Positions 1 to 64,000 of a stretch of 64,000 nt of DNA are shown in pieces. The notes below the pieces were generated by a model. The model was not told the DNA's origin. It saw nothing but the letters and a program-made list of their open reading frames with translations, and made no database searches. A program made the position numbers and the translations under genes. The DNA is from an uncultured Acidobacteriota bacterium. GTDB taxonomy: Bacteria > Acidobacteriota > Thermoanaerobaculia > Multivoradales > SZUA-115. Location of the stretch: assembly GCA_963805975.1 (NCBI GenBank), contig CAWDVR010000003.1:64001-128000 (forward strand). Reading direction: 5' to 3'. The stretch's first letter is position 1. Each line of letters starts with the position of its first letter.

Positions 1-978
1 CACGTCGGCCGTCACCTCGGCCTCGCGGGTGAGGTCGCCGTCGGCGACGCCCGACACCTCGTCGAGCAGCTTCACGATCGAGCCCTGGATGCTGTCGCGC
101 TCCTCGCGCGACTGGATCAGCGACAGGGTGTTGTCGAGCATGGCGTTGAGCGAGCGCGAGGTGACGCCCAGCTCGTCTCTGCCCAGCACCTCGGCGCGGG
201 CCCCGAAGTCGCCGATGCCGATGCGGGTGAAGGTCTGGCTGATCGAGTTCACCTGCCGCAGCACCAGGCGGGCGAGGTAGAAGGCCGCGGCCAGCGCCAG
301 GATGGTGAGCAGGATGCCGGTGATGCCGATGTTGCGGCGCACGGCGGCGAGCACCGTCTCGGTGGAGGCGAAGGCGCTCTGGGCGCTGGTGTTCGAGAGG
401 TCGGCGAACTTCTTGTTGACCGCCACCAGGTCGGCGAACCCGCGCTCGATCTCGCTGCTGCGGTCGGCGAGATCGGCGCGGCCGATCACCTGGCCGGCGA
501 GCAGCCGCTGGCGCAGCGGCGCGAGCTGGGCATAGGCGCCGTCGATGCGATCGAGGTAGGTCTGCTCGTCCTTCTGCAGGCTCGACTGGCCGAGGCGCGC
601 CAGGGCGGCGGTGAACTCGGGGCTCACCGTCGTCTTCCATTCCGTCTTGTACTTCTCGTGCAGCTTGACCATGCCCTCTTCCTCGCGCCGCACCAGGGCC
701 TCGAGCGTGCCCCGCTCGCTCGCCGAGAGGTCGGCCCGGGTGAGCTGGTCGAGCGCGCCGGTCAGCTTCTCGCGGTGCAGGTTGGCCTCGTCGAGGTCCA
801 TGATCGGCAGCAGCATGAACCCGTAGAGGTTGTCGAACTCGTACTTGAGGACGTCGATGCCGTCGCGCTTGATGGCGCCGGCGCCGGTGAGCGCCACGCC
901 GGCGATCAGGATCACGGCGAGCGGCGTGAGCACGGCGATCAGGGTGAACTTGCCAAAGAGCTTCAGGTTGCGAAACAC
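1..978 (-). CDS. pilJ: Methyl-accepting chemotaxis protein, PilJ-like (5' part; runs off the window)
   Basis: Not in ORF track. GTG at 978 after AAGGAG; reads MFRNLKLFGKFTLIAVL (TM), a 4-helix sensor region, a second TM, HAMP, then IQGSIVKLLDEVSGVADGDLTREAEVTADV, typical of PilJ-type MCPs. Confidence 0.85.
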   Translation of the reverse strand, partial: MFRNLKLFGKFTLIAVLTPLAVILIAGVALTGAGAIKRDGIDVLKYEFDNLYGFMLLPIMDLDEANLHREKLTGALDQLTRADLSASERGTLEALVRREEEGMVKLHEKYKTEWKTTVSPEFTAALARLGQSSLQKDEQTYLDRIDGAYAQLAPLRQRLLAGQVIGRADLADRSSEIERGFADLVAVNKKFADLSNTSAQSAFASTETVLAAVRRNIGITGILLTILALAAAFYLARLVLRQVNSISQTFTRIGIGDFGARAEVLGRDELGVTSRSLNAMLDNTLSLIQSREERDSIQGSIVKLLDEVSGVADGDLTREAEVTADV

Positions 979-1069
979 GGACGTCTCCTTTCAGGCGAAG
1001 GAACGAGGACGATGGTGGCGCCGCGGCCCGGCGGCTGCACGACGCACGAGCTGCCGGCGCAAGCCCGCA

Positions 1070-1696
1070 TCACGCGGCCTCCACGGCGCCCAGCGCATCA
1101 GCGGCCAGCAGGCGCGCGACGTCGAGCACGGCGACCACTTCGCCGCCCTGCTCGACGACGCCGGTGAGATAGATCGACGCGGGGTCGTCCAGCAGCGCCG
1201 CGGCGCGCACCACGCGCGAAGCCGCGAAGCTCGCCAGGCCCGCCACCTGGTCCACCACCAGGCCGGTGTAGGGCTCGGGGCCCGCGCCGCGCACCACCAG
1301 CAGGCGCCCCATGGCGGGGCCCTCGGCGGCGGCGCCCAGGAAGAGGGCGAGGTCGACCACCGACAGGATCTCGCCGCGCAGATTGATGACGCCGAGCACC
1401 CAGGGCGGCAGGTGGGGTACCGGAGTGACGGGCGGCACCGACCCGACCTCGATCACGGCGCCGATCGGCACCGCGTAGCGGGCGCGGCCGAGCGAGAACA
1501 CGATGTAGCGCTCGAGGGCGGGCTCTTCCGGCGCCGGCGGCGGCCATCCGCCCGCGTCGGCCCCCGCGTCGATTCCTGGGCCGGCGCCGCGGGCCTTGCC
1601 GGGCTCCGCCACGGGGTGGCTCGCCACCTCGGCGTCGAGCGCGCCCAGGAGATCGGCCAGCGCGTCGGCCGAAGAGCCGTGATCGTCGTCGTTCAT
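1070..1696 (-). CDS. cheW: CheW/PilI-like coupling protein
   Basis: YIVFSLGRARYAVPI...VTPVPHLPPWVLGVINLRGEILSVVDL motif; ATG at 1696 after GGAGGGAG. Confidence 0.9.
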   Translation of the reverse strand: MNDDDHGSSADALADLLGALDAEVASHPVAEPGKARGAGPGIDAGADAGGWPPPAPEEPALERYIVFSLGRARYAVPIGAVIEVGSVPPVTPVPHLPPWVLGVINLRGEILSVVDLALFLGAAAEGPAMGRLLVVRGAGPEPYTGLVVDQVAGLASFAASRVVRAAALLDDPASIYLTGVVEQGGEVVAVLDVARLLAADALGAVEAA

Positions 1697-1724
1697 CGGG
1701 TGTCTCCCTCCTCCGGCCTCGCGG

Positions 1725-2090
1725 CTACAGGTAGCGGGCCGCGGCGGCGCGCAGCTCGTCATCCGAGAACGGCTTCGTCAGGTACTCGTCGGCACCCTGC
1801 TTCAGGCCCCAGAAGCGGTCGCTGTCCTGTGTCTTGCTGGTGACCAGCACGATCTTGATGTCCTGGGTGTCGGGAGCGGTCTTCAACTGGCGGCAGACCT
1901 GGAAGCCGTTTTTCTTCGGCAGCACCACGTCCAGGAAGATCAGGTCCGGCCGCCCGCTGGCCGCTTTCTCGAGCGCTTCCTCGCCATCGGCGGCGGTCAG
2001 CAGGCGGTAGCCGCGGGGGGCGAGCGCCTGGGTCATGAGCTTCAGGTCGGTCGGGCTGTCGTCGACTAAGAGGATGGTCTGGCCGGGCAT
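1725..2090 (-). CDS. pilH: Single-domain response regulator, PilH-like
   Basis: LLVDDS, LDVVLP, VTSKTQDSDRFWGLKQGADEYLTKPF (PilH-type C-terminal signature). Confidence 0.85.
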   Translation of the reverse strand: MPGQTILLVDDSPTDLKLMTQALAPRGYRLLTAADGEEALEKAASGRPDLIFLDVVLPKKNGFQVCRQLKTAPDTQDIKIVLVTSKTQDSDRFWGLKQGADEYLTKPFSDDELRAAAARYL

Positions 2091-2111
2091 CGAGCTCTCC
2101 TTCAGAATCCT

Positions 2112-3002
2112 TCAGAAAGGGATGCGGTCGATCGTGAGCGCCAGGTCGCGGAGGAAGACGCCGTAGCTCTCCCGCCACTCGCCCGCGGCGGTGGCCGACC
2201 GCAGCCGGCGGCCGGAGAGGTCGAGGAAGGTCTCGAAGACCAGGCCCATGGCGCGGGCGATCTCCTGGAAGGAGCGGCTGCGCTCGGCCTCGTCGGTGGC
2301 CCACAGGCGATAGAAGCTGGCGGCGTTGGCCGTGGAGAGCCGGTTGGCCTGGGCGGTCAGCACGCGGGCCATCGGGTGCTTGCCGACGGCGCTCTGGAGC
2401 ACCGGCGCCAGGGCGGCGCTCGAAGCCTCGTCCCCCCGGCCCCCGGCGCTCTCGGTGAAGGCGACCGCCTGGTTGATCATGTCGGCCAGCATCTCGAGGG
2501 CGACGAGCGGCCGCTTCCTCCCCTTTTCCGCCAGCCGCGACATGCCCTGCTCGAGCCGCGACAGCAGGAGCATCAGCTCGCCTTCGAGCGCCTCGTCGCT
2601 CTGCTGCTCCGGCCAGGCGAGCTCGTCGTTGGCGATCGGCAGGGTCGGCCCGAGGTCGGCGGCCATCAGCCAGGCGCTCTCCGCGCGGTCGCGCACGCTC
2701 TCGTCCATCTGGCGGGCCGCTTCGAGGAGCAGGTGGCGCCAGCCGGTGCGGATGCTGTGCGCCGGCGAGCGCACGCGGTCGGTGATGTGGAACGTGCCGT
2801 CCTGCCAGGTGAGGAGCTGGAACGCCGCCTCCTCGCCCTGGAGCGGGCCCAGGAGGGCGTGGACGATCTCACCCTCTTGCAGGTAGAGGACACCTTCCTC
2901 GCCGCGGCGCCGCACCACCAGGCCCACCGAGCGCCGTTCCGTACAGAGGAGTTGCACGACGCTCGAGATCTCGAAGTCCTTGATGTCGCCCTCAACCGCC
3001 AT
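2112..3002 (-). CDS. DUF4388 (PatA N-terminal-like) domain protein
   Basis: N-terminal EGDIKDFEISSVVQLL...GVLYLQEGEIVHA...GEEAAFQLLTWQDGTF...LLLEAARQMDE pattern. Confidence 0.8.
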   Translation of the reverse strand: MAVEGDIKDFEISSVVQLLCTERRSVGLVVRRRGEEGVLYLQEGEIVHALLGPLQGEEAAFQLLTWQDGTFHITDRVRSPAHSIRTGWRHLLLEAARQMDESVRDRAESAWLMAADLGPTLPIANDELAWPEQQSDEALEGELMLLLSRLEQGMSRLAEKGRKRPLVALEMLADMINQAVAFTESAGGRGDEASSAALAPVLQSAVGKHPMARVLTAQANRLSTANAASFYRLWATDEAERSRSFQEIARAMGLVFETFLDLSGRRLRSATAAGEWRESYGVFLRDLALTIDRIPF

Positions 3003-4023
3003 GCGCTTCTCGCGGGCAGTGCTGCTCCACCGCTTTCACCAGATGGGCAGGGTCGAAGGGCTTGGTGATGTAGTCGGTGGCGCCGGCCAGGCGGCCGCGC
3101 ACCTTGTCGAAGAAGCCGTCCCGGCCCGAGAGCATCACCACCGGCACGCCGCGGGTCGCGGCGTTGGCGCGCACCAGCTTGCAGAGCTGGTAGCCGTCCA
3201 TGTGCGGCATCGAGACGTCGAGCAGGATCAGGTCCGGCACCGCGTCGTCGAGCTTGGCGAGAGCCTGGAGCGCGTTGCCGGCCACCAGCACCTCGTGGCC
3301 CTGGCGCTCGAGGGCGACGCCGACGATCTTGAGCACCGTCGGGCTGTCGTCCACCACCAGGATGGTGCGTCGCGGCTGGCCTGGAGCGGCCGGCCGGCGC
3401 AGGTAGGCGGCGGCGCGGACGGCCGCCTCCTGGCGGCGGGCGAGCTCCTCGATCGCCGCCGAGAGCCTGCCGTCCTCGGGCTTGAGCTGGCGTGCCACCC
3501 GCAGCCGGGTCAGGCCTTCGTAGGTCCGCCGCAGGTTGAGATAGCCGAGGGCGATCGCCAGGTGCACCTCGAAGGTGACGGCGTCGCCGGAGAGCCCCTC
3601 CAGCCGTTCGAGGGCGCCCTTCAGGATGTCGCCGTCCGCCTCGGTGTTGGCGAGCAGGGAGTCGAGGTCGTCGAGCCGCACCACCGCCCGGCACTGCGGG
3701 CACTTCGCGACCTCGACCAGCGACTCGCCGTGACAGAACGGGCAGCGCCAGTGCTTACGTTTCTGGGCGCTGCCGGCCCGCACCCGCTCGAGCCAGCTCC
3801 GGGTGCGCTCGTCGGCCGGGTTGACGGCCAGCGCCTTCTCGAGAAAGGAAACTGTCTCGCCGCGGTGCGTCGCCACCGAGGCGAGCCACAGCCAGGCCAG
3901 CTCTTCGTTCGGTGCCAGCTCGGCCGCCGCCAGCAGCTTCTCTCTCGCCGTCGCCTTGTCCCCCTGCTTGGCGGCGGCGATCCCCGTCTTGAGCAGATCC
4001 CGTTGTCGATTCACAGCCAGCAT
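2992..4023 (-). CDS. PilG-like response regulator with N-terminal TPR and CxxC..CxxC zinc ribbon
   Basis: C-terminal receiver with MLSGRDGFFDKVRGRLAGATDYITKPF (PilG signature); TPR AWLWLA; CPFC and CPQC. Confidence 0.85.
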   Translation of the reverse strand: MLAVNRQRDLLKTGIAAAKQGDKATAREKLLAAAELAPNEELAWLWLASVATHRGETVSFLEKALAVNPADERTRSWLERVRAGSAQKRKHWRCPFCHGESLVEVAKCPQCRAVVRLDDLDSLLANTEADGDILKGALERLEGLSGDAVTFEVHLAIALGYLNLRRTYEGLTRLRVARQLKPEDGRLSAAIEELARRQEAAVRAAAYLRRPAAPGQPRRTILVVDDSPTVLKIVGVALERQGHEVLVAGNALQALAKLDDAVPDLILLDVSMPHMDGYQLCKLVRANAATRGVPVVMLSGRDGFFDKVRGRLAGATDYITKPFDPAHLVKAVEQHCPREAHGG

Positions 4024-4051
4024 GCTCGCGCCTCTCTCTCAGTGTCCCGGC

Positions 4052-4207
4052 TCAGGTGCGGACGAACTTGTCGATCCCTTCCTCGCGCCACACCCGCAGG
4101 GTCATCTGGTCCTTGGGGTCGATGGGCACGCCGATGGCGTTGACCGGTACGTTGTGGTTCCTCTGGATCTCGATCCAGGTGCGCTTGATGGCGGGGTCCA
4201 ATGGCAT
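4052..4207 (-). CDS. 51-aa small protein MPLDPAIKRTWIEIQRNHNVPVNAIGVPIDPKDQMTLRVWREEGIDKFVRT
   Basis: Hand-translated, below the ORF-track cutoff; GAGGGA upstream of ATG, GC-rich third positions, fills the gap between two co-oriented genes. Confidence 0.85.
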   Translation of the reverse strand: MPLDPAIKRTWIEIQRNHNVPVNAIGVPIDPKDQMTLRVWREEGIDKFVRT

Positions 4208-4225
4208 GGTGATCCCTCGGGAGAT

Positions 4226-5527
4226 TTAGGAGACAGCTTCGAGCCGGGCATCGGCCAGAAGGTCGTGGAACGAGCCGGCGCCGGCGTCCAGGCGGCCTTC
4301 GTCGGCCACCACGGCGAGCGCCGCGCGCTCGAGGCTCGGGGCGAGCCAGGTTTCGGCCAGCTCTACCAGGTGCCGGCGCCGGACCTGGGAGAGGGCGGTC
4401 ACCACCTCCTCGTCCGGCAGCGGCCGGCCGAAGTAGAGCTCCTGGGTGGCGAGGCGGCTCATGCGGGTCGCCGAGCTCTCGGCGGCGATCAGGTGCTGGT
4501 TGGTGAGCGCGGTGACCGCGCGCGCCAGCTCTTCGTCGTCGACCGGCTCGTCGCCGCTCGCCAGCCGGGCGAGCTCGGCGGCGACCAGCCGCAGCACCGC
4601 CGGCAGGTTCTCCGGCGTGGTCGAGCCCTCGAGCAGCAGGACGCCACCCTGGGCGTAGGCCTGGTAGGAGCTGCCGATGGCGTAGACCAGCCCGCGCTCC
4701 TCGCGCACGCGCCGGAAGAGGCGCGAGCTGATGCCGCCGCCCAGCAGGCGGTCGAGCACGTGCAGGCGGTAGCGCTCGGGGGCGGTGAAGGCGAAGGCCG
4801 GCAGGGCGAGCGCGAAGTAGGCCTGCGAGATCGGCGCGTGGTGAACCACCGTGCCGCCGCGATGCGGGGCCGGCTGCGGGCGGCGCGGCGCGCTCTCGCC
4901 CAGGAGGCGCCAGAACGCGTCCCGGCTCTGGGCCACGAAGTCGGCGTGGTCGAGGTGGCCGGCGGCGGCGATCAGGGTACGGGCCGGGGTGTAATGGCGG
5001 GCCGCGAAGTAGATGGCGTCCTCGCGCGTCAGGCCGCGCACCGTCTCCGGCGAGCCGGCGATCGGCCGGCCCATCGGGTGCCCGCTCCAGGCGAGCTGCT
5101 TGACCAGATCCTCGGCGAAGTGCGGGGGCGAGTCGCGGCGCGCCTCGAGCTCGCAGGCGATGGTCTCCTTCTGCCGCTCGACGGCCGTCTCCGGAAAGGT
5201 GGAGCTCAGGAGCACGTCACCCAGGAGGTCGAGCGCGTGGTAGCGGTAGTCGTCGAGCACGTGGGCCGTCAGGCAGGTGTAGTCGCGGGTGACGAAGCCG
5301 CCGACCTGGCCCCCGGCACCGTCCATCAGCCGCGCGATCGCCAGCGCATCCCGGCTCGCCGTGCCCTGGAAGAGCAGGTGCTCGACCAGGTGGGCGATGC
5401 CGGAGGTGCCGCTCTCCTCGTCGGCCGGGCCGGCGTCGACCAGGACGCCGATCGAGATGGACCGCGAGCGTGGCATGGCCTCGGTGATCACCCGGATGCC
5501 GTTGTCGAGGACCGTTTTCTCGATCAA
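4226..5527 (-). CDS. M16B (pitrilysin/insulinase family) zinc peptidase
   Basis: Inverted zinc motif GIAHLVEHLLFQGT, downstream Glu ligand, LGGGISSRLFRRVREERGLVY; TTG start; no signal peptide. Confidence 0.92.
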   Translation of the reverse strand: MIEKTVLDNGIRVITEAMPRSRSISIGVLVDAGPADEESGTSGIAHLVEHLLFQGTASRDALAIARLMDGAGGQVGGFVTRDYTCLTAHVLDDYRYHALDLLGDVLLSSTFPETAVERQKETIACELEARRDSPPHFAEDLVKQLAWSGHPMGRPIAGSPETVRGLTREDAIYFAARHYTPARTLIAAAGHLDHADFVAQSRDAFWRLLGESAPRRPQPAPHRGGTVVHHAPISQAYFALALPAFAFTAPERYRLHVLDRLLGGGISSRLFRRVREERGLVYAIGSSYQAYAQGGVLLLEGSTTPENLPAVLRLVAAELARLASGDEPVDDEELARAVTALTNQHLIAAESSATRMSRLATQELYFGRPLPDEEVVTALSQVRRRHLVELAETWLAPSLERAALAVVADEGRLDAGAGSFHDLLADARLEAVS

Positions 5528-5652
5528 GAGTCAAACTCCCGCTGTCGCGAGCAGTTGGCGTCGATCAAGACACTCTAGTATGTTAAAAATACTAGAAATG
5601 TCGTGATACGAGCCGGTGCACTTCAGGCGTAGCTAGAAACAAGGCAAGACTC

Positions 5653-5669
5653 AGCAAGAGGCATACCAG
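5653..5669 (-). promoter_or_regulatory. Sigma54 -24/-12 promoter for the M16 peptidase-chemosensory operon
   Basis: Minus strand CTGGTATGCCTCTTGCT with exact GG-N10-GC spacing, about 125 bp upstream of the first gene. Confidence 0.75.
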
Positions 5670-5740
5670 TGAAGGGGACCGGGAAGGTTCGCTCTTTGCG
5701 CCCATTCTTGGCCACGCGTTGAAACGAATTCGTGTCACGT

Positions 5741-5777
5741 TGTCTGAGATTCAGACACACTGTCTGCTTTTAGGAGG
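5741..5777. promoter_or_regulatory. Putative enhancer (UAS) pair for a sigma54 activator
   Basis: Perfect palindrome TGTCTGA-GAT-TCAGACA (5741-5757) plus a degenerate copy starting TGTCTG at 5761; centred about -107 and -127 from the predicted start. Confidence 0.65.
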
Positions 5778-5782
5778 ACTGA

Positions 5783-7087
5783 TTGAGCCGAAGGAAACTT
5801 CTCTCGACTGCTGCGATCTGTGGGTTGGGGATCGGCCTGCTGGCGGCCCGGCGGCGCAACGCGCAGCTCGCACGCGAGAACCTCGCCCTGGAGAAGCGCC
5901 AGCGGGAAACCGACGAGGAAGTGCGGCTCCGGCAGGCGATCAGCAATGCGGCGCGCGAGTGGCAGCTCACCTTCGACGCCGTCGAGTCCGTGCTGCTGGT
6001 GATGGACGGCGAGGGTCGTGTGCGGCGCATGAACCGTGCCGCGAGCCTTCTCGCCGGCCGGCCCTACCGCGAGCTCCTCGGCCTCGAGGTGGGGGCGATC
6101 GGCGCCGGCGAGCCGTGGGCGACGGCCGCCGCCCTGGCGGCGGAGGTGGCGCAGGACCGGGCCTCGCGCACGCTTTCCGCCGTCGACCCGGCCGCCGGCA
6201 CCACGTGGGATTTGTCAGCTACGGTCTCTGGGTCGGCCACCGTTTCGGGGTCTGCCACGGTCTCGGGATCGGGTACGCGGGCTTCGGGTGCAGGGCACGG
6301 GGGGGCCGACCTGGACCACGTGATCCTGGTGGCGCGCGACGTCACCGGCCTGGTGCGCCTCCAGGAGTCGCTGCACAAGAGCGAGGTGATGTCGGCCATG
6401 GGCTCACTGGTGGCCGGTGTGGCCCACGAGGTCCGCAATCCCCTGTTCGGCATCTCGGCGGCGCTCGACGCTTTCGAGAGCCGCTTCGGCGACCGCGAGG
6501 ACTACGGCCGCTATCTCTACGTGCTGCGCAGCCAGCTCACCCGCCTCAACCGGCTGATGACCCAGCTCCTCGACTACGGCAAGCCGCCGCGGCTCGAGGT
6601 CGGCGCCGAGAGCCTCGCCGAGGTGCTGGCGGAGGCGATCGTCAACTGCTCGTCGCTCGCCGGCCAGCAACAGGTGGAGATCCAGCCGCGGCTCGCCGCC
6701 GATCTGCCGCCGGTGCCGATGGACCGCCAGCGCATGCTGCAGGTGCTCCAGAACCTGCTCGAGAACGCTATCCAGCACAGCCCGGCGCCCGGCGTGGTGG
6801 AGGTGGAAGGTGGGGTCGAGAACGGGACGGAGGCTCCCGCCCTGGTGTTCGCCATCCGCGACTCCGGCCCCGGCTTTCGGCCGGAAGACCTGCCCAAGGT
6901 CTTCGATCCCTTCTTCACCCGCCGCCGGGACGGGACCGGTCTCGGGCTCTCGATCGTCCATCGCATCGTCGAGCAGCACGGCGGAGCGATCCGGGCCGGC
7001 AACCGCGACGGCGGCGGCGGCGAGCTGCTGCTGCGCCTGCCGCTCGCCGAGCCTGGCACACCGGCCCTGCCGGCGAGCGGGCGATGA
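5783..7087 (+). CDS. NtrB-type sensor histidine kinase (short TM, PAS, HisKA, HATPase)
   Basis: GVAHEVRNPL H-box, NLLENAIQHS N-box, DSGPG, FDPFFT, GTGLGLSI; AGGAGG before TTG. Confidence 0.92.
   Translation: MSRRKLLSTAAICGLGIGLLAARRRNAQLARENLALEKRQRETDEEVRLRQAISNAAREWQLTFDAVESVLLVMDGEGRVRRMNRAASLLAGRPYRELLGLEVGAIGAGEPWATAAALAAEVAQDRASRTLSAVDPAAGTTWDLSATVSGSATVSGSATVSGSGTRASGAGHGGADLDHVILVARDVTGLVRLQESLHKSEVMSAMGSLVAGVAHEVRNPLFGISAALDAFESRFGDREDYGRYLYVLRSQLTRLNRLMTQLLDYGKPPRLEVGAESLAEVLAEAIVNCSSLAGQQQVEIQPRLAADLPPVPMDRQRMLQVLQNLLENAIQHSPAPGVVEVEGGVENGTEAPALVFAIRDSGPGFRPEDLPKVFDPFFTRRRDGTGLGLSIVHRIVEQHGGAIRAGNRDGGGGELLLRLPLAEPGTPALPASGR
6215..6268 (+). repeat. 3 x 18-bp coding tandem repeat (SATVSG)3 in the kinase PAS region
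   Basis: tcagctacggtctctggg / tcggccaccgtttcgggg / tctgccacggtctcggga. Confidence 0.85.
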
Positions 7088-8442
7088 GAGCCCGCATCCT
7101 CCTGGTCGACGACCAGGACGCGATCCGCTTCGGCATCCGCGGCTATCTCGAGGCCAAGGGCTACGAGGTGGCGGAAGCCGCTACGCAACGCGAGGCCCTC
7201 GAGAAGCTGGCGGCGCAGCCGTTCGCGGCCGCGGTGGTCGATCACCACCTGCCGGACGGCAATGCCCTCGAGCTCCTGGCCGCCTTGAAGGAGGCCCACC
7301 TGCGGCTGCCGGTGGTGATCCTCACCGCCTACGGCTCGATCGACCTCGCGGTGGCGGCGATCCGCGAGGGTGCCGAGCACTTCCTGACCAAGCCGGTCGA
7401 GCTCTCGGCACTCGAGGTGCTTCTCGAGCGGGTGCTCGAGAACCAGCGCAACCGGCAGAAGACGCTCGCCGGGCGGGCCGGCGGCTTGCGGCGCCCGCTC
7501 GACCCGTTCGTGGGCACGAGCCGCGGCATCCGTGAGCTCAGGGCCCAGGCCGCCAAGGTGGTGGACAGCGAGAGCCCCCTCCTGATCCAGGGCGAGACCG
7601 GTTCGGGAAAGGGCGTGCTCGCCGCCTGGCTCCATGCCCATGGCCCGCGGGCGGACGAGGCCTTCGTGGACCTGAACTGCGCCGGCCTGTCCCGGGAGCT
7701 GCTGGAGAGCGAGCTCTTCGGCCACGTCAAGGGCGCTTTCACCGGCGCCGCGTTCCACAAGGCGGGCCTGTTCGAGGCCGCGCACCGCGGCTCGGTCTTC
7801 CTGGACGAGATCGGCGACCTCGAGCTCGGCGTCCAACCCAAGCTGCTCAAGGTGCTGGAGGAGAAGCGGTTCCGCCGGCTGGGCGACGTCAAGGACCGCA
7901 GCGTCGACATCCGGCTGATCTCGGCGACGCACTGGGACCTCTTCGCCCAGGTCGAGCAGCGGACCTTCCGCGGCGATCTCTACTACCGGCTGGCGGCGAT
8001 CCCGCTGGCGATCCCGCCGCTGCGCGAGAGGCTCGAAGACCTGCCGCAGCTCGTGGCCGACATCCTCGAGCGGCTGCGCCTGGAGCTGGGGAGGGGGGAG
8101 GTGGAGCTGACCGCCGAGGCCATGAAGGCGCTCGCGACCTACCGCTGGCCGGGCAACCTGCGCGAGCTGCGCAACGTGCTCGAGAGGGCCATCCTGCTGG
8201 CCGAGGGCGAGGTGGTAGACGCCGGCGACCTCCGCTTCGCGCAAGTCGCGACGGCGACCGAGGGGTTCGACACCCGCCTCACCCTGGAGCAGATGGAGCG
8301 GCGGCTCATCGAGCGGGTGCTCACCGAGGAAGGGGGCCGCGTGGCCCGTGCCGCCGAGCGCCTGGACGTGCCTCGCAGCACTCTCTACCAGAAGCTCAAA
8401 CGTTTCGGGATCGGCTTTCCAGAATCTGGACAGTCGTCCTGA
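7084..8442 (+). CDS. NtrC-family sigma54-dependent response regulator (REC-AAA+-Fis HTH)
   Basis: ATGA overlap with kinase; GETGSGKG, ESELFGHVKGAFTGA, FLDEIG, WPGNLREL, C-terminal HTH. Confidence 0.95.
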   Translation: MRARILLVDDQDAIRFGIRGYLEAKGYEVAEAATQREALEKLAAQPFAAAVVDHHLPDGNALELLAALKEAHLRLPVVILTAYGSIDLAVAAIREGAEHFLTKPVELSALEVLLERVLENQRNRQKTLAGRAGGLRRPLDPFVGTSRGIRELRAQAAKVVDSESPLLIQGETGSGKGVLAAWLHAHGPRADEAFVDLNCAGLSRELLESELFGHVKGAFTGAAFHKAGLFEAAHRGSVFLDEIGDLELGVQPKLLKVLEEKRFRRLGDVKDRSVDIRLISATHWDLFAQVEQRTFRGDLYYRLAAIPLAIPPLRERLEDLPQLVADILERLRLELGRGEVELTAEAMKALATYRWPGNLRELRNVLERAILLAEGEVVDAGDLRFAQVATATEGFDTRLTLEQMERRLIERVLTEEGGRVARAAERLDVPRSTLYQKLKRFGIGFPESGQSS

Positions 8443-8451
8443 TTCGAGACG
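8416..8451. promoter_or_regulatory. Putative enhancer pair at the 3' end of the NtrC-like gene
   Basis: TTTCCAGAATCTGGACA (8416-8432) and CGTCCTGATTCGAGACG (8435-8451); same GTCY-N7-RGAC geometry as the 5741 palindrome. Confidence 0.55.
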
Positions 8452-8549
8452 GGTGCCTGACGCCTCGGGGTGTCTCTCGTGCGGTGCTCGAGGTCCCTTC
8501 GGGCGACCTGCGCTCCGCGCGAGAGACATCCCGAGGCGTCAGGCACCCC
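8451..8549. repeat. ~100-bp long inverted repeat (REP/REPIN-like element)
   Basis: gggtgcctgacgcctcggggtgtctctcgtgcgg pairs with ccgcgcgagagacatcccgaggcgtcaggcaccc around an inner hairpin. Confidence 0.85.
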
Positions 8550-8554
8550 GTGAC

Positions 8555-8582
8555 TGTCCTCCTGAGCGCAGCGAAGGATCTG
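8555..8582 (+). repeat. Short interspersed repeat of the GTCATCCTGAGCGNAGCGAAGGATCT type
   Basis: tgtcctcctgagcgcagcgaaggatctg resembles a REP-like repeat recalled from other bacterial genomes. Confidence 0.6.
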
Positions 8583-8627
8583 GCGGGCCAGGGGCCCCTG
8601 GCTGCCTGACGGGTCACGTTCTAACCA

Positions 8628-8643
8628 TGGCACGTGGCTTGCG
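8628..8643 (+). promoter_or_regulatory. Sigma54 -24/-12 promoter
   Basis: TGGCACGTGGCTTGCG, near-consensus TGGCAC-N5-TTGC. Confidence 0.8.
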
Positions 8644-8678
8644 GGTCTATGATGCCGGTGCTCCTACCCGGCCAACCC

Positions 8679-9053
8679 ATGCCACGGCTTCTCGTCGTCG
8701 ATGACGAGATCCCGATCCTCTTCGCTCTGCGCGACTTTTTTTCCGCCCGCGGGTATGCCGTGGACTCGGCCGGCGAGCGCTCCACGGCTGAAGAGCTGCT
8801 CGTGGCGCGGCCTTACGAGCTGATGATCGTCGACCTCCGGCTGTCGGCCGCCGAGGCCACCGAGGGCCTCGACCTGGTGGCTTTCGCCCGCCATCGGCGG
8901 CCGGCCATGCGCATCCTGGTGCTGACCGCCTACGGCTCGCCCGAGGCCGAGGCGCGGGCCCTGGGGCTCGGGGCCGACGCCATGCTCGGCAAGCCCATGC
9001 CCCTGCCGGAGCTGGCGGATCTGGCCGACCGCCTGGTGAGCGAAGCGGCCTGA
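8679..9053 (+). CDS. Single-domain response regulator
   Basis: LLVVDDE, IVDLRL, LTAYG, KP; start chosen downstream of the sigma54 promoter. Confidence 0.85.
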   Translation: MPRLLVVDDEIPILFALRDFFSARGYAVDSAGERSTAEELLVARPYELMIVDLRLSAAEATEGLDLVAFARHRRPAMRILVLTAYGSPEAEARALGLGADAMLGKPMPLPELADLADRLVSEAA

Positions 9054-9106
9054 GCGCGAACAAACTCCCCGCGGCCTCCGTCTCCTCTCGGGAGGAGACA
9101 ATACTC

Positions 9107-10414
9107 ATGCGGCCCCTGTCCTTCTACCGGATTCTCAGCGTCCTCGCCGTCCTGGCGCTCTTCGTCCTCCTGGCGGCGCCCACCGGCCCTCTCCAGCGCA
9201 AGACCAAACATGTCGAGAGGACGGCAGCCGGCGGCCGGCCGGTGATCCTCCGCGCCGAGTCCGCCGAGGTGACCGTGCGGCCCGGGACCGGAACCGAGGT
9301 CAAGGTGACGGCCGACCTCTCCATCGCCTCGCGCGACGAGAAGTGGGTGGCGGCGATGGAGCAGGGCTTCGACGTGGCTCTCCGCGAGACGGCGGCCGGC
9401 CTGGAGATCGAGCCCACCCGCCCGGACGAGGTGGGCGCGCGAGATCTCGGTCTCTTCCGGATCCAGATCCACGAGTCCTACGGCCTGAAGCTCCTGCTCG
9501 AGGTGCCGAAAGGCACCCGCCTCGAGATCGACAACCGCTATGGAGACGTCGCGGTGGCGGGCGTCGAAGGGGCGCTCGAGGTGGCCCTCACCTCCGGCGA
9601 CCTCACCGCCTCGAACGTGCGCGGTGGCACCGAGATCGACAATCGCTACGGAGACGTGGACCTTTCCGACCTCGAAGGCGACCTGGTGCTCGAGGCGGGC
9701 AGCGGCAACGTCACCGTCGCGGGGCTCTCCGGCGGGGCGAGGCTGCGCAACCAGTACGGCTCCGTATCGCTCTCCCGCGTCACGGGCCCCATCGAAGCCT
9801 CGGTCGAGAGCGGCAAGGTCGAGATCCGCGGCGCGGGCGCCGCCGTCTCCGTCAAGGACACCTACGGCGGCGTGACCATCGAGGACGCGAAGGGCGACGT
9901 CACGGTCACCACGCAGTCGAGCCCGATCCTTCTCGCGCGGATCGGAGGCAAGGCGAAGATCCACGGCGAGTACGGCTCGGTCGAGATCTCCGAGGTGGCC
10001 GGGCCGGTCGAGGTGGCGAGCGGCAGCGGCACGGTCAAGGTCGCGGGCGCCGCGGGCGAGGTCTCGATCCGCAACCAGTACGCCGGTGTCTCGGTGGAGG
10101 GGGTGGGAGGAGCGGTGACGATCTCCAACGAGAGCGGGGAGGTGGTGGTGACCGGGCTCGCGGGCCACGCTCTCGCCGCGCGCCACCAGATCGAGACCCG
10201 CTACGGCTCGATCGCCTTCGAGTGGCCGGCCGCCGCACCGGCGCCGGCCTTCAAGCTCGAGTCGACCTACGGAGAGCTCGAGAGCGACTTCCCCGGCACG
10301 CGCACCGAGCACGGCGAAACCGACGTCCTCGAGTCCGCTGCCTTGGAGGCGGGCTCGGCCGCGATGCTCGATCTGTCGGCCGTTAGCGGTGGTATACGGC
10401 TGAGGAAAGAGTAG
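9107..10414 (+). CDS. DUF4097 beta-strand-repeat exported protein
   Basis: N-terminal hydrophobic signal; repeated IDNRYGDV/NQYGSV/SGSGxV units; C-terminal LSAVSGGIRLRK. Confidence 0.85.
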   Translation: MRPLSFYRILSVLAVLALFVLLAAPTGPLQRKTKHVERTAAGGRPVILRAESAEVTVRPGTGTEVKVTADLSIASRDEKWVAAMEQGFDVALRETAAGLEIEPTRPDEVGARDLGLFRIQIHESYGLKLLLEVPKGTRLEIDNRYGDVAVAGVEGALEVALTSGDLTASNVRGGTEIDNRYGDVDLSDLEGDLVLEAGSGNVTVAGLSGGARLRNQYGSVSLSRVTGPIEASVESGKVEIRGAGAAVSVKDTYGGVTIEDAKGDVTVTTQSSPILLARIGGKAKIHGEYGSVEISEVAGPVEVASGSGTVKVAGAAGEVSIRNQYAGVSVEGVGGAVTISNESGEVVVTGLAGHALAARHQIETRYGSIAFEWPAAAPAPAFKLESTYGELESDFPGTRTEHGETDVLESAALEAGSAAMLDLSAVSGGIRLRKE

Positions 10415-10418
10415 GAGG

Positions 10419-10805
10419 ATGGAGACCAGGGACCCGGGCGCCGCCGCTCTTCTCCCCACCGTCTCCCGCATCTGCCTCGCCCTGCCCGAGGCCGTGTGCG
10501 AGCGCACGGGCAGCCATGCCACCTACCGGGTCCGCAAGAAGGTCTTCGTCTACTTCCTCGACAACCATCACGGCGACGGCATCGTGGCCGTCGCCTGCAA
10601 GACGGCGATGGGCGAGAACGAAGAGATGGCGAGGCGGGAGCCGGAGCGGTTCTATCTTCCGGCCTATATCGGGGTGAGGGGCTGGGTGGCCCTGCGGTTG
10701 GACCGTGGCGAAGTGGACTGGCCGGAGGTCGAAGCGCTCGCCACCGCGAGCTACTGCCAGGCGGCGCCCAAGAAGCTGGCGGCGTTGGTGGCGGCTCGAA
10801 GTTGA
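10419..10805 (+). CDS. MmcQ/YjbR family protein
   Basis: ICLALPEA...YRVRKKVF...FYLPAYIGVRGWVALRLD...ASY. Confidence 0.85.
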   Translation: METRDPGAAALLPTVSRICLALPEAVCERTGSHATYRVRKKVFVYFLDNHHGDGIVAVACKTAMGENEEMARREPERFYLPAYIGVRGWVALRLDRGEVDWPEVEALATASYCQAAPKKLAALVAARS

Positions 10806-10820
10806 CGGCGTTCGTCCTCC

Positions 10821-11669
10821 CTACCCCTTCAAATTCCGGGCGAGGAACTCGAGCGTCTTCCTCCACGCGTCTTTGGCCGCGTCTTCCTTGTAGCGGGTGC
10901 CGGAGGGGTTGGCGAAGGCATGGTTGGCGCCTTCGTAGACGTGGATCTCGACCTTCTTGCCCAGGTTCTTCATGGCGGCCTCGAACTCGCGCACCGAGGC
11001 CACGGGGATGCCCTGGTCCTCACTGCCGAACAGGCCGAGCACCGGCATGGCGAGCGGCTTGAGCTTCTCGGGATCGGTGACCAGCCGGCCGTAGTAGATG
11101 ACCGCGGCGTCGATCTGGTCCGGCAGCAGGAGCGCGGTGGCGAGCGCCCAGCCGCCGCCGAAGCACCAGCCGATGACACCGATCTTCTTGGCGCCGTTCT
11201 TCTCGAGAAAGGCGTACGCCTGCCGCAGGTTGTCTTGGACCTTCTCACTGCGCTCGCCGGCCGCGGCCGTGAGCTTGCGGGCAGCCTCGGAGTCGGCGGC
11301 CTTCTGGCCTTCGTAGAGATCGACGGCGAGGGCCGTGTAGCCCTCACCCGCGAGCTGGCGGGCCACGGACTCGACGTTCTCGTTCAAGCCCCACCACTCG
11401 TGGATGACGATCACGGCCGGGGCGCCGGCCGCCGCCTCCTTGGGCTTGGCCAGGTAGCCCTCGATGGCCTTACCGTCGATCGTGGCGTAGGCCACGCGGC
11501 TCCCTTCCACCGGGGTGGCGGGCTCGGCCGCCGCGGCGGGGCTCGCCGCCGGGGTGTCCCCGGCGTGCTCGTGGGCCATCTGGGCGGCATAGCCTTGGTC
11601 GGAGCCGGCGGCGGCTGCGGGCAGGGCCAGAAAGACCATCAGACTCGAAAGAAGGATACGGTGGGTCAT
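10821..11669 (-). CDS. Dienelactone hydrolase family protein, exported
   Basis: VIHEWWGLN, GWCFGG nucleophile, YEGANHAF; signal peptide. Confidence 0.9.
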   Translation of the reverse strand: MTHRILLSSLMVFLALPAAAAGSDQGYAAQMAHEHAGDTPAASPAAAAEPATPVEGSRVAYATIDGKAIEGYLAKPKEAAAGAPAVIVIHEWWGLNENVESVARQLAGEGYTALAVDLYEGQKAADSEAARKLTAAAGERSEKVQDNLRQAYAFLEKNGAKKIGVIGWCFGGGWALATALLLPDQIDAAVIYYGRLVTDPEKLKPLAMPVLGLFGSEDQGIPVASVREFEAAMKNLGKKVEIHVYEGANHAFANPSGTRYKEDAAKDAWRKTLEFLARNLKG

Positions 11670-11692
11670 CGGCGGGCTCCCCTGGGATAGCG

Positions 11693-11838
11693 CGGAAGGA
11701 CGCAAGTCGTGCGCCCCTGCCGCGGATCGTGGTCGGATCGGGCGCATCGCGACGCGCCCCCCACGGCAGGATAAACTATCGGTTCACCGCAGAGGCCCGG
11801 CGTCTCGTGGCAGGGGCGCACGGCGTGCGCCCTTCCGG
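11693..11838. repeat. Cluster of three GTAG-family-like REP palindromes
   Basis: ggaaggacgcaagtcgtgcgcccctgcc (11694-11721) is the inverted near-copy of ggcaggggcgcacggcgtgcgcccttcc (11809-11836); a third unit gggcgcatcgcgacgcgccccccac lies between them. Confidence 0.75.
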
Positions 11839-11894
11839 CCCCCGAAAGACCAGCCCGCGGCCCGTGAGGCGACCCAGAGAGAGCGAGCGACAGT

Positions 11895-13694
<1,800 letters not shown>

Positions 13695-13696
13695 CC

Positions 13697-14422
13697 GTGG
13701 AAGCATCTGCCGCGACGCGGGAGCCCTCCTCCGCCGTCGATCTCGCCCTGCTGGCGGAGTTCCCCCTCTTCGCCGAGCTGCCGGCCGCGGACCTGGCGCG
13801 GCTGGTGCAGCTCTTCCGCCGCCGCCAGCTCGCTCCCGGTGCGGTGCTCATCGCCGCGGAGCAGCCCGGCGAGGCGATCTACGTGCTGTACTCGGGAACG
13901 GTCAAGATCGTCGCCGAGATGGCGGACGGCAAGCAGGTGATCCTCGCCTTCCTGGGCGTCGGCGACACGGTGGGGGAGATGTCGCTCCTGGACAGCGCCG
14001 GCCGTTCGGCGACGGTGGTGGCGCTCGAGCCCTGCACCGTGCTCGCCATGGACCGCGCGGCCTTCAACTCCTGCCTCTCGACCATGCCGCGGATGACGTA
14101 CAACCTGGTCCGGCTCCTGTCCTCGCGCCTGCGCCTGGCCAACGCCCAGATCCAGTCGCTCTCGACCCTCGACGTCGCCGGCCGGCTGGCGCGCCAGCTC
14201 CTCGCCTTCGCCGAGCGTCACGGGCGGCCGGTGGCCGGCGAGCCGGGCGTGTCGATCGGCCTGCGCCTCACCCAGACCGACCTGGCCGAGCTGGTCGGCG
14301 CATCGCGCGAGCGCGTCAACCAGGTGATGGGCGACTTGAAGACGCGCGGTCTCCTCTCCACCGATTCGGCCCACCGCGTCCACGTCCACGACCTCGCCGG
14401 CCTGCGGGCGCTGGTGGGATAG
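13697..14422 (+). CDS. Crp/Fnr family regulator (cAMP-binding type)
   Basis: GEMSLLD...RSATV cNMP pocket; LTQTDLAELVGASRERVN HTH; GTG 2 nt after the lepA stop. Confidence 0.9.
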   Translation: MEASAATREPSSAVDLALLAEFPLFAELPAADLARLVQLFRRRQLAPGAVLIAAEQPGEAIYVLYSGTVKIVAEMADGKQVILAFLGVGDTVGEMSLLDSAGRSATVVALEPCTVLAMDRAAFNSCLSTMPRMTYNLVRLLSSRLRLANAQIQSLSTLDVAGRLARQLLAFAERHGRPVAGEPGVSIGLRLTQTDLAELVGASRERVNQVMGDLKTRGLLSTDSAHRVHVHDLAGLRALVG

Positions 14423-14432
14423 GGAGGAAGCC

Positions 14433-15104
14433 ATGAGTGCCACCGAGCCGACCCGCCGCCGCGTCCACCGCTACGAAGGCGAGAGCGTGACCGTGCTCTA
14501 CGAGCTCAAGCGCTGCATTCACGCCGGTGCCTGCGCCGGCGGCCTTCCCGAGGTGTTCCGGCCGCGCGAGACGCCGTGGATCCGGCCGGACGCGGCGGGC
14601 GAGGGAGCGCTCCTCGCCACCGTCCTGGCCTGCCCGACCGGCGCGCTCAGGGCCGAGCGCCGAGATGGTACTCCGATCGAGCTGGCGCCGGCCGAGAACG
14701 TGGTCGAGCTCTGCCCGGACGGCCCTTTCTACGCCCGCGGCAACCTCGAGATCCTGGACGCGGACGGCGCGCTGATCACGGCCGAGACCCGGGTCGCCCT
14801 CTGCCGCTGCGGCGCCTCGGCCACCAAGCCTTTCTGCGACGGTGCGCACGCCAAGGTCGAGTTCACCGAGCCCGGCGTGCCGCAGGCGGTGACGCTGCGC
14901 GACGACCCGGCCCTGGCCGAGACGCGGGTGCTGCGCATCACCGTGCGGCCGAACGGCCCGCTGCTCCTCGAAGGCCCGGTCAAGATCCTCGCCGCGGACG
15001 GCTCGGTCTGCGCCCAAGGGACCCGCGGCGCCCTCTGCCGCTGCGGCCTCTCGGGCAAGAAGCCGCTCTGCGACGGCAGCCACAAGGAGCGGTTCGTGGC
15101 GTAG
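14433..15104 (+). CDS. Fe-S protein: divergent 4Fe-4S (Fer4_19-like) domain plus two CDGSH domains
   Basis: RCIHAGAC...CPTGAL; ALCRCGASATKPFCDGAH; ALCRCGLSGKKPLCDGSH. Confidence 0.92.
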   Translation: MSATEPTRRRVHRYEGESVTVLYELKRCIHAGACAGGLPEVFRPRETPWIRPDAAGEGALLATVLACPTGALRAERRDGTPIELAPAENVVELCPDGPFYARGNLEILDADGALITAETRVALCRCGASATKPFCDGAHAKVEFTEPGVPQAVTLRDDPALAETRVLRITVRPNGPLLLEGPVKILAADGSVCAQGTRGALCRCGLSGKKPLCDGSHKERFVA

Positions 15105-15113
15105 GGAGAAACC

Positions 15114-16772
<1,659 letters not shown>

Positions 16773-16849
16773 GGTATCTCCGTGGAAAGTTGCTGCCGGC
16801 GCGGCACCGGGCCGCGGCTGGGGAGGGGGATTCTCCCACGACCTCGGCT

Positions 16850-17268
16850 TCAGGAGGCAGTCTTGAAGTTGAAGCGACCCTGAGACTCCTGCTTGAGCTG
16901 TTTGAGGCTGAGCATCATGTCGTTGGCCAGTTGCCCCTTCCAGATGAAGAGGACGCCCTTGTCGGTCTTGCCGGTCTGAGGATCGAGGACCAGGGTGTCG
17001 CCGAAGCGGTTCTCGCCGATCGATTCGCAGAGCTGGGCTCGACCTGGAGCAGCTTCGATCGAGCGGCCTGGCCGGGGCCGGTTGGTGCCAGGTTTCTTCC
17101 TGAAGGCGTGGCAGGCTGCACCGCCGGGCTCCGAGGCAGCCCGCGCGTGGCGGTGATCGCGGCGGCGACATGAGAAACGGGCGAGCGCTTGTCTGGACTG
17201 CCCCGCGCCAATGTTGCCTGGATCACCCGCGCCACGTGCGGCGCCGTCTTCTTCGGACCTCCCTGCAT
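16850..17268 (-). pseudogene. Frameshifted orphan gene (or sequencing indel)
   Basis: AGGAG+ATG at 17268 begins [18 protein letters not shown]...; coding-like GC3 then shifts to another frame reading [33 protein letters not shown]...FKTAS*. Confidence 0.5.
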
Positions 17269-17339
17269 CGGAATCGTCTCCTGCCCCTTCGTTCCAACGC
17301 CAGATTTCACCACGAAACTGATGTGCTACCATCTGATGC

Positions 17340-17582
17340 GTGCGCACCACCCTGGACATCGCGGACGATGTACTGATGGCGGTCAAGGAACGGGCACGCC
17401 GTGAGCGGCGAAGCGCGGGCGAGATTCTCTCGGACATCGCCCGCGAGGGGCTGACGCACAGGACTCGGGCTGCCACGGTCTCCCAAACCTCCGGCTTCTT
17501 CGGGTTCGAGCCGCTGCCACCGCGCGGTGCGGCGGTCTCCAACGCCTGGATCGACAAGCTCCGCGAAGAAGACGCCGAGTGA
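17340..17582 (+). CDS. vapB: VapB-type RHH antitoxin
   Basis: MRTTLDIADDVL N-terminus; overlaps the PIN gene. Confidence 0.88.
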   Translation: MRTTLDIADDVLMAVKERARRERRSAGEILSDIAREGLTHRTRAATVSQTSGFFGFEPLPPRGAAVSNAWIDKLREEDAE

Positions 17583-18010
17583 TGCGCGCCCTCCTCGACG
17601 TCAATGTCCTCCTGGCGCTGCTCGATGCCGACCATGTGGACCACGCGAGAGCGCGGGAGTGGATCTCCCGCGAGATCCGATACGGCTGGGCGTCCTGCGC
17701 TCTGACGCAGAACGGCTTCGTCCGGGTCATCAGTCAAGCCCGCTATCCGAGCCCGGTCTCTCCTTTCGAGGCGGTGGAACGGCTGCGCCGGGCGACCGGC
17801 ACCGAGCACCACGAGTTCTGGTCCTGCTCCGTCAGCCTGCTCGAGAGCAAGCGCGTGAACGCCAGCCACGTCCACGGGCCCCGCCAGGTCACAGATGTCT
17901 ATCTGCTGGCTCTTGCCGTCGAAAAGGGCGGCAGGTTTGTGACCTTCGATGCTTCTATCCCTCGGTCGGCCGCTCCCGGCGCCGCCCCGCAGCAGCTCGT
18001 CGTGCTGTAG
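17582..18010 (+). CDS. vapC: VapC PIN-domain toxin
   Basis: ALLDVNVLLAL...H..H, QVTDVYLLALA, FVTFD; TGATG coupling. Confidence 0.92.
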   Translation: MRALLDVNVLLALLDADHVDHARAREWISREIRYGWASCALTQNGFVRVISQARYPSPVSPFEAVERLRRATGTEHHEFWSCSVSLLESKRVNASHVHGPRQVTDVYLLALAVEKGGRFVTFDASIPRSAAPGAAPQQLVVL

Positions 18011-18017
18011 GCCGGCA

Positions 18018-18515
18018 TCACAGCACCCACTCGAAGTACACCAGCGGTACGCTGCGGTAGGTCACGCGGCCGACTTCCCGGAACCCGCACTGGGCGTAGA
18101 AGCCGCCGGCCCCCGCCGCGTGGTCGTAGGCGTCGAGCCGGATGGCGTCGCCGGGCCAGGCTCTCGCGACTGCGAGCGCCTCGTCCAGCAGGCGCCGGCC
18201 GATGCCCTGCCGCTGGAGCGCAGGCTCCACGGCCATGTCGAGGAGGTAGAGCGGCTTTCGCACGGCGGTGAAATAGGCCGGGTCGATGGCCCAAGGCTTC
18301 TTGGTGACCAGGCGCAGCTTGCCGACGATGCGCGAGCCGTCGCGGGCCACGAGCACGCGCGAGGCCTCGAGCGAGCGCACCACTCGTTCCTCCGCGGGCG
18401 AAGAGGACCAGTGCCCTCGGCCGTGCTCACGGGTCAGGCGCTCGGAGGCGGCAGTCTGCAGCGCTACTAGAGCCGCGGCATCGGCGGCCTTGGCCTGCCC
18501 GAAGGTCAGCTCCAT
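18018..18515 (-). CDS. GNAT acetyltransferase
   Basis: MAVEPALQRQGIGRRLL motif A; FYAQCGF. Confidence 0.9.
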   Translation of the reverse strand: MELTFGQAKAADAAALVALQTAASERLTREHGRGHWSSSPAEERVVRSLEASRVLVARDGSRIVGKLRLVTKKPWAIDPAYFTAVRKPLYLLDMAVEPALQRQGIGRRLLDEALAVARAWPGDAIRLDAYDHAAGAGGFYAQCGFREVGRVTYRSVPLVYFEWVL

Positions 18516-18579
18516 GGATGCATGGTAGCAATCCGGCGGCGGGCCGGGCGCTCACGCCACCGTGTTATAACCGCCGGCC

Positions 18580-20592
18580 GTGCGCACCAAGCCCCGCCTT
18601 GCCGCCGCGGCCCGCCGCAACCGGCGCCCACTGCTGCCTGTTCTCCTCGCCGTGGCGGCGTTCGCGGCGATCCTCTGGTTCGCCTGGGGGCGGCTCCGGC
18701 GGCCGGCCGAGTTGCCGGCGCCGAAGCCCGTGGCCACCATCGCCGGCGCTGCGGTCGTGGGCCGGCCGGTGATCTTCCTGGGTCTCGACGGCGCGGACTG
18801 GGAGCTGCTCGACGCCTACGCCTCGTCGGGAGCCATGCCGGCGCTCGCGGGGCTCCTGGCCGAGGGCCGCGCGGGCGTCCTCACCTCGTTCGAGCCGCCG
18901 CTCTCGCCCCTCCTGTGGACGACGATGATGACCGGCGTCTCGCCCATCGAGCACGGCATCCTGGACTTCACCCGCTTCGATCCCGCGAGCGGTGCCCGCG
19001 AGCCCATCGGCAGCGAGGATCGCCGGGTGCCGGCGCTGTGGAACATGGCCACCGCGGCGGGCAAGAGCGTGGCCGTCTTCGGTCTCTGGGCCACCTGGCC
19101 GGCCGAGCCGGTGCGCGGCCTGCTGGTCTCGGACCGCCTGGTCTCGGCCGCGACCACCGCCGCGCCGCCGCCCGGCGCCGTCTATCCGCCCGCGCGGGAG
19201 GCCTGGGCGCGCGAGACTCTGGCCGGGGTCGAGCGCGGTCTCGACCGTGCGGCGCTCACCACCTACCTGCCGTGGCTGGGCGAGGCCGATTTCCAGGCAG
19301 CCTTGGCCGAGCCGGAGCCGCTGGCCCAGCCGGTCTCGGGCCTGCGGCGCATCCTGCTCGAGACGCGGGCGGTGCACCGCATGGCCATGGACTGGCTGGC
19401 GAAGGAAGACACGGACCTCGCGGTGGTCTACTTCCAGGGCACGGACCTGGTGGGCCACCTCTTCGCGCCCTTCGCACCGCCCCGCCAGGCCTCGGTTCGC
19501 GAGGAGGACTTCGTGCGCTTCCAGGCGGTGCCCGAGCTGTACTTCCGCGAGATCGACCGCTACCTGGCCGAGTACCGCGACCTGGCACGCGAGAAAGGCG
19601 CCGTGCTGGTGATCGCCTCCGACCACGGCTTCCAGTGGCGGGAAGGGCGACCCCGGGCGCTTCAGAGCACGGCGGCGGCCACGGCCGGCAAATGGCACCG
19701 GCGCGAAGGCGTGTCGCTGGTCTGGGGGCCTGGGATCGAGCCCGGCCCACGCGAGGAGGCCGGCGTCGAGCGTCTGTGCGCCACCCTCGCCGCGCTGGCC
19801 GGGCTGCCGCCGGGAGCCGGGCTCTACGGGCCGCCGCTTCCCGGGGTCGAGCCCACCGGTGCCGCCGAGGTCGACTACCGGCTCGCCTGGCGGCCGGCGG
19901 AGAGACCGGCGCCGCGCGGCGCGACAGAGCTCGACGAGGCCGCGTTGGCCCGGCTCCAGGCCCTGGGCTACATCGGCGCCGGCGAGACCACGCCGGCGGC
20001 GGCCTCGGCTGCCGCGGACGCGAGCCGCACTCCCGGCTCCTTCAACAACGAGGGCCTGGTGCTCCGCGGCCGCCGGGAGCCGGAGCGGGCAGAGCAGGCC
20101 TTCGAGCGCGCCCTGGCGCTCGATCCGGCCTATGCCTCCGCGATGTGGAACCTCTCCGATCTGCTCTTCTCGGCAGGACGGGACCGCGAGCGCGCCGACT
20201 CTCTGCTGCTCGCCGCGGTGACGGCCGGCCTGCCGCAGGGCGCCGAGCACGTGGTGGGCCGCGCCCGCGGCTGGCGCGCGCTCGGCGCCGGCGAGCGCGG
20301 CACGGCGCTCCTCGACCAGGCGCTCGCGGCGCAGCCCAACGACCCCGTCCTGCGGCTGTGGCGCGGGCGCTACCGGCTCGAATTGCCGGACTGCCCCGGC
20401 GCGCTCGCCGACTTCGTGCAGGTGGCGGCCCTGGCACCGGACGATCCCATGACCCAGGCCTCCCTGGGCCTGGCGCGCGCCTGCCTCGGCGATGCGGCCG
20501 GCGCCAAGGCGGCGCTGGTGCGCTCGCTGCTGCTCGATCCCGACCAGCCCGAGGTGCGGGAGTTCCTGGGGTCGATCGGCGATTCGCCGTAG
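18580..20592 (+). CDS. Alkaline-phosphatase-superfamily (phosphodiesterase/NPP-like) enzyme with C-terminal TPRs, membrane-anchored
   Basis: GLDGADW, SPLLWTTMMTG, DLVGH, SDHGF, RLQALGYI, TPR repeats. Confidence 0.85.
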   Translation: MRTKPRLAAAARRNRRPLLPVLLAVAAFAAILWFAWGRLRRPAELPAPKPVATIAGAAVVGRPVIFLGLDGADWELLDAYASSGAMPALAGLLAEGRAGVLTSFEPPLSPLLWTTMMTGVSPIEHGILDFTRFDPASGAREPIGSEDRRVPALWNMATAAGKSVAVFGLWATWPAEPVRGLLVSDRLVSAATTAAPPPGAVYPPAREAWARETLAGVERGLDRAALTTYLPWLGEADFQAALAEPEPLAQPVSGLRRILLETRAVHRMAMDWLAKEDTDLAVVYFQGTDLVGHLFAPFAPPRQASVREEDFVRFQAVPELYFREIDRYLAEYRDLAREKGAVLVIASDHGFQWREGRPRALQSTAAATAGKWHRREGVSLVWGPGIEPGPREEAGVERLCATLAALAGLPPGAGLYGPPLPGVEPTGAAEVDYRLAWRPAERPAPRGATELDEAALARLQALGYIGAGETTPAAASAAADASRTPGSFNNEGLVLRGRREPERAEQAFERALALDPAYASAMWNLSDLLFSAGRDRERADSLLLAAVTAGLPQGAEHVVGRARGWRALGAGERGTALLDQALAAQPNDPVLRLWRGRYRLELPDCPGALADFVQVAALAPDDPMTQASLGLARACLGDAAGAKAALVRSLLLDPDQPEVREFLGSIGDSP

Positions 20593-20613
20593 GGGCAGGC
20601 CTTGTGCCTGCCC
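20589..20613 (+). repeat. GTAG-type REP palindrome
   Basis: GTAG-GGGCAGGC-CTTGT-GCCTGCCC; its TAG is the stop codon of the upstream gene. Confidence 0.8.
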
Positions 20614-20673
20614 TGCCTTCCAGTCGCCGTAGTACACTGCCGGCAGTTACAGCGCTGTCCCTTGGAGGAGCCT

Positions 20674-23484
20674 ATGAGGCCTGTTCGCGAGTCGTTTCTC
20701 GTCTCGTTGTTGCTGGCAGTGTGCGCGATTCCGGCGCTCGCCCAGACCACCGGCGGCATCGTCGGCCGGGTGACCGACGAGCAGCAGGGCCTGCTGCCCG
20801 GGGTCACCGTCGAGGCCTCGAGCCCGGCGCTGCAGGGCACCCGCGTCACCACCACCGACGCCACCGGCACCTACCGGCTCACCCTGCTCCCTCCCGGCAG
20901 CTACGAGGTCAGCGTCAGCCTCGAGGGATTCGCGACCGCCCGGCAGGAAACCGTCGCGGTGGCGCTCGACCGGGAGACCACGCTCAACGTGGAGCTCAGG
21001 CCCGCGGCGAGCGAGGAGATCACGGTCACCGGCACCGTGCCGGTGATCGACACCAACTCGACCGCGCTCGGCACCAACCTCGACACCCTGGCCATCGAGA
21101 CCCTGCCCACCGCCCGCAACTACGCCGCGCTGGTGCAGATCGCGCCCGGTACCTCCTCCGACGCCAACCCCGAGAACCGCGGCCAGACGACGATCACCGT
21201 CTACGGCTCGACCGGCGCCGAGAACGTCTATTTCATCGACGGGGTCAACACCACCGGCGTCGAGTACGGCTTCCAGGGCAAGGAGCTGAACTTCGAGTTC
21301 ATCGAGGCGCTCGACGTCAAGACCGGCGGCTACGAGGCGGAGTTCGGCAAGTCGACCGGCGGCATCATCAACGTCATCACCAAGTCCGGCGGCAACGACT
21401 TTCACGGCGACGTCTTCGGCTATTACGACGGTGACTCGGTGCAGCGCAACTCCGAGGACGTGGTCTCGACCGGCGGCACGGTCGAGGGCTTCACCCGCGA
21501 GGACTACGGCTTCGACGTGGGCGGCTACGTGCTCCGCGACAAGCTGTGGTTCTTCGCCGCCTACGACCTGGTGAGCCACTCGACCGACAGCCGCCTGCCC
21601 GCCGGCCCGCGCGCCGGCGAGATCGCCACCTCGGAGAGCGACCGCGACCTCGGCGCCCTGAAGCTCACCTACAACCTCGCCCAGGGCCAGTCGCTCATCG
21701 GCTCCTTCTTCCAGGACCCGCGCGAGGACACCGGCGCCATCAACGACGCCAACCACTCGCTGAACGGCGACCCCCTGACCTACACCGGCCGGCAGGACTT
21801 CGGCGGCAAGGACTTCGCCCTGCGCTACGAGGGCATCTTCGGCTCGCGCTGGGTGGTCTCGGCGCAGGCGGCGCGCCACGAGGAGGAGAACTCGGTCGCC
21901 CCGGCGACCGGCGCCGGCGACGTGGTGCAGTTCCGCGACGTAGCGGGCAACTTCTTCCAGACCGGCGGCTTCGGTCTGATCCAGACCAAGGAGTTCCAGC
22001 GCGACTTCTACGGCGCCTCGGCCACCCACTACCTCGCCGGCCACGAGATCAAGCTGGGCGTCGAGCTCGAGGACCAGGACGCCACCGTCACCAAGCGCAT
22101 GTCCGGCGGCCAGCAGGTGGACGTGTTCGCGAACGAGGCCAACCCGGCGCGCCCGGTCTACCGCCATTTCTACTGGACGACGCCGGACGCCACGATCGGC
22201 AACGCGCCGGTCTCGGCGCTGGTGGCCTCGCCGTCGCACGAGAACACCACCGTCTTCCTCCAGGACAAGTGGGCGATCCGCCCCGGCTTCACGCTCTCCT
22301 ACGGCGTGCGCTGGGACCGCCAGCAGATCTTCGACGCCTCGGGTACCCAGCAGATCGACTTGAAGGACGACTACGCGCCGCGCCTGGGCTTCATCTGGGA
22401 CCCGGCGGCAAACGGCAGCTCCAGGGTCTTCGGCTCCTACGGGCGCTTCTACGAGCAGCTCCCGATGGACCTCGTGATCCGCTCCTACTCCTACGAGCGG
22501 CAGCCGCGCATCTTCAACTTCGATCCCTCTTCGACCACGCCCGATCCCCAGGCGGAGGCCGACATCGGCACCGAGTCGGCCATCCTGGGCGGCCTCTCGA
22601 CCCCTGCCGACCCGGACCTCGAGAGCCAGTACATCACCGAGGCCCTCCTCGGCTACGAGCGTCAGGTGCTGCCGGACCTCGCGGTCGGCGTCAAGGGCAT
22701 CTTCCGCGAGTACGGCCAGGTGATCGAGGACTTCCTCTGTGCCGACGACGGCACCTACTGCATCGGCAACCCCGGCGAGGGCCTGATGAGCCGCGTCTTC
22801 ACGCTCGACTACTCGCGAACTCTCCCGGCACCCAAGGCGAAGCGGGAGTTCAAGGGCGTCGAGCTCACCGCCAACAAGCGGTTCTCGAAGAGCTGGCAGG
22901 GGCTCGCGTCCTACGTCTACTCGAAGCTCGAGGGCAACTTCGACGGCCTGTACGCGCCGTTCACCAACGTCGGCGCCGACCCCAACATCACCGCCGCCTA
23001 CGACTACTTCGACTTCTTCACCAACGGCAGCGACCTCTCGCGCACCACCAACACCGGCCCGCTGTCGAACGACCGCCACCATCAGCTCAAGGTCTCGGGC
23101 GTGTACCTGACGCCGTTCAAGCTCTCGATCGGCGCCGCCGCCTACTACAAGAGCGGCACGCCCTTCACTCGCTACGGCTTCTCGGACGCCTACGGCCGCT
23201 ACGAGTTCTTCCTCTCGAAGCGCGGCGGCGAAGGCCGCATGCCGTCGATCTACGAGGCCGACGTTCACCTCGGCTATCCGCTCTCGATCGGTCCCACCAA
23301 GGTGAACCTGCTGCTCGACGTCTTCAACCTCCTGGACGCCCAGCGCGCCATCCTCCTCGACCAGCGCTACGGCTTCCAGGAGGCGGACAACTCCTCACCC
23401 ACCCCCGTCAACCCCGGCTACAAGAAGCCGGTCCTCCGCACACCACCGACCACGGTGCGGCTGGGGGTCAGGGTGAGCTGGTAG
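20674..23484 (+). CDS. Oar-like TonB-dependent outer-membrane receptor
   Basis: Signal peptide, LPGVTV carboxypeptidase-regulatory-like domain, TGGYEAEFGKSTGGIINVITKSG plug, C-terminal RLGVRVSW. Confidence 0.93.
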   Translation: MRPVRESFLVSLLLAVCAIPALAQTTGGIVGRVTDEQQGLLPGVTVEASSPALQGTRVTTTDATGTYRLTLLPPGSYEVSVSLEGFATARQETVAVALDRETTLNVELRPAASEEITVTGTVPVIDTNSTALGTNLDTLAIETLPTARNYAALVQIAPGTSSDANPENRGQTTITVYGSTGAENVYFIDGVNTTGVEYGFQGKELNFEFIEALDVKTGGYEAEFGKSTGGIINVITKSGGNDFHGDVFGYYDGDSVQRNSEDVVSTGGTVEGFTREDYGFDVGGYVLRDKLWFFAAYDLVSHSTDSRLPAGPRAGEIATSESDRDLGALKLTYNLAQGQSLIGSFFQDPREDTGAINDANHSLNGDPLTYTGRQDFGGKDFALRYEGIFGSRWVVSAQAARHEEENSVAPATGAGDVVQFRDVAGNFFQTGGFGLIQTKEFQRDFYGASATHYLAGHEIKLGVELEDQDATVTKRMSGGQQVDVFANEANPARPVYRHFYWTTPDATIGNAPVSALVASPSHENTTVFLQDKWAIRPGFTLSYGVRWDRQQIFDASGTQQIDLKDDYAPRLGFIWDPAANGSSRVFGSYGRFYEQLPMDLVIRSYSYERQPRIFNFDPSSTTPDPQAEADIGTESAILGGLSTPADPDLESQYITEALLGYERQVLPDLAVGVKGIFREYGQVIEDFLCADDGTYCIGNPGEGLMSRVFTLDYSRTLPAPKAKREFKGVELTANKRFSKSWQGLASYVYSKLEGNFDGLYAPFTNVGADPNITAAYDYFDFFTNGSDLSRTTNTGPLSNDRHHQLKVSGVYLTPFKLSIGAAAYYKSGTPFTRYGFSDAYGRYEFFLSKRGGEGRMPSIYEADVHLGYPLSIGPTKVNLLLDVFNLLDAQRAILLDQRYGFQEADNSSPTPVNPGYKKPVLRTPPTTVRLGVRVSW

Positions 23485-23553
23485 GGGAGTAATGCTGGTA
23501 AAGGAGACCATCCCGACGTGCGAGACGAGGCTCCAGCGGCGTGACTGGACCCA

Positions 23554-23964
23554 TCAACCCTGAGGACGCGCCAGCCTGACCTGGATCCCGACATCGAGAG
23601 TCTGCCATGCGCGGTCGGCGGTGAGAGCGGGCAGATCCAGCCTCTGAGCCAGCGCCAGGCAGGCGCGATCCCCAAGAGATAGGCCGAGGGCGCGGGTCCG
23701 CGGGCGGAGATCGGCGGCCGCCGCCGCAGCGTCCTCGTCGAAGGGGACGATCTGGAGGAGCACCCCCAGGACTCCGCGCTCGAGAAGCTCGTCCGTGATC
23801 TGGTCGCCCGAGACGCCGAGGTCGACGAACTTGGTGAGCATCTCGCTCCAGTTGACGGCGCTGATCCAGGTTCCACTCGCCAAGGCGCTGGACACGATCT
23901 CCGCTCCAGGCTCGTCCTTGAGAAACACGATAAGCGCCGACGCATCGAGGACGCATTCACTCAT
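23554..23964 (-). CDS. vapC: VapC PIN-domain toxin
   Basis: VLDASAL, SAVNWSE, GLSLGDRACLALA, LTADRAW. Confidence 0.92.
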   Translation of the reverse strand: MSECVLDASALIVFLKDEPGAEIVSSALASGTWISAVNWSEMLTKFVDLGVSGDQITDELLERGVLGVLLQIVPFDEDAAAAAADLRPRTRALGLSLGDRACLALAQRLDLPALTADRAWQTLDVGIQVRLARPQG

Positions 23965-24220
23965 GCCGCGCTTCCTCACGCCGCTCCGCGATCAGCTCAT
24001 CCGCCAGGGAACGACCGGGAGCGATGTCTCGCCAGAGGCCGCGAGCACTGTCGGCCACGTCGCGGGCAGTGCTGAGCCGGAGCACTCCAGACGACTCAAC
24101 TGTCAGCAGGAAGCGATGACCCTCGCGCAGATCGAGGTGCTTTCGCACGCTGGCCGGTAGCACGAGGCGTCCTCGAGCGGCAAGCTCGATCGCGTGGGCT
24201 TTTCTGGTTACGTGGGACAT
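23957..24220 (-). CDS. AbrB/MazE/SpoVT-type antitoxin
   Basis: RGRLVLPASVRKHLDLREG; SLADELIAERREEA. Confidence 0.9.
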   Translation of the reverse strand: MSHVTRKAHAIELAARGRLVLPASVRKHLDLREGHRFLLTVESSGVLRLSTARDVADSARGLWRDIAPGRSLADELIAERREEARHE

Positions 24221-24235
24221 GGCAATAGATTGCCA
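24220..24235. promoter_or_regulatory. Palindromic operator over the antitoxin promoter
   Basis: TGGCAAT-AG-ATTGCCA immediately upstream of the antitoxin start codon. Confidence 0.65.
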
Positions 24236-24292
24236 CAGGCGCGAGCAGTGGGCAAGTCAACGGGAGGCGTCCCAGCCTACTAAGATCCATGA

Positions 24293-25462
24293 ATGTGCAC
24301 CGAGGCGGTCGCCCAGTTCCCCGGCCTCTACATCCATGTCCCGTTCTGCTCCGCCATCTGCCCGTACTGCGACTTCGCAGTGGTCAAGGGCAGTGAAGGG
24401 CGGCGACGGAGCTTCGTCGAGACGCTGCTGGCGGAGATCGATCTCGCGACGGGGGAGGCGCGGCCTTTCGACACGATCTACTTCGGGGGTGGGACGCCTT
24501 CGCTCCTGGCCGAGGACGAGCTGGCGCGGATCCTCGGCGCGGCGCGTACGAAGCTGGGCGCTCTCGACGACGCGTGGACCTTCCTGGAGGCCAACCCGGA
24601 GGACGTTTCAACTTCCTCGCTCGCCGCCTGGCGGCGGTTGGGGGTGCGCACGCTTTCGCTGGGCGTGCAGTCCTTCGACGAGGACGAGCTGCGCTTCCTG
24701 GGCCGCAGGCACTCGGGTCAGGAAGCGCGGCGCGCCGTGGAGCTGGCCCTGGATGCCGGCTTCGAGACGGTCTCGGTGGACCTGATCTACGGGCTGCCGG
24801 GCCAGGAGCGTGGCACGTGGCGGCGCAATCTCGAGACGGCCATCACCCTGGCCCCGCAGCACCTCTCCTGCTATCAGCTCACCATCCACGAGGGGACGCC
24901 GTTCGGCCGCAGGCTCGACCGCGGCCTGCTCCGCGAGAGCCCGGAGCCGGAGCAGGCGGAGCTCTTCGTCCTGACTCACGAGCTGCTGGCGGGCGCGGGC
25001 TACCCGGCCTATGAGGTGTCCAACTTCGCAGCCGGTGTAGCGCACCGTTCCCGGCACAATGCCAAGTACTGGGACCACGTTCCCTACCTCGGCCTCGGTC
25101 CTTCGGCACATTCCTTCGACGGCCGCCGCCGCTTCTGGACCGAACGGAACCTCAGCCGCTACAGCGCCCTTGTCCATCAGGGCGTGCTGCCGGTGGCCGG
25201 CGAGGAGACTCTCTCTGCGACGCAGCTCGCGCTCGAGGCGCTGATGCTGGGGATGCGGACCACGGCGGGCGTGGACCTCGTGGCCTACCACCGCCGGTTC
25301 GGCTTCGATCTCGAAACCGTCAACGGCGAGCTGCTCTCGCAGCTCGCCGCTCAGGGCCTTGCAGCAGTGGAGGAGCGCCGCCTGGCGCTCACCACCCGCG
25401 GTTTGGCGATCGCCGATGCCCTCACGGCCCGGCTGGAACTCGGGCCGGTGGCGCCTTCCTAA
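24293..25462 (+). CDS. hemW: Radical SAM heme chaperone HemW
   Basis: YIHVPFCSAICPYCDF, GGGTPS, YEVSNFA, HNAKYW. Confidence 0.92.
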   Translation: MCTEAVAQFPGLYIHVPFCSAICPYCDFAVVKGSEGRRRSFVETLLAEIDLATGEARPFDTIYFGGGTPSLLAEDELARILGAARTKLGALDDAWTFLEANPEDVSTSSLAAWRRLGVRTLSLGVQSFDEDELRFLGRRHSGQEARRAVELALDAGFETVSVDLIYGLPGQERGTWRRNLETAITLAPQHLSCYQLTIHEGTPFGRRLDRGLLRESPEPEQAELFVLTHELLAGAGYPAYEVSNFAAGVAHRSRHNAKYWDHVPYLGLGPSAHSFDGRRRFWTERNLSRYSALVHQGVLPVAGEETLSATQLALEALMLGMRTTAGVDLVAYHRRFGFDLETVNGELLSQLAAQGLAAVEERRLALTTRGLAIADALTARLELGPVAPS

Positions 25463-26376
25463 CCTCGCAACCGCACCTCGACCGGGCTGTCGAGCACGAT
25501 GTCGAGCACGGTGCCGGCCGGGATGCTCACCTCCTGCCCCTCGGTGCGGGAGGCGACGGCGGTACCGATGGCGGCGCCCACGATGGCGCCGAGCACGGTG
25601 TTGCGGTCGCGGTCCTTCTTGCTCGCCGTGGCGCGCCCCAGCACCGCGCCGCCGGCCGCGGAGCCGCCGATGGTCGCCGCGTCCCGGCCGGTCTCGTTCT
25701 TGCCGACCGTGGCGAAGTTGGCGGCAATCGGCGCCGAGCCGCCGGCCGGCAGCACGAGCTCGCTGAAGTCGAGCCCGAGCCGTGCCCGGCCGCCGATCTT
25801 CTTGAGCGAGACGGCCTCGGTCACCGTGCCGCGGATCTTCGAGCCGGCGGGGATGGCGACCTCGCCCCCGACCACGACGTCGTGCGTGACGCGTGCGGCG
25901 AAACGGTCGCCAGGGCTGCTCACCGCGCTCGACACGCCGTCCAGGAACTCGATCTCGAGGCCGGTTCCGGCCGGCACGTTGGCGTAGCGGGGCTCCGCGA
26001 TCCGTGGCGCGGGCTCTTCATGCCGGGGCTCGGGGCGCGGTTCGGGGACCCGCGGTTCGGGTTGGGGAGCCCGCGGCGCGGGCGCCGGAGCGGGCCTCGG
26101 AGCCTGCGCCAGGCGCTCGGCGGCGAGCGCTCGCTCGCGGGCGTCCAGCTCGCGCTCGCGAGCTTCGATTTCGGCCGCTCGCTGCGCTGCCTCTTCCTTG
26201 GCGGCGATCTCCTTCTCTCGCTGTTCGAGATTCGCCTCGCGCTCGGCGAGCGCCTTGGGGTCGAGCTCGGACGAGGCTTGTTGGCTGGTATCACGGCCGG
26301 TGCAGGCACCGACCGCGAAAAGCGACAGGATCAGGGCGGTTGCAAGACTTCGCTGGAGGTCCAGGTTGGTTTTCAT
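25459..26376 (-). CDS. Lipoprotein: coiled coil, Pro-rich linker, beta domain, glycine zipper
   Basis: GAGGAG RBS; lipobox VGAC; EREKEIAAKEEAA; GGSAAGGAVLG...GAIVGAAIG; IPAGT at both ends of the domain. Confidence 0.8.
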   Translation of the reverse strand: MKTNLDLQRSLATALILSLFAVGACTGRDTSQQASSELDPKALAEREANLEQREKEIAAKEEAAQRAAEIEARERELDARERALAAERLAQAPRPAPAPAPRAPQPEPRVPEPRPEPRHEEPAPRIAEPRYANVPAGTGLEIEFLDGVSSAVSSPGDRFAARVTHDVVVGGEVAIPAGSKIRGTVTEAVSLKKIGGRARLGLDFSELVLPAGGSAPIAANFATVGKNETGRDAATIGGSAAGGAVLGRATASKKDRDRNTVLGAIVGAAIGTAVASRTEGQEVSIPAGTVLDIVLDSPVEVRLRG

Positions 26377-26405
26377 GATGGTTCTCCTCTCGATACCCTC
26401 TCTTA

Positions 26406-26421
26406 GGCAAGGTTGATGCCA
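26406..26421 (-). promoter_or_regulatory. Sigma54 -24/-12 promoter for the lipoprotein
   Basis: Minus strand TGGCATCAACCTTGCC, GG-N10-GC, 30 bp upstream of ATG. Confidence 0.75.
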
Positions 26422-26441
26422 CTCCAGCAACGCTCGGTCCC

Positions 26442-27668
26442 TCAGCCGCGGAGCCACGTGAGCCAGAGCACTCCCAGGGAGAGCGTCAGGAGGGTGATCG
26501 GCACGCCTGCCTTGAGGTACTCGACGAACCCCAGGCGTACGTGGCGGCTGGCGGCGATCTCGGCCACGATCAGGTTGGCCACCGAGCCCAGGAGCGTGAG
26601 GTTGCCGGCGAACGTGGTCGCCATCGCCAGCGTGAGCCAGGCGGTCTCGGTGTCCGGGAAGGCGTCCATCACCGAGCGGAAGAGCATCAGGGCAGGGACG
26701 TTCGACACCAGGTTGGAGAGCACCACGGCCACACCCGTCAGAGCCGGGATGCCCTGCTGCGCCACGGGCCGGGCGATCGCGAACAGGCGGTCGGCGAAGC
26801 CCGCGGTCTCGACCGCGTGAGTGACGACGAAGAGGCCGGCGAAAAACACCAGCAGCGAGATGTCGATCTCGCGGAACACGCGGCCCGGCTTCAGGCGCCG
26901 GGTCACCAGCAGCAGTGCGGCGGCGGCCATCGCGGCCAGAGGGATGGGCACGCCGGCGAAGAGAGCCACCAGCATCAGCAGGGCCGCCGCCAACCCCTTG
27001 CCGAGGAGCGCGCGGTGCACTCGCGTTTCGAGGGCCACCGCGGGCAGCGGCTCGGCCTCGAGCTCGCGCCGGTAGACGAGCACGATCACCGCCCAAACCA
27101 CGGCCAGCCCGACCAGGGCCAGGGGCGCCAGCACGGCGCTGAAGGTCGCGAACGGAATGCCGGACTCGAGCCCGATCAGCATGTTCTGCGGGTTGCCGAC
27201 GATGGTGGCCACCGAGCCGACGTTGGCGGCGGTGACCAGCGCCACCAGGTAGGGGATCGGGTTCCGGCGCAGGGTGGCGGTGACCTCGAGCACCAGCGGC
27301 GCCAGCACGAGGACGATGGTGTCGTTGAGGAAGACCGCGGCGAGCCCGCCGGATACGGCGACGATCAGCGCCAGGAGCCGCCGCGGCGTGGTGGCGCGGC
27401 GCAAGACCGCAGCGGTCACCAGAGGCAGAAAGCCCGCCAGGCGCAGGTTGCCGTTCAGGATCATCATCGCGAGCAGCAAGGTGAGGGTGCCGAGGTCGAT
27501 GGCGTCGAAGGCCTGCTCCAGCGAAACGGTGCCGACGAGAACGAGCAGGGTGGCACCCACCAGGGCGATGGTCGCCCGGTTCATCCGCAGGCGCGGATAG
27601 CGGCCCACCGCGACACCGATCAGGGTCACGGCGATCAGGAGGAGCTCGAGCCAGGAGCGGAGCGGCAT
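26442..27668 (-). CDS. ArsB/NhaD/CitMHS-superfamily anion transporter
   Basis: Multi-TM; FLNDT, ANVGSVATIVGNPQN, SNLVSNVPA, AGNLTLLGSVANLIV. Confidence 0.9.
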   Translation of the reverse strand: MPLRSWLELLLIAVTLIGVAVGRYPRLRMNRATIALVGATLLVLVGTVSLEQAFDAIDLGTLTLLLAMMILNGNLRLAGFLPLVTAAVLRRATTPRRLLALIVAVSGGLAAVFLNDTIVLVLAPLVLEVTATLRRNPIPYLVALVTAANVGSVATIVGNPQNMLIGLESGIPFATFSAVLAPLALVGLAVVWAVIVLVYRRELEAEPLPAVALETRVHRALLGKGLAAALLMLVALFAGVPIPLAAMAAAALLLVTRRLKPGRVFREIDISLLVFFAGLFVVTHAVETAGFADRLFAIARPVAQQGIPALTGVAVVLSNLVSNVPALMLFRSVMDAFPDTETAWLTLAMATTFAGNLTLLGSVANLIVAEIAASRHVRLGFVEYLKAGVPITLLTLSLGVLWLTWLRG

Positions 27669-27755
27669 GGCTTGGCCGCCATGCCTGCCATGGGTGGGGC
27701 TGCTATCATCCCGGCTCTCGAGAAACGAGACTCGATCACCGCGAAAGGAGCTGTC

Positions 27756-28367
27756 ATGAAGACCGGGATCACATATCTGCGGGGGCTCACCGCCGCCGCT
27801 TTCTGCTCTCTGTTGGCCATCGGTGCCATGGCCCAGACGCCGCCAGCCCAACCAGCGGCCGCCGCCGCGCCGCAGGCAGCGCCAGCCCCTGCGCCGCGGC
27901 CCAGCCCCATGGCCATGGCGCGGGTCACTTTGGGCGACGCCTACGTGCGCGTGGTCTACAGCCGGCCGTCGATCAAGGGCCGCGCCAACATCTTTGGCAC
28001 CAAGGATGCGCAGGCTCTGGTTCCCTACGGCGAGGTGTGGCGCACGGGCGCCAACGAGGCCACGGAGCTGACCACCACCAGGGACATCCTGGTGGGCGGC
28101 AAGAAGCTCCCGGCCGGCACCTACTCGGTGTTCACCGTGCCGGGTACCGACAAGTGGCAGATTCACTTCAACTCCGGGCTCGGCCTGTGGGGCAACCGCG
28201 GCTATGACGCGGCCAACAACGTGCTCAGCGTGGAGGCCAAGCCGGCGGCGCTCACCGACGAGGTGGAGACCTTCACCATCGAGCTCCCGGGCAAGGACAG
28301 CGCGGCCGAGCTCGTGCTGAAGTGGGTCAAGACCGAGGTCCGGGTACCGGTCGCGCTCGCCGGCTAG
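27756..28367 (+). CDS. DUF2911 exported protein
   Basis: PRPSP, YSRPSIKGR, LVPYGEVWRTGANEAT, LPAGTYS. Confidence 0.92.
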   Translation: MKTGITYLRGLTAAAFCSLLAIGAMAQTPPAQPAAAAAPQAAPAPAPRPSPMAMARVTLGDAYVRVVYSRPSIKGRANIFGTKDAQALVPYGEVWRTGANEATELTTTRDILVGGKKLPAGTYSVFTVPGTDKWQIHFNSGLGLWGNRGYDAANNVLSVEAKPAALTDEVETFTIELPGKDSAAELVLKWVKTEVRVPVALAG

Positions 28368-28402
28368 CCGCGCGAAATTCGAGCAAGCCGGCGGCGCCAT
28401 CG

Positions 28403-29719
28403 ATGCTCTCCCGCCCGCGCCGCCGGCTCTACGCCCTCCTCACTCTCTCCCTCTCTCTCTCGGCCGGCCTGGTCCTGGCGGAGCTGGCCGTGCGCCGTCT
28501 CGAGCGCCGGCACGCGATCGGAGAAGAGCGGCGCTCGCGCTACGAGGAATCCTACGAAGCGGGGGCCTTCCGCCGGGGAGAGCCGGGCGAGGCCGGCTTT
28601 CTCGTTCCCGGCTTCTCCGGCCTGGTCACCGACGAGCTGGGCCGGCCCGTGGAGTGGATCCACAACTCGTTGGGCTTTCGCAGCCGCCGGGAGTACGCGC
28701 GGCAACGGCCGGCGGGGGTGCTCCGCATCCTCGCTCTGGGGGACTCCTTCGTCGTCGGGCACCGACTCGGCCAGGAGGACACGGTCGGGGCCCGTCTCGA
28801 GGCCTGGCTCCGCGACGGCGGAGGCTTCCCGGGAGCCGAAGTCCTGATCGCCGGCATCGAGGAGCCGGCGGCCGGCCTGAGGTACCTCGAGCAGTACGGT
28901 TTCGCCTTCGATCCGCAGGTCGTGATGCTGGGCCTCACGCTCGGCAACGACGTCGCCCAGGTCTATTTCAACCTGGGTCCGAAGGGCCGGTACCGGCTGG
29001 AGCATCCTGCCGGTGGCTGGACGCTGGCGCTCAACCCGGACGCGGACCGGGAGGCGAGCCTACGGTCGGTCGAGGAGCCGCGACTGCCACCAGAAGCGCT
29101 TCGTGGCCCCGGCCCTGGCCCGTCCCAGGTGCCGGCTCTCGGCCCCCCGTCGGGCCTCGAGTCGCGCCTGCACGTCGTGCGCTTCCTGCGGCAGGTCGCG
29201 GCCGACCGCCGGGACCGTGCCACGGCGTACCCCATCCTCTCGATCTGGAACCAGTACCGAGAGCCCAGGCTCTTCGACGGCAACGGCCTGGGCCTCTACC
29301 TGGAGCCGGCGACACCGGAGATCGAGCACGCCTACGAGCTGCTGTTCGCGCTGCTCGCCGCCTACGACGATCTGTGCAAGGCGCGCGGGATCCGTTTCGT
29401 TCTCGCCGTCCATGCCCAGCGCTACCAGCTCCAGCCTCCGGACTGGCAGGCGACGATCGTCGGCTACGGGCTCGATCCACGGCGTTTCGATCTGATGGCT
29501 CCCAACCGGCGCATCGAACGCTTCTGCCGCGAGCGGGGCATGGCCTGTCTCGACCCCACGGCGGCGATGGGCGAGCGCTTCGCCCGGGAAGGCCGCTCGT
29601 TTTTCATGCCGCGTGGCGACATGCACTGGAACCGGGGAGGCAGCCGGGCTTTCTTCGAGCTCACTCGGGACGAGCTGGGAGCGGTGCTCGCACCTCTGCA
29701 TGCGGCCGGCCGGCGCTAG
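28403..29719 (+). CDS. SGNH/GDSL hydrolase-fold membrane-anchored protein (AlgX/AlgJ-like)
   Basis: N-terminal TM, NSLGFR, ILALGDSF, GND, DMHWN. Confidence 0.85.
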   Translation: MLSRPRRRLYALLTLSLSLSAGLVLAELAVRRLERRHAIGEERRSRYEESYEAGAFRRGEPGEAGFLVPGFSGLVTDELGRPVEWIHNSLGFRSRREYARQRPAGVLRILALGDSFVVGHRLGQEDTVGARLEAWLRDGGGFPGAEVLIAGIEEPAAGLRYLEQYGFAFDPQVVMLGLTLGNDVAQVYFNLGPKGRYRLEHPAGGWTLALNPDADREASLRSVEEPRLPPEALRGPGPGPSQVPALGPPSGLESRLHVVRFLRQVAADRRDRATAYPILSIWNQYREPRLFDGNGLGLYLEPATPEIEHAYELLFALLAAYDDLCKARGIRFVLAVHAQRYQLQPPDWQATIVGYGLDPRRFDLMAPNRRIERFCRERGMACLDPTAAMGERFAREGRSFFMPRGDMHWNRGGSRAFFELTRDELGAVLAPLHAAGRR

Positions 29720-30387
29720 CCCGTGCCGCCGCGCGCGAAGCGCTCCCAGCCGGCCTCGGCCTCGGGGCCGGTCGCCGGCTCGTGCTCGGGGCACTCCATG
29801 CGCAGGTCGCGGTTGCCGAACGGCAGGTTCACGTAGGAACAGTGGTGGGGCTGCCGGGGATCGTCGTGCGCGTAGGGGCGGAAGAACCGGCAAGTCGAGC
29901 ACATGCGGGCCACCGGGATCTCGCCCTGCTGCTGCAGCTCGCGGATCAGCCGCTGCAGCAGGCGCAGCAGCAGCCCCTGCTCCTCCTCGCTCAGGCCCTC
30001 GATCACCGCGGCCAGGAAATCGGGCCAGGTGGCCACGCGGGCAGCCTCCGCCCGCCCCGACTCGGTCAGGCTGAGGGAGAGCCGCCGCGCGTCCTGGAGC
30101 GGGCGCTCCTTGACGAGCATGCCCTTGCGCTCGAGCACTCCCACCGCCTCGGACGCCGTCGAGGCGCGCACGCCGAGCGCGTCGGCGACCTCGTTCAAGG
30201 TCGCCCCGGACCGCCGCTCCAGGTGGGCCAGCACCTGGCCCTGGGTCGGCGTCAGATCCTGGGCGAAGCCCTGGTGCCAGGCGCGGCTGCGCAGCACCAT
30301 GCCGATCTTCGCCAGGCCGATCGCCACCCGGGCGCCGGTAGAAGGCGTCCAAGGCGAAGGGGGCGACAGGGCTCCCGGATCACTCAC
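29716..30387 (-). CDS. MarR-family regulator with C-terminal Cys cluster
   Basis: LTPTQGQVL, STASEAV, DARRLSLSLTESG; MCSTC...HHC...CPEH. Confidence 0.88.
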   Translation of the reverse strand: MSDPGALSPPSPWTPSTGARVAIGLAKIGMVLRSRAWHQGFAQDLTPTQGQVLAHLERRSGATLNEVADALGVRASTASEAVGVLERKGMLVKERPLQDARRLSLSLTESGRAEAARVATWPDFLAAVIEGLSEEEQGLLLRLLQRLIRELQQQGEIPVARMCSTCRFFRPYAHDDPRQPHHCSYVNLPFGNRDLRMECPEHEPATGPEAEAGWERFARGGTG

Positions 30388-30699
30388 CTTGGCTCTCCAG
30401 ATGGTGCGAGTAAACGATTTCAGGCTCCAATTGCATCCTCTGATACTTTCCAGCGGATTCTATTCCGAGTGAAAGTCTTCGGCTGATATTATTTTTAGAG
30501 AGTATTTCGAAAGGTGTCTGTCTACATTCTATCTACATTCTCTCTGAATGCGCTCGATCTCTCCTGTCACACCCGGCGCCGGCCGGACACTTCCTTTGGT
30601 AGTAATCGACCGTTTCTCGGGTTCCAAGTTTTGGCTGGGTCGGACGCTGGCGGTCAGCGTCTCGGTGTCGCCTCGGATCGAGGCGTAAGGAGGTCGTTC

Positions 30700-31254
30700 A
30701 TGAAGCGCTGGTCGGTACTTTGTCTCGTGGCCCTGCTGGCGGCGTTGCCCGTCACGGCCTCGACTTTCCTCGCGATGTCGCGCGCGGAGCTGATCCACGA
30801 CTCGACGGCCGTGGTGCAAGGCAAGGTCGTCGAAGTACGCTCGTTCTGGGACGAGGCCGGGCGCATCATCGTCTCCGAGGCGGTGATCCAGGTAGAAGAA
30901 GCGGTGCTCGGCGACCCCGGCTCTCAGGTGCGCGTGAAGACCTGGGGCGGCACGGTGGACGGCTACACCGTCGAGGCCCACGGCTTCCCGAAGTTCAAGG
31001 CTAACGAACGCGTCTTCCTCTTCCTGGAGCGCGAGCACGAGGGCGTGGCCAAGGTGGCCGGCTACCAGCAGGGGCACTTCCGGCTGGTGATGGACCGCTC
31101 GGGCTTCGAGTGGGCGGTGCCGGTAGTCGACGAGGGCGCCCGCTTCCTCACCCCCGACGGCAGCCAGGGGCCGCCGGCCAAGGCAATGCTGCTCGACGAG
31201 CTCAAGGGCTCGGTCCGTGACGAGGCCCGGCGCGTCGGCCGGCTCGAGTACTAA
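30700..31254 (+). CDS. Secreted protein resembling the N-terminal accessory domain of bacterial matrixins
   Basis: AAGGAGG RBS; signal peptide; VVQGKV..V.SFW...GGTVDG...GFPKF..NERVFLFL pattern. Confidence 0.75.
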   Translation: MKRWSVLCLVALLAALPVTASTFLAMSRAELIHDSTAVVQGKVVEVRSFWDEAGRIIVSEAVIQVEEAVLGDPGSQVRVKTWGGTVDGYTVEAHGFPKFKANERVFLFLEREHEGVAKVAGYQQGHFRLVMDRSGFEWAVPVVDEGARFLTPDGSQGPPAKAMLLDELKGSVRDEARRVGRLEY

Positions 31255-31275
31255 CCCAGGAGGGGGCTTACGATC

Positions 31276-31890
31276 ATGAAAAACTGGAAGATTCGCTCGT
31301 TGCTCGCCATCGCCGTCCTGGCGGTCCTGGTCGCCGGCAGTGCCTTCGGCTATGCCCTGCTCTCACCGCGCCGCACCTGGGACAGCCCGCCCAACGTCAT
31401 CGTCGACAACCGCGGCAACTCCTCGATCACCGACGGTGACCTCGGCCGCACCCGTACCCGCAACGCCATCCTCGCCTGGAACGGCGCCGGCACCGGCACC
31501 CGCCTGTCGGCCACCGTCGGCTCGATCTCCGGCTTCTCGCTGGGCGACGGCCGTCCGATGCTTAACTTCCAGGACCCGACCGGCGCCTGCGGCGGCTCCT
31601 GCCTGGCCGCCACCTTCACCGGCTACTACACCCGGCGTCCGAACGGCACCTACCGCATCTACGACGCCGACATCGTCACCAACCGCGCCTACCAGTGGGC
31701 GTCGCTGGGCGAGAGCTGCTCGAACGAGTTCTACACCGAGGCGATCCATACCCACGAGGTAGGCCACCTGCTCGGGCTCGGCCACTCGGGCGTCGGCGGC
31801 GCCACGATGTACCCCTCGGTCTCCGCCTGCAACAACGGCCCGGCGTCGCTCGAGAACGACGACCGCGCGGGCATCCAGGACCTGTACTAG
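31276..31890 (+). CDS. Matrixin (M10) metzincin metalloprotease, minimal secreted form
   Basis: HEVGHLLGLGH zinc motif, ATMYP Met-turn, DADI, LENDDRAGIQDLY; signal peptide. Confidence 0.92.
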   Translation: MKNWKIRSLLAIAVLAVLVAGSAFGYALLSPRRTWDSPPNVIVDNRGNSSITDGDLGRTRTRNAILAWNGAGTGTRLSATVGSISGFSLGDGRPMLNFQDPTGACGGSCLAATFTGYYTRRPNGTYRIYDADIVTNRAYQWASLGESCSNEFYTEAIHTHEVGHLLGLGHSGVGGATMYPSVSACNNGPASLENDDRAGIQDLY

Positions 31891-31906
31891 CTCGCCGTCC
31901 AGTTCA

Positions 31907-31926
31907 GGGGGCTCGCCCGAGCCCCC
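31907..31926. terminator. GC hairpin between convergent genes
   Basis: gggggctcg-cc-cgagccccc; no clear U-tract. Confidence 0.45.
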
Positions 31927-31941
31927 GTCTCCTCCATACCT

Positions 31942-32712
31942 CTACATCGACCGCCGGTAGCGCCCGAAGGCCCGGGTGGCGAGGGCGCCGCAGGCGAGGG
32001 CGAAGCCGGCCAGGAGCAGCAGGAAGAGGGCGGTCTCCCCGGCGGCGCGGCCCTCGTAGCCGTTGCGCGCCGCGATCACCGCCCACTCGACCGGGTTGAA
32101 GCGCGCCACGGTCTCGAGCCAGCCCGGCATCAGGCCGTGCGACATCAGCATGCTGGAGGAGAAGATCATCGGCGTCACCGTGAAGTTGGAGGCGGCGATG
32201 ATGATCTCCTGCCGGCGGGTGAGGAGCGCCAGCGCGCTCGAGAAGCCGGCGAAGGCAGCCGAGAGGAGCGAGGCCGCGAGCAGCAGCACGAGGACGCCCG
32301 GGAGCCCGCCGCGCGGCCGCGCGCCCAGCGCGAAGGCCACCGCCAGGATGACCAGCGCCTGCAGCACCACCTGCACCGCTGCGTAGAGCAGCCGGCCGAC
32401 GATCAGCGAGCCGCGCGCCACCGGGGTCGAGAGCATGCGGTCGAGCACGCCGCGCTCGACGTCCCCGAGGAGGCTCATGCCGGCGTAGGCGGAGGAGAAG
32501 ATCGCGGTCATGATCGTCACCCCCGGCGCCAGGAACTGCACGTAGCTCCCCGACTCGAAGCCGGGGATCGCCGTCACCGAGCGGAAGAGCTGGCCGAAGA
32601 GGAGCAGCCAGAGGATGGGCTGCACGATCGAGATCAGGAGGAAGACCGGCATCCGCCGCGTGGCCACCACCTGGCGCAGGAACAGATACCAGGAGTCGGC
32701 GAGAAACCTCAC
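31942..32712 (-). CDS. ABC-2 type exporter permease
   Basis: QPILWLLLFG, YVQFLAPG, DVERGVLDRMLSTP, ARFNP; GTGA overlap. Confidence 0.9.
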   Translation of the reverse strand: MRFLADSWYLFLRQVVATRRMPVFLLISIVQPILWLLLFGQLFRSVTAIPGFESGSYVQFLAPGVTIMTAIFSSAYAGMSLLGDVERGVLDRMLSTPVARGSLIVGRLLYAAVQVVLQALVILAVAFALGARPRGGLPGVLVLLLAASLLSAAFAGFSSALALLTRRQEIIIAASNFTVTPMIFSSSMLMSHGLMPGWLETVARFNPVEWAVIAARNGYEGRAAGETALFLLLLAGFALACGALATRAFGRYRRSM

Positions 32713-33665
32713 GTCGCCTCCGCCGCGGCGCGGTAGGCGTGCCCCGTGGCGTGGAGATAGACCTCGTCGAGCGACGGCCGGCTGGCCGCGATCTGCTCCA
32801 CCTCGAGCCCCCGTGCCTCGAGGGTGCCGACCAGGGCGGGGATCGCCCGCGCGCCGTGCGGCACCTGGGCGTAGAGCCGCCGGCCGTCGACCACCACCCG
32901 CGAAACGCCTTCGAGGCCCGAGAGCAGGGCCTCGGCCTCGGCCACGCGGCCGGCGTCGGCGAGGTCGATCGCCACCTGGTCGCCGGCCACCCGCCGCTTG
33001 AGCTCGTCCGGCGTGCCCTCGGCCACGATCCGCCCGCGGTCCACGATGGCCAGGCGCCCGGCGAGCTGGTCCGCCTCTTCGAGATAGTGGGTGGTGAGCA
33101 GGATGGTGAGCCCGGCGCGGGCTAGCTCGCCGACCTCCTTCCACATCACGGATCGGCTCTCCGGGTCGAGGCCGGTGGTCGGCTCGTCGAGGAACAGCAC
33201 CTGTGGCCGGTGGACGAGCCCCATCGCCACGTCCAGCCGCCGCTTCATGCCGCCGGAGTAGGTCTGCACTAAACGGTCGGCCGCGTCGTCGAGTCGGAAG
33301 AGGGCGAGGAGCTCACGGCTGCGTGCGGCGATCTCCGCCGCCGGCAGGTGGAAGAGGCGGCCCTGGAGCATCAGGTTCTCGCGGCCGGTCGCCAAGCCGT
33401 CCACGCCCGAGGTCTGGGCGACGTAGCCGATCGCCCGGCGCACCTCCTGGCTCTGGCGAATGACGTCGAAGCCGCCGACCCGGGCGCTGCCGCCGGTCGG
33501 GCTCGACAGCGTGGTCAGGATCTTCATGGTGGTCGACTTGCCGGCGCCGTTGGGGCCCAGCAGAGCGAAGACCTCGCCGCTCGCGACGGTGAAGGAGATG
33601 CCGCAGAGAGCCTCGACGCCCGCGGCGTAGGTCTTTCTGAGATCGCGGGCCTCGATCGCGTTCAC
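32709..33665 (-). CDS. ABC exporter ATPase (DrrA-like)
   Basis: GPNGAGKST, YSGGMKRRL, LFLDEPTTGLD, PSLDEVYL. Confidence 0.92.
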   Translation of the reverse strand: MNAIEARDLRKTYAAGVEALCGISFTVASGEVFALLGPNGAGKSTTMKILTTLSSPTGGSARVGGFDVIRQSQEVRRAIGYVAQTSGVDGLATGRENLMLQGRLFHLPAAEIAARSRELLALFRLDDAADRLVQTYSGGMKRRLDVAMGLVHRPQVLFLDEPTTGLDPESRSVMWKEVGELARAGLTILLTTHYLEEADQLAGRLAIVDRGRIVAEGTPDELKRRVAGDQVAIDLADAGRVAEAEALLSGLEGVSRVVVDGRRLYAQVPHGARAIPALVGTLEARGLEVEQIAASRPSLDEVYLHATGHAYRAAAEAT

Positions 33666-33731
33666 GGGCTCGATGATAGTGCCAGGCTCTGCCCGGAGCG
33701 GGGTGCTAGAGTCGCGATCTTCGCGAAGAAC

Positions 33732-34412
33732 ATGTTGGATACCTATCGCGCCGTCGAGACCCCGGAAGGTGTGGAGCTGGGGCTGCGGGTCGCCGGGCTC
33801 CCGGCGCGTATGCTCGCCTACGGCATCGACAGTGTGATCCGCATCCTGATGCACGCGCTGTCGCTCGCCGTCCTCGCGCCGCTCGGCACCATCGGCGGCG
33901 GCATCTTCCTGCTCAGCCTGTTCGTGGGCGCCTGGTTCTACCCCGTCCTGTTCGAGGTGCTCTGGGGAGGGGCCACGCCGGGGAAGCGGGCCCTGGGCCT
34001 GGTGGTGCTGCACGACGACGGCACGCCGGTGGGCTGGACGGCCTCGATCGTGCGCAACCTCCTGCGCACCGCGGATCTCCTGCCCTTCGCCTACGGGCTG
34101 GGGATCCTGTCGATGCTCTTCTCGCGTGATTTCAAGCGGCTGGGCGACCACGCCGCCCGTACCGTGGTGGTCTATCGGGAGCGCGAGGCCGCGTCGCTGC
34201 CGCTCGCCGGCGCGCGCTCCTGGGCGCCCCCGGTGCCGCTCGCCGCCGCCGAGCAGAAAGCGATCATCGACTTCTCGCACCGGCTGCCGAAGTGGTCCGA
34301 CGAGCGGGCCTGCGAGCTCTCCGACCTCGCTTCGCCGCTGACCGGGGCGCGGGGCGAGGAGGGCCTCACGCGCCTGGTGGGCGCCGCCAACTGGCTGGTG
34401 GGGCGGCGTTGA
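33732..34412 (+). CDS. RDD family membrane protein
   Basis: ETPEGVEL...RMLAYGID...GATPGKR...KRLGDHAA. Confidence 0.9.
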   Translation: MLDTYRAVETPEGVELGLRVAGLPARMLAYGIDSVIRILMHALSLAVLAPLGTIGGGIFLLSLFVGAWFYPVLFEVLWGGATPGKRALGLVVLHDDGTPVGWTASIVRNLLRTADLLPFAYGLGILSMLFSRDFKRLGDHAARTVVVYREREAASLPLAGARSWAPPVPLAAAEQKAIIDFSHRLPKWSDERACELSDLASPLTGARGEEGLTRLVGAANWLVGRR

Positions 34413-35389
34413 ACCGCGACCAGTTCATCGAGCGGCACGCCGCGGGCTGGCAGCGCCTGGAGGGCCTGCTGGATCGGATCGAGCGCCGCCGCGGCGCCCG
34501 GCGCGGCGAGGCGGAGGACGGGGCGGTCGGCGCCCTCCCCGAGCTCTACCGCCGGCTCTGCCGCGAGCTCGCGCTGGCGCGCTCCCGCCGCTACGGTGGA
34601 GATCTCGAGGAGCGCCTGAACCGGCTGGCGCTGCGCGGCCACCAGCAGCTCTACAAGAGCGCCGGCGTCATCACCTGGGCGGCGGTGGGCCGCTTCGTCC
34701 TGCGCGACTTCCCGCGCCTGGTGCGGCGGGAGGGGAGGCTGGTCGCGGCCAGCTCGGTCCTGTTCTTCGGCACCCTGCTCGTGACGCTGGGGGCGGTCTC
34801 CGCCCATCCCGAGCTCGCCTATTCGATCCTGAGCCCCGAGCAGGCCGCTGGCATGGAGCAGATGTACGACCCGGGCGCGAGAGCGGAGCGGCCGGCCGCG
34901 ACCGACTTCGGCATGTTCGGCTACTACGTCTACAACAACATCTCGATCGCCTTCCGCACCTTCGCGAGCGGCCTCCTGGCGGGCGTCGGCGCCGTCCTGA
35001 TCCTGTTCTACAACGGCCTGGTGATCGGTGCCGTGGCCGGCCACCTGGGCAACGCCGGCTTCGGCGAGACCTTCTATCCCTTCGTCATCGCGCACGGCGC
35101 CTTCGAGCTGCCGGCGATCGTTCTCGCCGGTGCCGCCGGCCTGCGCCTGGGGCTGGCGCTCCTCGCTCCCGGGCGCCTCTCCCGCGGGCGCGCCATCTCG
35201 GAAGCGGCGCGCGGCGCGGTGCCCATGCTCTACGGCATCACCGGCATGCTCCTGGTCGCGGCGCTCATCGAAGCTTTCTGGTCCTCGACCGTGACCCTGC
35301 CGTCCGCCGTGCGCTACGGCGTCGGCGCGGCGCTCTGGGTCCTGACGGCCCTGTACTTTCTCTTCGCCGGGAGGCGGCATGGACCTTGA
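34409..35389 (+). CDS. SpoIIM (DUF95) family membrane protein
   Basis: NNISIAFRTFASG, YNGLVIG, HGAFEL; TTGA overlap. Confidence 0.9.
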   Translation: MNRDQFIERHAAGWQRLEGLLDRIERRRGARRGEAEDGAVGALPELYRRLCRELALARSRRYGGDLEERLNRLALRGHQQLYKSAGVITWAAVGRFVLRDFPRLVRREGRLVAASSVLFFGTLLVTLGAVSAHPELAYSILSPEQAAGMEQMYDPGARAERPAATDFGMFGYYVYNNISIAFRTFASGLLAGVGAVLILFYNGLVIGAVAGHLGNAGFGETFYPFVIAHGAFELPAIVLAGAAGLRLGLALLAPGRLSRGRAISEAARGAVPMLYGITGMLLVAALIEAFWSSTVTLPSAVRYGVGAALWVLTALYFLFAGRRHGP

Positions 35390-36914
35390 GCGGGTCGCGG
35401 CGGTGATCCGCCCGCGCCGGCCCTGGGAGGCCGTCGACCTGGGGTTCACGCTGGTGCAAGCGTGGCGGCGGCAGATCTGGGGGCCGTGGCTGGTGGTGGC
35501 CCTGCCGCTGTGGCTCGCCGTGCTGCTCGCCACCCGCCGCTCGCCCTACCTGGGGTACGCCCTCCTGTGGTGGACGAAGCCGCTCCTCGACGTGATCCCG
35601 CTCCACGTGGTGAGCCGCGCGCTGTTCGGCGAGACGCCGACGCTGCGCGCCACGCTCCGCCACGCGCTGCGCTCCTGGCGCCGGATGGCCCCGGCCTACC
35701 TGGGCCTCGAGCGCCTGGACCCGGCCCGCTCCTTTCACCTGCCGGTACGTCTGCTCGAGGAGCTGTCCTGGGGGGAGCGCTGGCGGCGCCAGGGCGTGCT
35801 CAACCGGGACGGGCACCGGCAGGCCATCCTCCTCACGCTCGCCTGCCTGGGCGCCCAGGTCTTCCTGCTCTTCGCTTTCTTCGCCTTCGTGTTCCTGATG
35901 GTGCCGGAGGGCCTGGCGCCGGACTGGAGCTTGCTCTTCGACCGCTACGTCGAGGACGGCGAGGCCCCGCTCGCCTACCACCTGCTGTGGGGCATGGCGG
36001 CGTTCGCCGCGCTGACCGTGGTCGAGCCCTTCTACGTGGCGGCCGGCTTCACGCTCTATCTCAACCGGCGGACCGAGCTCGAGGGCTGGGACGTGGAGAT
36101 CGCCTTCCGCCGCCTGGCCCGGCGGCTCACCCAGGAGGCCGGGGCCAGGCCTGGCAAACCGGGCGCCGCCGCCCAACGTGGCGTGGCCGCGGCCCTGCTG
36201 TTGGGGGCGCTGGTGCTGGGCGCCCTGCCGGCGAGCGCCGTGCCACCTACGGCGGCAGGGCCCACTGCGGCGCCCGCTCCCGCAACGGAGACCGGCTCGC
36301 CACAGCAGGTGGCGGAGCGCGTGCTCGCCGGCCCCGACTTCGGCCGTGAGCGCACCACGCACGACTGGAAGTGGCGCTTCGGCGGCGACGGCCAGGGTCG
36401 CCGCGCGAGCGGCAGGTTTTCGCTTTCCTGGGTGGGCCCGTTCCTGGAGGCGGGGCTCTGGCTGCTCCTGGGTGCCGGTGTGGCGGCGCTGCTGGTGTTC
36501 GCGGTGCGGCGAAGAGGCTTCCTCGCTCGCGGCTCCGCGCCGCCGGTAGCGCCCCTGCCGCTGCCGATCGCGGCGGGAACCGGCCCGAACGCCGAGCCGT
36601 TGCCGGCCGACGTCGCCGCCGAGGCGCTGCGCCGCTTCGAGGCCGGGCGGTCGGTGGAGGCGCTGTCGCTGCTCTATCGCGGCGCGCTGAGGGCCCTGGC
36701 GGCTCGCCGCGGGATCGAGGTCGATCCGAGCTGGACGGAAGGCGAGTGCCTGCGGCGGCTCGTGCAGCAAGTGTCGCCACCCACGGCCTCCGAGCTCGAG
36801 CGCCTGACCCGCGCCTGGCAGGGGGCCGCCTATGCCCGGCGCCCGGTGCCGGGTGAGGAGATGCGCTCGCTCTGCGCCGAGTTCGGCCGTCACTTCGGAG
36901 CCGGTGCGAGATGA
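35379..36914 (+). CDS. DUF4129 membrane protein
   Basis: IRPRRPWEAVDLG, LYLNRRTELEGWDVE, LYRGAL...TEGECL...AAYA. Confidence 0.85.
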   Translation: MDLERVAAVIRPRRPWEAVDLGFTLVQAWRRQIWGPWLVVALPLWLAVLLATRRSPYLGYALLWWTKPLLDVIPLHVVSRALFGETPTLRATLRHALRSWRRMAPAYLGLERLDPARSFHLPVRLLEELSWGERWRRQGVLNRDGHRQAILLTLACLGAQVFLLFAFFAFVFLMVPEGLAPDWSLLFDRYVEDGEAPLAYHLLWGMAAFAALTVVEPFYVAAGFTLYLNRRTELEGWDVEIAFRRLARRLTQEAGARPGKPGAAAQRGVAAALLLGALVLGALPASAVPPTAAGPTAAPAPATETGSPQQVAERVLAGPDFGRERTTHDWKWRFGGDGQGRRASGRFSLSWVGPFLEAGLWLLLGAGVAALLVFAVRRRGFLARGSAPPVAPLPLPIAAGTGPNAEPLPADVAAEALRRFEAGRSVEALSLLYRGALRALAARRGIEVDPSWTEGECLRRLVQQVSPPTASELERLTRAWQGAAYARRPVPGEEMRSLCAEFGRHFGAGAR

Positions 36915-38106
36915 GCTCGCCGGCCTTCACGCCCCGCCGCCGCTCGCTCCCCGCGCTGGTCGTACCGTTCTGCGGGGCGCTTCTGGTAGCGGCTTTCTTC
37001 GTCCTCTTCGAGCCCGTGGAGACCCGCGTGCGGATCGGCTATTCCGCCGCTGCGCGACAGGATCCGTTCCTCGCCGCCCAGCGGTTCCTCACCGAGATGG
37101 GAGTGCCTTCGGAGCCCGGCCACAGCCTCAAGCAGTTGCCGCCGGCAGGGCACCTGCTGGTGGTGAGCACGCCGCTCGCACAGGGCGAGGCGGAGCGCCT
37201 GCTGGCCTGGGTCGAGGAGGGGGGATATCTGATCGCCCATGACGACCTCGTGCTCGCGGGGCGCCTCGGCGTCGAGCTGAAAGACCTGTACGAAGTGGAG
37301 GACGAAGACGAGGAGGGGCAAGAAGCGGCCGAGGAGGAGCCGGCGCCCCAGCCGGAACCGCTCGAGCCGGAACAGCCCGAGCCGGAACAGCCCGAGCCGG
37401 GGACCCGCCTCTCCCTGGGCCCCAACCTGGCGCACGAGGTCGCGCTCGGGCCGTCGATCCGCTTCGTCCCGGGCGACAGCGAGCCGGAGCTGGCCGCCAC
37501 GCTCACGGGAGAATCGGACCCGGTGCTGGTGCGCTTCCGGCGCGGCAAGGGCTGGGTGGTGCTGTTCGTCGACCTCGGGGCGTTCAACAACCAGCGCCTG
37601 GGCGACCGCGAGCACGCCTCGCTGCTCTGGTCGCTCGCCAGCGTCGACGGCCCGCCCCTGGGCGCGCGGCTCCGGGCCATGGGGTACGACTATCCCGCGC
37701 TGGGCGCGCTCGTCTGGCGCCATGGCTGGCGCGTGGTGGTAGCCGGTGTGCTGCTGCTCGCGTTCTGGCTCTGGCGGCGGGCGGCGCGCTTCGGCCCTCT
37801 CCTTCCCGACCCGCCGCTCGAGCGGCGGAGCCTGATCGAGCACGTCCGCGCCGTGGCCCAGTTCCTGTGGCGGCAGGGAGAGGCCGGCACCCTGGTCGAG
37901 AGCCAGCGCCAGGCGCTCCTGAAGCGCGCCGGTCTGCGGTTCCCCGGCTTCGCCAAGCTCCCGAGCCGCGCCAAGGTGGAAAAGCTGGCGGCCCTGGCCG
38001 AGCTGCCGGGAGAGACCGTGTCCTGGGCGCTCGGCGGAGCCGTGCCGCGGCGCTCGCCCGACCTGGTGCGCATGATCCAGACCCTCGAGACCCTACGGAG
38101 ACCCCT

Positions 38107-38110
<4 letters not shown>
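36911..38110 (+). CDS. DUF4350 membrane protein
   Basis: DPFLAAQRFL, LLAWVEEGG, RFGP...RRSLIEHV; acidic EPEQP repeat insert. Confidence 0.82.
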
Positions 38111-39098
<988 letters not shown>

Positions 39099-39102
<4 letters not shown>

Positions 39103-40406
39103 CCCCGTCCGCGCGCTCCCTGGCGGCGATCGTGGCTTGGCTGCTGGCCGGCCTCGCGGCCTCGTTCGCACCGGACGCGCTGGGCCCCGCCTGGCTGGCG
39201 GCGGGAGGTGCGCTGGCCGTGGCCTTCGCCGCCGACGCGCTCTGGGTGCGGCGCACGCCCGCGCCCACGGTCGAGCGGCAGGTGGCGGCGGCCGTGCCGC
39301 TGGGGGTGCCGACCCGCGTGCAGTTGAAGCTCGTGAACCCGGGCCGCCGGCCGCTCTCGCTGGCAGTCTTCGACCACTACCCGCCGGCCTCGGAGCTCGA
39401 GGGCCTGCCGCGGACCACCGTCCTGCCGGCCGGCGGCTGGGCGACGGTCGAGTACCAGCTCCGGCCGCTGGCTCGCGGCGACGCGGCCTTCGGCGCGACC
39501 GAGCTGCTGCTCGCCTCGCCGCTCGGCCTGTGGCGCCGCCGCCGGTGGGCCGGGGCGGCGCAGATCGTGCGCGTGCTGCCCAACTTCCGGCCGCTCCTCG
39601 GCTACGCCCACCTGGCGGTCGCGGACCGCTTGGCACAGATGGGCATCCGCCAGCGCCAGCGCCGCGGCGAGGGGCGCGAGTTTCGCGAGCTGCGCGACTT
39701 CCGCCAGGGGGACTCGATGCGCCAGATCGACTGGAAGGCGACCTCGCGCCGCGGCAAGCCGATCGCCCGTGAGTTCCACGACGAGACCGACCAGCGGGTG
39801 GTGTTCATGCTCGACTGCGGCCGGCGCATGCGGGCCCGCGAGGGCGACCTCTCCCACTTCGACCACGCGCTCAACGCGGTGCTGCTCCTGGCCTATGCCG
39901 CCACCCGCTACGGCGACGCCGTGGGCCTCGGCACCTTCAGCGGCGAGCCGCGCTGGGTGCCGCCCGGCAAGGGGCCCGCGGCCATCGCGCGGCTCCTCGC
40001 CGCGGTCTACGACCTCGAGACCTCCGCCGCGCCGGCCGACTACGTGGCGGCGGCGGTGCGTCTCGCGACCCGCGAGCGGCGCCGGGCGCTGGTGGTGGTG
40101 GTCTCCAACCTGCGCGACGAGGATGCGAGCGACCTCTACCCGGCCTTGAAGCTCCTCTCCCAGCGCCACCTGGTGCTGTTCGCCAGCCTCCGCGAGTCGG
40201 CGCTGGCGAGCGCCGCGGCCGGGCCCACCGAGACGCTCCAGGAGGCCCTGCTCGTCGCCTCGTGCCGCCGCTATCTGGCGGCCCGCGAACGGGCCCACGA
40301 GCAGGTGCGCGGCCAGGGCGTCCTGACGCTCGACGTGGAGCCCGAGCGGCTGCCGGTCGCGATGGTGAACCGCTACCTGGAGATCAAGCGCGCCGGGATG
40401 CTGTAG
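39099..40406 (+). CDS. DUF58 protein with vWA-like C-terminus
   Basis: GEGREFRELRDFRQGD...IDWKATSR; LDCGRRM; VNRYLEIKR. Confidence 0.92.
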
Positions 40407-40440
40407 CATCTGATGAAACGAACGCCGTGAGCGATCCGCG

Positions 40441-41184
40441 ATGAACGAGCCGCCGAACGTCGATGCCCCCACCGCCTCCGCGCCGGGAAAGTGTCCCAAG
40501 TGCGGCTACACCCGCGCGCCGGAGAACGAGGAGTGCCCGGCTTGCGGCATCGTCTTCTCCCGCTTGCAGTCACGGCTCGAGAGCCCCTACCGCGACGCAG
40601 CGGAGATCCGCACCGATCTCGCCGCGGCGGGCGCTTCGGGCTTCAACCCCTACGCCCCGCCGGGAGCCGAGGTGGGGCAGGCCAGCCTGCTGCCCGAGGC
40701 CCTCGAGCTCGCCGGGCGCGGTGCACGGCTCGGGGCACGTTTCATCGACGCCTTCATCTTCCTGGCGGTGGTCTTCGTCGGCATCATCCCGGCCCTGACG
40801 TTGGGCGAAGCCCCTGCCAACCGGGCGATAGCCGTCGCGGCCCTCTGGTTCGTCAGCTGGCTCCTCGCGTTGGGAGCCTGGAACCTCGTGCTGCTCCACC
40901 GGCACGGGCAGTCGGTGGGCAAACGTCTGGTCAAGGTGCGGATCGTGCGCAGCAACGGCGAGCGCTCCTCGCTCGCCCGCCTGGTCGTGTTGCGCTGGCT
41001 CGTGCCGGGCCTCTTCAGCAGCTTTCCGTACCTCGGGGTCGTCTTCGCTCTCGTCAACATCTTCTTCATCTTCCGCGACGACCGCCGCTGCCTCCACGAC
41101 CACCTGGCGGACACCATCGTGGTCACGGCCCGGCCGGAGGCGAGCGCCCCCGAGGCAGGGCTGCCGCTGGTCACCCTGCGCTGA
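40441..41184 (+). CDS. RDD family protein with N-terminal zinc ribbon
   Basis: CPKCGY...CPACGIV, NPYAPP, RLGARFID, GQSVGK, RRCLHD. Confidence 0.88.
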   Translation: MNEPPNVDAPTASAPGKCPKCGYTRAPENEECPACGIVFSRLQSRLESPYRDAAEIRTDLAAAGASGFNPYAPPGAEVGQASLLPEALELAGRGARLGARFIDAFIFLAVVFVGIIPALTLGEAPANRAIAVAALWFVSWLLALGAWNLVLLHRHGQSVGKRLVKVRIVRSNGERSSLARLVVLRWLVPGLFSSFPYLGVVFALVNIFFIFRDDRRCLHDHLADTIVVTARPEASAPEAGLPLVTLR

Positions 41185-41219
41185 GGGGGCCGCGGGCTTC
41201 GGATAGTCTCCCGGCCGCG

Positions 41220-42191
41220 ATGCGGCCCGCCTTCCTGATCCTCCTCGTCGTCTTCGTCATCTGGGCCAACTCGTTCATCGCCGTCCGGGCGTTGGTGGGG
41301 GAGGACGTGCCGGTGGCCGAGCGCCTGGGGCCGCTCGAGTTCGTGGAGGCACGCTTCGCGCCGGTGGCGGCCTTCTGCCTGCTGTGGTTCGCCTTCCAGC
41401 CCGCGGCGCGGCGCGAGGCGCGGGAGGTGCTGGCTCGGCACGCGCCGCTCACCGTGCTCCTGGGGCTCCTCGCGGTCTGGGGTTACAACCTCGCTTTCGC
41501 CGCCGGGCACCACCGCGTGCCGGCGGGCACCGGCTCGCTGTTCACGGTGCTCAACCCGGTGCTGACCTTCGTGCTGGCGGCGGCCATCGGCCTCGAGCGG
41601 CCGACGCTGCGCAAGGCCCTGGGAATCGCTCTCGCCTGTGTCGGCCTCTACACCGTGGTGGTCTACGGCGCGGGCCGCAAGGTCGAGCCCGCCTACCTGC
41701 GCGATGCGCTTCTGCTGCTGGGCGCGCCGATCTCCTGGGCGCTCTACACCGTGCTCTCGAAGCCGCTGGTGGCGCGCTTCTCGCCGCTCCACCTCAACTT
41801 CCTGGTGCTCGGCCTCGCGAGCCTGCCGGCGTTGGGCATTGCCGTGGTGGACCGCGGCTTTCACGCCAAGGTCGCGGCCTGGGGAGGCGACCGCTTCTTC
41901 GCCGCCCTCTTCCTGGCGCTCGCCTGCACGGTGCTCGCTTTCTGGCTGTGGTACGAGGCGCTGAAGCGGCTGCCGGCCACCACCGCCGCGGCCTTCGTGT
42001 TCCTGAACGCGCCGCTCACCGTGGCCTTCGAGTGGCTGTGGTTCGGCCGCGTGCCGAGACCGGCCTGGGTGGTGGGCTGCGCCGTGGTGCTGGCCGGCGT
42101 GTATCTCTCGACGCGGGAAACCCCTCACCCCAGCCCTCTCCCCGCGAGCGGGGAGAGGGGGCCGGACGCGCCTAGACCGCTCGAACCTTGA
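41220..42191 (+). CDS. DMT/EamA family transporter
   Basis: About 10 TMs, IWANSF, LNPVLT, SWALYTV, AFWLWY. Confidence 0.88.
   Translation: MRPAFLILLVVFVIWANSFIAVRALVGEDVPVAERLGPLEFVEARFAPVAAFCLLWFAFQPAARREAREVLARHAPLTVLLGLLAVWGYNLAFAAGHHRVPAGTGSLFTVLNPVLTFVLAAAIGLERPTLRKALGIALACVGLYTVVVYGAGRKVEPAYLRDALLLLGAPISWALYTVLSKPLVARFSPLHLNFLVLGLASLPALGIAVVDRGFHAKVAAWGGDRFFAALFLALACTVLAFWLWYEALKRLPATTAAAFVFLNAPLTVAFEWLWFGRVPRPAWVVGCAVVLAGVYLSTRETPHPSPLPASGERGPDAPRPLEP
42121..42160 (+). repeat. CCCCTCACCCCAGCCCTCTCCCC...GGGGAGAGGG repeat read in-frame in the transporter tail
   Basis: cccctcaccccagccctctccccgcgagcggggagagggg, encoding PHPSPLPASGERG. Confidence 0.75.
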
Positions 42192-44265
42192 TCGCCACGA
42201 AGGTCACGTCGTCGTCCGGCAGGGCGCCCGCCTTGCGCTCGCTGACGGCGTGGGCGAGGTCGGCGATGAGCTCGGCCGGCTGCTTGGCTGCCGAGGCGGC
42301 GAAGATCGCCTGCGCCCGGCCGTAGCCGAGCGGCTCGCCGGCGGCGTCCCTGAGCTCCGGAAAGCCGTCGCTCATCAGCAACACGGTGTCGCCGGGGAAG
42401 AGCTCGGTCGTCACCTCGCAGTAGGCGCAGTCGGCGAGCGAGCCCAGGGGCAGGCCGGGAGCGGCGAGCTCCTCGACCGCGCCGGTCCCGGCCCGGTGGA
42501 CCAGCGCCGGCGGCATGCCGGCCGCGGCCAGGGTGAGCCGGCGGCCGTCGATCCTGGCGACCGTCAGGGCCATGGCCATGCGGCCGAGATCCATGCACTT
42601 GATCGCCCGGTTGGCCTCGGCGAGGAAGCTCGCGAGCGGCGTGCCGGCGGCGCGCGCCATGAACAGGCTCTTGGCCGCCGTCACCAGGGTGCCGGCGCGG
42701 GCGCCGTGGCCCGTCGCGTCGCCCACGGCGAGGGTGAAGGCGCCGTCCTCTCCCAACCGGAAGTCGTAGTAGTCGCCCCCCACCTCGGTCGCGGTGCGCA
42801 TGAAGACGGCGAGGTCCAGCCGCGGGTGCGCCGGGAGCTTCTTGGGCAGCAGCGAGAGCTGGAAGCGGCGCGCCTCCTCGAGCTCCGAGGTCTTGCGCTC
42901 GTTCTCGGTGGCGAGCAGCAGACGCTCGATCTCCCGCTCCTGGGCCAGCCGCTCCTGCTCGATCAACTGCCGCTGGTTCTCGGCCAGGTCGGCGGCCATG
43001 CGGTTGAAGGTGGAGGCGAGCTGGCCGACCTCGTCCCGGGTGCGGACCGGCACGCGCGCCTCGAGGTTGCCGGCGGCGAGGGCGCGGGCGCCGTCGGCCA
43101 AGTCCCTCAGCTCCCGGGTGATGCGCCGCGAGAGCGGCGCGATCCCCACCAGCGCGAAGCCGATCAGGCCCAGCCCGAGGATGAAGTTGCGGGCCGCGGT
43201 GCGCCGCAGCTCGACCAGCGACTTCTCGAGCGGGCTGGCGATGCCGAAGACCAGGCCGGACTCGGAGTCCTTGACCCTGGCGAGCACCCAATCGCCGGGC
43301 TCGCGCTCCTCCTCGCCGCCGCCCGCGGCGAGCGGCAGGGTCTTCAGGATCGCGGCGTCCTCGGGATCGGCGGTGTAGACGGCGCCGTCGCTGTCGAGCG
43401 CGAAGGGGATCTCACCGCGGTCGCGGCGGGAGAGGGCGAGCACTCCCTGCAAGAGCTGCTTGGCGCTCACCCGCGCCTCGAACGAGCCGATCTTCTTGCC
43501 GTGCTGCTCCACGGGGCAGTCGAAGTCGCGGCCCAGGAGCTTCTTGGTCTCCTCGGCCTTGGCGTCGAGCGCACGCCGGGCCTCCGGAGCCAGGCGGCTC
43601 GCGGACTCCATCCAGGGGAGGGCCAGGGCGACGCCCAGGGTCATGGCGGCCGGCGGAGCCTCCGGGGCAGGCGGGACCGCGGCGACGGCGGCACGCCGCG
43701 CGTCGCCAGCCCTCTCCCTGGCCAGGTGAACGGCCTCGCTGGTGTGCGCGGCGATGAGCTCCTGAAGCGCCGAGAGCTCGGCTTGGCGGCTCTCCGCCTC
43801 CTGACGGCGCCCCGCCGCTGCCAGGGAGTCCAGCCGGATCACTATGGGGCCGAGGGTCTTCGCCAGTGCCTCCGGCGCGGCGGCCGGGGCCGGCCGGACA
43901 GCAGGGCGCGGGGCCACGGGCGCCTCCGGCACCTGGGGAACGAACTCGATGGCCTCCACGAAAGGCGCTACCTCCCCGATGGCGACCTCCACCTGGCGCA
44001 GCAGGGCGGAGCGCTCCTCGCCCTCGACGCCCCCTTCCGCCAGCGCGCCGAGCGGCAGGCGCCCGAGCTGGCGCACCCGGCGGGCGAGATCGTTCTTCAC
44101 CAGGCTCATGCGCTGGCCCATCTCGTCGGCGAGCGCCGTCGACTCCTCGAACGCCACCCGGCGCGCGGCCGCGGTCGAGCTGACGTAGGAGTAGACGACC
44201 AGCGCCGACAGCGGCGCCACCGACAGCAGCAGAAAGGCCAGGATCAGCTTGGTTCGCAGGCTCAT
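42172..44265 (-). CDS. Membrane PP2C/SpoIIE (RsbU-like) phosphatase with HAMP domain
   Basis: Two TMs, DEVGQLASTFNRM, EVGGDYYD, GDATGHG, SDGFPE, DDVT. Confidence 0.92.
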   Translation of the reverse strand: MSLRTKLILAFLLLSVAPLSALVVYSYVSSTAAARRVAFEESTALADEMGQRMSLVKNDLARRVRQLGRLPLGALAEGGVEGEERSALLRQVEVAIGEVAPFVEAIEFVPQVPEAPVAPRPAVRPAPAAAPEALAKTLGPIVIRLDSLAAAGRRQEAESRQAELSALQELIAAHTSEAVHLARERAGDARRAAVAAVPPAPEAPPAAMTLGVALALPWMESASRLAPEARRALDAKAEETKKLLGRDFDCPVEQHGKKIGSFEARVSAKQLLQGVLALSRRDRGEIPFALDSDGAVYTADPEDAAILKTLPLAAGGGEEEREPGDWVLARVKDSESGLVFGIASPLEKSLVELRRTAARNFILGLGLIGFALVGIAPLSRRITRELRDLADGARALAAGNLEARVPVRTRDEVGQLASTFNRMAADLAENQRQLIEQERLAQEREIERLLLATENERKTSELEEARRFQLSLLPKKLPAHPRLDLAVFMRTATEVGGDYYDFRLGEDGAFTLAVGDATGHGARAGTLVTAAKSLFMARAAGTPLASFLAEANRAIKCMDLGRMAMALTVARIDGRRLTLAAAGMPPALVHRAGTGAVEELAAPGLPLGSLADCAYCEVTTELFPGDTVLLMSDGFPELRDAAGEPLGYGRAQAIFAASAAKQPAELIADLAHAVSERKAGALPDDDVTFVAIKVRAV

Positions 44266-44315
44266 GGTGACGAGAGGGGAGGGCCCGGCAAGGAGCCGGA
44301 GCCCAGGCCCTAGGA

Positions 44316-44341
44316 TACGGCGAGAGCCGGCGCAGGTTGCA
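44316..44341 (-). promoter_or_regulatory. ECF sigma-type promoter
   Basis: Minus strand TGCAAC-N16-CGTA, 50 bp upstream of the phosphatase ATG. Confidence 0.6.
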
Positions 44342-44359
44342 GAGCGGGCCGCGCCGACC

Positions 44360-45127
44360 CTAGCTTCGGAGCTTGAAGTTGACCGTCAGGGTGTAGAACA
44401 CGCGGACGGGCCTGCCCTGGTAGGTCGAGGGCTTGAAGCGCCAGCGCTTGAAGGCCTGGAGACTGGCGAGGACCATGGTCAGCTCGCCCTTGGACTCCAG
44501 GATGACCGGGCTCTCGACACTTCCGTCGGTGTCGACGATCGCCTGCACGAGCACCGAGACCTCGGTCTCCTGCTGGCGCTTGGCCTCCGGGAACTTGGGC
44601 AGCGGCGTCTTGAGCTTCTCGGGCGCGGTCACTGCTCCTGGATCGACGCCGGAACGGTCGAGGACGTCTGCCGAGGGCTCCTCGAACGTGTGCGGCGGGC
44701 TGGCGGTCAGGGGCTTCGTCACGTCGCCAAACTTGGCAAGGTCGAAGCGGGCGGCGTCGGGGAAGAGCTGCTGCGCGGTTTGCCAGTCCCACAGCGCAGC
44801 GCGAAGGTCTCCCACGCCCGCCTCGGCCACCGCGAGGTAGGTCAGCACGCTGGCGAGCGCGGCCCCCACGTCCTCGCCGGAGACGATGGACTGCGTCATG
44901 TCGTCGAGCAACCTCTCGGCCCGGCGCCGTGCCTTCTCCCACTCACCGCGGCCCAGGTTCTCGTCGATGTCACGGGCCCTCTCGGCCCAGAGCCTGGCGT
45001 AGGAATTGGTGGCCGTCGGTGCCGCAGCCAGCGCAGGGGCCGCGAGGAGCGCAAGGAGACCGAGCACGGCCACCGGCTTGCGGCGGCTCTGCGGGCGGCG
45101 TTCAGCCCCGGGTCCTCTGCCGGTCAC
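44360..45127 (-). CDS. TonB C-terminal domain protein with helical N-domain
   Basis: PKFPEAKR...IVDTDGSV...AFKRWRFKPSTYQGRPV...TVNF; signal peptide. Confidence 0.85.
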   Translation of the reverse strand: MTGRGPGAERRPQSRRKPVAVLGLLALLAAPALAAAPTATNSYARLWAERARDIDENLGRGEWEKARRRAERLLDDMTQSIVSGEDVGAALASVLTYLAVAEAGVGDLRAALWDWQTAQQLFPDAARFDLAKFGDVTKPLTASPPHTFEEPSADVLDRSGVDPGAVTAPEKLKTPLPKFPEAKRQQETEVSVLVQAIVDTDGSVESPVILESKGELTMVLASLQAFKRWRFKPSTYQGRPVRVFYTLTVNFKLRS

Positions 45128-45128
45128 C

Positions 45129-46874
45129 TCAGTACCTCCAGCTCTTGAGGTCCGCTCCCGGCGGGGCGGACTCCTCGATGCGCTTCAGGATCTTCGGCAG
45201 GTACATCGTGTTGTAGCGCAGCCGGGAGAGGTAGTTGGGGTTCTCGTGGTCGCCGTTCCAGCAGTGCTCGGCGCGGTCGCCGTAGTCGACCTCGCCGCCG
45301 TAGTACGGCTCGGTAGTCTTCTCCAGGAAGTCTTCCATCAGGTAGACGGCGTTGTTCAGGTAGTAGTTGTCCATGTCGCCGCAGTAGATGTGGATCTTGC
45401 CCTCGACCTTGGGCCCGAGCTTCGCCCAGTCGCGCTCCAGGATGTGGCGGAGGTCGTAGTTCTCCCGCCAGTACGCGGCCACCGTGGGGTCGATGGCGCC
45501 GCTGCGCTTGTCCCAGATGCGTTTCGGGTAGCCGTCCGAACCGACCGGCGAGTACACGGCTTCCCAGATGTCGAACTGGTCGCCCGAGCGGCTCTTCTCG
45601 CCCAGCACCAGCTCCAGGTGGTTGTAGTCCTCGAGCGTCGCGTCCACTTGGCCGAGATAGTTGCGGTGGCCGGGTCGCTTCACGGTGTTGAAGTCGCCCC
45701 GCCGGTAGTAGGCGTTGTCGTCCCGGTAGAGATCGACCACCGTATAGGCGCGGAAGTCGATGGGGTCCGGGCAGGCGGCGAAGCAGCCGTTGTACATCTC
45801 GGGGTAGAAGACCTGCGTCGCGAGCGCCTCCCAGCCGCCCGTCGAGCCGCCATAGGTGAAGCGCGCCCAACCTTCGCCCAGGCCGCGGAACCGGCGCTCG
45901 ATCTCCGGGATCAGCTCGTGGTTGATGGCGTCGCCGTAGGGGCCGAGGTTGGCCGAGTTCACGGCGTAGGAGTCGTCGTAGTAGGGGTTGGCGTGCTGGA
46001 TCTCGACGATCAACAGGCGCGGGAAGCCGGGGCCCGTCCACTTCTTGTAAAAGTCATGGGCCTCCTGCTGCTGGATGCGGTTGTAGCCGCTGATGCCGAA
46101 GCGCGCGTTTTGGTCCGGCTCGAGGTTGGGGTCGGGCGGTTCAACGCGGAAGCCGCCGAAATCCTCCGGGAAGTGGCCGTGGAAGACCACCAGCGGGTAG
46201 CGCGCCTCCGGGTGCTCGTCGAAGCCTTCCGGCAGCAGCACGTGCGCGCCGAGGTGCATGGGCCGGCCCCAGAATGCGGAGAGCAGCTTGCTCTCCAGCT
46301 TGATGTGGCGCACGTACTTCGTGTCCTTGGGCTGCTCGATCGGTGGGATCGCCGATTCGAGCTTCAGGGCCACCGTGCCGCCTCGCGCCGGATCGATCTT
46401 CACCGGCAAGGGCTTGGACAAGAGGTTTCCCGGAGCCAGATTCCAGTGCTGGCCCTCGCCGCGGTCCATGGGGAGCTTCACCACGTGGCCGTCCGCGCGG
46501 TGGAAGGTCTCATAGCGGTGGAGAACCGCCTGCACCACGTAGTCCCCGGCCGCCAGGCTCCCGAGGCTCGCCACCGGAGAGCCGAAGACCGTCTCGTCGA
46601 CGATCGCTGCTTTCTCCGCCTTCCAGCCGTCGACGTCGATCCCCAGCACCTGGATCGCCCCGACCCCCGCCGTCACCTGGAAGCGCGGCTCGGGCTCGGC
46701 CTCCCTGGTGATCAGCACCAGCAGCCGCCCGTCGAGCGGCGCCGATGAAAGGGCGGGATCGTAGGTGACGGCGAAGCGCAGGCTGTCGTCGGCCGCGGCG
46801 ACGGGCATTACGGCGGCGAGGAGCAGAGCAAGAAATGGAAGCGAGGATGGAGAGAAGCATGGAACACGAGACAT
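45129..46874 (-). CDS. Exported alpha/beta hydrolase (putative esterase)
   Basis: Signal peptide, SKLLSAFWGRPM, NSANLGPYGDA, GGSTGGW elbow. Confidence 0.82.
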   Translation of the reverse strand: MSRVPCFSPSSLPFLALLLAAVMPVAAADDSLRFAVTYDPALSSAPLDGRLLVLITREAEPEPRFQVTAGVGAIQVLGIDVDGWKAEKAAIVDETVFGSPVASLGSLAAGDYVVQAVLHRYETFHRADGHVVKLPMDRGEGQHWNLAPGNLLSKPLPVKIDPARGGTVALKLESAIPPIEQPKDTKYVRHIKLESKLLSAFWGRPMHLGAHVLLPEGFDEHPEARYPLVVFHGHFPEDFGGFRVEPPDPNLEPDQNARFGISGYNRIQQQEAHDFYKKWTGPGFPRLLIVEIQHANPYYDDSYAVNSANLGPYGDAINHELIPEIERRFRGLGEGWARFTYGGSTGGWEALATQVFYPEMYNGCFAACPDPIDFRAYTVVDLYRDDNAYYRRGDFNTVKRPGHRNYLGQVDATLEDYNHLELVLGEKSRSGDQFDIWEAVYSPVGSDGYPKRIWDKRSGAIDPTVAAYWRENYDLRHILERDWAKLGPKVEGKIHIYCGDMDNYYLNNAVYLMEDFLEKTTEPYYGGEVDYGDRAEHCWNGDHENPNYLSRLRYNTMYLPKILKRIEESAPPGADLKSWRY

Positions 46875-46928
46875 GACGGTCTCCTGGGCACTGCAGTCTC
46901 GGCTACGTTGAGGAACGGTCGCAATGAA

Positions 46929-47327
46929 TCAACCCAGAAGCGTGAACCCCGGCTGGCCAGCCAACTCGCGATCAAACGTGAAGGTGGTCCGCGCTTCCTG
47001 TGTCTGGGCAGTGATGCCGATCAGGTAGTCAGCAAAGCTGGCCCTGCCATCCTCAAAATGGTTCAGAGCCCGACCGATGGCAGGCCGATCCTCGAAAGCA
47101 AAGACTGGGTCTTCCAAGAACCCTTGGATCGCGGCCGAGATGTCTTTGCGCTTGGCACGGTAGGTTTTGGTCAAGACCCATTCGATCTCGCACAGGACCG
47201 GATCGCTGATCAGACAGGACTCGCCCTGTTCCCGTGCGTCCTGGAGCAGGCGATCGGCGACCTCCTTTTGGCGGAGGTCATCATGGACAAGGAGGCGCAG
47301 CAGGACGTTGGTATCGACTGCGATCAT
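46929..47327 (-). CDS. vapC: VapC PIN-domain toxin
   Basis: IAVDTNVLLR, LCEIEWVL, FADYLI, TFD. Confidence 0.92.
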   Translation of the reverse strand: MIAVDTNVLLRLLVHDDLRQKEVADRLLQDAREQGESCLISDPVLCEIEWVLTKTYRAKRKDISAAIQGFLEDPVFAFEDRPAIGRALNHFEDGRASFADYLIGITAQTQEARTTFTFDRELAGQPGFTLLG

Positions 47328-47623
47328 CAAACGTCCCTATCAGGGTCGAAGCTCCCTTTGGTTCGGATCGCATCGGCCTTGCGGGACAAGTATTCGGCGA
47401 TACCTTTGTCCATCTCCTCGATGGTCACGGCTTTCGTGGGAGCCAGATGCCTGAGCAGGCCGGAGATCCGCGGACCGGCGCTCTTTGCCAACGGCTCGAG
47501 GAACAGGCGTCCCTGCTCGTCGAAGCGAAAAGTGAGGCGGTCGCCCTGCGAGACGCCAAGCCGTTCCCGGACTTCCCTGGGGACGGTGAGCTGGCCTTTC
47601 GAAGTTAGGGTGCTGGCAGGCAT
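47327..47623 (-). CDS. AbrB/MazE/SpoVT-type antitoxin
   Basis: STLTSKGQLTVPREVRERLGVSQGD. Confidence 0.92.
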   Translation of the reverse strand: MPASTLTSKGQLTVPREVRERLGVSQGDRLTFRFDEQGRLFLEPLAKSAGPRISGLLRHLAPTKAVTIEEMDKGIAEYLSRKADAIRTKGSFDPDRDV

Positions 47624-47627
47624 GATA

Positions 47628-47670
47628 CCTCCTTACGAAAGGCGAGGTTATCGCTCTCCTCGTAAGGAGG
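47628..47670. promoter_or_regulatory. 11-bp inverted repeat covering the antitoxin Shine-Dalgarno
   Basis: cctccttacga (47628-47638) and tcgtaaggagg (47660-47670). Confidence 0.65.
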
Positions 47671-47705
47671 CAAGGAGGGGCGCGGAGCCCTGCCGAATGA
47701 AGCGC

Positions 47706-47984
47706 TCAGCCGCCCCGATCGCCGCGGCGCTGCGGCTGGTTGGTGGGCACGTGACCGTGGGTGGCGCCGGGGTGGACGCCGCCACCGGTGCCCTCGGGCC
47801 GCTGCCCATGCTGGGCCTCGCCGGTCAGCTCGATCGCTCCGGCCGCGATCAGCTCCTGGACCGCGGGGTGGTCGACGGCGTTCTGTGTGATCTGCCCGCT
47901 CTTGTTGGGCCCGAGAAAGAGGGCCTTGCCCAGCGGCAGAGGCACGCGGACCGGTTTGTGGCTGGTGTTGCGGATCGTCGCCAT
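47706..47984 (-). CDS. Small hypothetical protein (92 aa)
   Basis: AGGAG RBS, GC3-biased codons, follows the TPR gene by 12 nt. Confidence 0.75.
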   Translation of the reverse strand: MATIRNTSHKPVRVPLPLGKALFLGPNKSGQITQNAVDHPAVQELIAAGAIELTGEAQHGQRPEGTGGGVHPGATHGHVPTNQPQRRGDRGG

Positions 47985-47996
47985 GGATAGTGTCTC

Positions 47997-49607
47997 CTAC
48001 GAGCCTTCCTGCAGACGTTTCAGGTTCTGGGCGGCGAGCGCGTCCTGAGGGTTGATCTGGAGCACGCGCTCGAGGAGCTTCTTCGCCTCGGCAAGCTCCT
48101 TCCGGTTCATGAGCAGCACGGCGAGGTCGTTCATGGCCGCCGGATGGTCCGGCGCCAGCACCAGCGCCTGGCGCAGGTCCTGCTCGCCACCGGCCGTGTC
48201 GCCGCGGCCCATGCGCAGGGCCCCACGCTGGTAGATGGCGTCGGCGTTGCCGGGGAACTGGGACACCAGGCCCTCGGCCATGGAGAGTGCCTCGTCATTG
48301 CGATTGAGCGAGAGCAGAACGCGCACCGCGACAAAGCGCGGGCGGGGGTCGGCGGGCACGCGCAGGGCCTCGTTGCGGGCGAGCTCGAGTGCCCGCTCCG
48401 GCTCGCCGGCGTTCAGGGCCTCCATCAGCGGCCCGAGGTTGGCACCGCCAGGGGTAGCCGCCTGCGAGGCTGCGAGCGCCTTCTCCTGCGCTTCGACGAG
48501 CTGTTTCGCCCGCGTCCTGGCGAGGTCGGCCTTCTGGGTCTCGCCGAGACTGGTCTGCGCCTCGGCCAGGGTCTGCCAGGCCTGGAGGCTCGCCGGGTTC
48601 AAGGCCACGGCGCGCTCGAGCGCCGTAGCCCCTTCACGGGAGCGGCCGGAGGCCACCAGAGTGCGGCCGTAGTCGAGCAGGATGGCGCTGGCGAAGGGGG
48701 ACGCACGGTTCGGGTTGGGGGAGCCGAGAACCTCCTCGGCGAACGGCTTGAGCACCGTGGCCGCTTCTCCCAGCCGGCCGGCCAGGCGCAGCGCGCGAGC
48801 GAGGAGCAGCGAGAGCTGCGGGTCCTGCCCCACCTTGCCGGTGAGCAGCTTGATGGCGGAGCCGGGGTCGTTGCCGGCCAGGTAGGCCTCGGCCGCCAGC
48901 CCTCGCGCATCGCTCGACAGGCCGCCCTCGTCCTTCTCGAGCAGGGGCTTCAGGAGCTCGAGCGCCGCCGCGCGGTCACCCTGGGCGTAGACCAGCTCGG
49001 CCTTCAGCAGCCGCGTGGCCGCGGCGCCCTCGGGCAGGCCGGCGATCAACCGTTCCGCCGCCGCAGTGCGGCCCATGAGCAGCGCGGCCTGCGTCGCGGC
49101 GAAGCGGGCCTCGGTGTCCTGCGGCTGCGACTCGACCCACGGGCCGAGGTACGCCAGGACGTCGCCGAGGCGGCCCTGGCGCTGGCGCAGGAGGCCGAGC
49201 TCGCGTGCCGCCGGCGACAGCGGCGCGAGCGCCGCCGAACGCTCGAGCAGGGGCTCCGCCTTGGCCTGCTGGCCGGCAGTCGCGGCGGCGCGGGCGGTGT
49301 GGAAGAGCACCGCGGGGTCCGGGTTGGGCGCCGCCGCCAGGGGCTCGAGCACCGCGAGCGCCTTCACGGCATCACCGCTCTCGAGGTAGAGGATGCCGAG
49401 CAGAGCGAGCGCCGGCCCGGGTGCCTGGGGATCGCGGCGGAGCGGCTCGAGCAGAGCGATCGCCGCCTGGGGCCGGCCGGCCTCGGTCTCTGCGAGCGCG
49501 CGGTCGAGGATCGTGGTGGGTTCCGAGGTGGGCGCCTGAGCGGCGGCGGGCACCCACGAGGCGGCGGACGAGAGCGTGGCGAGGAGGAAGACGAGAAGTC
49601 GGCTCAT
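47997..49607 (-). CDS. Exported TPR protein
   Basis: Signal peptide; many TPRs (AMNDLAVLL, ERVLQINP). Confidence 0.88.
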   Translation of the reverse strand: MSRLLVFLLATLSSAASWVPAAAQAPTSEPTTILDRALAETEAGRPQAAIALLEPLRRDPQAPGPALALLGILYLESGDAVKALAVLEPLAAAPNPDPAVLFHTARAAATAGQQAKAEPLLERSAALAPLSPAARELGLLRQRQGRLGDVLAYLGPWVESQPQDTEARFAATQAALLMGRTAAAERLIAGLPEGAAATRLLKAELVYAQGDRAAALELLKPLLEKDEGGLSSDARGLAAEAYLAGNDPGSAIKLLTGKVGQDPQLSLLLARALRLAGRLGEAATVLKPFAEEVLGSPNPNRASPFASAILLDYGRTLVASGRSREGATALERAVALNPASLQAWQTLAEAQTSLGETQKADLARTRAKQLVEAQEKALAASQAATPGGANLGPLMEALNAGEPERALELARNEALRVPADPRPRFVAVRVLLSLNRNDEALSMAEGLVSQFPGNADAIYQRGALRMGRGDTAGGEQDLRQALVLAPDHPAAMNDLAVLLMNRKELAEAKKLLERVLQINPQDALAAQNLKRLQEGS

Positions 49608-49699
49608 CGCACGATTGTAGCCAGTTTGACGGCGGGGGGCCCGCAGGTGGGCCTCGGTTCGCCAAGACCTGGCGGCGCGGTCGATATACTGCCGGCACG

Positions 49700-51370
49700 A
49701 TGGCGGCCTCCTGCTCTCTTGCCGGCCTGTCCTCGACGGCGGTCCTCGCTTGGACCCTGCTGGCGGCGACTCCCGGCTCGGCCGCGATCCGCTTTCGGGA
49801 AGCGTCCGAGCCCTGGGGCCTGCGCTTCCGTCATCACAACGGCAGCTCCGGGAAGCTCTTCCTGATGGAGACCTTCGGCTCCGGCGTGGTGCTCTTCGAC
49901 TACGACGGGGACGGCGACGACGACGTCCTCTTCGTCGACAGTGGTGCTTTGCCCGGTTATACGGGCGAGCCCGGGCGCACGGTGCTCTACCGTAACGACC
50001 GCGGCGCGGACGGCAGCCCCCGCTTCGTGGACGTGACGGCGCAGGCCGGGGTGGTGCTGCCCAGCTACGGCATGGGAGCGGTCGCCGGGGACGTGGACAG
50101 CGACGGGGATCTCGACCTCTTCCTCACCGCCTACGGCCCCAATGCCTTGCTGCGCAACGAGGGCGATGGGACGTTCCGGGACGTGACCGTCGCCGCCGGG
50201 GTGGGCGCTTCGTCCTGGAGCACCTCCGCCGCGTTCGCCGACGTGGATGGTGACGGGGACCTCGATCTCTATGTCGCGAGCTATGTGCAGTTCTCGCTCG
50301 AGACGTTCCCGGTCTGCGGCGAGACGGAGAGCGGGCTGCGTTCCTACTGCCATCCGGCAATCTTCCCCGGCCTTCCCGACCGCTTCTACCGCAACCGCGG
50401 CGACGGCACTTTCGAGGACCGGACGACGGCCGCGGGCTTCCCGGCCGACGAGGGCAAGGGGCTGGGCGTGGTCTTCGGCGACCTCGACCGCGACGGCTGG
50501 CAGGATTTCTACGTCGCCAACGACACGACGCCCAACTTTCTCTACCACAACCGCGGCGACGGCACCTTCGAGGACATGGCTTTCCTCGGCGGCACGGCGA
50601 TCAACACCGAGGGCAAGGCCGAGGCGGGGATGGGGGTCGACGTTCACGACCTCGACGGCGACGGGCTGTCGGAGATCGTGGTCACCAACTTCGACATGGA
50701 AACCAACTCGCTGTGGGGAAACCTCGGGGACAATCTGTTCACCGACCGCCGCTTCCTCGCCCGGATCGCCGGGCCGTCGCTCTACAAGGTGGGGTTCGGG
50801 GTGGCCTTCGCCGACCTCGACCTCGACGCGGATGCCGATCTCGCGATCGCCAACGGCCATATCCTGCCCAACATCGAGCAGTTCCCGGACAAGAAGGGCA
50901 ACACCTACCGGCAGGCTAACCAGGTCCTGGAGAACGAGGGAGACGGCCGCTTCCGCGAGGAAAAGGAAGCGGGCTTGACGGTGATCCGGTCGAGCCGCGG
51001 TCTCGCCGTGGGAGATCTCGACGGGGATGGGGACGGGGACCTCGTGATCACCAACTCGGACGAGCCGGCCGAGGTCTACGACAACATCTCGTCGCCCACC
51101 GGCCGCTGGCTCGCCGTGGCCCTCGCCGCCCCGAGCGGCAACCGCTTCGGGATCGGCGCCGCGCTGGAGCTCGACCTCGGGGCGAAGAAGCAGTTCGGAG
51201 AGGTACGGACCTCGTCGTCCTACCTTTCCCAGAACGAGCTCGCCGTGCGCTTCGGGCTCGGTGCTGCGGCGCGCGTCGACCTGGAGGTGCGCTGGCCGGA
51301 CGGCCGCAGGCAGCGCCTGCTCGGCCTGCCGCAGAACGCCCGGGTGCAGATCGTGCGGGATCCGCGCTAG
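49700..51370 (+). CDS. CRTAC1/ASPIC-UnbV FG-GAP repeat protein
   Basis: Repeated DxDGDGDLD Ca-binding loops, ETFGSG, SSRGLAVGD, SYLSQ...FGLG, WPDG. Confidence 0.92.
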   Translation: MAASCSLAGLSSTAVLAWTLLAATPGSAAIRFREASEPWGLRFRHHNGSSGKLFLMETFGSGVVLFDYDGDGDDDVLFVDSGALPGYTGEPGRTVLYRNDRGADGSPRFVDVTAQAGVVLPSYGMGAVAGDVDSDGDLDLFLTAYGPNALLRNEGDGTFRDVTVAAGVGASSWSTSAAFADVDGDGDLDLYVASYVQFSLETFPVCGETESGLRSYCHPAIFPGLPDRFYRNRGDGTFEDRTTAAGFPADEGKGLGVVFGDLDRDGWQDFYVANDTTPNFLYHNRGDGTFEDMAFLGGTAINTEGKAEAGMGVDVHDLDGDGLSEIVVTNFDMETNSLWGNLGDNLFTDRRFLARIAGPSLYKVGFGVAFADLDLDADADLAIANGHILPNIEQFPDKKGNTYRQANQVLENEGDGRFREEKEAGLTVIRSSRGLAVGDLDGDGDGDLVITNSDEPAEVYDNISSPTGRWLAVALAAPSGNRFGIGAALELDLGAKKQFGEVRTSSSYLSQNELAVRFGLGAAARVDLEVRWPDGRRQRLLGLPQNARVQIVRDPR

Positions 51371-52659
51371 CGCTTCGGGGGTGGGAGGCGCGAGAGGTTC
51401 TCTCGCGCCTGGGTGTTGCCGGGATCGATCGCCAGCACCCTGTCGAGCAACGCTCGGCCGCCGGCCAGGTCCCCATGCTGCAAGAGGATCACCGCCAGGT
51501 TGTTGAGCGCCGGCACGTGCGTCGGGACCAGCTCCAGGGTGTGCTCGAAGGCGGCCTCGGCCCGCGGCAGGTCGCCGCGAATCATCGCCACCGTGGCCTG
51601 GTGGTACACGGCGTCCGGCTCCCGCGGGAAGGCTGCCGCCGCGGAGTCGGCCGCCCGCTGGGCCTCGTCCAATCGTTTCTCGGAGAGCAACAGGCTGATC
51701 TGGAGCAGCCGCGGCTCGAACAGCCCAGGCTGCGCCGCGATGTCCCTTGCGAGCTGCGCGAGGGCGTCGCCCGCTTTGCCGGCCTTGGCGAGCCCCAGGG
51801 CCTGATCGACGATCCGTCGGCCTTCCCGGGCGGCCGCCTCGGCCACCTCGGTGCGGAGCTTGCCCACGTCCACGGGCTCCGGCTGGCTCGCCTTCGCGAG
51901 CTCCCGGAAGTGGGCGAGCGCCGTCTCCGCGCCCGCCTTGTCTCCAGCGAGCCGCTGCGCCTGGGCGAGAGCCTGCCAGGCGGTGCCGTTCGCGGGCTCC
52001 ATCTCGACCACCCGGGCGAGAGCCTGAACGGCGTCGCCAGCCCGCCCGGCGGCGATGGCGATCCGGCCGTGCTCGAGGAGGATCTGTGCTGCCACTCCCG
52101 GCGGGATGGGCCTTTCGGGCGGGCCCCGGCCCAGGAGGGCGGCGACGAAAGGCGCCAGGACCTCCGTCGCCCGCTGCGCCTCGCCCTGGCGGTAGAGGGC
52201 GCGGGCGAGCGCCAGCGAGGTGGCCGCCTCGCCGGACGCGACCGGCGTGAGCCAGCGCTCGGCGTCCTCGTACCGGCCGGCGAGGAGCGCTGCCCGACCA
52301 CCTGCCCGCGCGACGGCCTTGGTGACGGCCGCGGGCGGCGCAGCGAGGAGCGGGCCGAGCGCCTCGAGCGCCTCGTTCGGATGCCGGCTCGCGAGCCACA
52401 GCTCCGCCCGCGCGAGCCGCTCCTCCGGGGTCCGCGGTGACGGCAGGTCTTTGGACGAGGTGTCTCCCGGGACCTGCGGGGCCCGGAGGGCGATCGCAAA
52501 CGGGTTGCCGGCCGCCGCGGCCGGTTCGAGAGCCCTGACCGCCGCAGCCTGGTCCCCGAGCTGGAGTTGCTCGATGGCGGGCAGGAGGGAGGGCGATGGG
52601 GCTTCAGCCGCCACCGGGAGCGTGCAGAGGAAGACGAGCGCGAAGGCCGGACCTGGCAT
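51367..52659 (-). CDS. Exported TPR protein
   Basis: Signal peptide; TPRs (ALNNLAVIL, DRVLAIDP); similar layout to 47997-49607. Confidence 0.85.
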   Translation of the reverse strand: MPGPAFALVFLCTLPVAAEAPSPSLLPAIEQLQLGDQAAAVRALEPAAAAGNPFAIALRAPQVPGDTSSKDLPSPRTPEERLARAELWLASRHPNEALEALGPLLAAPPAAVTKAVARAGGRAALLAGRYEDAERWLTPVASGEAATSLALARALYRQGEAQRATEVLAPFVAALLGRGPPERPIPPGVAAQILLEHGRIAIAAGRAGDAVQALARVVEMEPANGTAWQALAQAQRLAGDKAGAETALAHFRELAKASQPEPVDVGKLRTEVAEAAAREGRRIVDQALGLAKAGKAGDALAQLARDIAAQPGLFEPRLLQISLLLSEKRLDEAQRAADSAAAAFPREPDAVYHQATVAMIRGDLPRAEAAFEHTLELVPTHVPALNNLAVILLQHGDLAGGRALLDRVLAIDPGNTQARENLSRLPPPKR

Positions 52660-52788
52660 CGTCGTCTGATGAGGCTCGCGCTATCGCGCGTTTTTTCGAG
52701 GCGGGAGCTCGAGGGGGCACAAGGCACTCCCTCGAGCTGTTGGGGTGGGAGCGATGTGAGGAGATCGACTCGTAGCGAAAATCATTTC

Positions 52789-52804
52789 TGCAACCGGGAT
52801 GCCA
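52789..52804 (-). promoter_or_regulatory. Sigma54 -24/-12 promoter
   Basis: Minus strand TGGCATCCCGGTTGCA, GG-N10-GC. Confidence 0.75.
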
Positions 52805-52891
52805 CAGGGTTCAGGCGCCCGCCGGGCGGATTTGGCGCAGCGACCGTGGCTGGTGCAGGACGGAGCTGTGGCCGCCAGCGGACAGGAGCCG

Positions 52892-54067
52892 TCAATGAGG
52901 TACGTGGCAGAGCCAGCCCTTCAGGTATTCGCCCTCGGGATGGCGGATGTCGACCGGGTGGTCCGGGGCGGCCGCGAGCGGCGCGAGCAGAGAGGCCCGC
53001 ATACCGGCCTCATCCGCGGCGGCGAAGAGGATCTGTCGGAACAGGCGAGCATCCACCGCGCCGCTGCAGGTGAAAGTCAGGAAAAAGCCGCCCGGTGCCA
53101 CGCGGGCGAGGGCGAGGCGATTCAAATCCTTGTAGGCACGGCTGCCGCGGTCGAGGTCGCTACGCCGCGGCACCAGCGGCGGCGGATCGCAGATCACCAG
53201 GTCGTAGCGCTCGCGCCGCTGCCGCAGGTCGGCGAAGACGTCGGCCTCGACCCAGGCCAGTCGGCCGGCGTCGAGCGCGTTGACCGCGAGGTGGCGCGCC
53301 GCGACCGCCGCCAGGCGCGGCGCCGACTCGACGGCGGCCACGGCGCTGGCGCCACCCCGTAGGGCATAGGCGGCGAAGGCGCCGGTGTGAGCAAAGAGAT
53401 CGAGCACCGAGCGACCGGCCGCCAGCCGCTCGGCGAGCCGGCGGTTCTCCCGCTGGTCGCAGTAGAAGCCGGTCTTCTGCCCGCCCGCGACCTCGGCGCT
53501 GAAGGTGAGGCCGTGCTCGCTGAAAGTCGCCACTTCGCTGGGCGGCCCGGCAATCACCTCGTCGACCTCGGTCAGGCCTTCCTGGCGGCGGGCGCCCAGG
53601 CGGTTGCGCTGCAGGATGGAGGCACCGGGAAAGGCCGCACCGAGGGCGGCGTAGGCCTCGTGGCGCAGGCCCTCGAGGCCGCCGGCCGTGATCTGGCTGA
53701 CCAGCGTCTCCCCGAAGCGGTCGACGGTCCAGCCGGGGACGCCGTCGCCCTCGGCGTTGAGCACACGGTAGCCCGTGGTCTCGGGCGGCAGCACCGCCGC
53801 GCGCAGGGCCGCCGCCGCCGCCAGCCGGGTGGCGAAGAACGTACGGTCGAGATCCTCGAAGCCGCGGCCGACGAAGCGCACGGGAATGCGGGAGGAGGGC
53901 TGATAGAAACCGAGCCCCAGCTCCTCGCCGCTCGCGGTGAGCACGCGGGCGACGGGGCCCTCGCCGGGCTCGGCGCCCGCCACGGCGCCGGAGAAGATCC
54001 AGGGATGGCCGCGGCGGGCGGGTTTCTCCCGCCCGGCCTTCAATCGCACGCGCACCGGCTCGTTCAT
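52892..54067 (-). CDS. rlmI: RlmI-like 23S rRNA m5C methyltransferase
   Basis: PUA GHPWIFSG, NAEGDG, GQKTGFYCDQRENR, DPP, FTCS, HPEGEYLK. Confidence 0.85.
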   Translation of the reverse strand: MNEPVRVRLKAGREKPARRGHPWIFSGAVAGAEPGEGPVARVLTASGEELGLGFYQPSSRIPVRFVGRGFEDLDRTFFATRLAAAAALRAAVLPPETTGYRVLNAEGDGVPGWTVDRFGETLVSQITAGGLEGLRHEAYAALGAAFPGASILQRNRLGARRQEGLTEVDEVIAGPPSEVATFSEHGLTFSAEVAGGQKTGFYCDQRENRRLAERLAAGRSVLDLFAHTGAFAAYALRGGASAVAAVESAPRLAAVAARHLAVNALDAGRLAWVEADVFADLRQRRERYDLVICDPPPLVPRRSDLDRGSRAYKDLNRLALARVAPGGFFLTFTCSGAVDARLFRQILFAAADEAGMRASLLAPLAAAPDHPVDIRHPEGEYLKGWLCHVPH

Positions 54068-54092
54068 GCGGGTGCTCGGGCGCTCGATCCCT

Positions 54093-56288
54093 CTACCTGG
54101 CGACCGTGAGCTCGGCCGAGCTCGAGCCGCTCTTGCCCGTGCCCTGGTCGGTCACCGCCACCTCCAGCCGGTAGCGCCCGGGCGCCAGCCCCGAGTACTT
54201 GAGACCGACGAGCAGCGTCTCCGAGCCGGGGATGGAGCCCGGCGAGCGCTCGATCTTGCCCACTTCGAGGCCTCGCTGCGCGACACCCTCGGCGGAGAAG
54301 AGCTTGACGTCCGCGGCGAGCGGCCCCTGGCCGAGGTTGAAGGCGATGACCGGCACCTGCGTCTCGCCCTGGGACTTCCAGGCCGGCGCCGCCGAGGGCA
54401 GGTACGGCTGGTCCTTCAGCACGAACGGGAAGGGCACGTTGCGCTGCCGTTCCGGGACCTCGCGCACCATCAGCCACTTGCCGAGCGGTTCGGGGAAGGT
54501 CGGGGGAGCGAGGCTCAGCTCCCCCTTGGCGTAGTCCGGCACGGTGACCGGCACCACCTCGAGGGAGGATCTCCCGGTCTCCAGGTTGCGCACCAGCACA
54601 CGCACCGAGTACTCGCCGGGGTCGAGGTCGAGGTGGCCGTAGTACTTGAGGCCGGTCTGCTTCATCAGCTCGCCGGCCTGCTTCATGTCCACGCCCAGGG
54701 TCTGGGCGAAGAAATCGTGCACCGAGCCGGCAGCGTCGAGGGCATAGGCGTAGACCTCGAGCGGCAGCATGGCGCCCTTCGAGCCCAAGGTCAGGCTCTT
54801 GCCGTTGGCCTCGATCAGCACCGGCACGTAGGCCTTGCCTTCCGGGACACGGTAGGGCGCCGCCACCACCGCGGTCTCGAGCGCGCCGCCGGCGGCTCCG
54901 AACAGATCGTTGGCGCTGCGCAGGTTGCGTTCCAGCTTGCTCTGCTGCGTGAGCGGCGTCGGCGCGTAGTAGCCCGGGCGGTGCTGGACCTCGGCGCCCT
55001 TGGGCCCGTTCTTGAGCCGCACCTTGAGCCCGTGGTAGTTGCCGTCGCTCTTCAAGTCCTCCGGCTGCACGGCGAGGAGGTAGGTGACGCTGGTCTTCTC
55101 GAGCAGCCGCTCCATGGCCTCTGACAGGTCGTTGAAGTTGCGGTACACCTCGCCACCGGTTTCGCTCGCCATCTGTGTCAGCACGCTGACCCCCGAGGTG
55201 GTGGCCCGGACGCTGCCGCCCGCCTTCAAGCCCCCGATGTCGATCGCGTGGATGGTGCAGTTGGCGCGCCTGAAAGCCTGCAGCGCCCGCTGCAGGTCGC
55301 CCTGCACCTTGCCGCTGCCGTACATGTCGTCGCTCTGTACCCGGTACGACTCCCCGCCGGCGATGCTCTCGCTGGCGGAGGGAGAGGCGGCGTTGGCGCT
55401 GTCGATCGGCGAGTCGCCGAGACCCCGGTCGCCGCCGTTGATGGAGGCCGTGCCACCGGCGCCCACCAGCAGCTTCTCGTCGAAGCCCTCGGAGAGATAG
55501 ACCACGATCTTGCGGCCTTCCACGGCGTCGAGCACGCGGCCGAGCTCCGCCAACTGGCGGGTCATGTTGGTCACCCGGTCCTGCTGCTCGCGGCGCTCCG
55601 ACCGGCTCGTCAGGGTGTACACGTCATCGAGATAGGTGCGCACCGCCTCGGCGGTTGCTCTCTCTTGGCGGCCTCCGCCGGAGCCACCGTCGGAGCTGTT
55701 CGAGTCCAGGCTGGTGAGGACGATGCCCAACGGGTCGGCGGCGGCCATGCGGTCGTTCCGCGTCGCGCCGAGGGTCTCGAGCGCCATCTTGAGCTGGGTG
55801 CGGTCGGAGGTGAAGTTGAGGACCACGTTGAGCCCGCCCGGCGAGGCGTAGGTGACGACCGCCGCCAGATCCTGGGGCTTCAAGTCCGAGGCCACCATCT
55901 CCCGGGCCGCGTCCCGCGCCCGCAGCACGGCGCTGGGCTCGGAGAACGAGAGGTCGAAGAGCAGCAGGAAGTGGCGGCGGCTGGCGGTGGGAAGCGAGCG
56001 CGTCTGGGCGGCACCGCCCTCCGTCCCCGGGGTCGCTCCCAGGTCGATGACCTCGAAGCCGACGATCGGTTGCACCTTGCGGCCGTCCACGACCTCGAAG
56101 TTGTCGACCGTCAGGCCGCGCACGGGCTCGCCGTTCACGGTGACGTTGACCGGGACCTCGATGGCCACCACCGTCGCGGTGTCGTCAAAGCCCTTCTTCT
56201 GCCCTTCAGCGAGCGGCGCGAGAAGCAGGACGGCGGCGACGAGTGGTATCCAGGTGCCCTTCGGCTTGCGGTTCGAGCGGTGCTTCAC
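54093..56288 (-). CDS. Exported VWFA-related acidobacterial domain protein
   Basis: Signal peptide, EVPVNV...GEPVRGLT..NF, MIDAS DLSFS, GRKIVVYLSEG, ETGG, Ig-like tail. Confidence 0.88.
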   Translation of the reverse strand: MKHRSNRKPKGTWIPLVAAVLLLAPLAEGQKKGFDDTATVVAIEVPVNVTVNGEPVRGLTVDNFEVVDGRKVQPIVGFEVIDLGATPGTEGGAAQTRSLPTASRRHFLLLFDLSFSEPSAVLRARDAAREMVASDLKPQDLAAVVTYASPGGLNVVLNFTSDRTQLKMALETLGATRNDRMAAADPLGIVLTSLDSNSSDGGSGGGRQERATAEAVRTYLDDVYTLTSRSERREQQDRVTNMTRQLAELGRVLDAVEGRKIVVYLSEGFDEKLLVGAGGTASINGGDRGLGDSPIDSANAASPSASESIAGGESYRVQSDDMYGSGKVQGDLQRALQAFRRANCTIHAIDIGGLKAGGSVRATTSGVSVLTQMASETGGEVYRNFNDLSEAMERLLEKTSVTYLLAVQPEDLKSDGNYHGLKVRLKNGPKGAEVQHRPGYYAPTPLTQQSKLERNLRSANDLFGAAGGALETAVVAAPYRVPEGKAYVPVLIEANGKSLTLGSKGAMLPLEVYAYALDAAGSVHDFFAQTLGVDMKQAGELMKQTGLKYYGHLDLDPGEYSVRVLVRNLETGRSSLEVVPVTVPDYAKGELSLAPPTFPEPLGKWLMVREVPERQRNVPFPFVLKDQPYLPSAAPAWKSQGETQVPVIAFNLGQGPLAADVKLFSAEGVAQRGLEVGKIERSPGSIPGSETLLVGLKYSGLAPGRYRLEVAVTDQGTGKSGSSSAELTVAR

Positions 56289-56495
56289 GGCAGCCTCCTT
56301 CGAGTGTCCGTGGTCACTCTATCAGGGCGTTTTCCACGGCCCAGGTCAGCAGGTCAGGAAACGAGTCACCGGCAAGTGATTCATCGGAGAACCAGCAAGA
56401 GTCGAGCCAGACAGTGGCCGGCACACGACCTGGCCGCGAGCGCTCGCACCGAGCCGGCGCGCGGCAAAACGCCCTCTCCGAGCGACAGGGCGTGG

Positions 56496-58712
56496 CTAGT
56501 TGGGGACGCTGAAGGGAATCGAGTTCGACAGCGAGCGTCCGGTGGCCGGGTCGACCAGCGCCACCTTCAGCGTGTAGTGGCCCGCCGCGAGGCCCGAGGG
56601 CGCGAAGCGGGCGAGCAGCTTGTCGAGGCCGAGAATGCCGGTCGCGGTGCGCTCGACCAGCTCGAGCCGCCCGCCCGCCATGGTCTCGCCCACGGAGTTG
56701 ACCACTTCGCCGTCCAGGGTCACCGCGCCGTCGCTCAGGTTGTAGGCCACCAGGCAGAAGTTGGCGTCCTCGTCGCGGCCGATCTCCGGGCGCACGGCCG
56801 GCACGTACGGCTGGCCGTTGATGGTGAAGGGGTAGACCGTGGAGCTGCCGGCCCGGATGTCCTGCCGCTCCCGCACCAGGAGCCAGCGTCCGGGCTCCTC
56901 GAGGAAGAAGGGGGGCAGCATCACGGTCTCCTGCTGCTCGAAGGAGGGCACCGAGAGCGGCACGGCCTTGACCGCCGCTCTGCCGGAGGTGGCGTTGCGC
57001 ACCAGCACGCGTACCAGGTAGTCGCCGGGCGCCAGCTCCAGGTGGCCGTAGTACTTGAGGCCCTTGCCGGTCAGCAGCTCGCGCCCGCGGGAGATGTCGA
57101 GCTTCACCTGCTGCGTGAAGAAACCCTTCATCTCGCCCTTGCCGTCGGTGACGTAGACGTAGATCTCGACCGGCAGGGCGTTCTGGCCGTGGCCGGCCAG
57201 CAGGCTCTTGCCGTCGACCTCGACGATCACCGGCACGTACGCCCAGTCGCGGGTGGCGCGGAAGGCGGCGGCGAGCACGTCGAGCCCGAAGTCCGCGGCG
57301 GGTGCGGCGGTGGCGATCGCTTCGGAGGCCAGGAGCTCTTTCTCCAACGGATCGAGCTCGGAGAAGGGCCGTGGAGCGTAGTAGCCCTGGCGGTAGGAGA
57401 GCCGGCGGTCGTCACCCGCCCCCTTTTCCTTGAGCCTGTTCTCCTTGAGCTTGACCCGCAGGCGCCGGAACTCGCCGCTGGTCGCGAGCTCCGAGGGAGT
57501 GAAGGTCAAGAGGTAGGTCACGGAGCTGCGCTCCAGGACGCGCTCAAGCTGGGACTCGAGGTTGTTGGCGTCCTTGAAGAGCTCGCCGCCGGTCTCGTGG
57601 GCCATGTAGAACAGGCCCTCCTGACCGGAGTTGATCGGGCCGCCCTCACGCGCGCTGCCGCCCGCCCGCAAGCCACCGATGTCCACGGCCTGGATGACGC
57701 AGTCGGCGCGGCGGAACTCCTGCACCATTTCGCTCAGGCGGCTCTGCAGCTCGGTGTTGCCGTACACGTCGTCGGCATCGACGCGGTACATCTCGCCGCG
57801 TTGGATCTGGAGCTGGCGCTGGTCGCCGCTCGAGATGTCCGCGAGCGGCGTTCCCGTGAGCAGCCGGCTGTCGAAGCCCTCGGAGAAGAGGACGATCTGC
57901 TTGCGCCCGTCGATGGCGCTCATCTTGCGCGCCATCTCGCCCAGCGAGCGCGAGAAGGACGTGATCTGGCTGCGCTTGAAGCTGCGCTCGCTCTTGTCGA
58001 GCTGCTCGGCCAGGATCGCCATGTGCTCGCGCACCGCGGCGCTCCGGTCGCCCCTGATGTCAGGGTTGGTCGAGTTGACGGCCTGGCTCGAATCGTGGCC
58101 GGGCAGCCGGGTGGGCTCGATCAGGAACCGCAACGGGTCGAGCTCGGTGCTGCGGAAGAGACCCAGGCTGTCGATCGCCTGCGCCACCTGCGCGCGGTCC
58201 GGGGTGAAGGTGACCACCAGACGCGGCCCGGTCTCGAGGGAGTATGTGGCGACAGCCACGAGGTCAGTGGGGTGCATCTGCTGCAGCACGAAGTCGCGCG
58301 CGGCGACCCGCGCCTTGAGCACTGCCGAGGGATTGGAGAACGAGATGTCGAAAAGCAGCAGGAAATGACGGCGGGAAGAGGAGGGGAAGTGCCGCTCGAC
58401 GGGCGACGGCAGGCCCTCGACCGAGGCGAGATCGATGACCTCGAAATCGGTCAGCCTTTGTAGCTTGCCCTCGTCGTAGATCTCGAAGTCTTCGGCGGTC
58501 AAGCCCGGCACCGGCGTCCCGTTCTTGTCGACGACGTTGACCGGGACCTCCACGGCGACGACGCGCGCCGTTTCGTCGAAGCCCCGGCCCTTGCGCGCCG
58601 GTTGCGCAGGGGCCGAGTCTTGGGCGGCGCTGGCGGAGTGAGCCGGGGCGCCCGCGAGGGCCGCGCCCACGACTGCAATCGAAAGCATCAGGCTAGCGAT
58701 GCGATGACCCAT
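56496..58712 (-). CDS. Exported VWFA-related acidobacterial domain protein (paralogue)
   Basis: EVPVNVVDKNGTPVPGLTAEDF, MIDAS DISFS, GRKQIVLFSEG, ETGG; start 58712 or 58724. Confidence 0.88.
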   Translation of the reverse strand: MGHRIASLMLSIAVVGAALAGAPAHSASAAQDSAPAQPARKGRGFDETARVVAVEVPVNVVDKNGTPVPGLTAEDFEIYDEGKLQRLTDFEVIDLASVEGLPSPVERHFPSSSRRHFLLLFDISFSNPSAVLKARVAARDFVLQQMHPTDLVAVATYSLETGPRLVVTFTPDRAQVAQAIDSLGLFRSTELDPLRFLIEPTRLPGHDSSQAVNSTNPDIRGDRSAAVREHMAILAEQLDKSERSFKRSQITSFSRSLGEMARKMSAIDGRKQIVLFSEGFDSRLLTGTPLADISSGDQRQLQIQRGEMYRVDADDVYGNTELQSRLSEMVQEFRRADCVIQAVDIGGLRAGGSAREGGPINSGQEGLFYMAHETGGELFKDANNLESQLERVLERSSVTYLLTFTPSELATSGEFRRLRVKLKENRLKEKGAGDDRRLSYRQGYYAPRPFSELDPLEKELLASEAIATAAPAADFGLDVLAAAFRATRDWAYVPVIVEVDGKSLLAGHGQNALPVEIYVYVTDGKGEMKGFFTQQVKLDISRGRELLTGKGLKYYGHLELAPGDYLVRVLVRNATSGRAAVKAVPLSVPSFEQQETVMLPPFFLEEPGRWLLVRERQDIRAGSSTVYPFTINGQPYVPAVRPEIGRDEDANFCLVAYNLSDGAVTLDGEVVNSVGETMAGGRLELVERTATGILGLDKLLARFAPSGLAAGHYTLKVALVDPATGRSLSNSIPFSVPN

Positions 58713-58838
58713 GGCTGATTGCACAGTGTAGTCCTTCTCTCAGATGGTGACAATTGCCACGGCAGGTCGATTTGCCTGCGCTGGTAAAGTGCGCGGTGCG
58801 TTCTGCCGGCTCAAAAAATTGGAGGACGATCCATCACG

Positions 58839-60311
58839 ATGGAGAAGCACAAAAGAGCCCGCGCGCGCATCGAACGGCAGGTGACGGACCCCGTCGCGAA
58901 GCATGCCGTTCCCTCGCCGCGCGTGGCGGCGGCGCTGGTCTTTCTGTGGGCCTGCCTGGTGCACGGGGTGGCGCTCGCCGCCAACCCTCTCGCCCGCTCC
59001 CCGGTCTCGGCCTTCTTCTTCGGCGACGGCCCGATCTACCTCGAGCAGGGGCGGCGCCTGGCCGAGGGGCTGCCGCTGCTCAACTTCGGCCTGCCCTACC
59101 ATCCGCCGCTCGTGGCGTGGCTGTGCGCGCCTCTGTGGTGGATCTTCGGGGAGCCGGCCCCGGTTTTCCTGACGGCCAAAATCGCGATGATCGCGCTCTG
59201 CGCCGCCGGGTACGCGCTCTTCTACCTGCGGCTCCGTGAGCGGTTGCCGCAGGCGCTCCTCGTCTGCCTCTTCCTGCCGCTCAACTTCGGTGAGCTGGCG
59301 CTGGCCTCGACAGTGTCGAGCGAGATGGTCTACCGGGCCCTGCTCCTGGTCGTGCTGCTCCTGGGCTGGCGCCTGCCGGTGGTGGGCGGTGTCCTCCATG
59401 CTCTGGCGGCGCTGGCGCGGCCCGAGCACTTGGGGTTCGGCCTGCTCGCCGCCGCGGGCACGCTTTTCTGGGTGCCGGAGAGAAGGCGCTTCGTGGGGCT
59501 GGCAGCCGTCGGCGCCGCCTTGGTGCTCGTCCCCTACACCCTGGTCAATGCGCGCACGCTCTCGCACTACAACCGCGCCCATGCCGCCGAGCTGCGCGAG
59601 CCGTTGCCGGTTTGGGTGCCGATCTCGTTCTATGGCCCCCTCAACTTCGCACTCGCCCAGCGCGAGGAAGACATTCACTTCTCGCGCTCGACTCTGCCGC
59701 CGGCGCCCGGTGACCCGGCCGCTCTCGACCCGACGTTTCCGCCGCACAACGAGGTGATCGTCGACGGCTATCGCCTGGGATTCGCGGCCATCGCCAGCGA
59801 GCCCGGCCGTTTCCTCTCCCGGACGGCGGCCAAGCTTGGCCACTCGCTCTCGGCACTGGGCTTCGGATGGACCTGGCGCGACCTTCCCAGGGCCGGCGGC
59901 TGGGTGCGGCAGCCGGTCGACGTGGCGAGCGCCGAGAGCCCGTTCTACCTGGGCTGCTGCCTGGTGCTCACCGGCCTCGGGGCCTGGGCGCTGCGCGGGG
60001 ATCGCCGCCTGCTCGCGGCCGGGCTGGCGCTCCTCCTCTATCGACTCGGTGTCAACGCCGTCTTCTTCCCCTATCTGCGGGGGATGATGGTCATCGCGCC
60101 CCTCTACCTGGCCTTCCAGGTGGAGGGACTCGCCTGGCTGCTGCGCAAACATGCCGGGCGCGGCCTCGCGGTGATCCTCGTCCTGCTCTCGACTTACCAC
60201 TTGACGACCGTGTGGACCGGCAGCGGCGAGCTGCGGCTCTCGGGGGAGCGTTCCGCCGGCGGCACCATCCTCGACGACCGGCCGGTGGTGATCGAGCGGT
60301 CCGGCGACTGA
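58839..60311 (+). CDS. Multi-pass membrane protein, probable GT-C-fold glycosyltransferase
   Basis: About 11 TMs; D..Y after TM1, YHPPL, SE, LARPE motifs as in ArnT/PMT-like proteins. Confidence 0.6.
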   Translation: MEKHKRARARIERQVTDPVAKHAVPSPRVAAALVFLWACLVHGVALAANPLARSPVSAFFFGDGPIYLEQGRRLAEGLPLLNFGLPYHPPLVAWLCAPLWWIFGEPAPVFLTAKIAMIALCAAGYALFYLRLRERLPQALLVCLFLPLNFGELALASTVSSEMVYRALLLVVLLLGWRLPVVGGVLHALAALARPEHLGFGLLAAAGTLFWVPERRRFVGLAAVGAALVLVPYTLVNARTLSHYNRAHAAELREPLPVWVPISFYGPLNFALAQREEDIHFSRSTLPPAPGDPAALDPTFPPHNEVIVDGYRLGFAAIASEPGRFLSRTAAKLGHSLSALGFGWTWRDLPRAGGWVRQPVDVASAESPFYLGCCLVLTGLGAWALRGDRRLLAAGLALLLYRLGVNAVFFPYLRGMMVIAPLYLAFQVEGLAWLLRKHAGRGLAVILVLLSTYHLTTVWTGSGELRLSGERSAGGTILDDRPVVIERSGD

Positions 60312-60345
60312 ACGGTCCGCGAGGTGACCCTGGACCGCACCGTCC

Positions 60346-61509
60346 CTACGGCTTTGGGCCGTCTCCGCTCGCCATCAGGCCCAGCATCAGCACGTAGCGC
60401 CGCGCTTCGGGGTTGGTGGCGTCGAGCTTCAGGGCGCGCTCCAGATGGTGGCGCGCCTTCTCGACTTCACCGGTGGCGAGGTAGACCTTGACCAGACCGA
60501 GCTGCACCTCCGGCACCTCGCTGTCGCGGCGCAACGCCTCGGTCATGTACTGGAGCGCAGCGGTGTGGTCACCGCGGGAGAGCGCGACCTCGGACTGGTA
60601 GATGAAGAAGAACGGGTTGCTGTTGTTGGCGCTGTCCACCTTGGCCAGGGTGGCGGCGGCCTCGTCGGGCCGGCCGAGATCCTGGTAGGTGCGGGAGAGG
60701 TTGGAGAGCAAGGCGACGTCCTGAGGCTCGACCTCGAGCCCCGCGAGGTAGGTACCGACCGCCTTGTCCAGGTCTCCGCTGCGCGCGTAGGCGACACCCA
60801 GGTTGTTGATCGCCTTGACGAAGGTGGGCGCGATCTGGTGCGCCACCTGGAGCGTCCCCAGAGCGCGCTCGACCTCGCCGTTCATCAGCGCCTCGGCGCC
60901 GAGGTTGTTGTAGAAATGCGCCGCCGCGGTCAGGTCGTCGACAGGCTTGAAGTCCTTGTAGGCCTTGGCCCGGTAGGGCAAGAAATCGTACGTCTTGAGC
61001 TTCCCCTTGACGTACATTCCGGCGACGATGTGGCCGCGGCTGACCACCAGCCCGTCCTTGTAGTTCCACCGCTGATAGTCGGTGACCTCGACGTAGAACG
61101 GGCTCAGCCGCTGGTGCCTGGCCACGCCGACGAACAGGTTGACGAACGACAGGCAGTTACCCTGGTGGGAACGGAAGGTCTCCACCGCGTTCCGCGTGGG
61201 GTTCAGCGAATACTGGAGGTCTATGCGGTCGAAGATGAAGTCGAGCGTCTGATCGACGCGCCGCAGCTCGTTGGGCCCCGGCTTGTAGCTCGCGGCGAGG
61301 ATCCCGAGGATCTCGCCGTCGAGGGCGAACGGCACCTCGAGCGCCCGGGCCGGCTCGGGCCCCAGTCGTTTCGCGTACTCGCCGCGCAGGAATGCGACGC
61401 TGTCGAACGGCTTGTACTGGGTACAGCCGCCGATCGTGAGGAGAATGGAGGCGGCGCAGGCCAGCCGGGAAATAGCGGCGCAAAGGATTCGGGTATCTGT
61501 TCTGCCCAT
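60346..61509 (-). CDS. Lipoprotein with transglutaminase-like (Cys-His-Asp) domain and TPRs
   Basis: Lipobox IGGC; GNCLSF, GHIVAG, YDF; AHFYNNLGAE and TPRs. Confidence 0.8.
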   Translation of the reverse strand: MGRTDTRILCAAISRLACAASILLTIGGCTQYKPFDSVAFLRGEYAKRLGPEPARALEVPFALDGEILGILAASYKPGPNELRRVDQTLDFIFDRIDLQYSLNPTRNAVETFRSHQGNCLSFVNLFVGVARHQRLSPFYVEVTDYQRWNYKDGLVVSRGHIVAGMYVKGKLKTYDFLPYRAKAYKDFKPVDDLTAAAHFYNNLGAEALMNGEVERALGTLQVAHQIAPTFVKAINNLGVAYARSGDLDKAVGTYLAGLEVEPQDVALLSNLSRTYQDLGRPDEAAATLAKVDSANNSNPFFFIYQSEVALSRGDHTAALQYMTEALRRDSEVPEVQLGLVKVYLATGEVEKARHHLERALKLDATNPEARRYVLMLGLMASGDGPKP

Positions 61510-61604
61510 GAGAGAATCCGGCGTTGCAAGAATCGTACACCCGATGGCAGCCGGTGCCTGCAAGCCCGCGAGAGCCTTCGCCTGCACCCGCTCGGGGGAG
61601 GCGA

Positions 61605-61640
61605 TCCAAGTGCTTGGAGAGAGCCGTCCAAGCCCTTGGA
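61605..61640. promoter_or_regulatory. Tandem palindromic enhancer TCCAAG-N2-CTTGGA x2
   Basis: TCCAAGTGCTTGGA (61605-61618) and TCCAAGCCCTTGGA (61627-61640), 22 bp apart. Confidence 0.75.
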
Positions 61641-61725
61641 GGGAGTGCTGATTGGATTCTTGGGCTCAGCCTGTAAACCACAGAACCTAAAAGACTTGCC
61701 AGATCCTGCCAGGCCCGGTTTGCAG

Positions 61726-61741
61726 TGGCACCCGGCTTGCT
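61726..61741 (+). promoter_or_regulatory. Sigma54 -24/-12 promoter for the TonB-dependent receptor
   Basis: TGGCACCCGGCTTGCT, full consensus. Confidence 0.85.
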
Positions 61742-61962
61742 TGACCAGGTGGCAGCTAGCAGTTTAGACTCGGCGACTAACCCCTGTTGGAGCCGTTTGC
61801 CGGGAAGGAGGTGTCGCGCGAAATCTGGAGATCAGATAGTCTCGACAGCTCTCAAGACGGACAGTTTTCGAGAAATACCAGTTCGAAGTACCAGATCGCT
61901 CTTTCAGCCCCATCTGTTTGGGGCTATCAACCATCCTGATGGACTTAGGAGGTTTAATTCGC

Positions 61963-64000
61963 ATGGACAACGGTAACTTCTGGCGTAAAGCGCTCGTCTT
62001 CGCGGCGGTTCTGCTGCTGGGGACGGGTACGGCTTTCGCCCAGCTGCAGACCGGCAACCTGTACGGCAACACGACCGACAATCAGGGGCAGGCGCTTCCG
62101 GGCGTCACCGTCACCCTGAGCGGTATCGGCGCCACCCAGGTGCAGGTCACCAACGCCGAGGGTCAGTTCCGCTTCCTCGGCCTCTCTCCCGGAAGCTGGG
62201 CGATCAAGGCCGAGCTCGAGGGCTTCTCGACGGTCGACTATCCGAACATCTCGATCGGCGTCGGCCGCAACACCACCATCGAGGTCACCCTCACCCCGGC
62301 CCTCGAAGAGGTGATCACCGTCACCTCCGAGAGCCCGCTCCTCGACGAGCGCAAGGTCTCGACGGGCACCACGGTCACTCAGACCGAGCTCGAGAAGATC
62401 CCCACCGCTCGTGACCCCTGGGTCATCCTGCAGCAGACCCCGGGCGTGCTCATCGACCGCGTCAACGTCGGCGGCAACGAGAGCGGCCAGCAGTCCACCT
62501 ACATCAGCCCCGGCACCAGCTCCAACAACTCGGTGTGGGCGGTGGACGGCGTGGTGATCACCGACATGGGCGCCATCGGCTCTTCGCCCACGTACTACAA
62601 CTTCGACGCCTTCGAGGAAATGCAGGTCACGACCGGCGGCACCGACGTCTCGCTGGCCACCGGCGGCGTCACCATGAACATGGTGACCAAGCGCGGTACC
62701 AACGAGTGGCGCTTCTCCGGCCGCTACCTGATGACCGACAAGGACTGGCAGTCCGACACGGATGCCGACTCCTCCGACTTCCCGGCCAACCAGCCCACGT
62801 TCCGTTCCGGCAACCGCATCCAGTCGGTGGACGACTACGGCGCCGAGGTCGGCGGCCCGATCGTCAAGGATCGCCTGTGGATCTGGGGCACCTACGGCGT
62901 GCAGGAGATCGACCTCCGCACTCCGATCACCGCGCTGCGCCCGGACGGCGACAAGGACTTCACCGAGCTCGAGAGCTACGGCGTGAAGCTCAACGCCCAG
63001 GTGACCTCGAACAACTCGCTGACCGGCTTCTACCAGTTCGGCGACAAGATCAAGATCGGCCGCAACGCCAGCCCGTTCCGCCCCGGCCCCACGACTTGGG
63101 ACCAGAGCGGCGGCACCCCGATCTACAAGGTGGAAGACACCCACATCTTCAACTCGAACTTCTACCTCACCGGCATGTGGTCGCAGGTGGATGGCGGCTT
63201 CCAGCTCATCCCCCAGGGCGGCGGCATCGGTGACGCGAGCTTCCCGAACGTCTACCGCAACTTCGGTAGCGTCTGGCAGAACAGCTTCCAGGAGTACATT
63301 ACGGACCGTCCGCAGGAGCAGTTGAAGCTCGACGGCAACTACTTCTTCAACACCGGCGCGGCCAGCCACGAGCTGCGTTTCGGCGTTGGCAAGCGCGAGG
63401 CTGACGTCGACTCGCTGTCGACTTGGCCGGGCACCCAGCTCGTCGCTCTCCAAGACTCCGGCGGCTTCGCCTGGAGCGCCACGATCCGTGACGTGTCCGA
63501 CACGGTCGAGTACACCAGTGCCTACGTGCAGGACACGCTGACCTTCGGCAACTTCACCGCCAACGTCGGTCTGCGCTACGACCTCCAGGAAGGCACCAAC
63601 AACCCCGGCAGCATCCCGGCTGCTCCGGTCAACCGCGGCGTGCTGCTCGGTGGCACCTTCGCCGGCACCGACGCGCCGTTCGAGTGGTCGGACGTCACCC
63701 CGCGCCTGGGCTTGACCTATGCGCTCGGTGAGGACCGCTCCACGCTTCTGCGCCTCTCGTACTCCCAGTTCGCCGACCAGTTGAGCTCGAGCACGGTCTC
63801 CTTCAGCAATCCGACCAACTACCAGTACGGTTACTTCTATTGGACCGACACCGACGGCGACGGCCTGCTCGAGGAGTCGGAAGTTCCCGACCAGTTCGAC
63901 TTCACCGGTGGCGCCATCGATCCTTCGCGTCCCGGCGAGCTGGTGCTGCGCAACCTGACCGATTCGGGCCTCAAGGCGCCGACCACCGACGAGCTGGTGC
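61963..64000 (+). CDS. Oar-like TonB-dependent receptor (5' part; runs off the window)
   Basis: Not in ORF track. AGGAGG RBS; MDNGNFWRKALVFAAVLLLGTGTAFAQLQTGNLYG...LPGVTVTL...IPTARDPW...TGGVTMNMVTKRGTN. Confidence 0.93.
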   Translation, partial: MDNGNFWRKALVFAAVLLLGTGTAFAQLQTGNLYGNTTDNQGQALPGVTVTLSGIGATQVQVTNAEGQFRFLGLSPGSWAIKAELEGFSTVDYPNISIGVGRNTTIEVTLTPALEEVITVTSESPLLDERKVSTGTTVTQTELEKIPTARDPWVILQQTPGVLIDRVNVGGNESGQQSTYISPGTSSNNSVWAVDGVVITDMGAIGSSPTYYNFDAFEEMQVTTGGTDVSLATGGVTMNMVTKRGTNEWRFSGRYLMTDKDWQSDTDADSSDFPANQPTFRSGNRIQSVDDYGAEVGGPIVKDRLWIWGTYGVQEIDLRTPITALRPDGDKDFTELESYGVKLNAQVTSNNSLTGFYQFGDKIKIGRNASPFRPGPTTWDQSGGTPIYKVEDTHIFNSNFYLTGMWSQVDGGFQLIPQGGGIGDASFPNVYRNFGSVWQNSFQEYITDRPQEQLKLDGNYFFNTGAASHELRFGVGKREADVDSLSTWPGTQLVALQDSGGFAWSATIRDVSDTVEYTSAYVQDTLTFGNFTANVGLRYDLQEGTNNPGSIPAAPVNRGVLLGGTFAGTDAPFEWSDVTPRLGLTYALGEDRSTLLRLSYSQFADQLSSSTVSFSNPTNYQYGYFYWTDTDGDGLLEESEVPDQFDFTGGAIDPSRPGELVLRNLTDSGLKAPTTDELV

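Follow-up and report, generated by a model that had tools for sequence, protein, structure and literature searches.

Chemosensory systems and M16 peptidases related to the locus

Chemosensory adaptation is known to proceed via receptor methylation and phosphatases. In Pseudomonas, the Pil-Chp system comprises PilG, PilH, PilI, PilJ, PilK, ChpA, ChpB and ChpC. As outlined in PMC10782961, it contains two REC genes, CheW, an MCP, a multi-Hpt CheA with a C-terminal REC domain and no P2 domain, and then a further CheW. The cyanobacterial Tax/Pix systems (PixG, of the PatA type, PixH, PixI, PixJ and PixL), as far as PMC11181946 describes them, include two CheY-like regulators, PATAN, CheW, an MCP, a CheA-REC hybrid and a second CheW gene.

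The physiological substrates of bacterial M16B peptidases are described as poorly defined (PMC12731061). An M16 peptidase gene lies near a short peptide gene in the reported cases of PqqF/PqqA and AlbE-AlbF/subtilosin. MdpA of Bacteroides is an M16 peptidase with a regulatory function, as is proposed for the enzyme discussed below, but it is heterodimeric and its targets are glycolytic enzymes and a regulator of transcription; the abstract of that study names no chemosensory operon or miniprotein (PMC13081976).

Organization of the locus

The window (a 64,000-nucleotide stretch of DNA from an uncultured Acidobacteriota bacterium, genome G000) contains a run of genes encoding an M16B peptidase, a 51-aa protein and chemosensory components. 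Its features are given below in the order of the run, followed by two divergent regulatory genes.

5653..5668, minus strand: sigma54 (-24/-12)-type motif TGGTATGCCTCTTGCT, 141 nt ahead of the peptidase start
4226..5527, minus strand: M16B zinc peptidase from a clade of its own that is linked to chemosensory genes (PF00675 and PF05193; HLVEH)
4052..4207, minus strand: 51-aa conserved miniprotein with a predicted helix-loop(PVNAIG)-helix fold
2992..4023, minus strand: TPR / CxxC-CxxC / REC response regulator in a PilG-like position
2112..3002, minus strand: PATAN (DUF4388) protein with a helical, unclassified C-terminal domain
1725..2090, minus strand: single-domain CheY-like REC protein in a PilH/PixH-like position
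1070..1696, minus strand: CheW
1..978, minus strand: 5′ part of the MCP gene (MCPsignal and HAMP), with a GTG start at 978, leaving the window
5783..7087, plus strand: PAS histidine kinase, putatively part of an upstream activator pathway
7084..8442, plus strand: REC-AAA+-HTH sigma54 activator, a candidate activator of the operon promoter

All genes of the run were confirmed at these positions on the minus strand, and the spacings calculated from the coordinates are 18, 28, -11 (an overlap), 21, 28 and 91 nt, which bears out the original prediction of a co-oriented, tightly spaced run. The operon is longer than had been noted, and continues beyond the window with a gene encoding a two-Hpt CheA-CheW-REC protein (G000:C3:60203-63049) and then a CheW-CheW gene. 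Positions 941-6000 are also spanned by a contig assembled from public soil sequencing data (132 letters differ over 5046), and an assembly artefact in the gene order is thus excluded. The PilG and PilH labels of the TPR/CxxC..CxxC/REC and single-domain REC genes follow what we take to be the known motifs of these two proteins; in the product of the former, REC scored above and TPR_16 below the cut-off.

The sigma54 motif had also been proposed previously, and it withstood closer inspection. When the upstream region was shuffled 1000 times, 9 of the shuffled versions scored as well as TGGTATGCCTCTTGCT against the sigma54 consensus, the motif is retained in the nearest relative, L002 (0/1000 shuffles as good), and rpoN was found in the G000 genome. 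We infer that TGGTATGCCTCTTGCT serves as the promoter of the operon. The same kinase and activator pair adjoins the operon in L002 and in a further relative, L033.

Class of the chemosensory system

The predicted CheA contains two Hpt domains (with His48 and His172), followed by dimer, HATPase, CheW and REC domains, without a P2 match, although a layout of several Hpt domains, REC and no P2 is also possible in ACF-class CheAs. Two CheY-like regulators are encoded in the cluster, which is a feature of the Tfp class according to PMC11181946. The chemoreceptor (639 aa; two TM helices, periplasmic domain) is the sole MCP found in the G000 genome. In the alignment with the CtpM model, 319 of its residues match 319 positions; it exceeds E. 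coli-type models by about 27 residues, and we take it to belong to the 40-heptad class. No CheR was found in G000 (a genome 96% complete), and the matches to CheB cover only its REC part.

The locus shares with the Pil-Chp system the succession that leads from the two REC genes through CheW, the MCP and a CheA with more than one Hpt domain, a C-terminal REC domain and no P2 to a further CheW, in keeping with the original assignment to the Pil/Chp type. It differs in (i) the lack of CheR (PilK) and of the CheB esterase (ChpB) in G000, (ii) the presence of only two Hpt domains and (iii) the addition of PATAN, TPR, the peptidase and the miniprotein. The features listed above for Tax/Pix are all found here as well, together with the lack of methylation enzymes in G000. 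The differences are that (i) PATAN is a separate protein and is not joined to the REC domain of the first regulator, (ii) TPR and CxxC pairs are present in this regulator, (iii) the receptor has a periplasmic domain in place of the photoreceptor domains described for Tax/Pix and (iv) the peptidase and miniprotein are extra. In Desulfobacteria relatives, a PATAN-TPR-REC fusion is present. Judged from predicted domains, the architecture is equally near cyanobacterial Tax (PATAN, no CheR/CheB) and Pseudomonas Pil-Chp, and the earlier assignment was too narrow in this respect.

Among 80 related loci, CheR is present in 16. The idea that the peptidase-miniprotein module replaces methylation-based adaptation was rejected, because 13 of these 16 loci also contain the peptidase.

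The M16B peptidase

The catalytic residues H46, E49, H50 and E126 (the M16B zinc motif and distal Glu) are conserved in 61/61 members of the clade, as is R275, while Y282 of the C-terminal-domain R/Y pair is found in 60/61. The enzyme had been described as cytoplasmic with an intact HxxEH motif; HLVEH is indeed kept, and the protein contains no hydrophobic segment (maximum hydropathy 1.24). Its best sequence match is BHP of Bacillus halodurans (PDB 3HDI; E 1e-59). The structural model (pLDDT 93.9) has a half-clamshell, two-domain fold and superimposes on 3HDI with a TM-score of 0.90 and rmsd of 1.7.

In the phylogenetic tree, whose branch supports are SH-aLRT values only, the chemosensory-linked enzymes form a clade of 67 rows (SH-aLRT 100, stem 0.87) that lies apart from the housekeeping enzymes (27 rows, of which 24 adjoin pnp). 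This separation, unchanged after the removal of long branches, answers the question of whether the peptidase belongs with the pnp-linked enzymes or to a clade of its own in favor of the latter. A housekeeping M16B enzyme is also present in 4 of the 5 Desulfobacteria that carry the clade peptidase. BHP and the pnp-linked enzymes share with the clade peptidase the identical numbering of H46, H50 and E126 and an R/Y pair on the same chain. They differ from this long-stem clade, which is not beside pnp, at the equivalent of BHP Asn76 (NAFT strand), which we take to be a residue of the substrate-binding strand: it is Gly in 63/64 clade rows and Asn in 26/27 housekeeping rows. Because of this change, and despite the retention of the catalytic residues, the activity of the clade peptidase is not certain. 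Many further clade-specific invariant residues lie at its surface or in the chamber.

The 51-aa miniprotein

The small gene was correctly recognized in the original prediction. Its product has no Pfam or NCBIfam match; it belongs to a family conserved end to end in the alignment of relatives, in which 97 synonymous and 27 non-synonymous codon differences were counted (7 pairs, not fully independent), a pattern that indicates purifying selection. The term "51-aa peptide" is less apt, since a compact helix-loop(PVNAIG)-helix is predicted (pLDDT 93), i.e. a folded mini-domain and not a loose peptide.

Searches with this model gave a best Foldseek E of 3.5, a best VIA-align Z of 2.5 among 48,161 chains, and nothing above 0.79 in the ESM Atlas (none above 0.83 for the C-domain of the PATAN protein). 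By sequence and model, the miniprotein is a new family for which no fold match was found, but these blanks do not show that its predicted fold is new.

Tandem copies are present in 7 of the 80 loci, and G506, G507 and G511 carry further, dispersed copies; such multiplicity fits a dose-dependent factor. Fusions of the domain with FHA, REC and membrane proteins were also found, which suggests a binding module. Three further candidates were discarded: (i) substitution of the PVNAIG Asn for the lost peptidase Asn76, as this position is occupied by Asp, Thr or Gly in distant members and is more likely a structural turn, (ii) P0177 as a fusion of the miniprotein with the PATAN protein C-domain (hhalign probability 2.4) and (iii) the miniprotein-REC fusion P0214 as proof of partnership, since this lone sequence resembles a stop read-through and is a lead only.

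Linkage and distribution

The peptidase gene is located immediately upstream of the miniprotein gene in 59 of 80 genome loci and nearby in 2 more, and chemosensory genes are present at 70 of the 80, which represent four phyla. The linkage is therefore not unique to this genome. With the peptidase as bait, the miniprotein was next in 7/7 clade loci with downstream DNA (3 more were cut off), while the miniprotein was beside a non-clade M16 gene in 0/70 loci. The pair remains together while the surrounding operon is reshuffled: it heads the operon here, as had been noted, but does so only in some phyla and is mid-operon in Desulfobacteria. Cultured carriers are Desulfobulbus elongatus, D. propionicus, Desulfoluna spp. 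and Desulfonema magnum.

In a count covering 251 Desulfobacteria genomes, the CheA of this class was found in 11, the miniprotein in 7 (all within the 11) and the clade peptidase in 5 (all within the 7). From this nested presence it follows that the miniprotein is dependent on the chemosensory system and that the peptidase, in turn, requires the miniprotein. Neither gene was seen in at least 4 of the 11 class systems, and the module is thus dispensable. Systems without the peptidase are scattered over the tree of CheA, as would be expected from repeated loss.

Outside this arrangement, the miniprotein is present in G508, where searches found no CheA, MCP or clade peptidase, and in Zavarzinella it accompanies only a TPR-REC gene; the miniprotein may therefore act outside the array.

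Possible role of the peptidase-miniprotein pair

We consider this locus to be a Tfp-like operon with a peptidase-miniprotein add-on, in which the miniprotein would bind signalling proteins and the peptidase would cut the miniprotein and so shorten its lifetime; this is the likeliest of the readings considered here, and we regard its chances as evenly balanced. The sigma54 promoter would switch the operon on, the miniprotein may then act, in a dose-dependent manner, on either the array or a regulator with a receiver domain, and the peptidase, presumably a homodimer, would clear it, producing a pulse or timer. M16 chambers accept substrates of about the size of the miniprotein, according to the part of PMC12731061 that deals with them. 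Against this reading, a folded 6-kDa miniprotein would be near the size limit of a BHP-sized chamber, reported at about 10,000 cubic angstrom. The broader proposal, i.e. a chemosensory subclass timed by proteolysis, with a folded miniprotein acting on phosphorelay or polarity regulators and a specificity-shifted M16B enzyme as the off-switch, is put forward tentatively, as having somewhat less than an even chance.

The two genes could instead be separate accessories of the same class, their adjacency reflecting co-regulation, and the peptidase would trim or bind another small substrate, or be a non-catalytic binder. The Asn76Gly change is compatible with this, as are the distance of about 11 kb between the genes in D. 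magnum, the location of the miniprotein gene elsewhere in the genome in G509 (where the peptidase is inside the operon), an arrangement that also fits the preceding reading, and the apparent functioning of the miniprotein without the peptidase. We nevertheless find it unlikely, since all metal and catalytic residues are retained and no clade peptidase was seen in a genome lacking the miniprotein (5/5 and 7/7 have both).

The same one-way pattern bears on the role of adaptor, which had been considered earlier beside that of substrate. If the miniprotein served the peptidase as adaptor, activator or inhibitor and the true substrate were another pathway protein, the tight adjacency (59/80 loci), the invariant surface or chamber residues, the stable predicted fold and the domain fusions would be accounted for. 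However, the chemosensory loci of G003, G004, G005, G431 and G518 keep the miniprotein although no clade peptidase was found in these genomes, which argues against a pure peptidase adaptor, and clamshell enzymes are reported to accept short substrates rather than folded proteins of large size. This explanation therefore seems rather improbable to us.

Maturation of the miniprotein by the peptidase to a short signal or cofactor peptide has M16B precedents in the published accounts of PqqF/PqqA and AlbE/F/subtilosin, and tandem copies and sigma54-type promoters would be in keeping with it. Those systems differ from the present one, which has a signalling and not a biosynthetic context: the miniprotein is conserved over its full length with no leader/core split, is predicted to be folded, has no hydrophobic export signal and is known from fusions with FHA, REC and membrane proteins, and no modifying enzyme or exporter is among the neighbor clusters common to at least 4 of the 80 loci. 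A precursor role is thus quite doubtful. That the pair is a passenger of a horizontally moved operon, unlinked to chemosensory signalling, is highly improbable: its patchy distribution (2/251 genomes in its own phylum, 1/151 in Anaerolineae) and its loss in some systems would fit, but it has been retained in four phyla, with an identity of about 50%, and despite rearrangements, unlinked miniprotein copies follow the CheA class in 7/9 genomes, and the miniprotein is under purifying selection.

Output of the pathway

Control of type IV pili, as originally proposed, is likely in this genome, which contains 5 PilT-family genes and one MCP, and in which a search for flagellin gave no match. In the proposed mechanism, the output would be type IV pilus activity via the PATAN protein; PATAN domains are reported to bind PilB/PilC in Synechocystis (10.1101/2021.06.11.447907). 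PilT was matched in 7 of 10 other carriers, but not in the three Chloroflexota carriers searched, so that a pilus output is not general. The suggested control of cAMP by the operon is unsupported.

Significance of the locus

A literature search yielded no paper describing a peptidase-miniprotein chemosensory operon, although supplementary class tables could list such loci. The locus represents a rare type of chemotaxis-like operon, distributed over four bacterial phyla, with its own zinc peptidase gene beside that of a 51-residue protein. It offers a candidate M16B enzyme-substrate pair that is testable with two small recombinant proteins. If the broader proposal given above is true, the enzyme would be the first M16 peptidase to form part of a chemosensory pathway, and one of the rare M16B enzymes of bacteria whose physiological substrate is known. 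Chemosensory pathways would gain a further layer of control from a small protein and a peptidase dedicated to it.

Organization of the operon and its genomic context

All genes of the predicted co-oriented, tightly spaced run are present in window positions 1..5669, close-packed on the minus strand:

5653-5668, sigma54-type -24/-12 motif, ahead of the peptidase gene
4226-5527, minus strand, M16 peptidase
4052-4207, minus strand, 51-aa ORF (encoding the miniprotein)
2992-4023, minus strand, TPR/CxxC/REC regulator
2112-3002, minus strand, DUF4388 (PATAN) protein
1725-2090, minus strand, single REC protein
1070-1696, minus strand, CheW
from 978, minus strand, receptor (5′ start)

Beyond the window, which spans positions 64001-128000 of contig C3 in the source genome G000, the operon adds a CheA of 948 aa, whose domains are two Hpt, dimer, HATPase, CheW and REC, followed by a CheW-CheW gene. 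The -24/-12 motif (9 of 1000 shuffled sequences score as high) is kept in the nearest relative, rpoN was found in the source genome, and the divergent neighbours of the operon encode a kinase and a sigma54 activator. Among named relatives, a Thermoanaerobaculia (Acidobacteriota) genome is nearest, with gene-by-gene identity of 70-95%; a public soil contig covers positions 941-6000 at ~97% identity.

An LRV-repeat protein gene, co-oriented with the double CheW gene and located after it (L001:11433-13109, minus strand, in the operon's own locus; about 57433-59109 of contig C3 of the source genome G000), may be the last gene of the operon. Downstream, the opposite strand (L001:6590-11352, plus) carries ABC transporter, agmatinase-like and HypA-like genes, named by sequence appearance only. 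On the other side, the sigma54 activator gene is followed by genes for a lone REC (window 8634-9053), a DUF4097 protein (9107-10414) and a YjbR protein (10419-10805), all on the plus strand.

By its features, receptor length among them, the core would belong to the Tfp class (PMC10782961, PMC11181946), intermediate between cyanobacterial Tax and Pseudomonas Pil-Chp. The operon's receptor is the only one found in G000, which has five PilT-family genes; no match to flagellin was obtained in this genome, and neither CheR nor the CheB esterase was found there. At its C-terminus the PATAN protein has a helical domain (window 2112-2620, minus strand) that matched no Pfam family and whose ESM Atlas look-alikes, scoring 0.83 or less, are unnamed proteins. 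Since PATAN domains of Synechocystis bind PilB and PilC (10.1101/2021.06.11.447907), type IV pili are by analogy the likely output in G000. This link to pili need not be general: PilT occurs in 7 of 10 other carriers but was not found in the three Chloroflexota carriers tested, so the output may differ there.

Linkage of the peptidase and the miniprotein

A screen of 185,579 species genomes gave 302 pattern matches, 198 of which encode the miniprotein; only the best 80 of these 198 loci were examined, and the following counts therefore lean to close relatives. Among these best 80, a peptidase (42-83% identity) lies directly upstream of the miniprotein gene on the same strand in 59, is inverted or one gene off in 2 and is not in the flank of 19; chemosensory genes are present in 70, and tandem miniprotein copies in 7. 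The loci span Acidobacteriota, Thermodesulfobacteriota, Chloroflexota and Planctomycetota, and the peptidase-chemosensory linkage is thus not confined to G000. The few loci labelled otherwise look like mis-binned records; L015, L052 and L035 bear the labels Clostridia or Verrucomicrobiia but are near-identical to loci of Acidobacteriota; these labels are probably wrong. The pair heads the operon, as originally predicted, in Acidobacteriota and Chloroflexota, but in Desulfobacteria the pair follows CheA-CheW. A ParA-like ATPase (12 loci overall) is added in the Chloroflexota operons (L004-L012, L016, L037, L062, L068), which often have CheR as well (16 loci overall).

A reverse search with the peptidase as bait covered 4 of 64 metagenome parts and retained 80 of 577 loci, 10 of them at clade level. 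The miniprotein gene is next door in all seven with downstream DNA, the other three being cut off, and adjoins none of the 70 non-clade M16 genes.

The miniprotein family

The 51-aa ORF is a real gene, with conserved homologues (139 of 139 candidates scored), 13 invariant columns in an alignment of 65 sequences and an excess of synonymous codon differences (97 versus 27 non-synonymous; 7 pairs, overlapping). Searched with a profile, 1.84 billion representatives yielded 87 matches, about 10 of which were repeat proteins and were dropped. No Pfam or NCBIfam family matched the miniprotein, which AlphaFold2 models as a compact helix-loop-helix domain (pLDDT 93.4, pTM 0.71).

The domain is also found in fusions: one sequence each joins it to an FHA or a REC domain, and two membrane proteins carry it at the N-terminus. 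The fusion partners are a PilH-like REC (P0214), TM plus a periplasmic binding protein (P0215), TM plus an SLT-like domain (P0190), FHA (P0182) and Smr (P0137); some may represent read-through. In some distant relatives (P0140, P0136, P0151, P0171, P0187) a low-complexity linker leads to a terminal YRG tail; one such protein shows a weak, below cut-off match to DUF4278.

The linked peptidases form a separate clade

Of the 108 rows in a peptidase tree, 67 are linked enzymes (three of these rows duplicate others). They group on a single branch (SH-aLRT 100), distinct from 27 housekeeping M16B enzymes, 24 of which adjoin pnp; leaving out the 3 duplicates together with 8 rows on long branches did not change this. 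No pnp-type M16B was seen in G000 or in the Desulfobacteria carrier G002, where the linked peptidase is the sole match to the peptidase query.

The closest solved relative is the homodimeric Bacillus halodurans peptidase (BHP; PDB 3HDI; model TM 0.90). The catalytic residues, HxxEH included, are kept: H46, E49, H50, E126 and R275 are invariant (61/61), and Y282 nearly so (60/61). However, where BHP has Asn76, a residue of the substrate-binding strand, 63 of 64 clade rows have Gly and 26 of 27 housekeeping rows have Asn, which counts against a simple active, housekeeping-like enzyme. Together with many further clade-specific residues, this substitution points to changed specificity, or possibly to reduced activity.

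Nested presence of the pair

Among 251 Desulfobacteria genomes (the class of G002, seed included), 11 encode a CheA scoring at least 430 bits, 7 of these 11 the miniprotein and 5 of these 7 the clade peptidase. In the four CheA carriers that lack both genes the operon is the same but for the pair; three more divergent chemosensory systems are pair-free too. One of the four encodes a CheA nearly identical to a miniprotein carrier's, and assembly gaps may thus inflate the pair-free group. The system is rare: 2 of 251 genomes in its own phylum, and the seed alone among 151 Anaerolineae. In a 72-row CheA tree the peptidase-free systems are scattered, a pattern that fits several losses of an ancestral module.

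Where the miniprotein gene is unlinked, a CheA of the same class is encoded elsewhere in 7 of 9 genomes. In G506, G507 and G511 it is an additional copy alongside a full operon; in G509 the peptidase is inside the operon and the miniprotein gene separate, behind a sigma54 activator. Strong sigma54-type motifs lie 58-107 nt upstream of five miniprotein copies, unlinked or operon-heading. In Desulfobacterales (L025:3431-5672, L040:7154-9391, L041:810-2946, L076, L101) a lone miniprotein gene, preceded by a -24/-12 motif, lies after a gene for a PAS-PAS sigma54 activator, and in L013, L036 and L076 such an activator gene heads the entire chemosensory operon.

Two cases do not fit the nesting: the Zavarzinella miniprotein is accompanied by a TPR-REC gene only, and in G508, which encodes the miniprotein, neither CheA nor a receptor nor the clade peptidase was found. 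In this genome (Thermoanaerobaculia; L039:8400-12700) the miniprotein gene and a sigma54 motif are flanked by an ATP-grasp gene on one side and a peptidase/PhzF-like pair on the other, genes also present near the operon in G000.

Possible role of the pair

The clade peptidase was never found without the miniprotein in the genomes and loci examined; the miniprotein is often present where the peptidase is missing, and its occurrence follows that of the chemosensory core. Most simply, and with an even chance in our estimate, this asymmetry would mean that the miniprotein acts as the effector, on chemosensory signalling, under the control of the peptidase, putatively by cleavage. A receiver-domain regulator, the common neighbour of the miniprotein gene in reduced loci, is a candidate partner. 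Extra copies and separate promoters would fit a dose-dependent factor. According to PMC12731061, M16 chambers accept substrates of up to ~65-80 residues and that of BHP measures about 10,000 cubic angstrom, which places the folded 6-kDa miniprotein near the size limit; it may need to unfold for entry.

A precedent for a regulatory bacterial M16 enzyme is Bacteroides MdpA (PMC13081976). Searches of the openly accessible literature found no account of a peptidase/miniprotein pair within a chemosensory operon. The pair is a real, conserved accessory module of the chemosensory system, and apparently one not described before.
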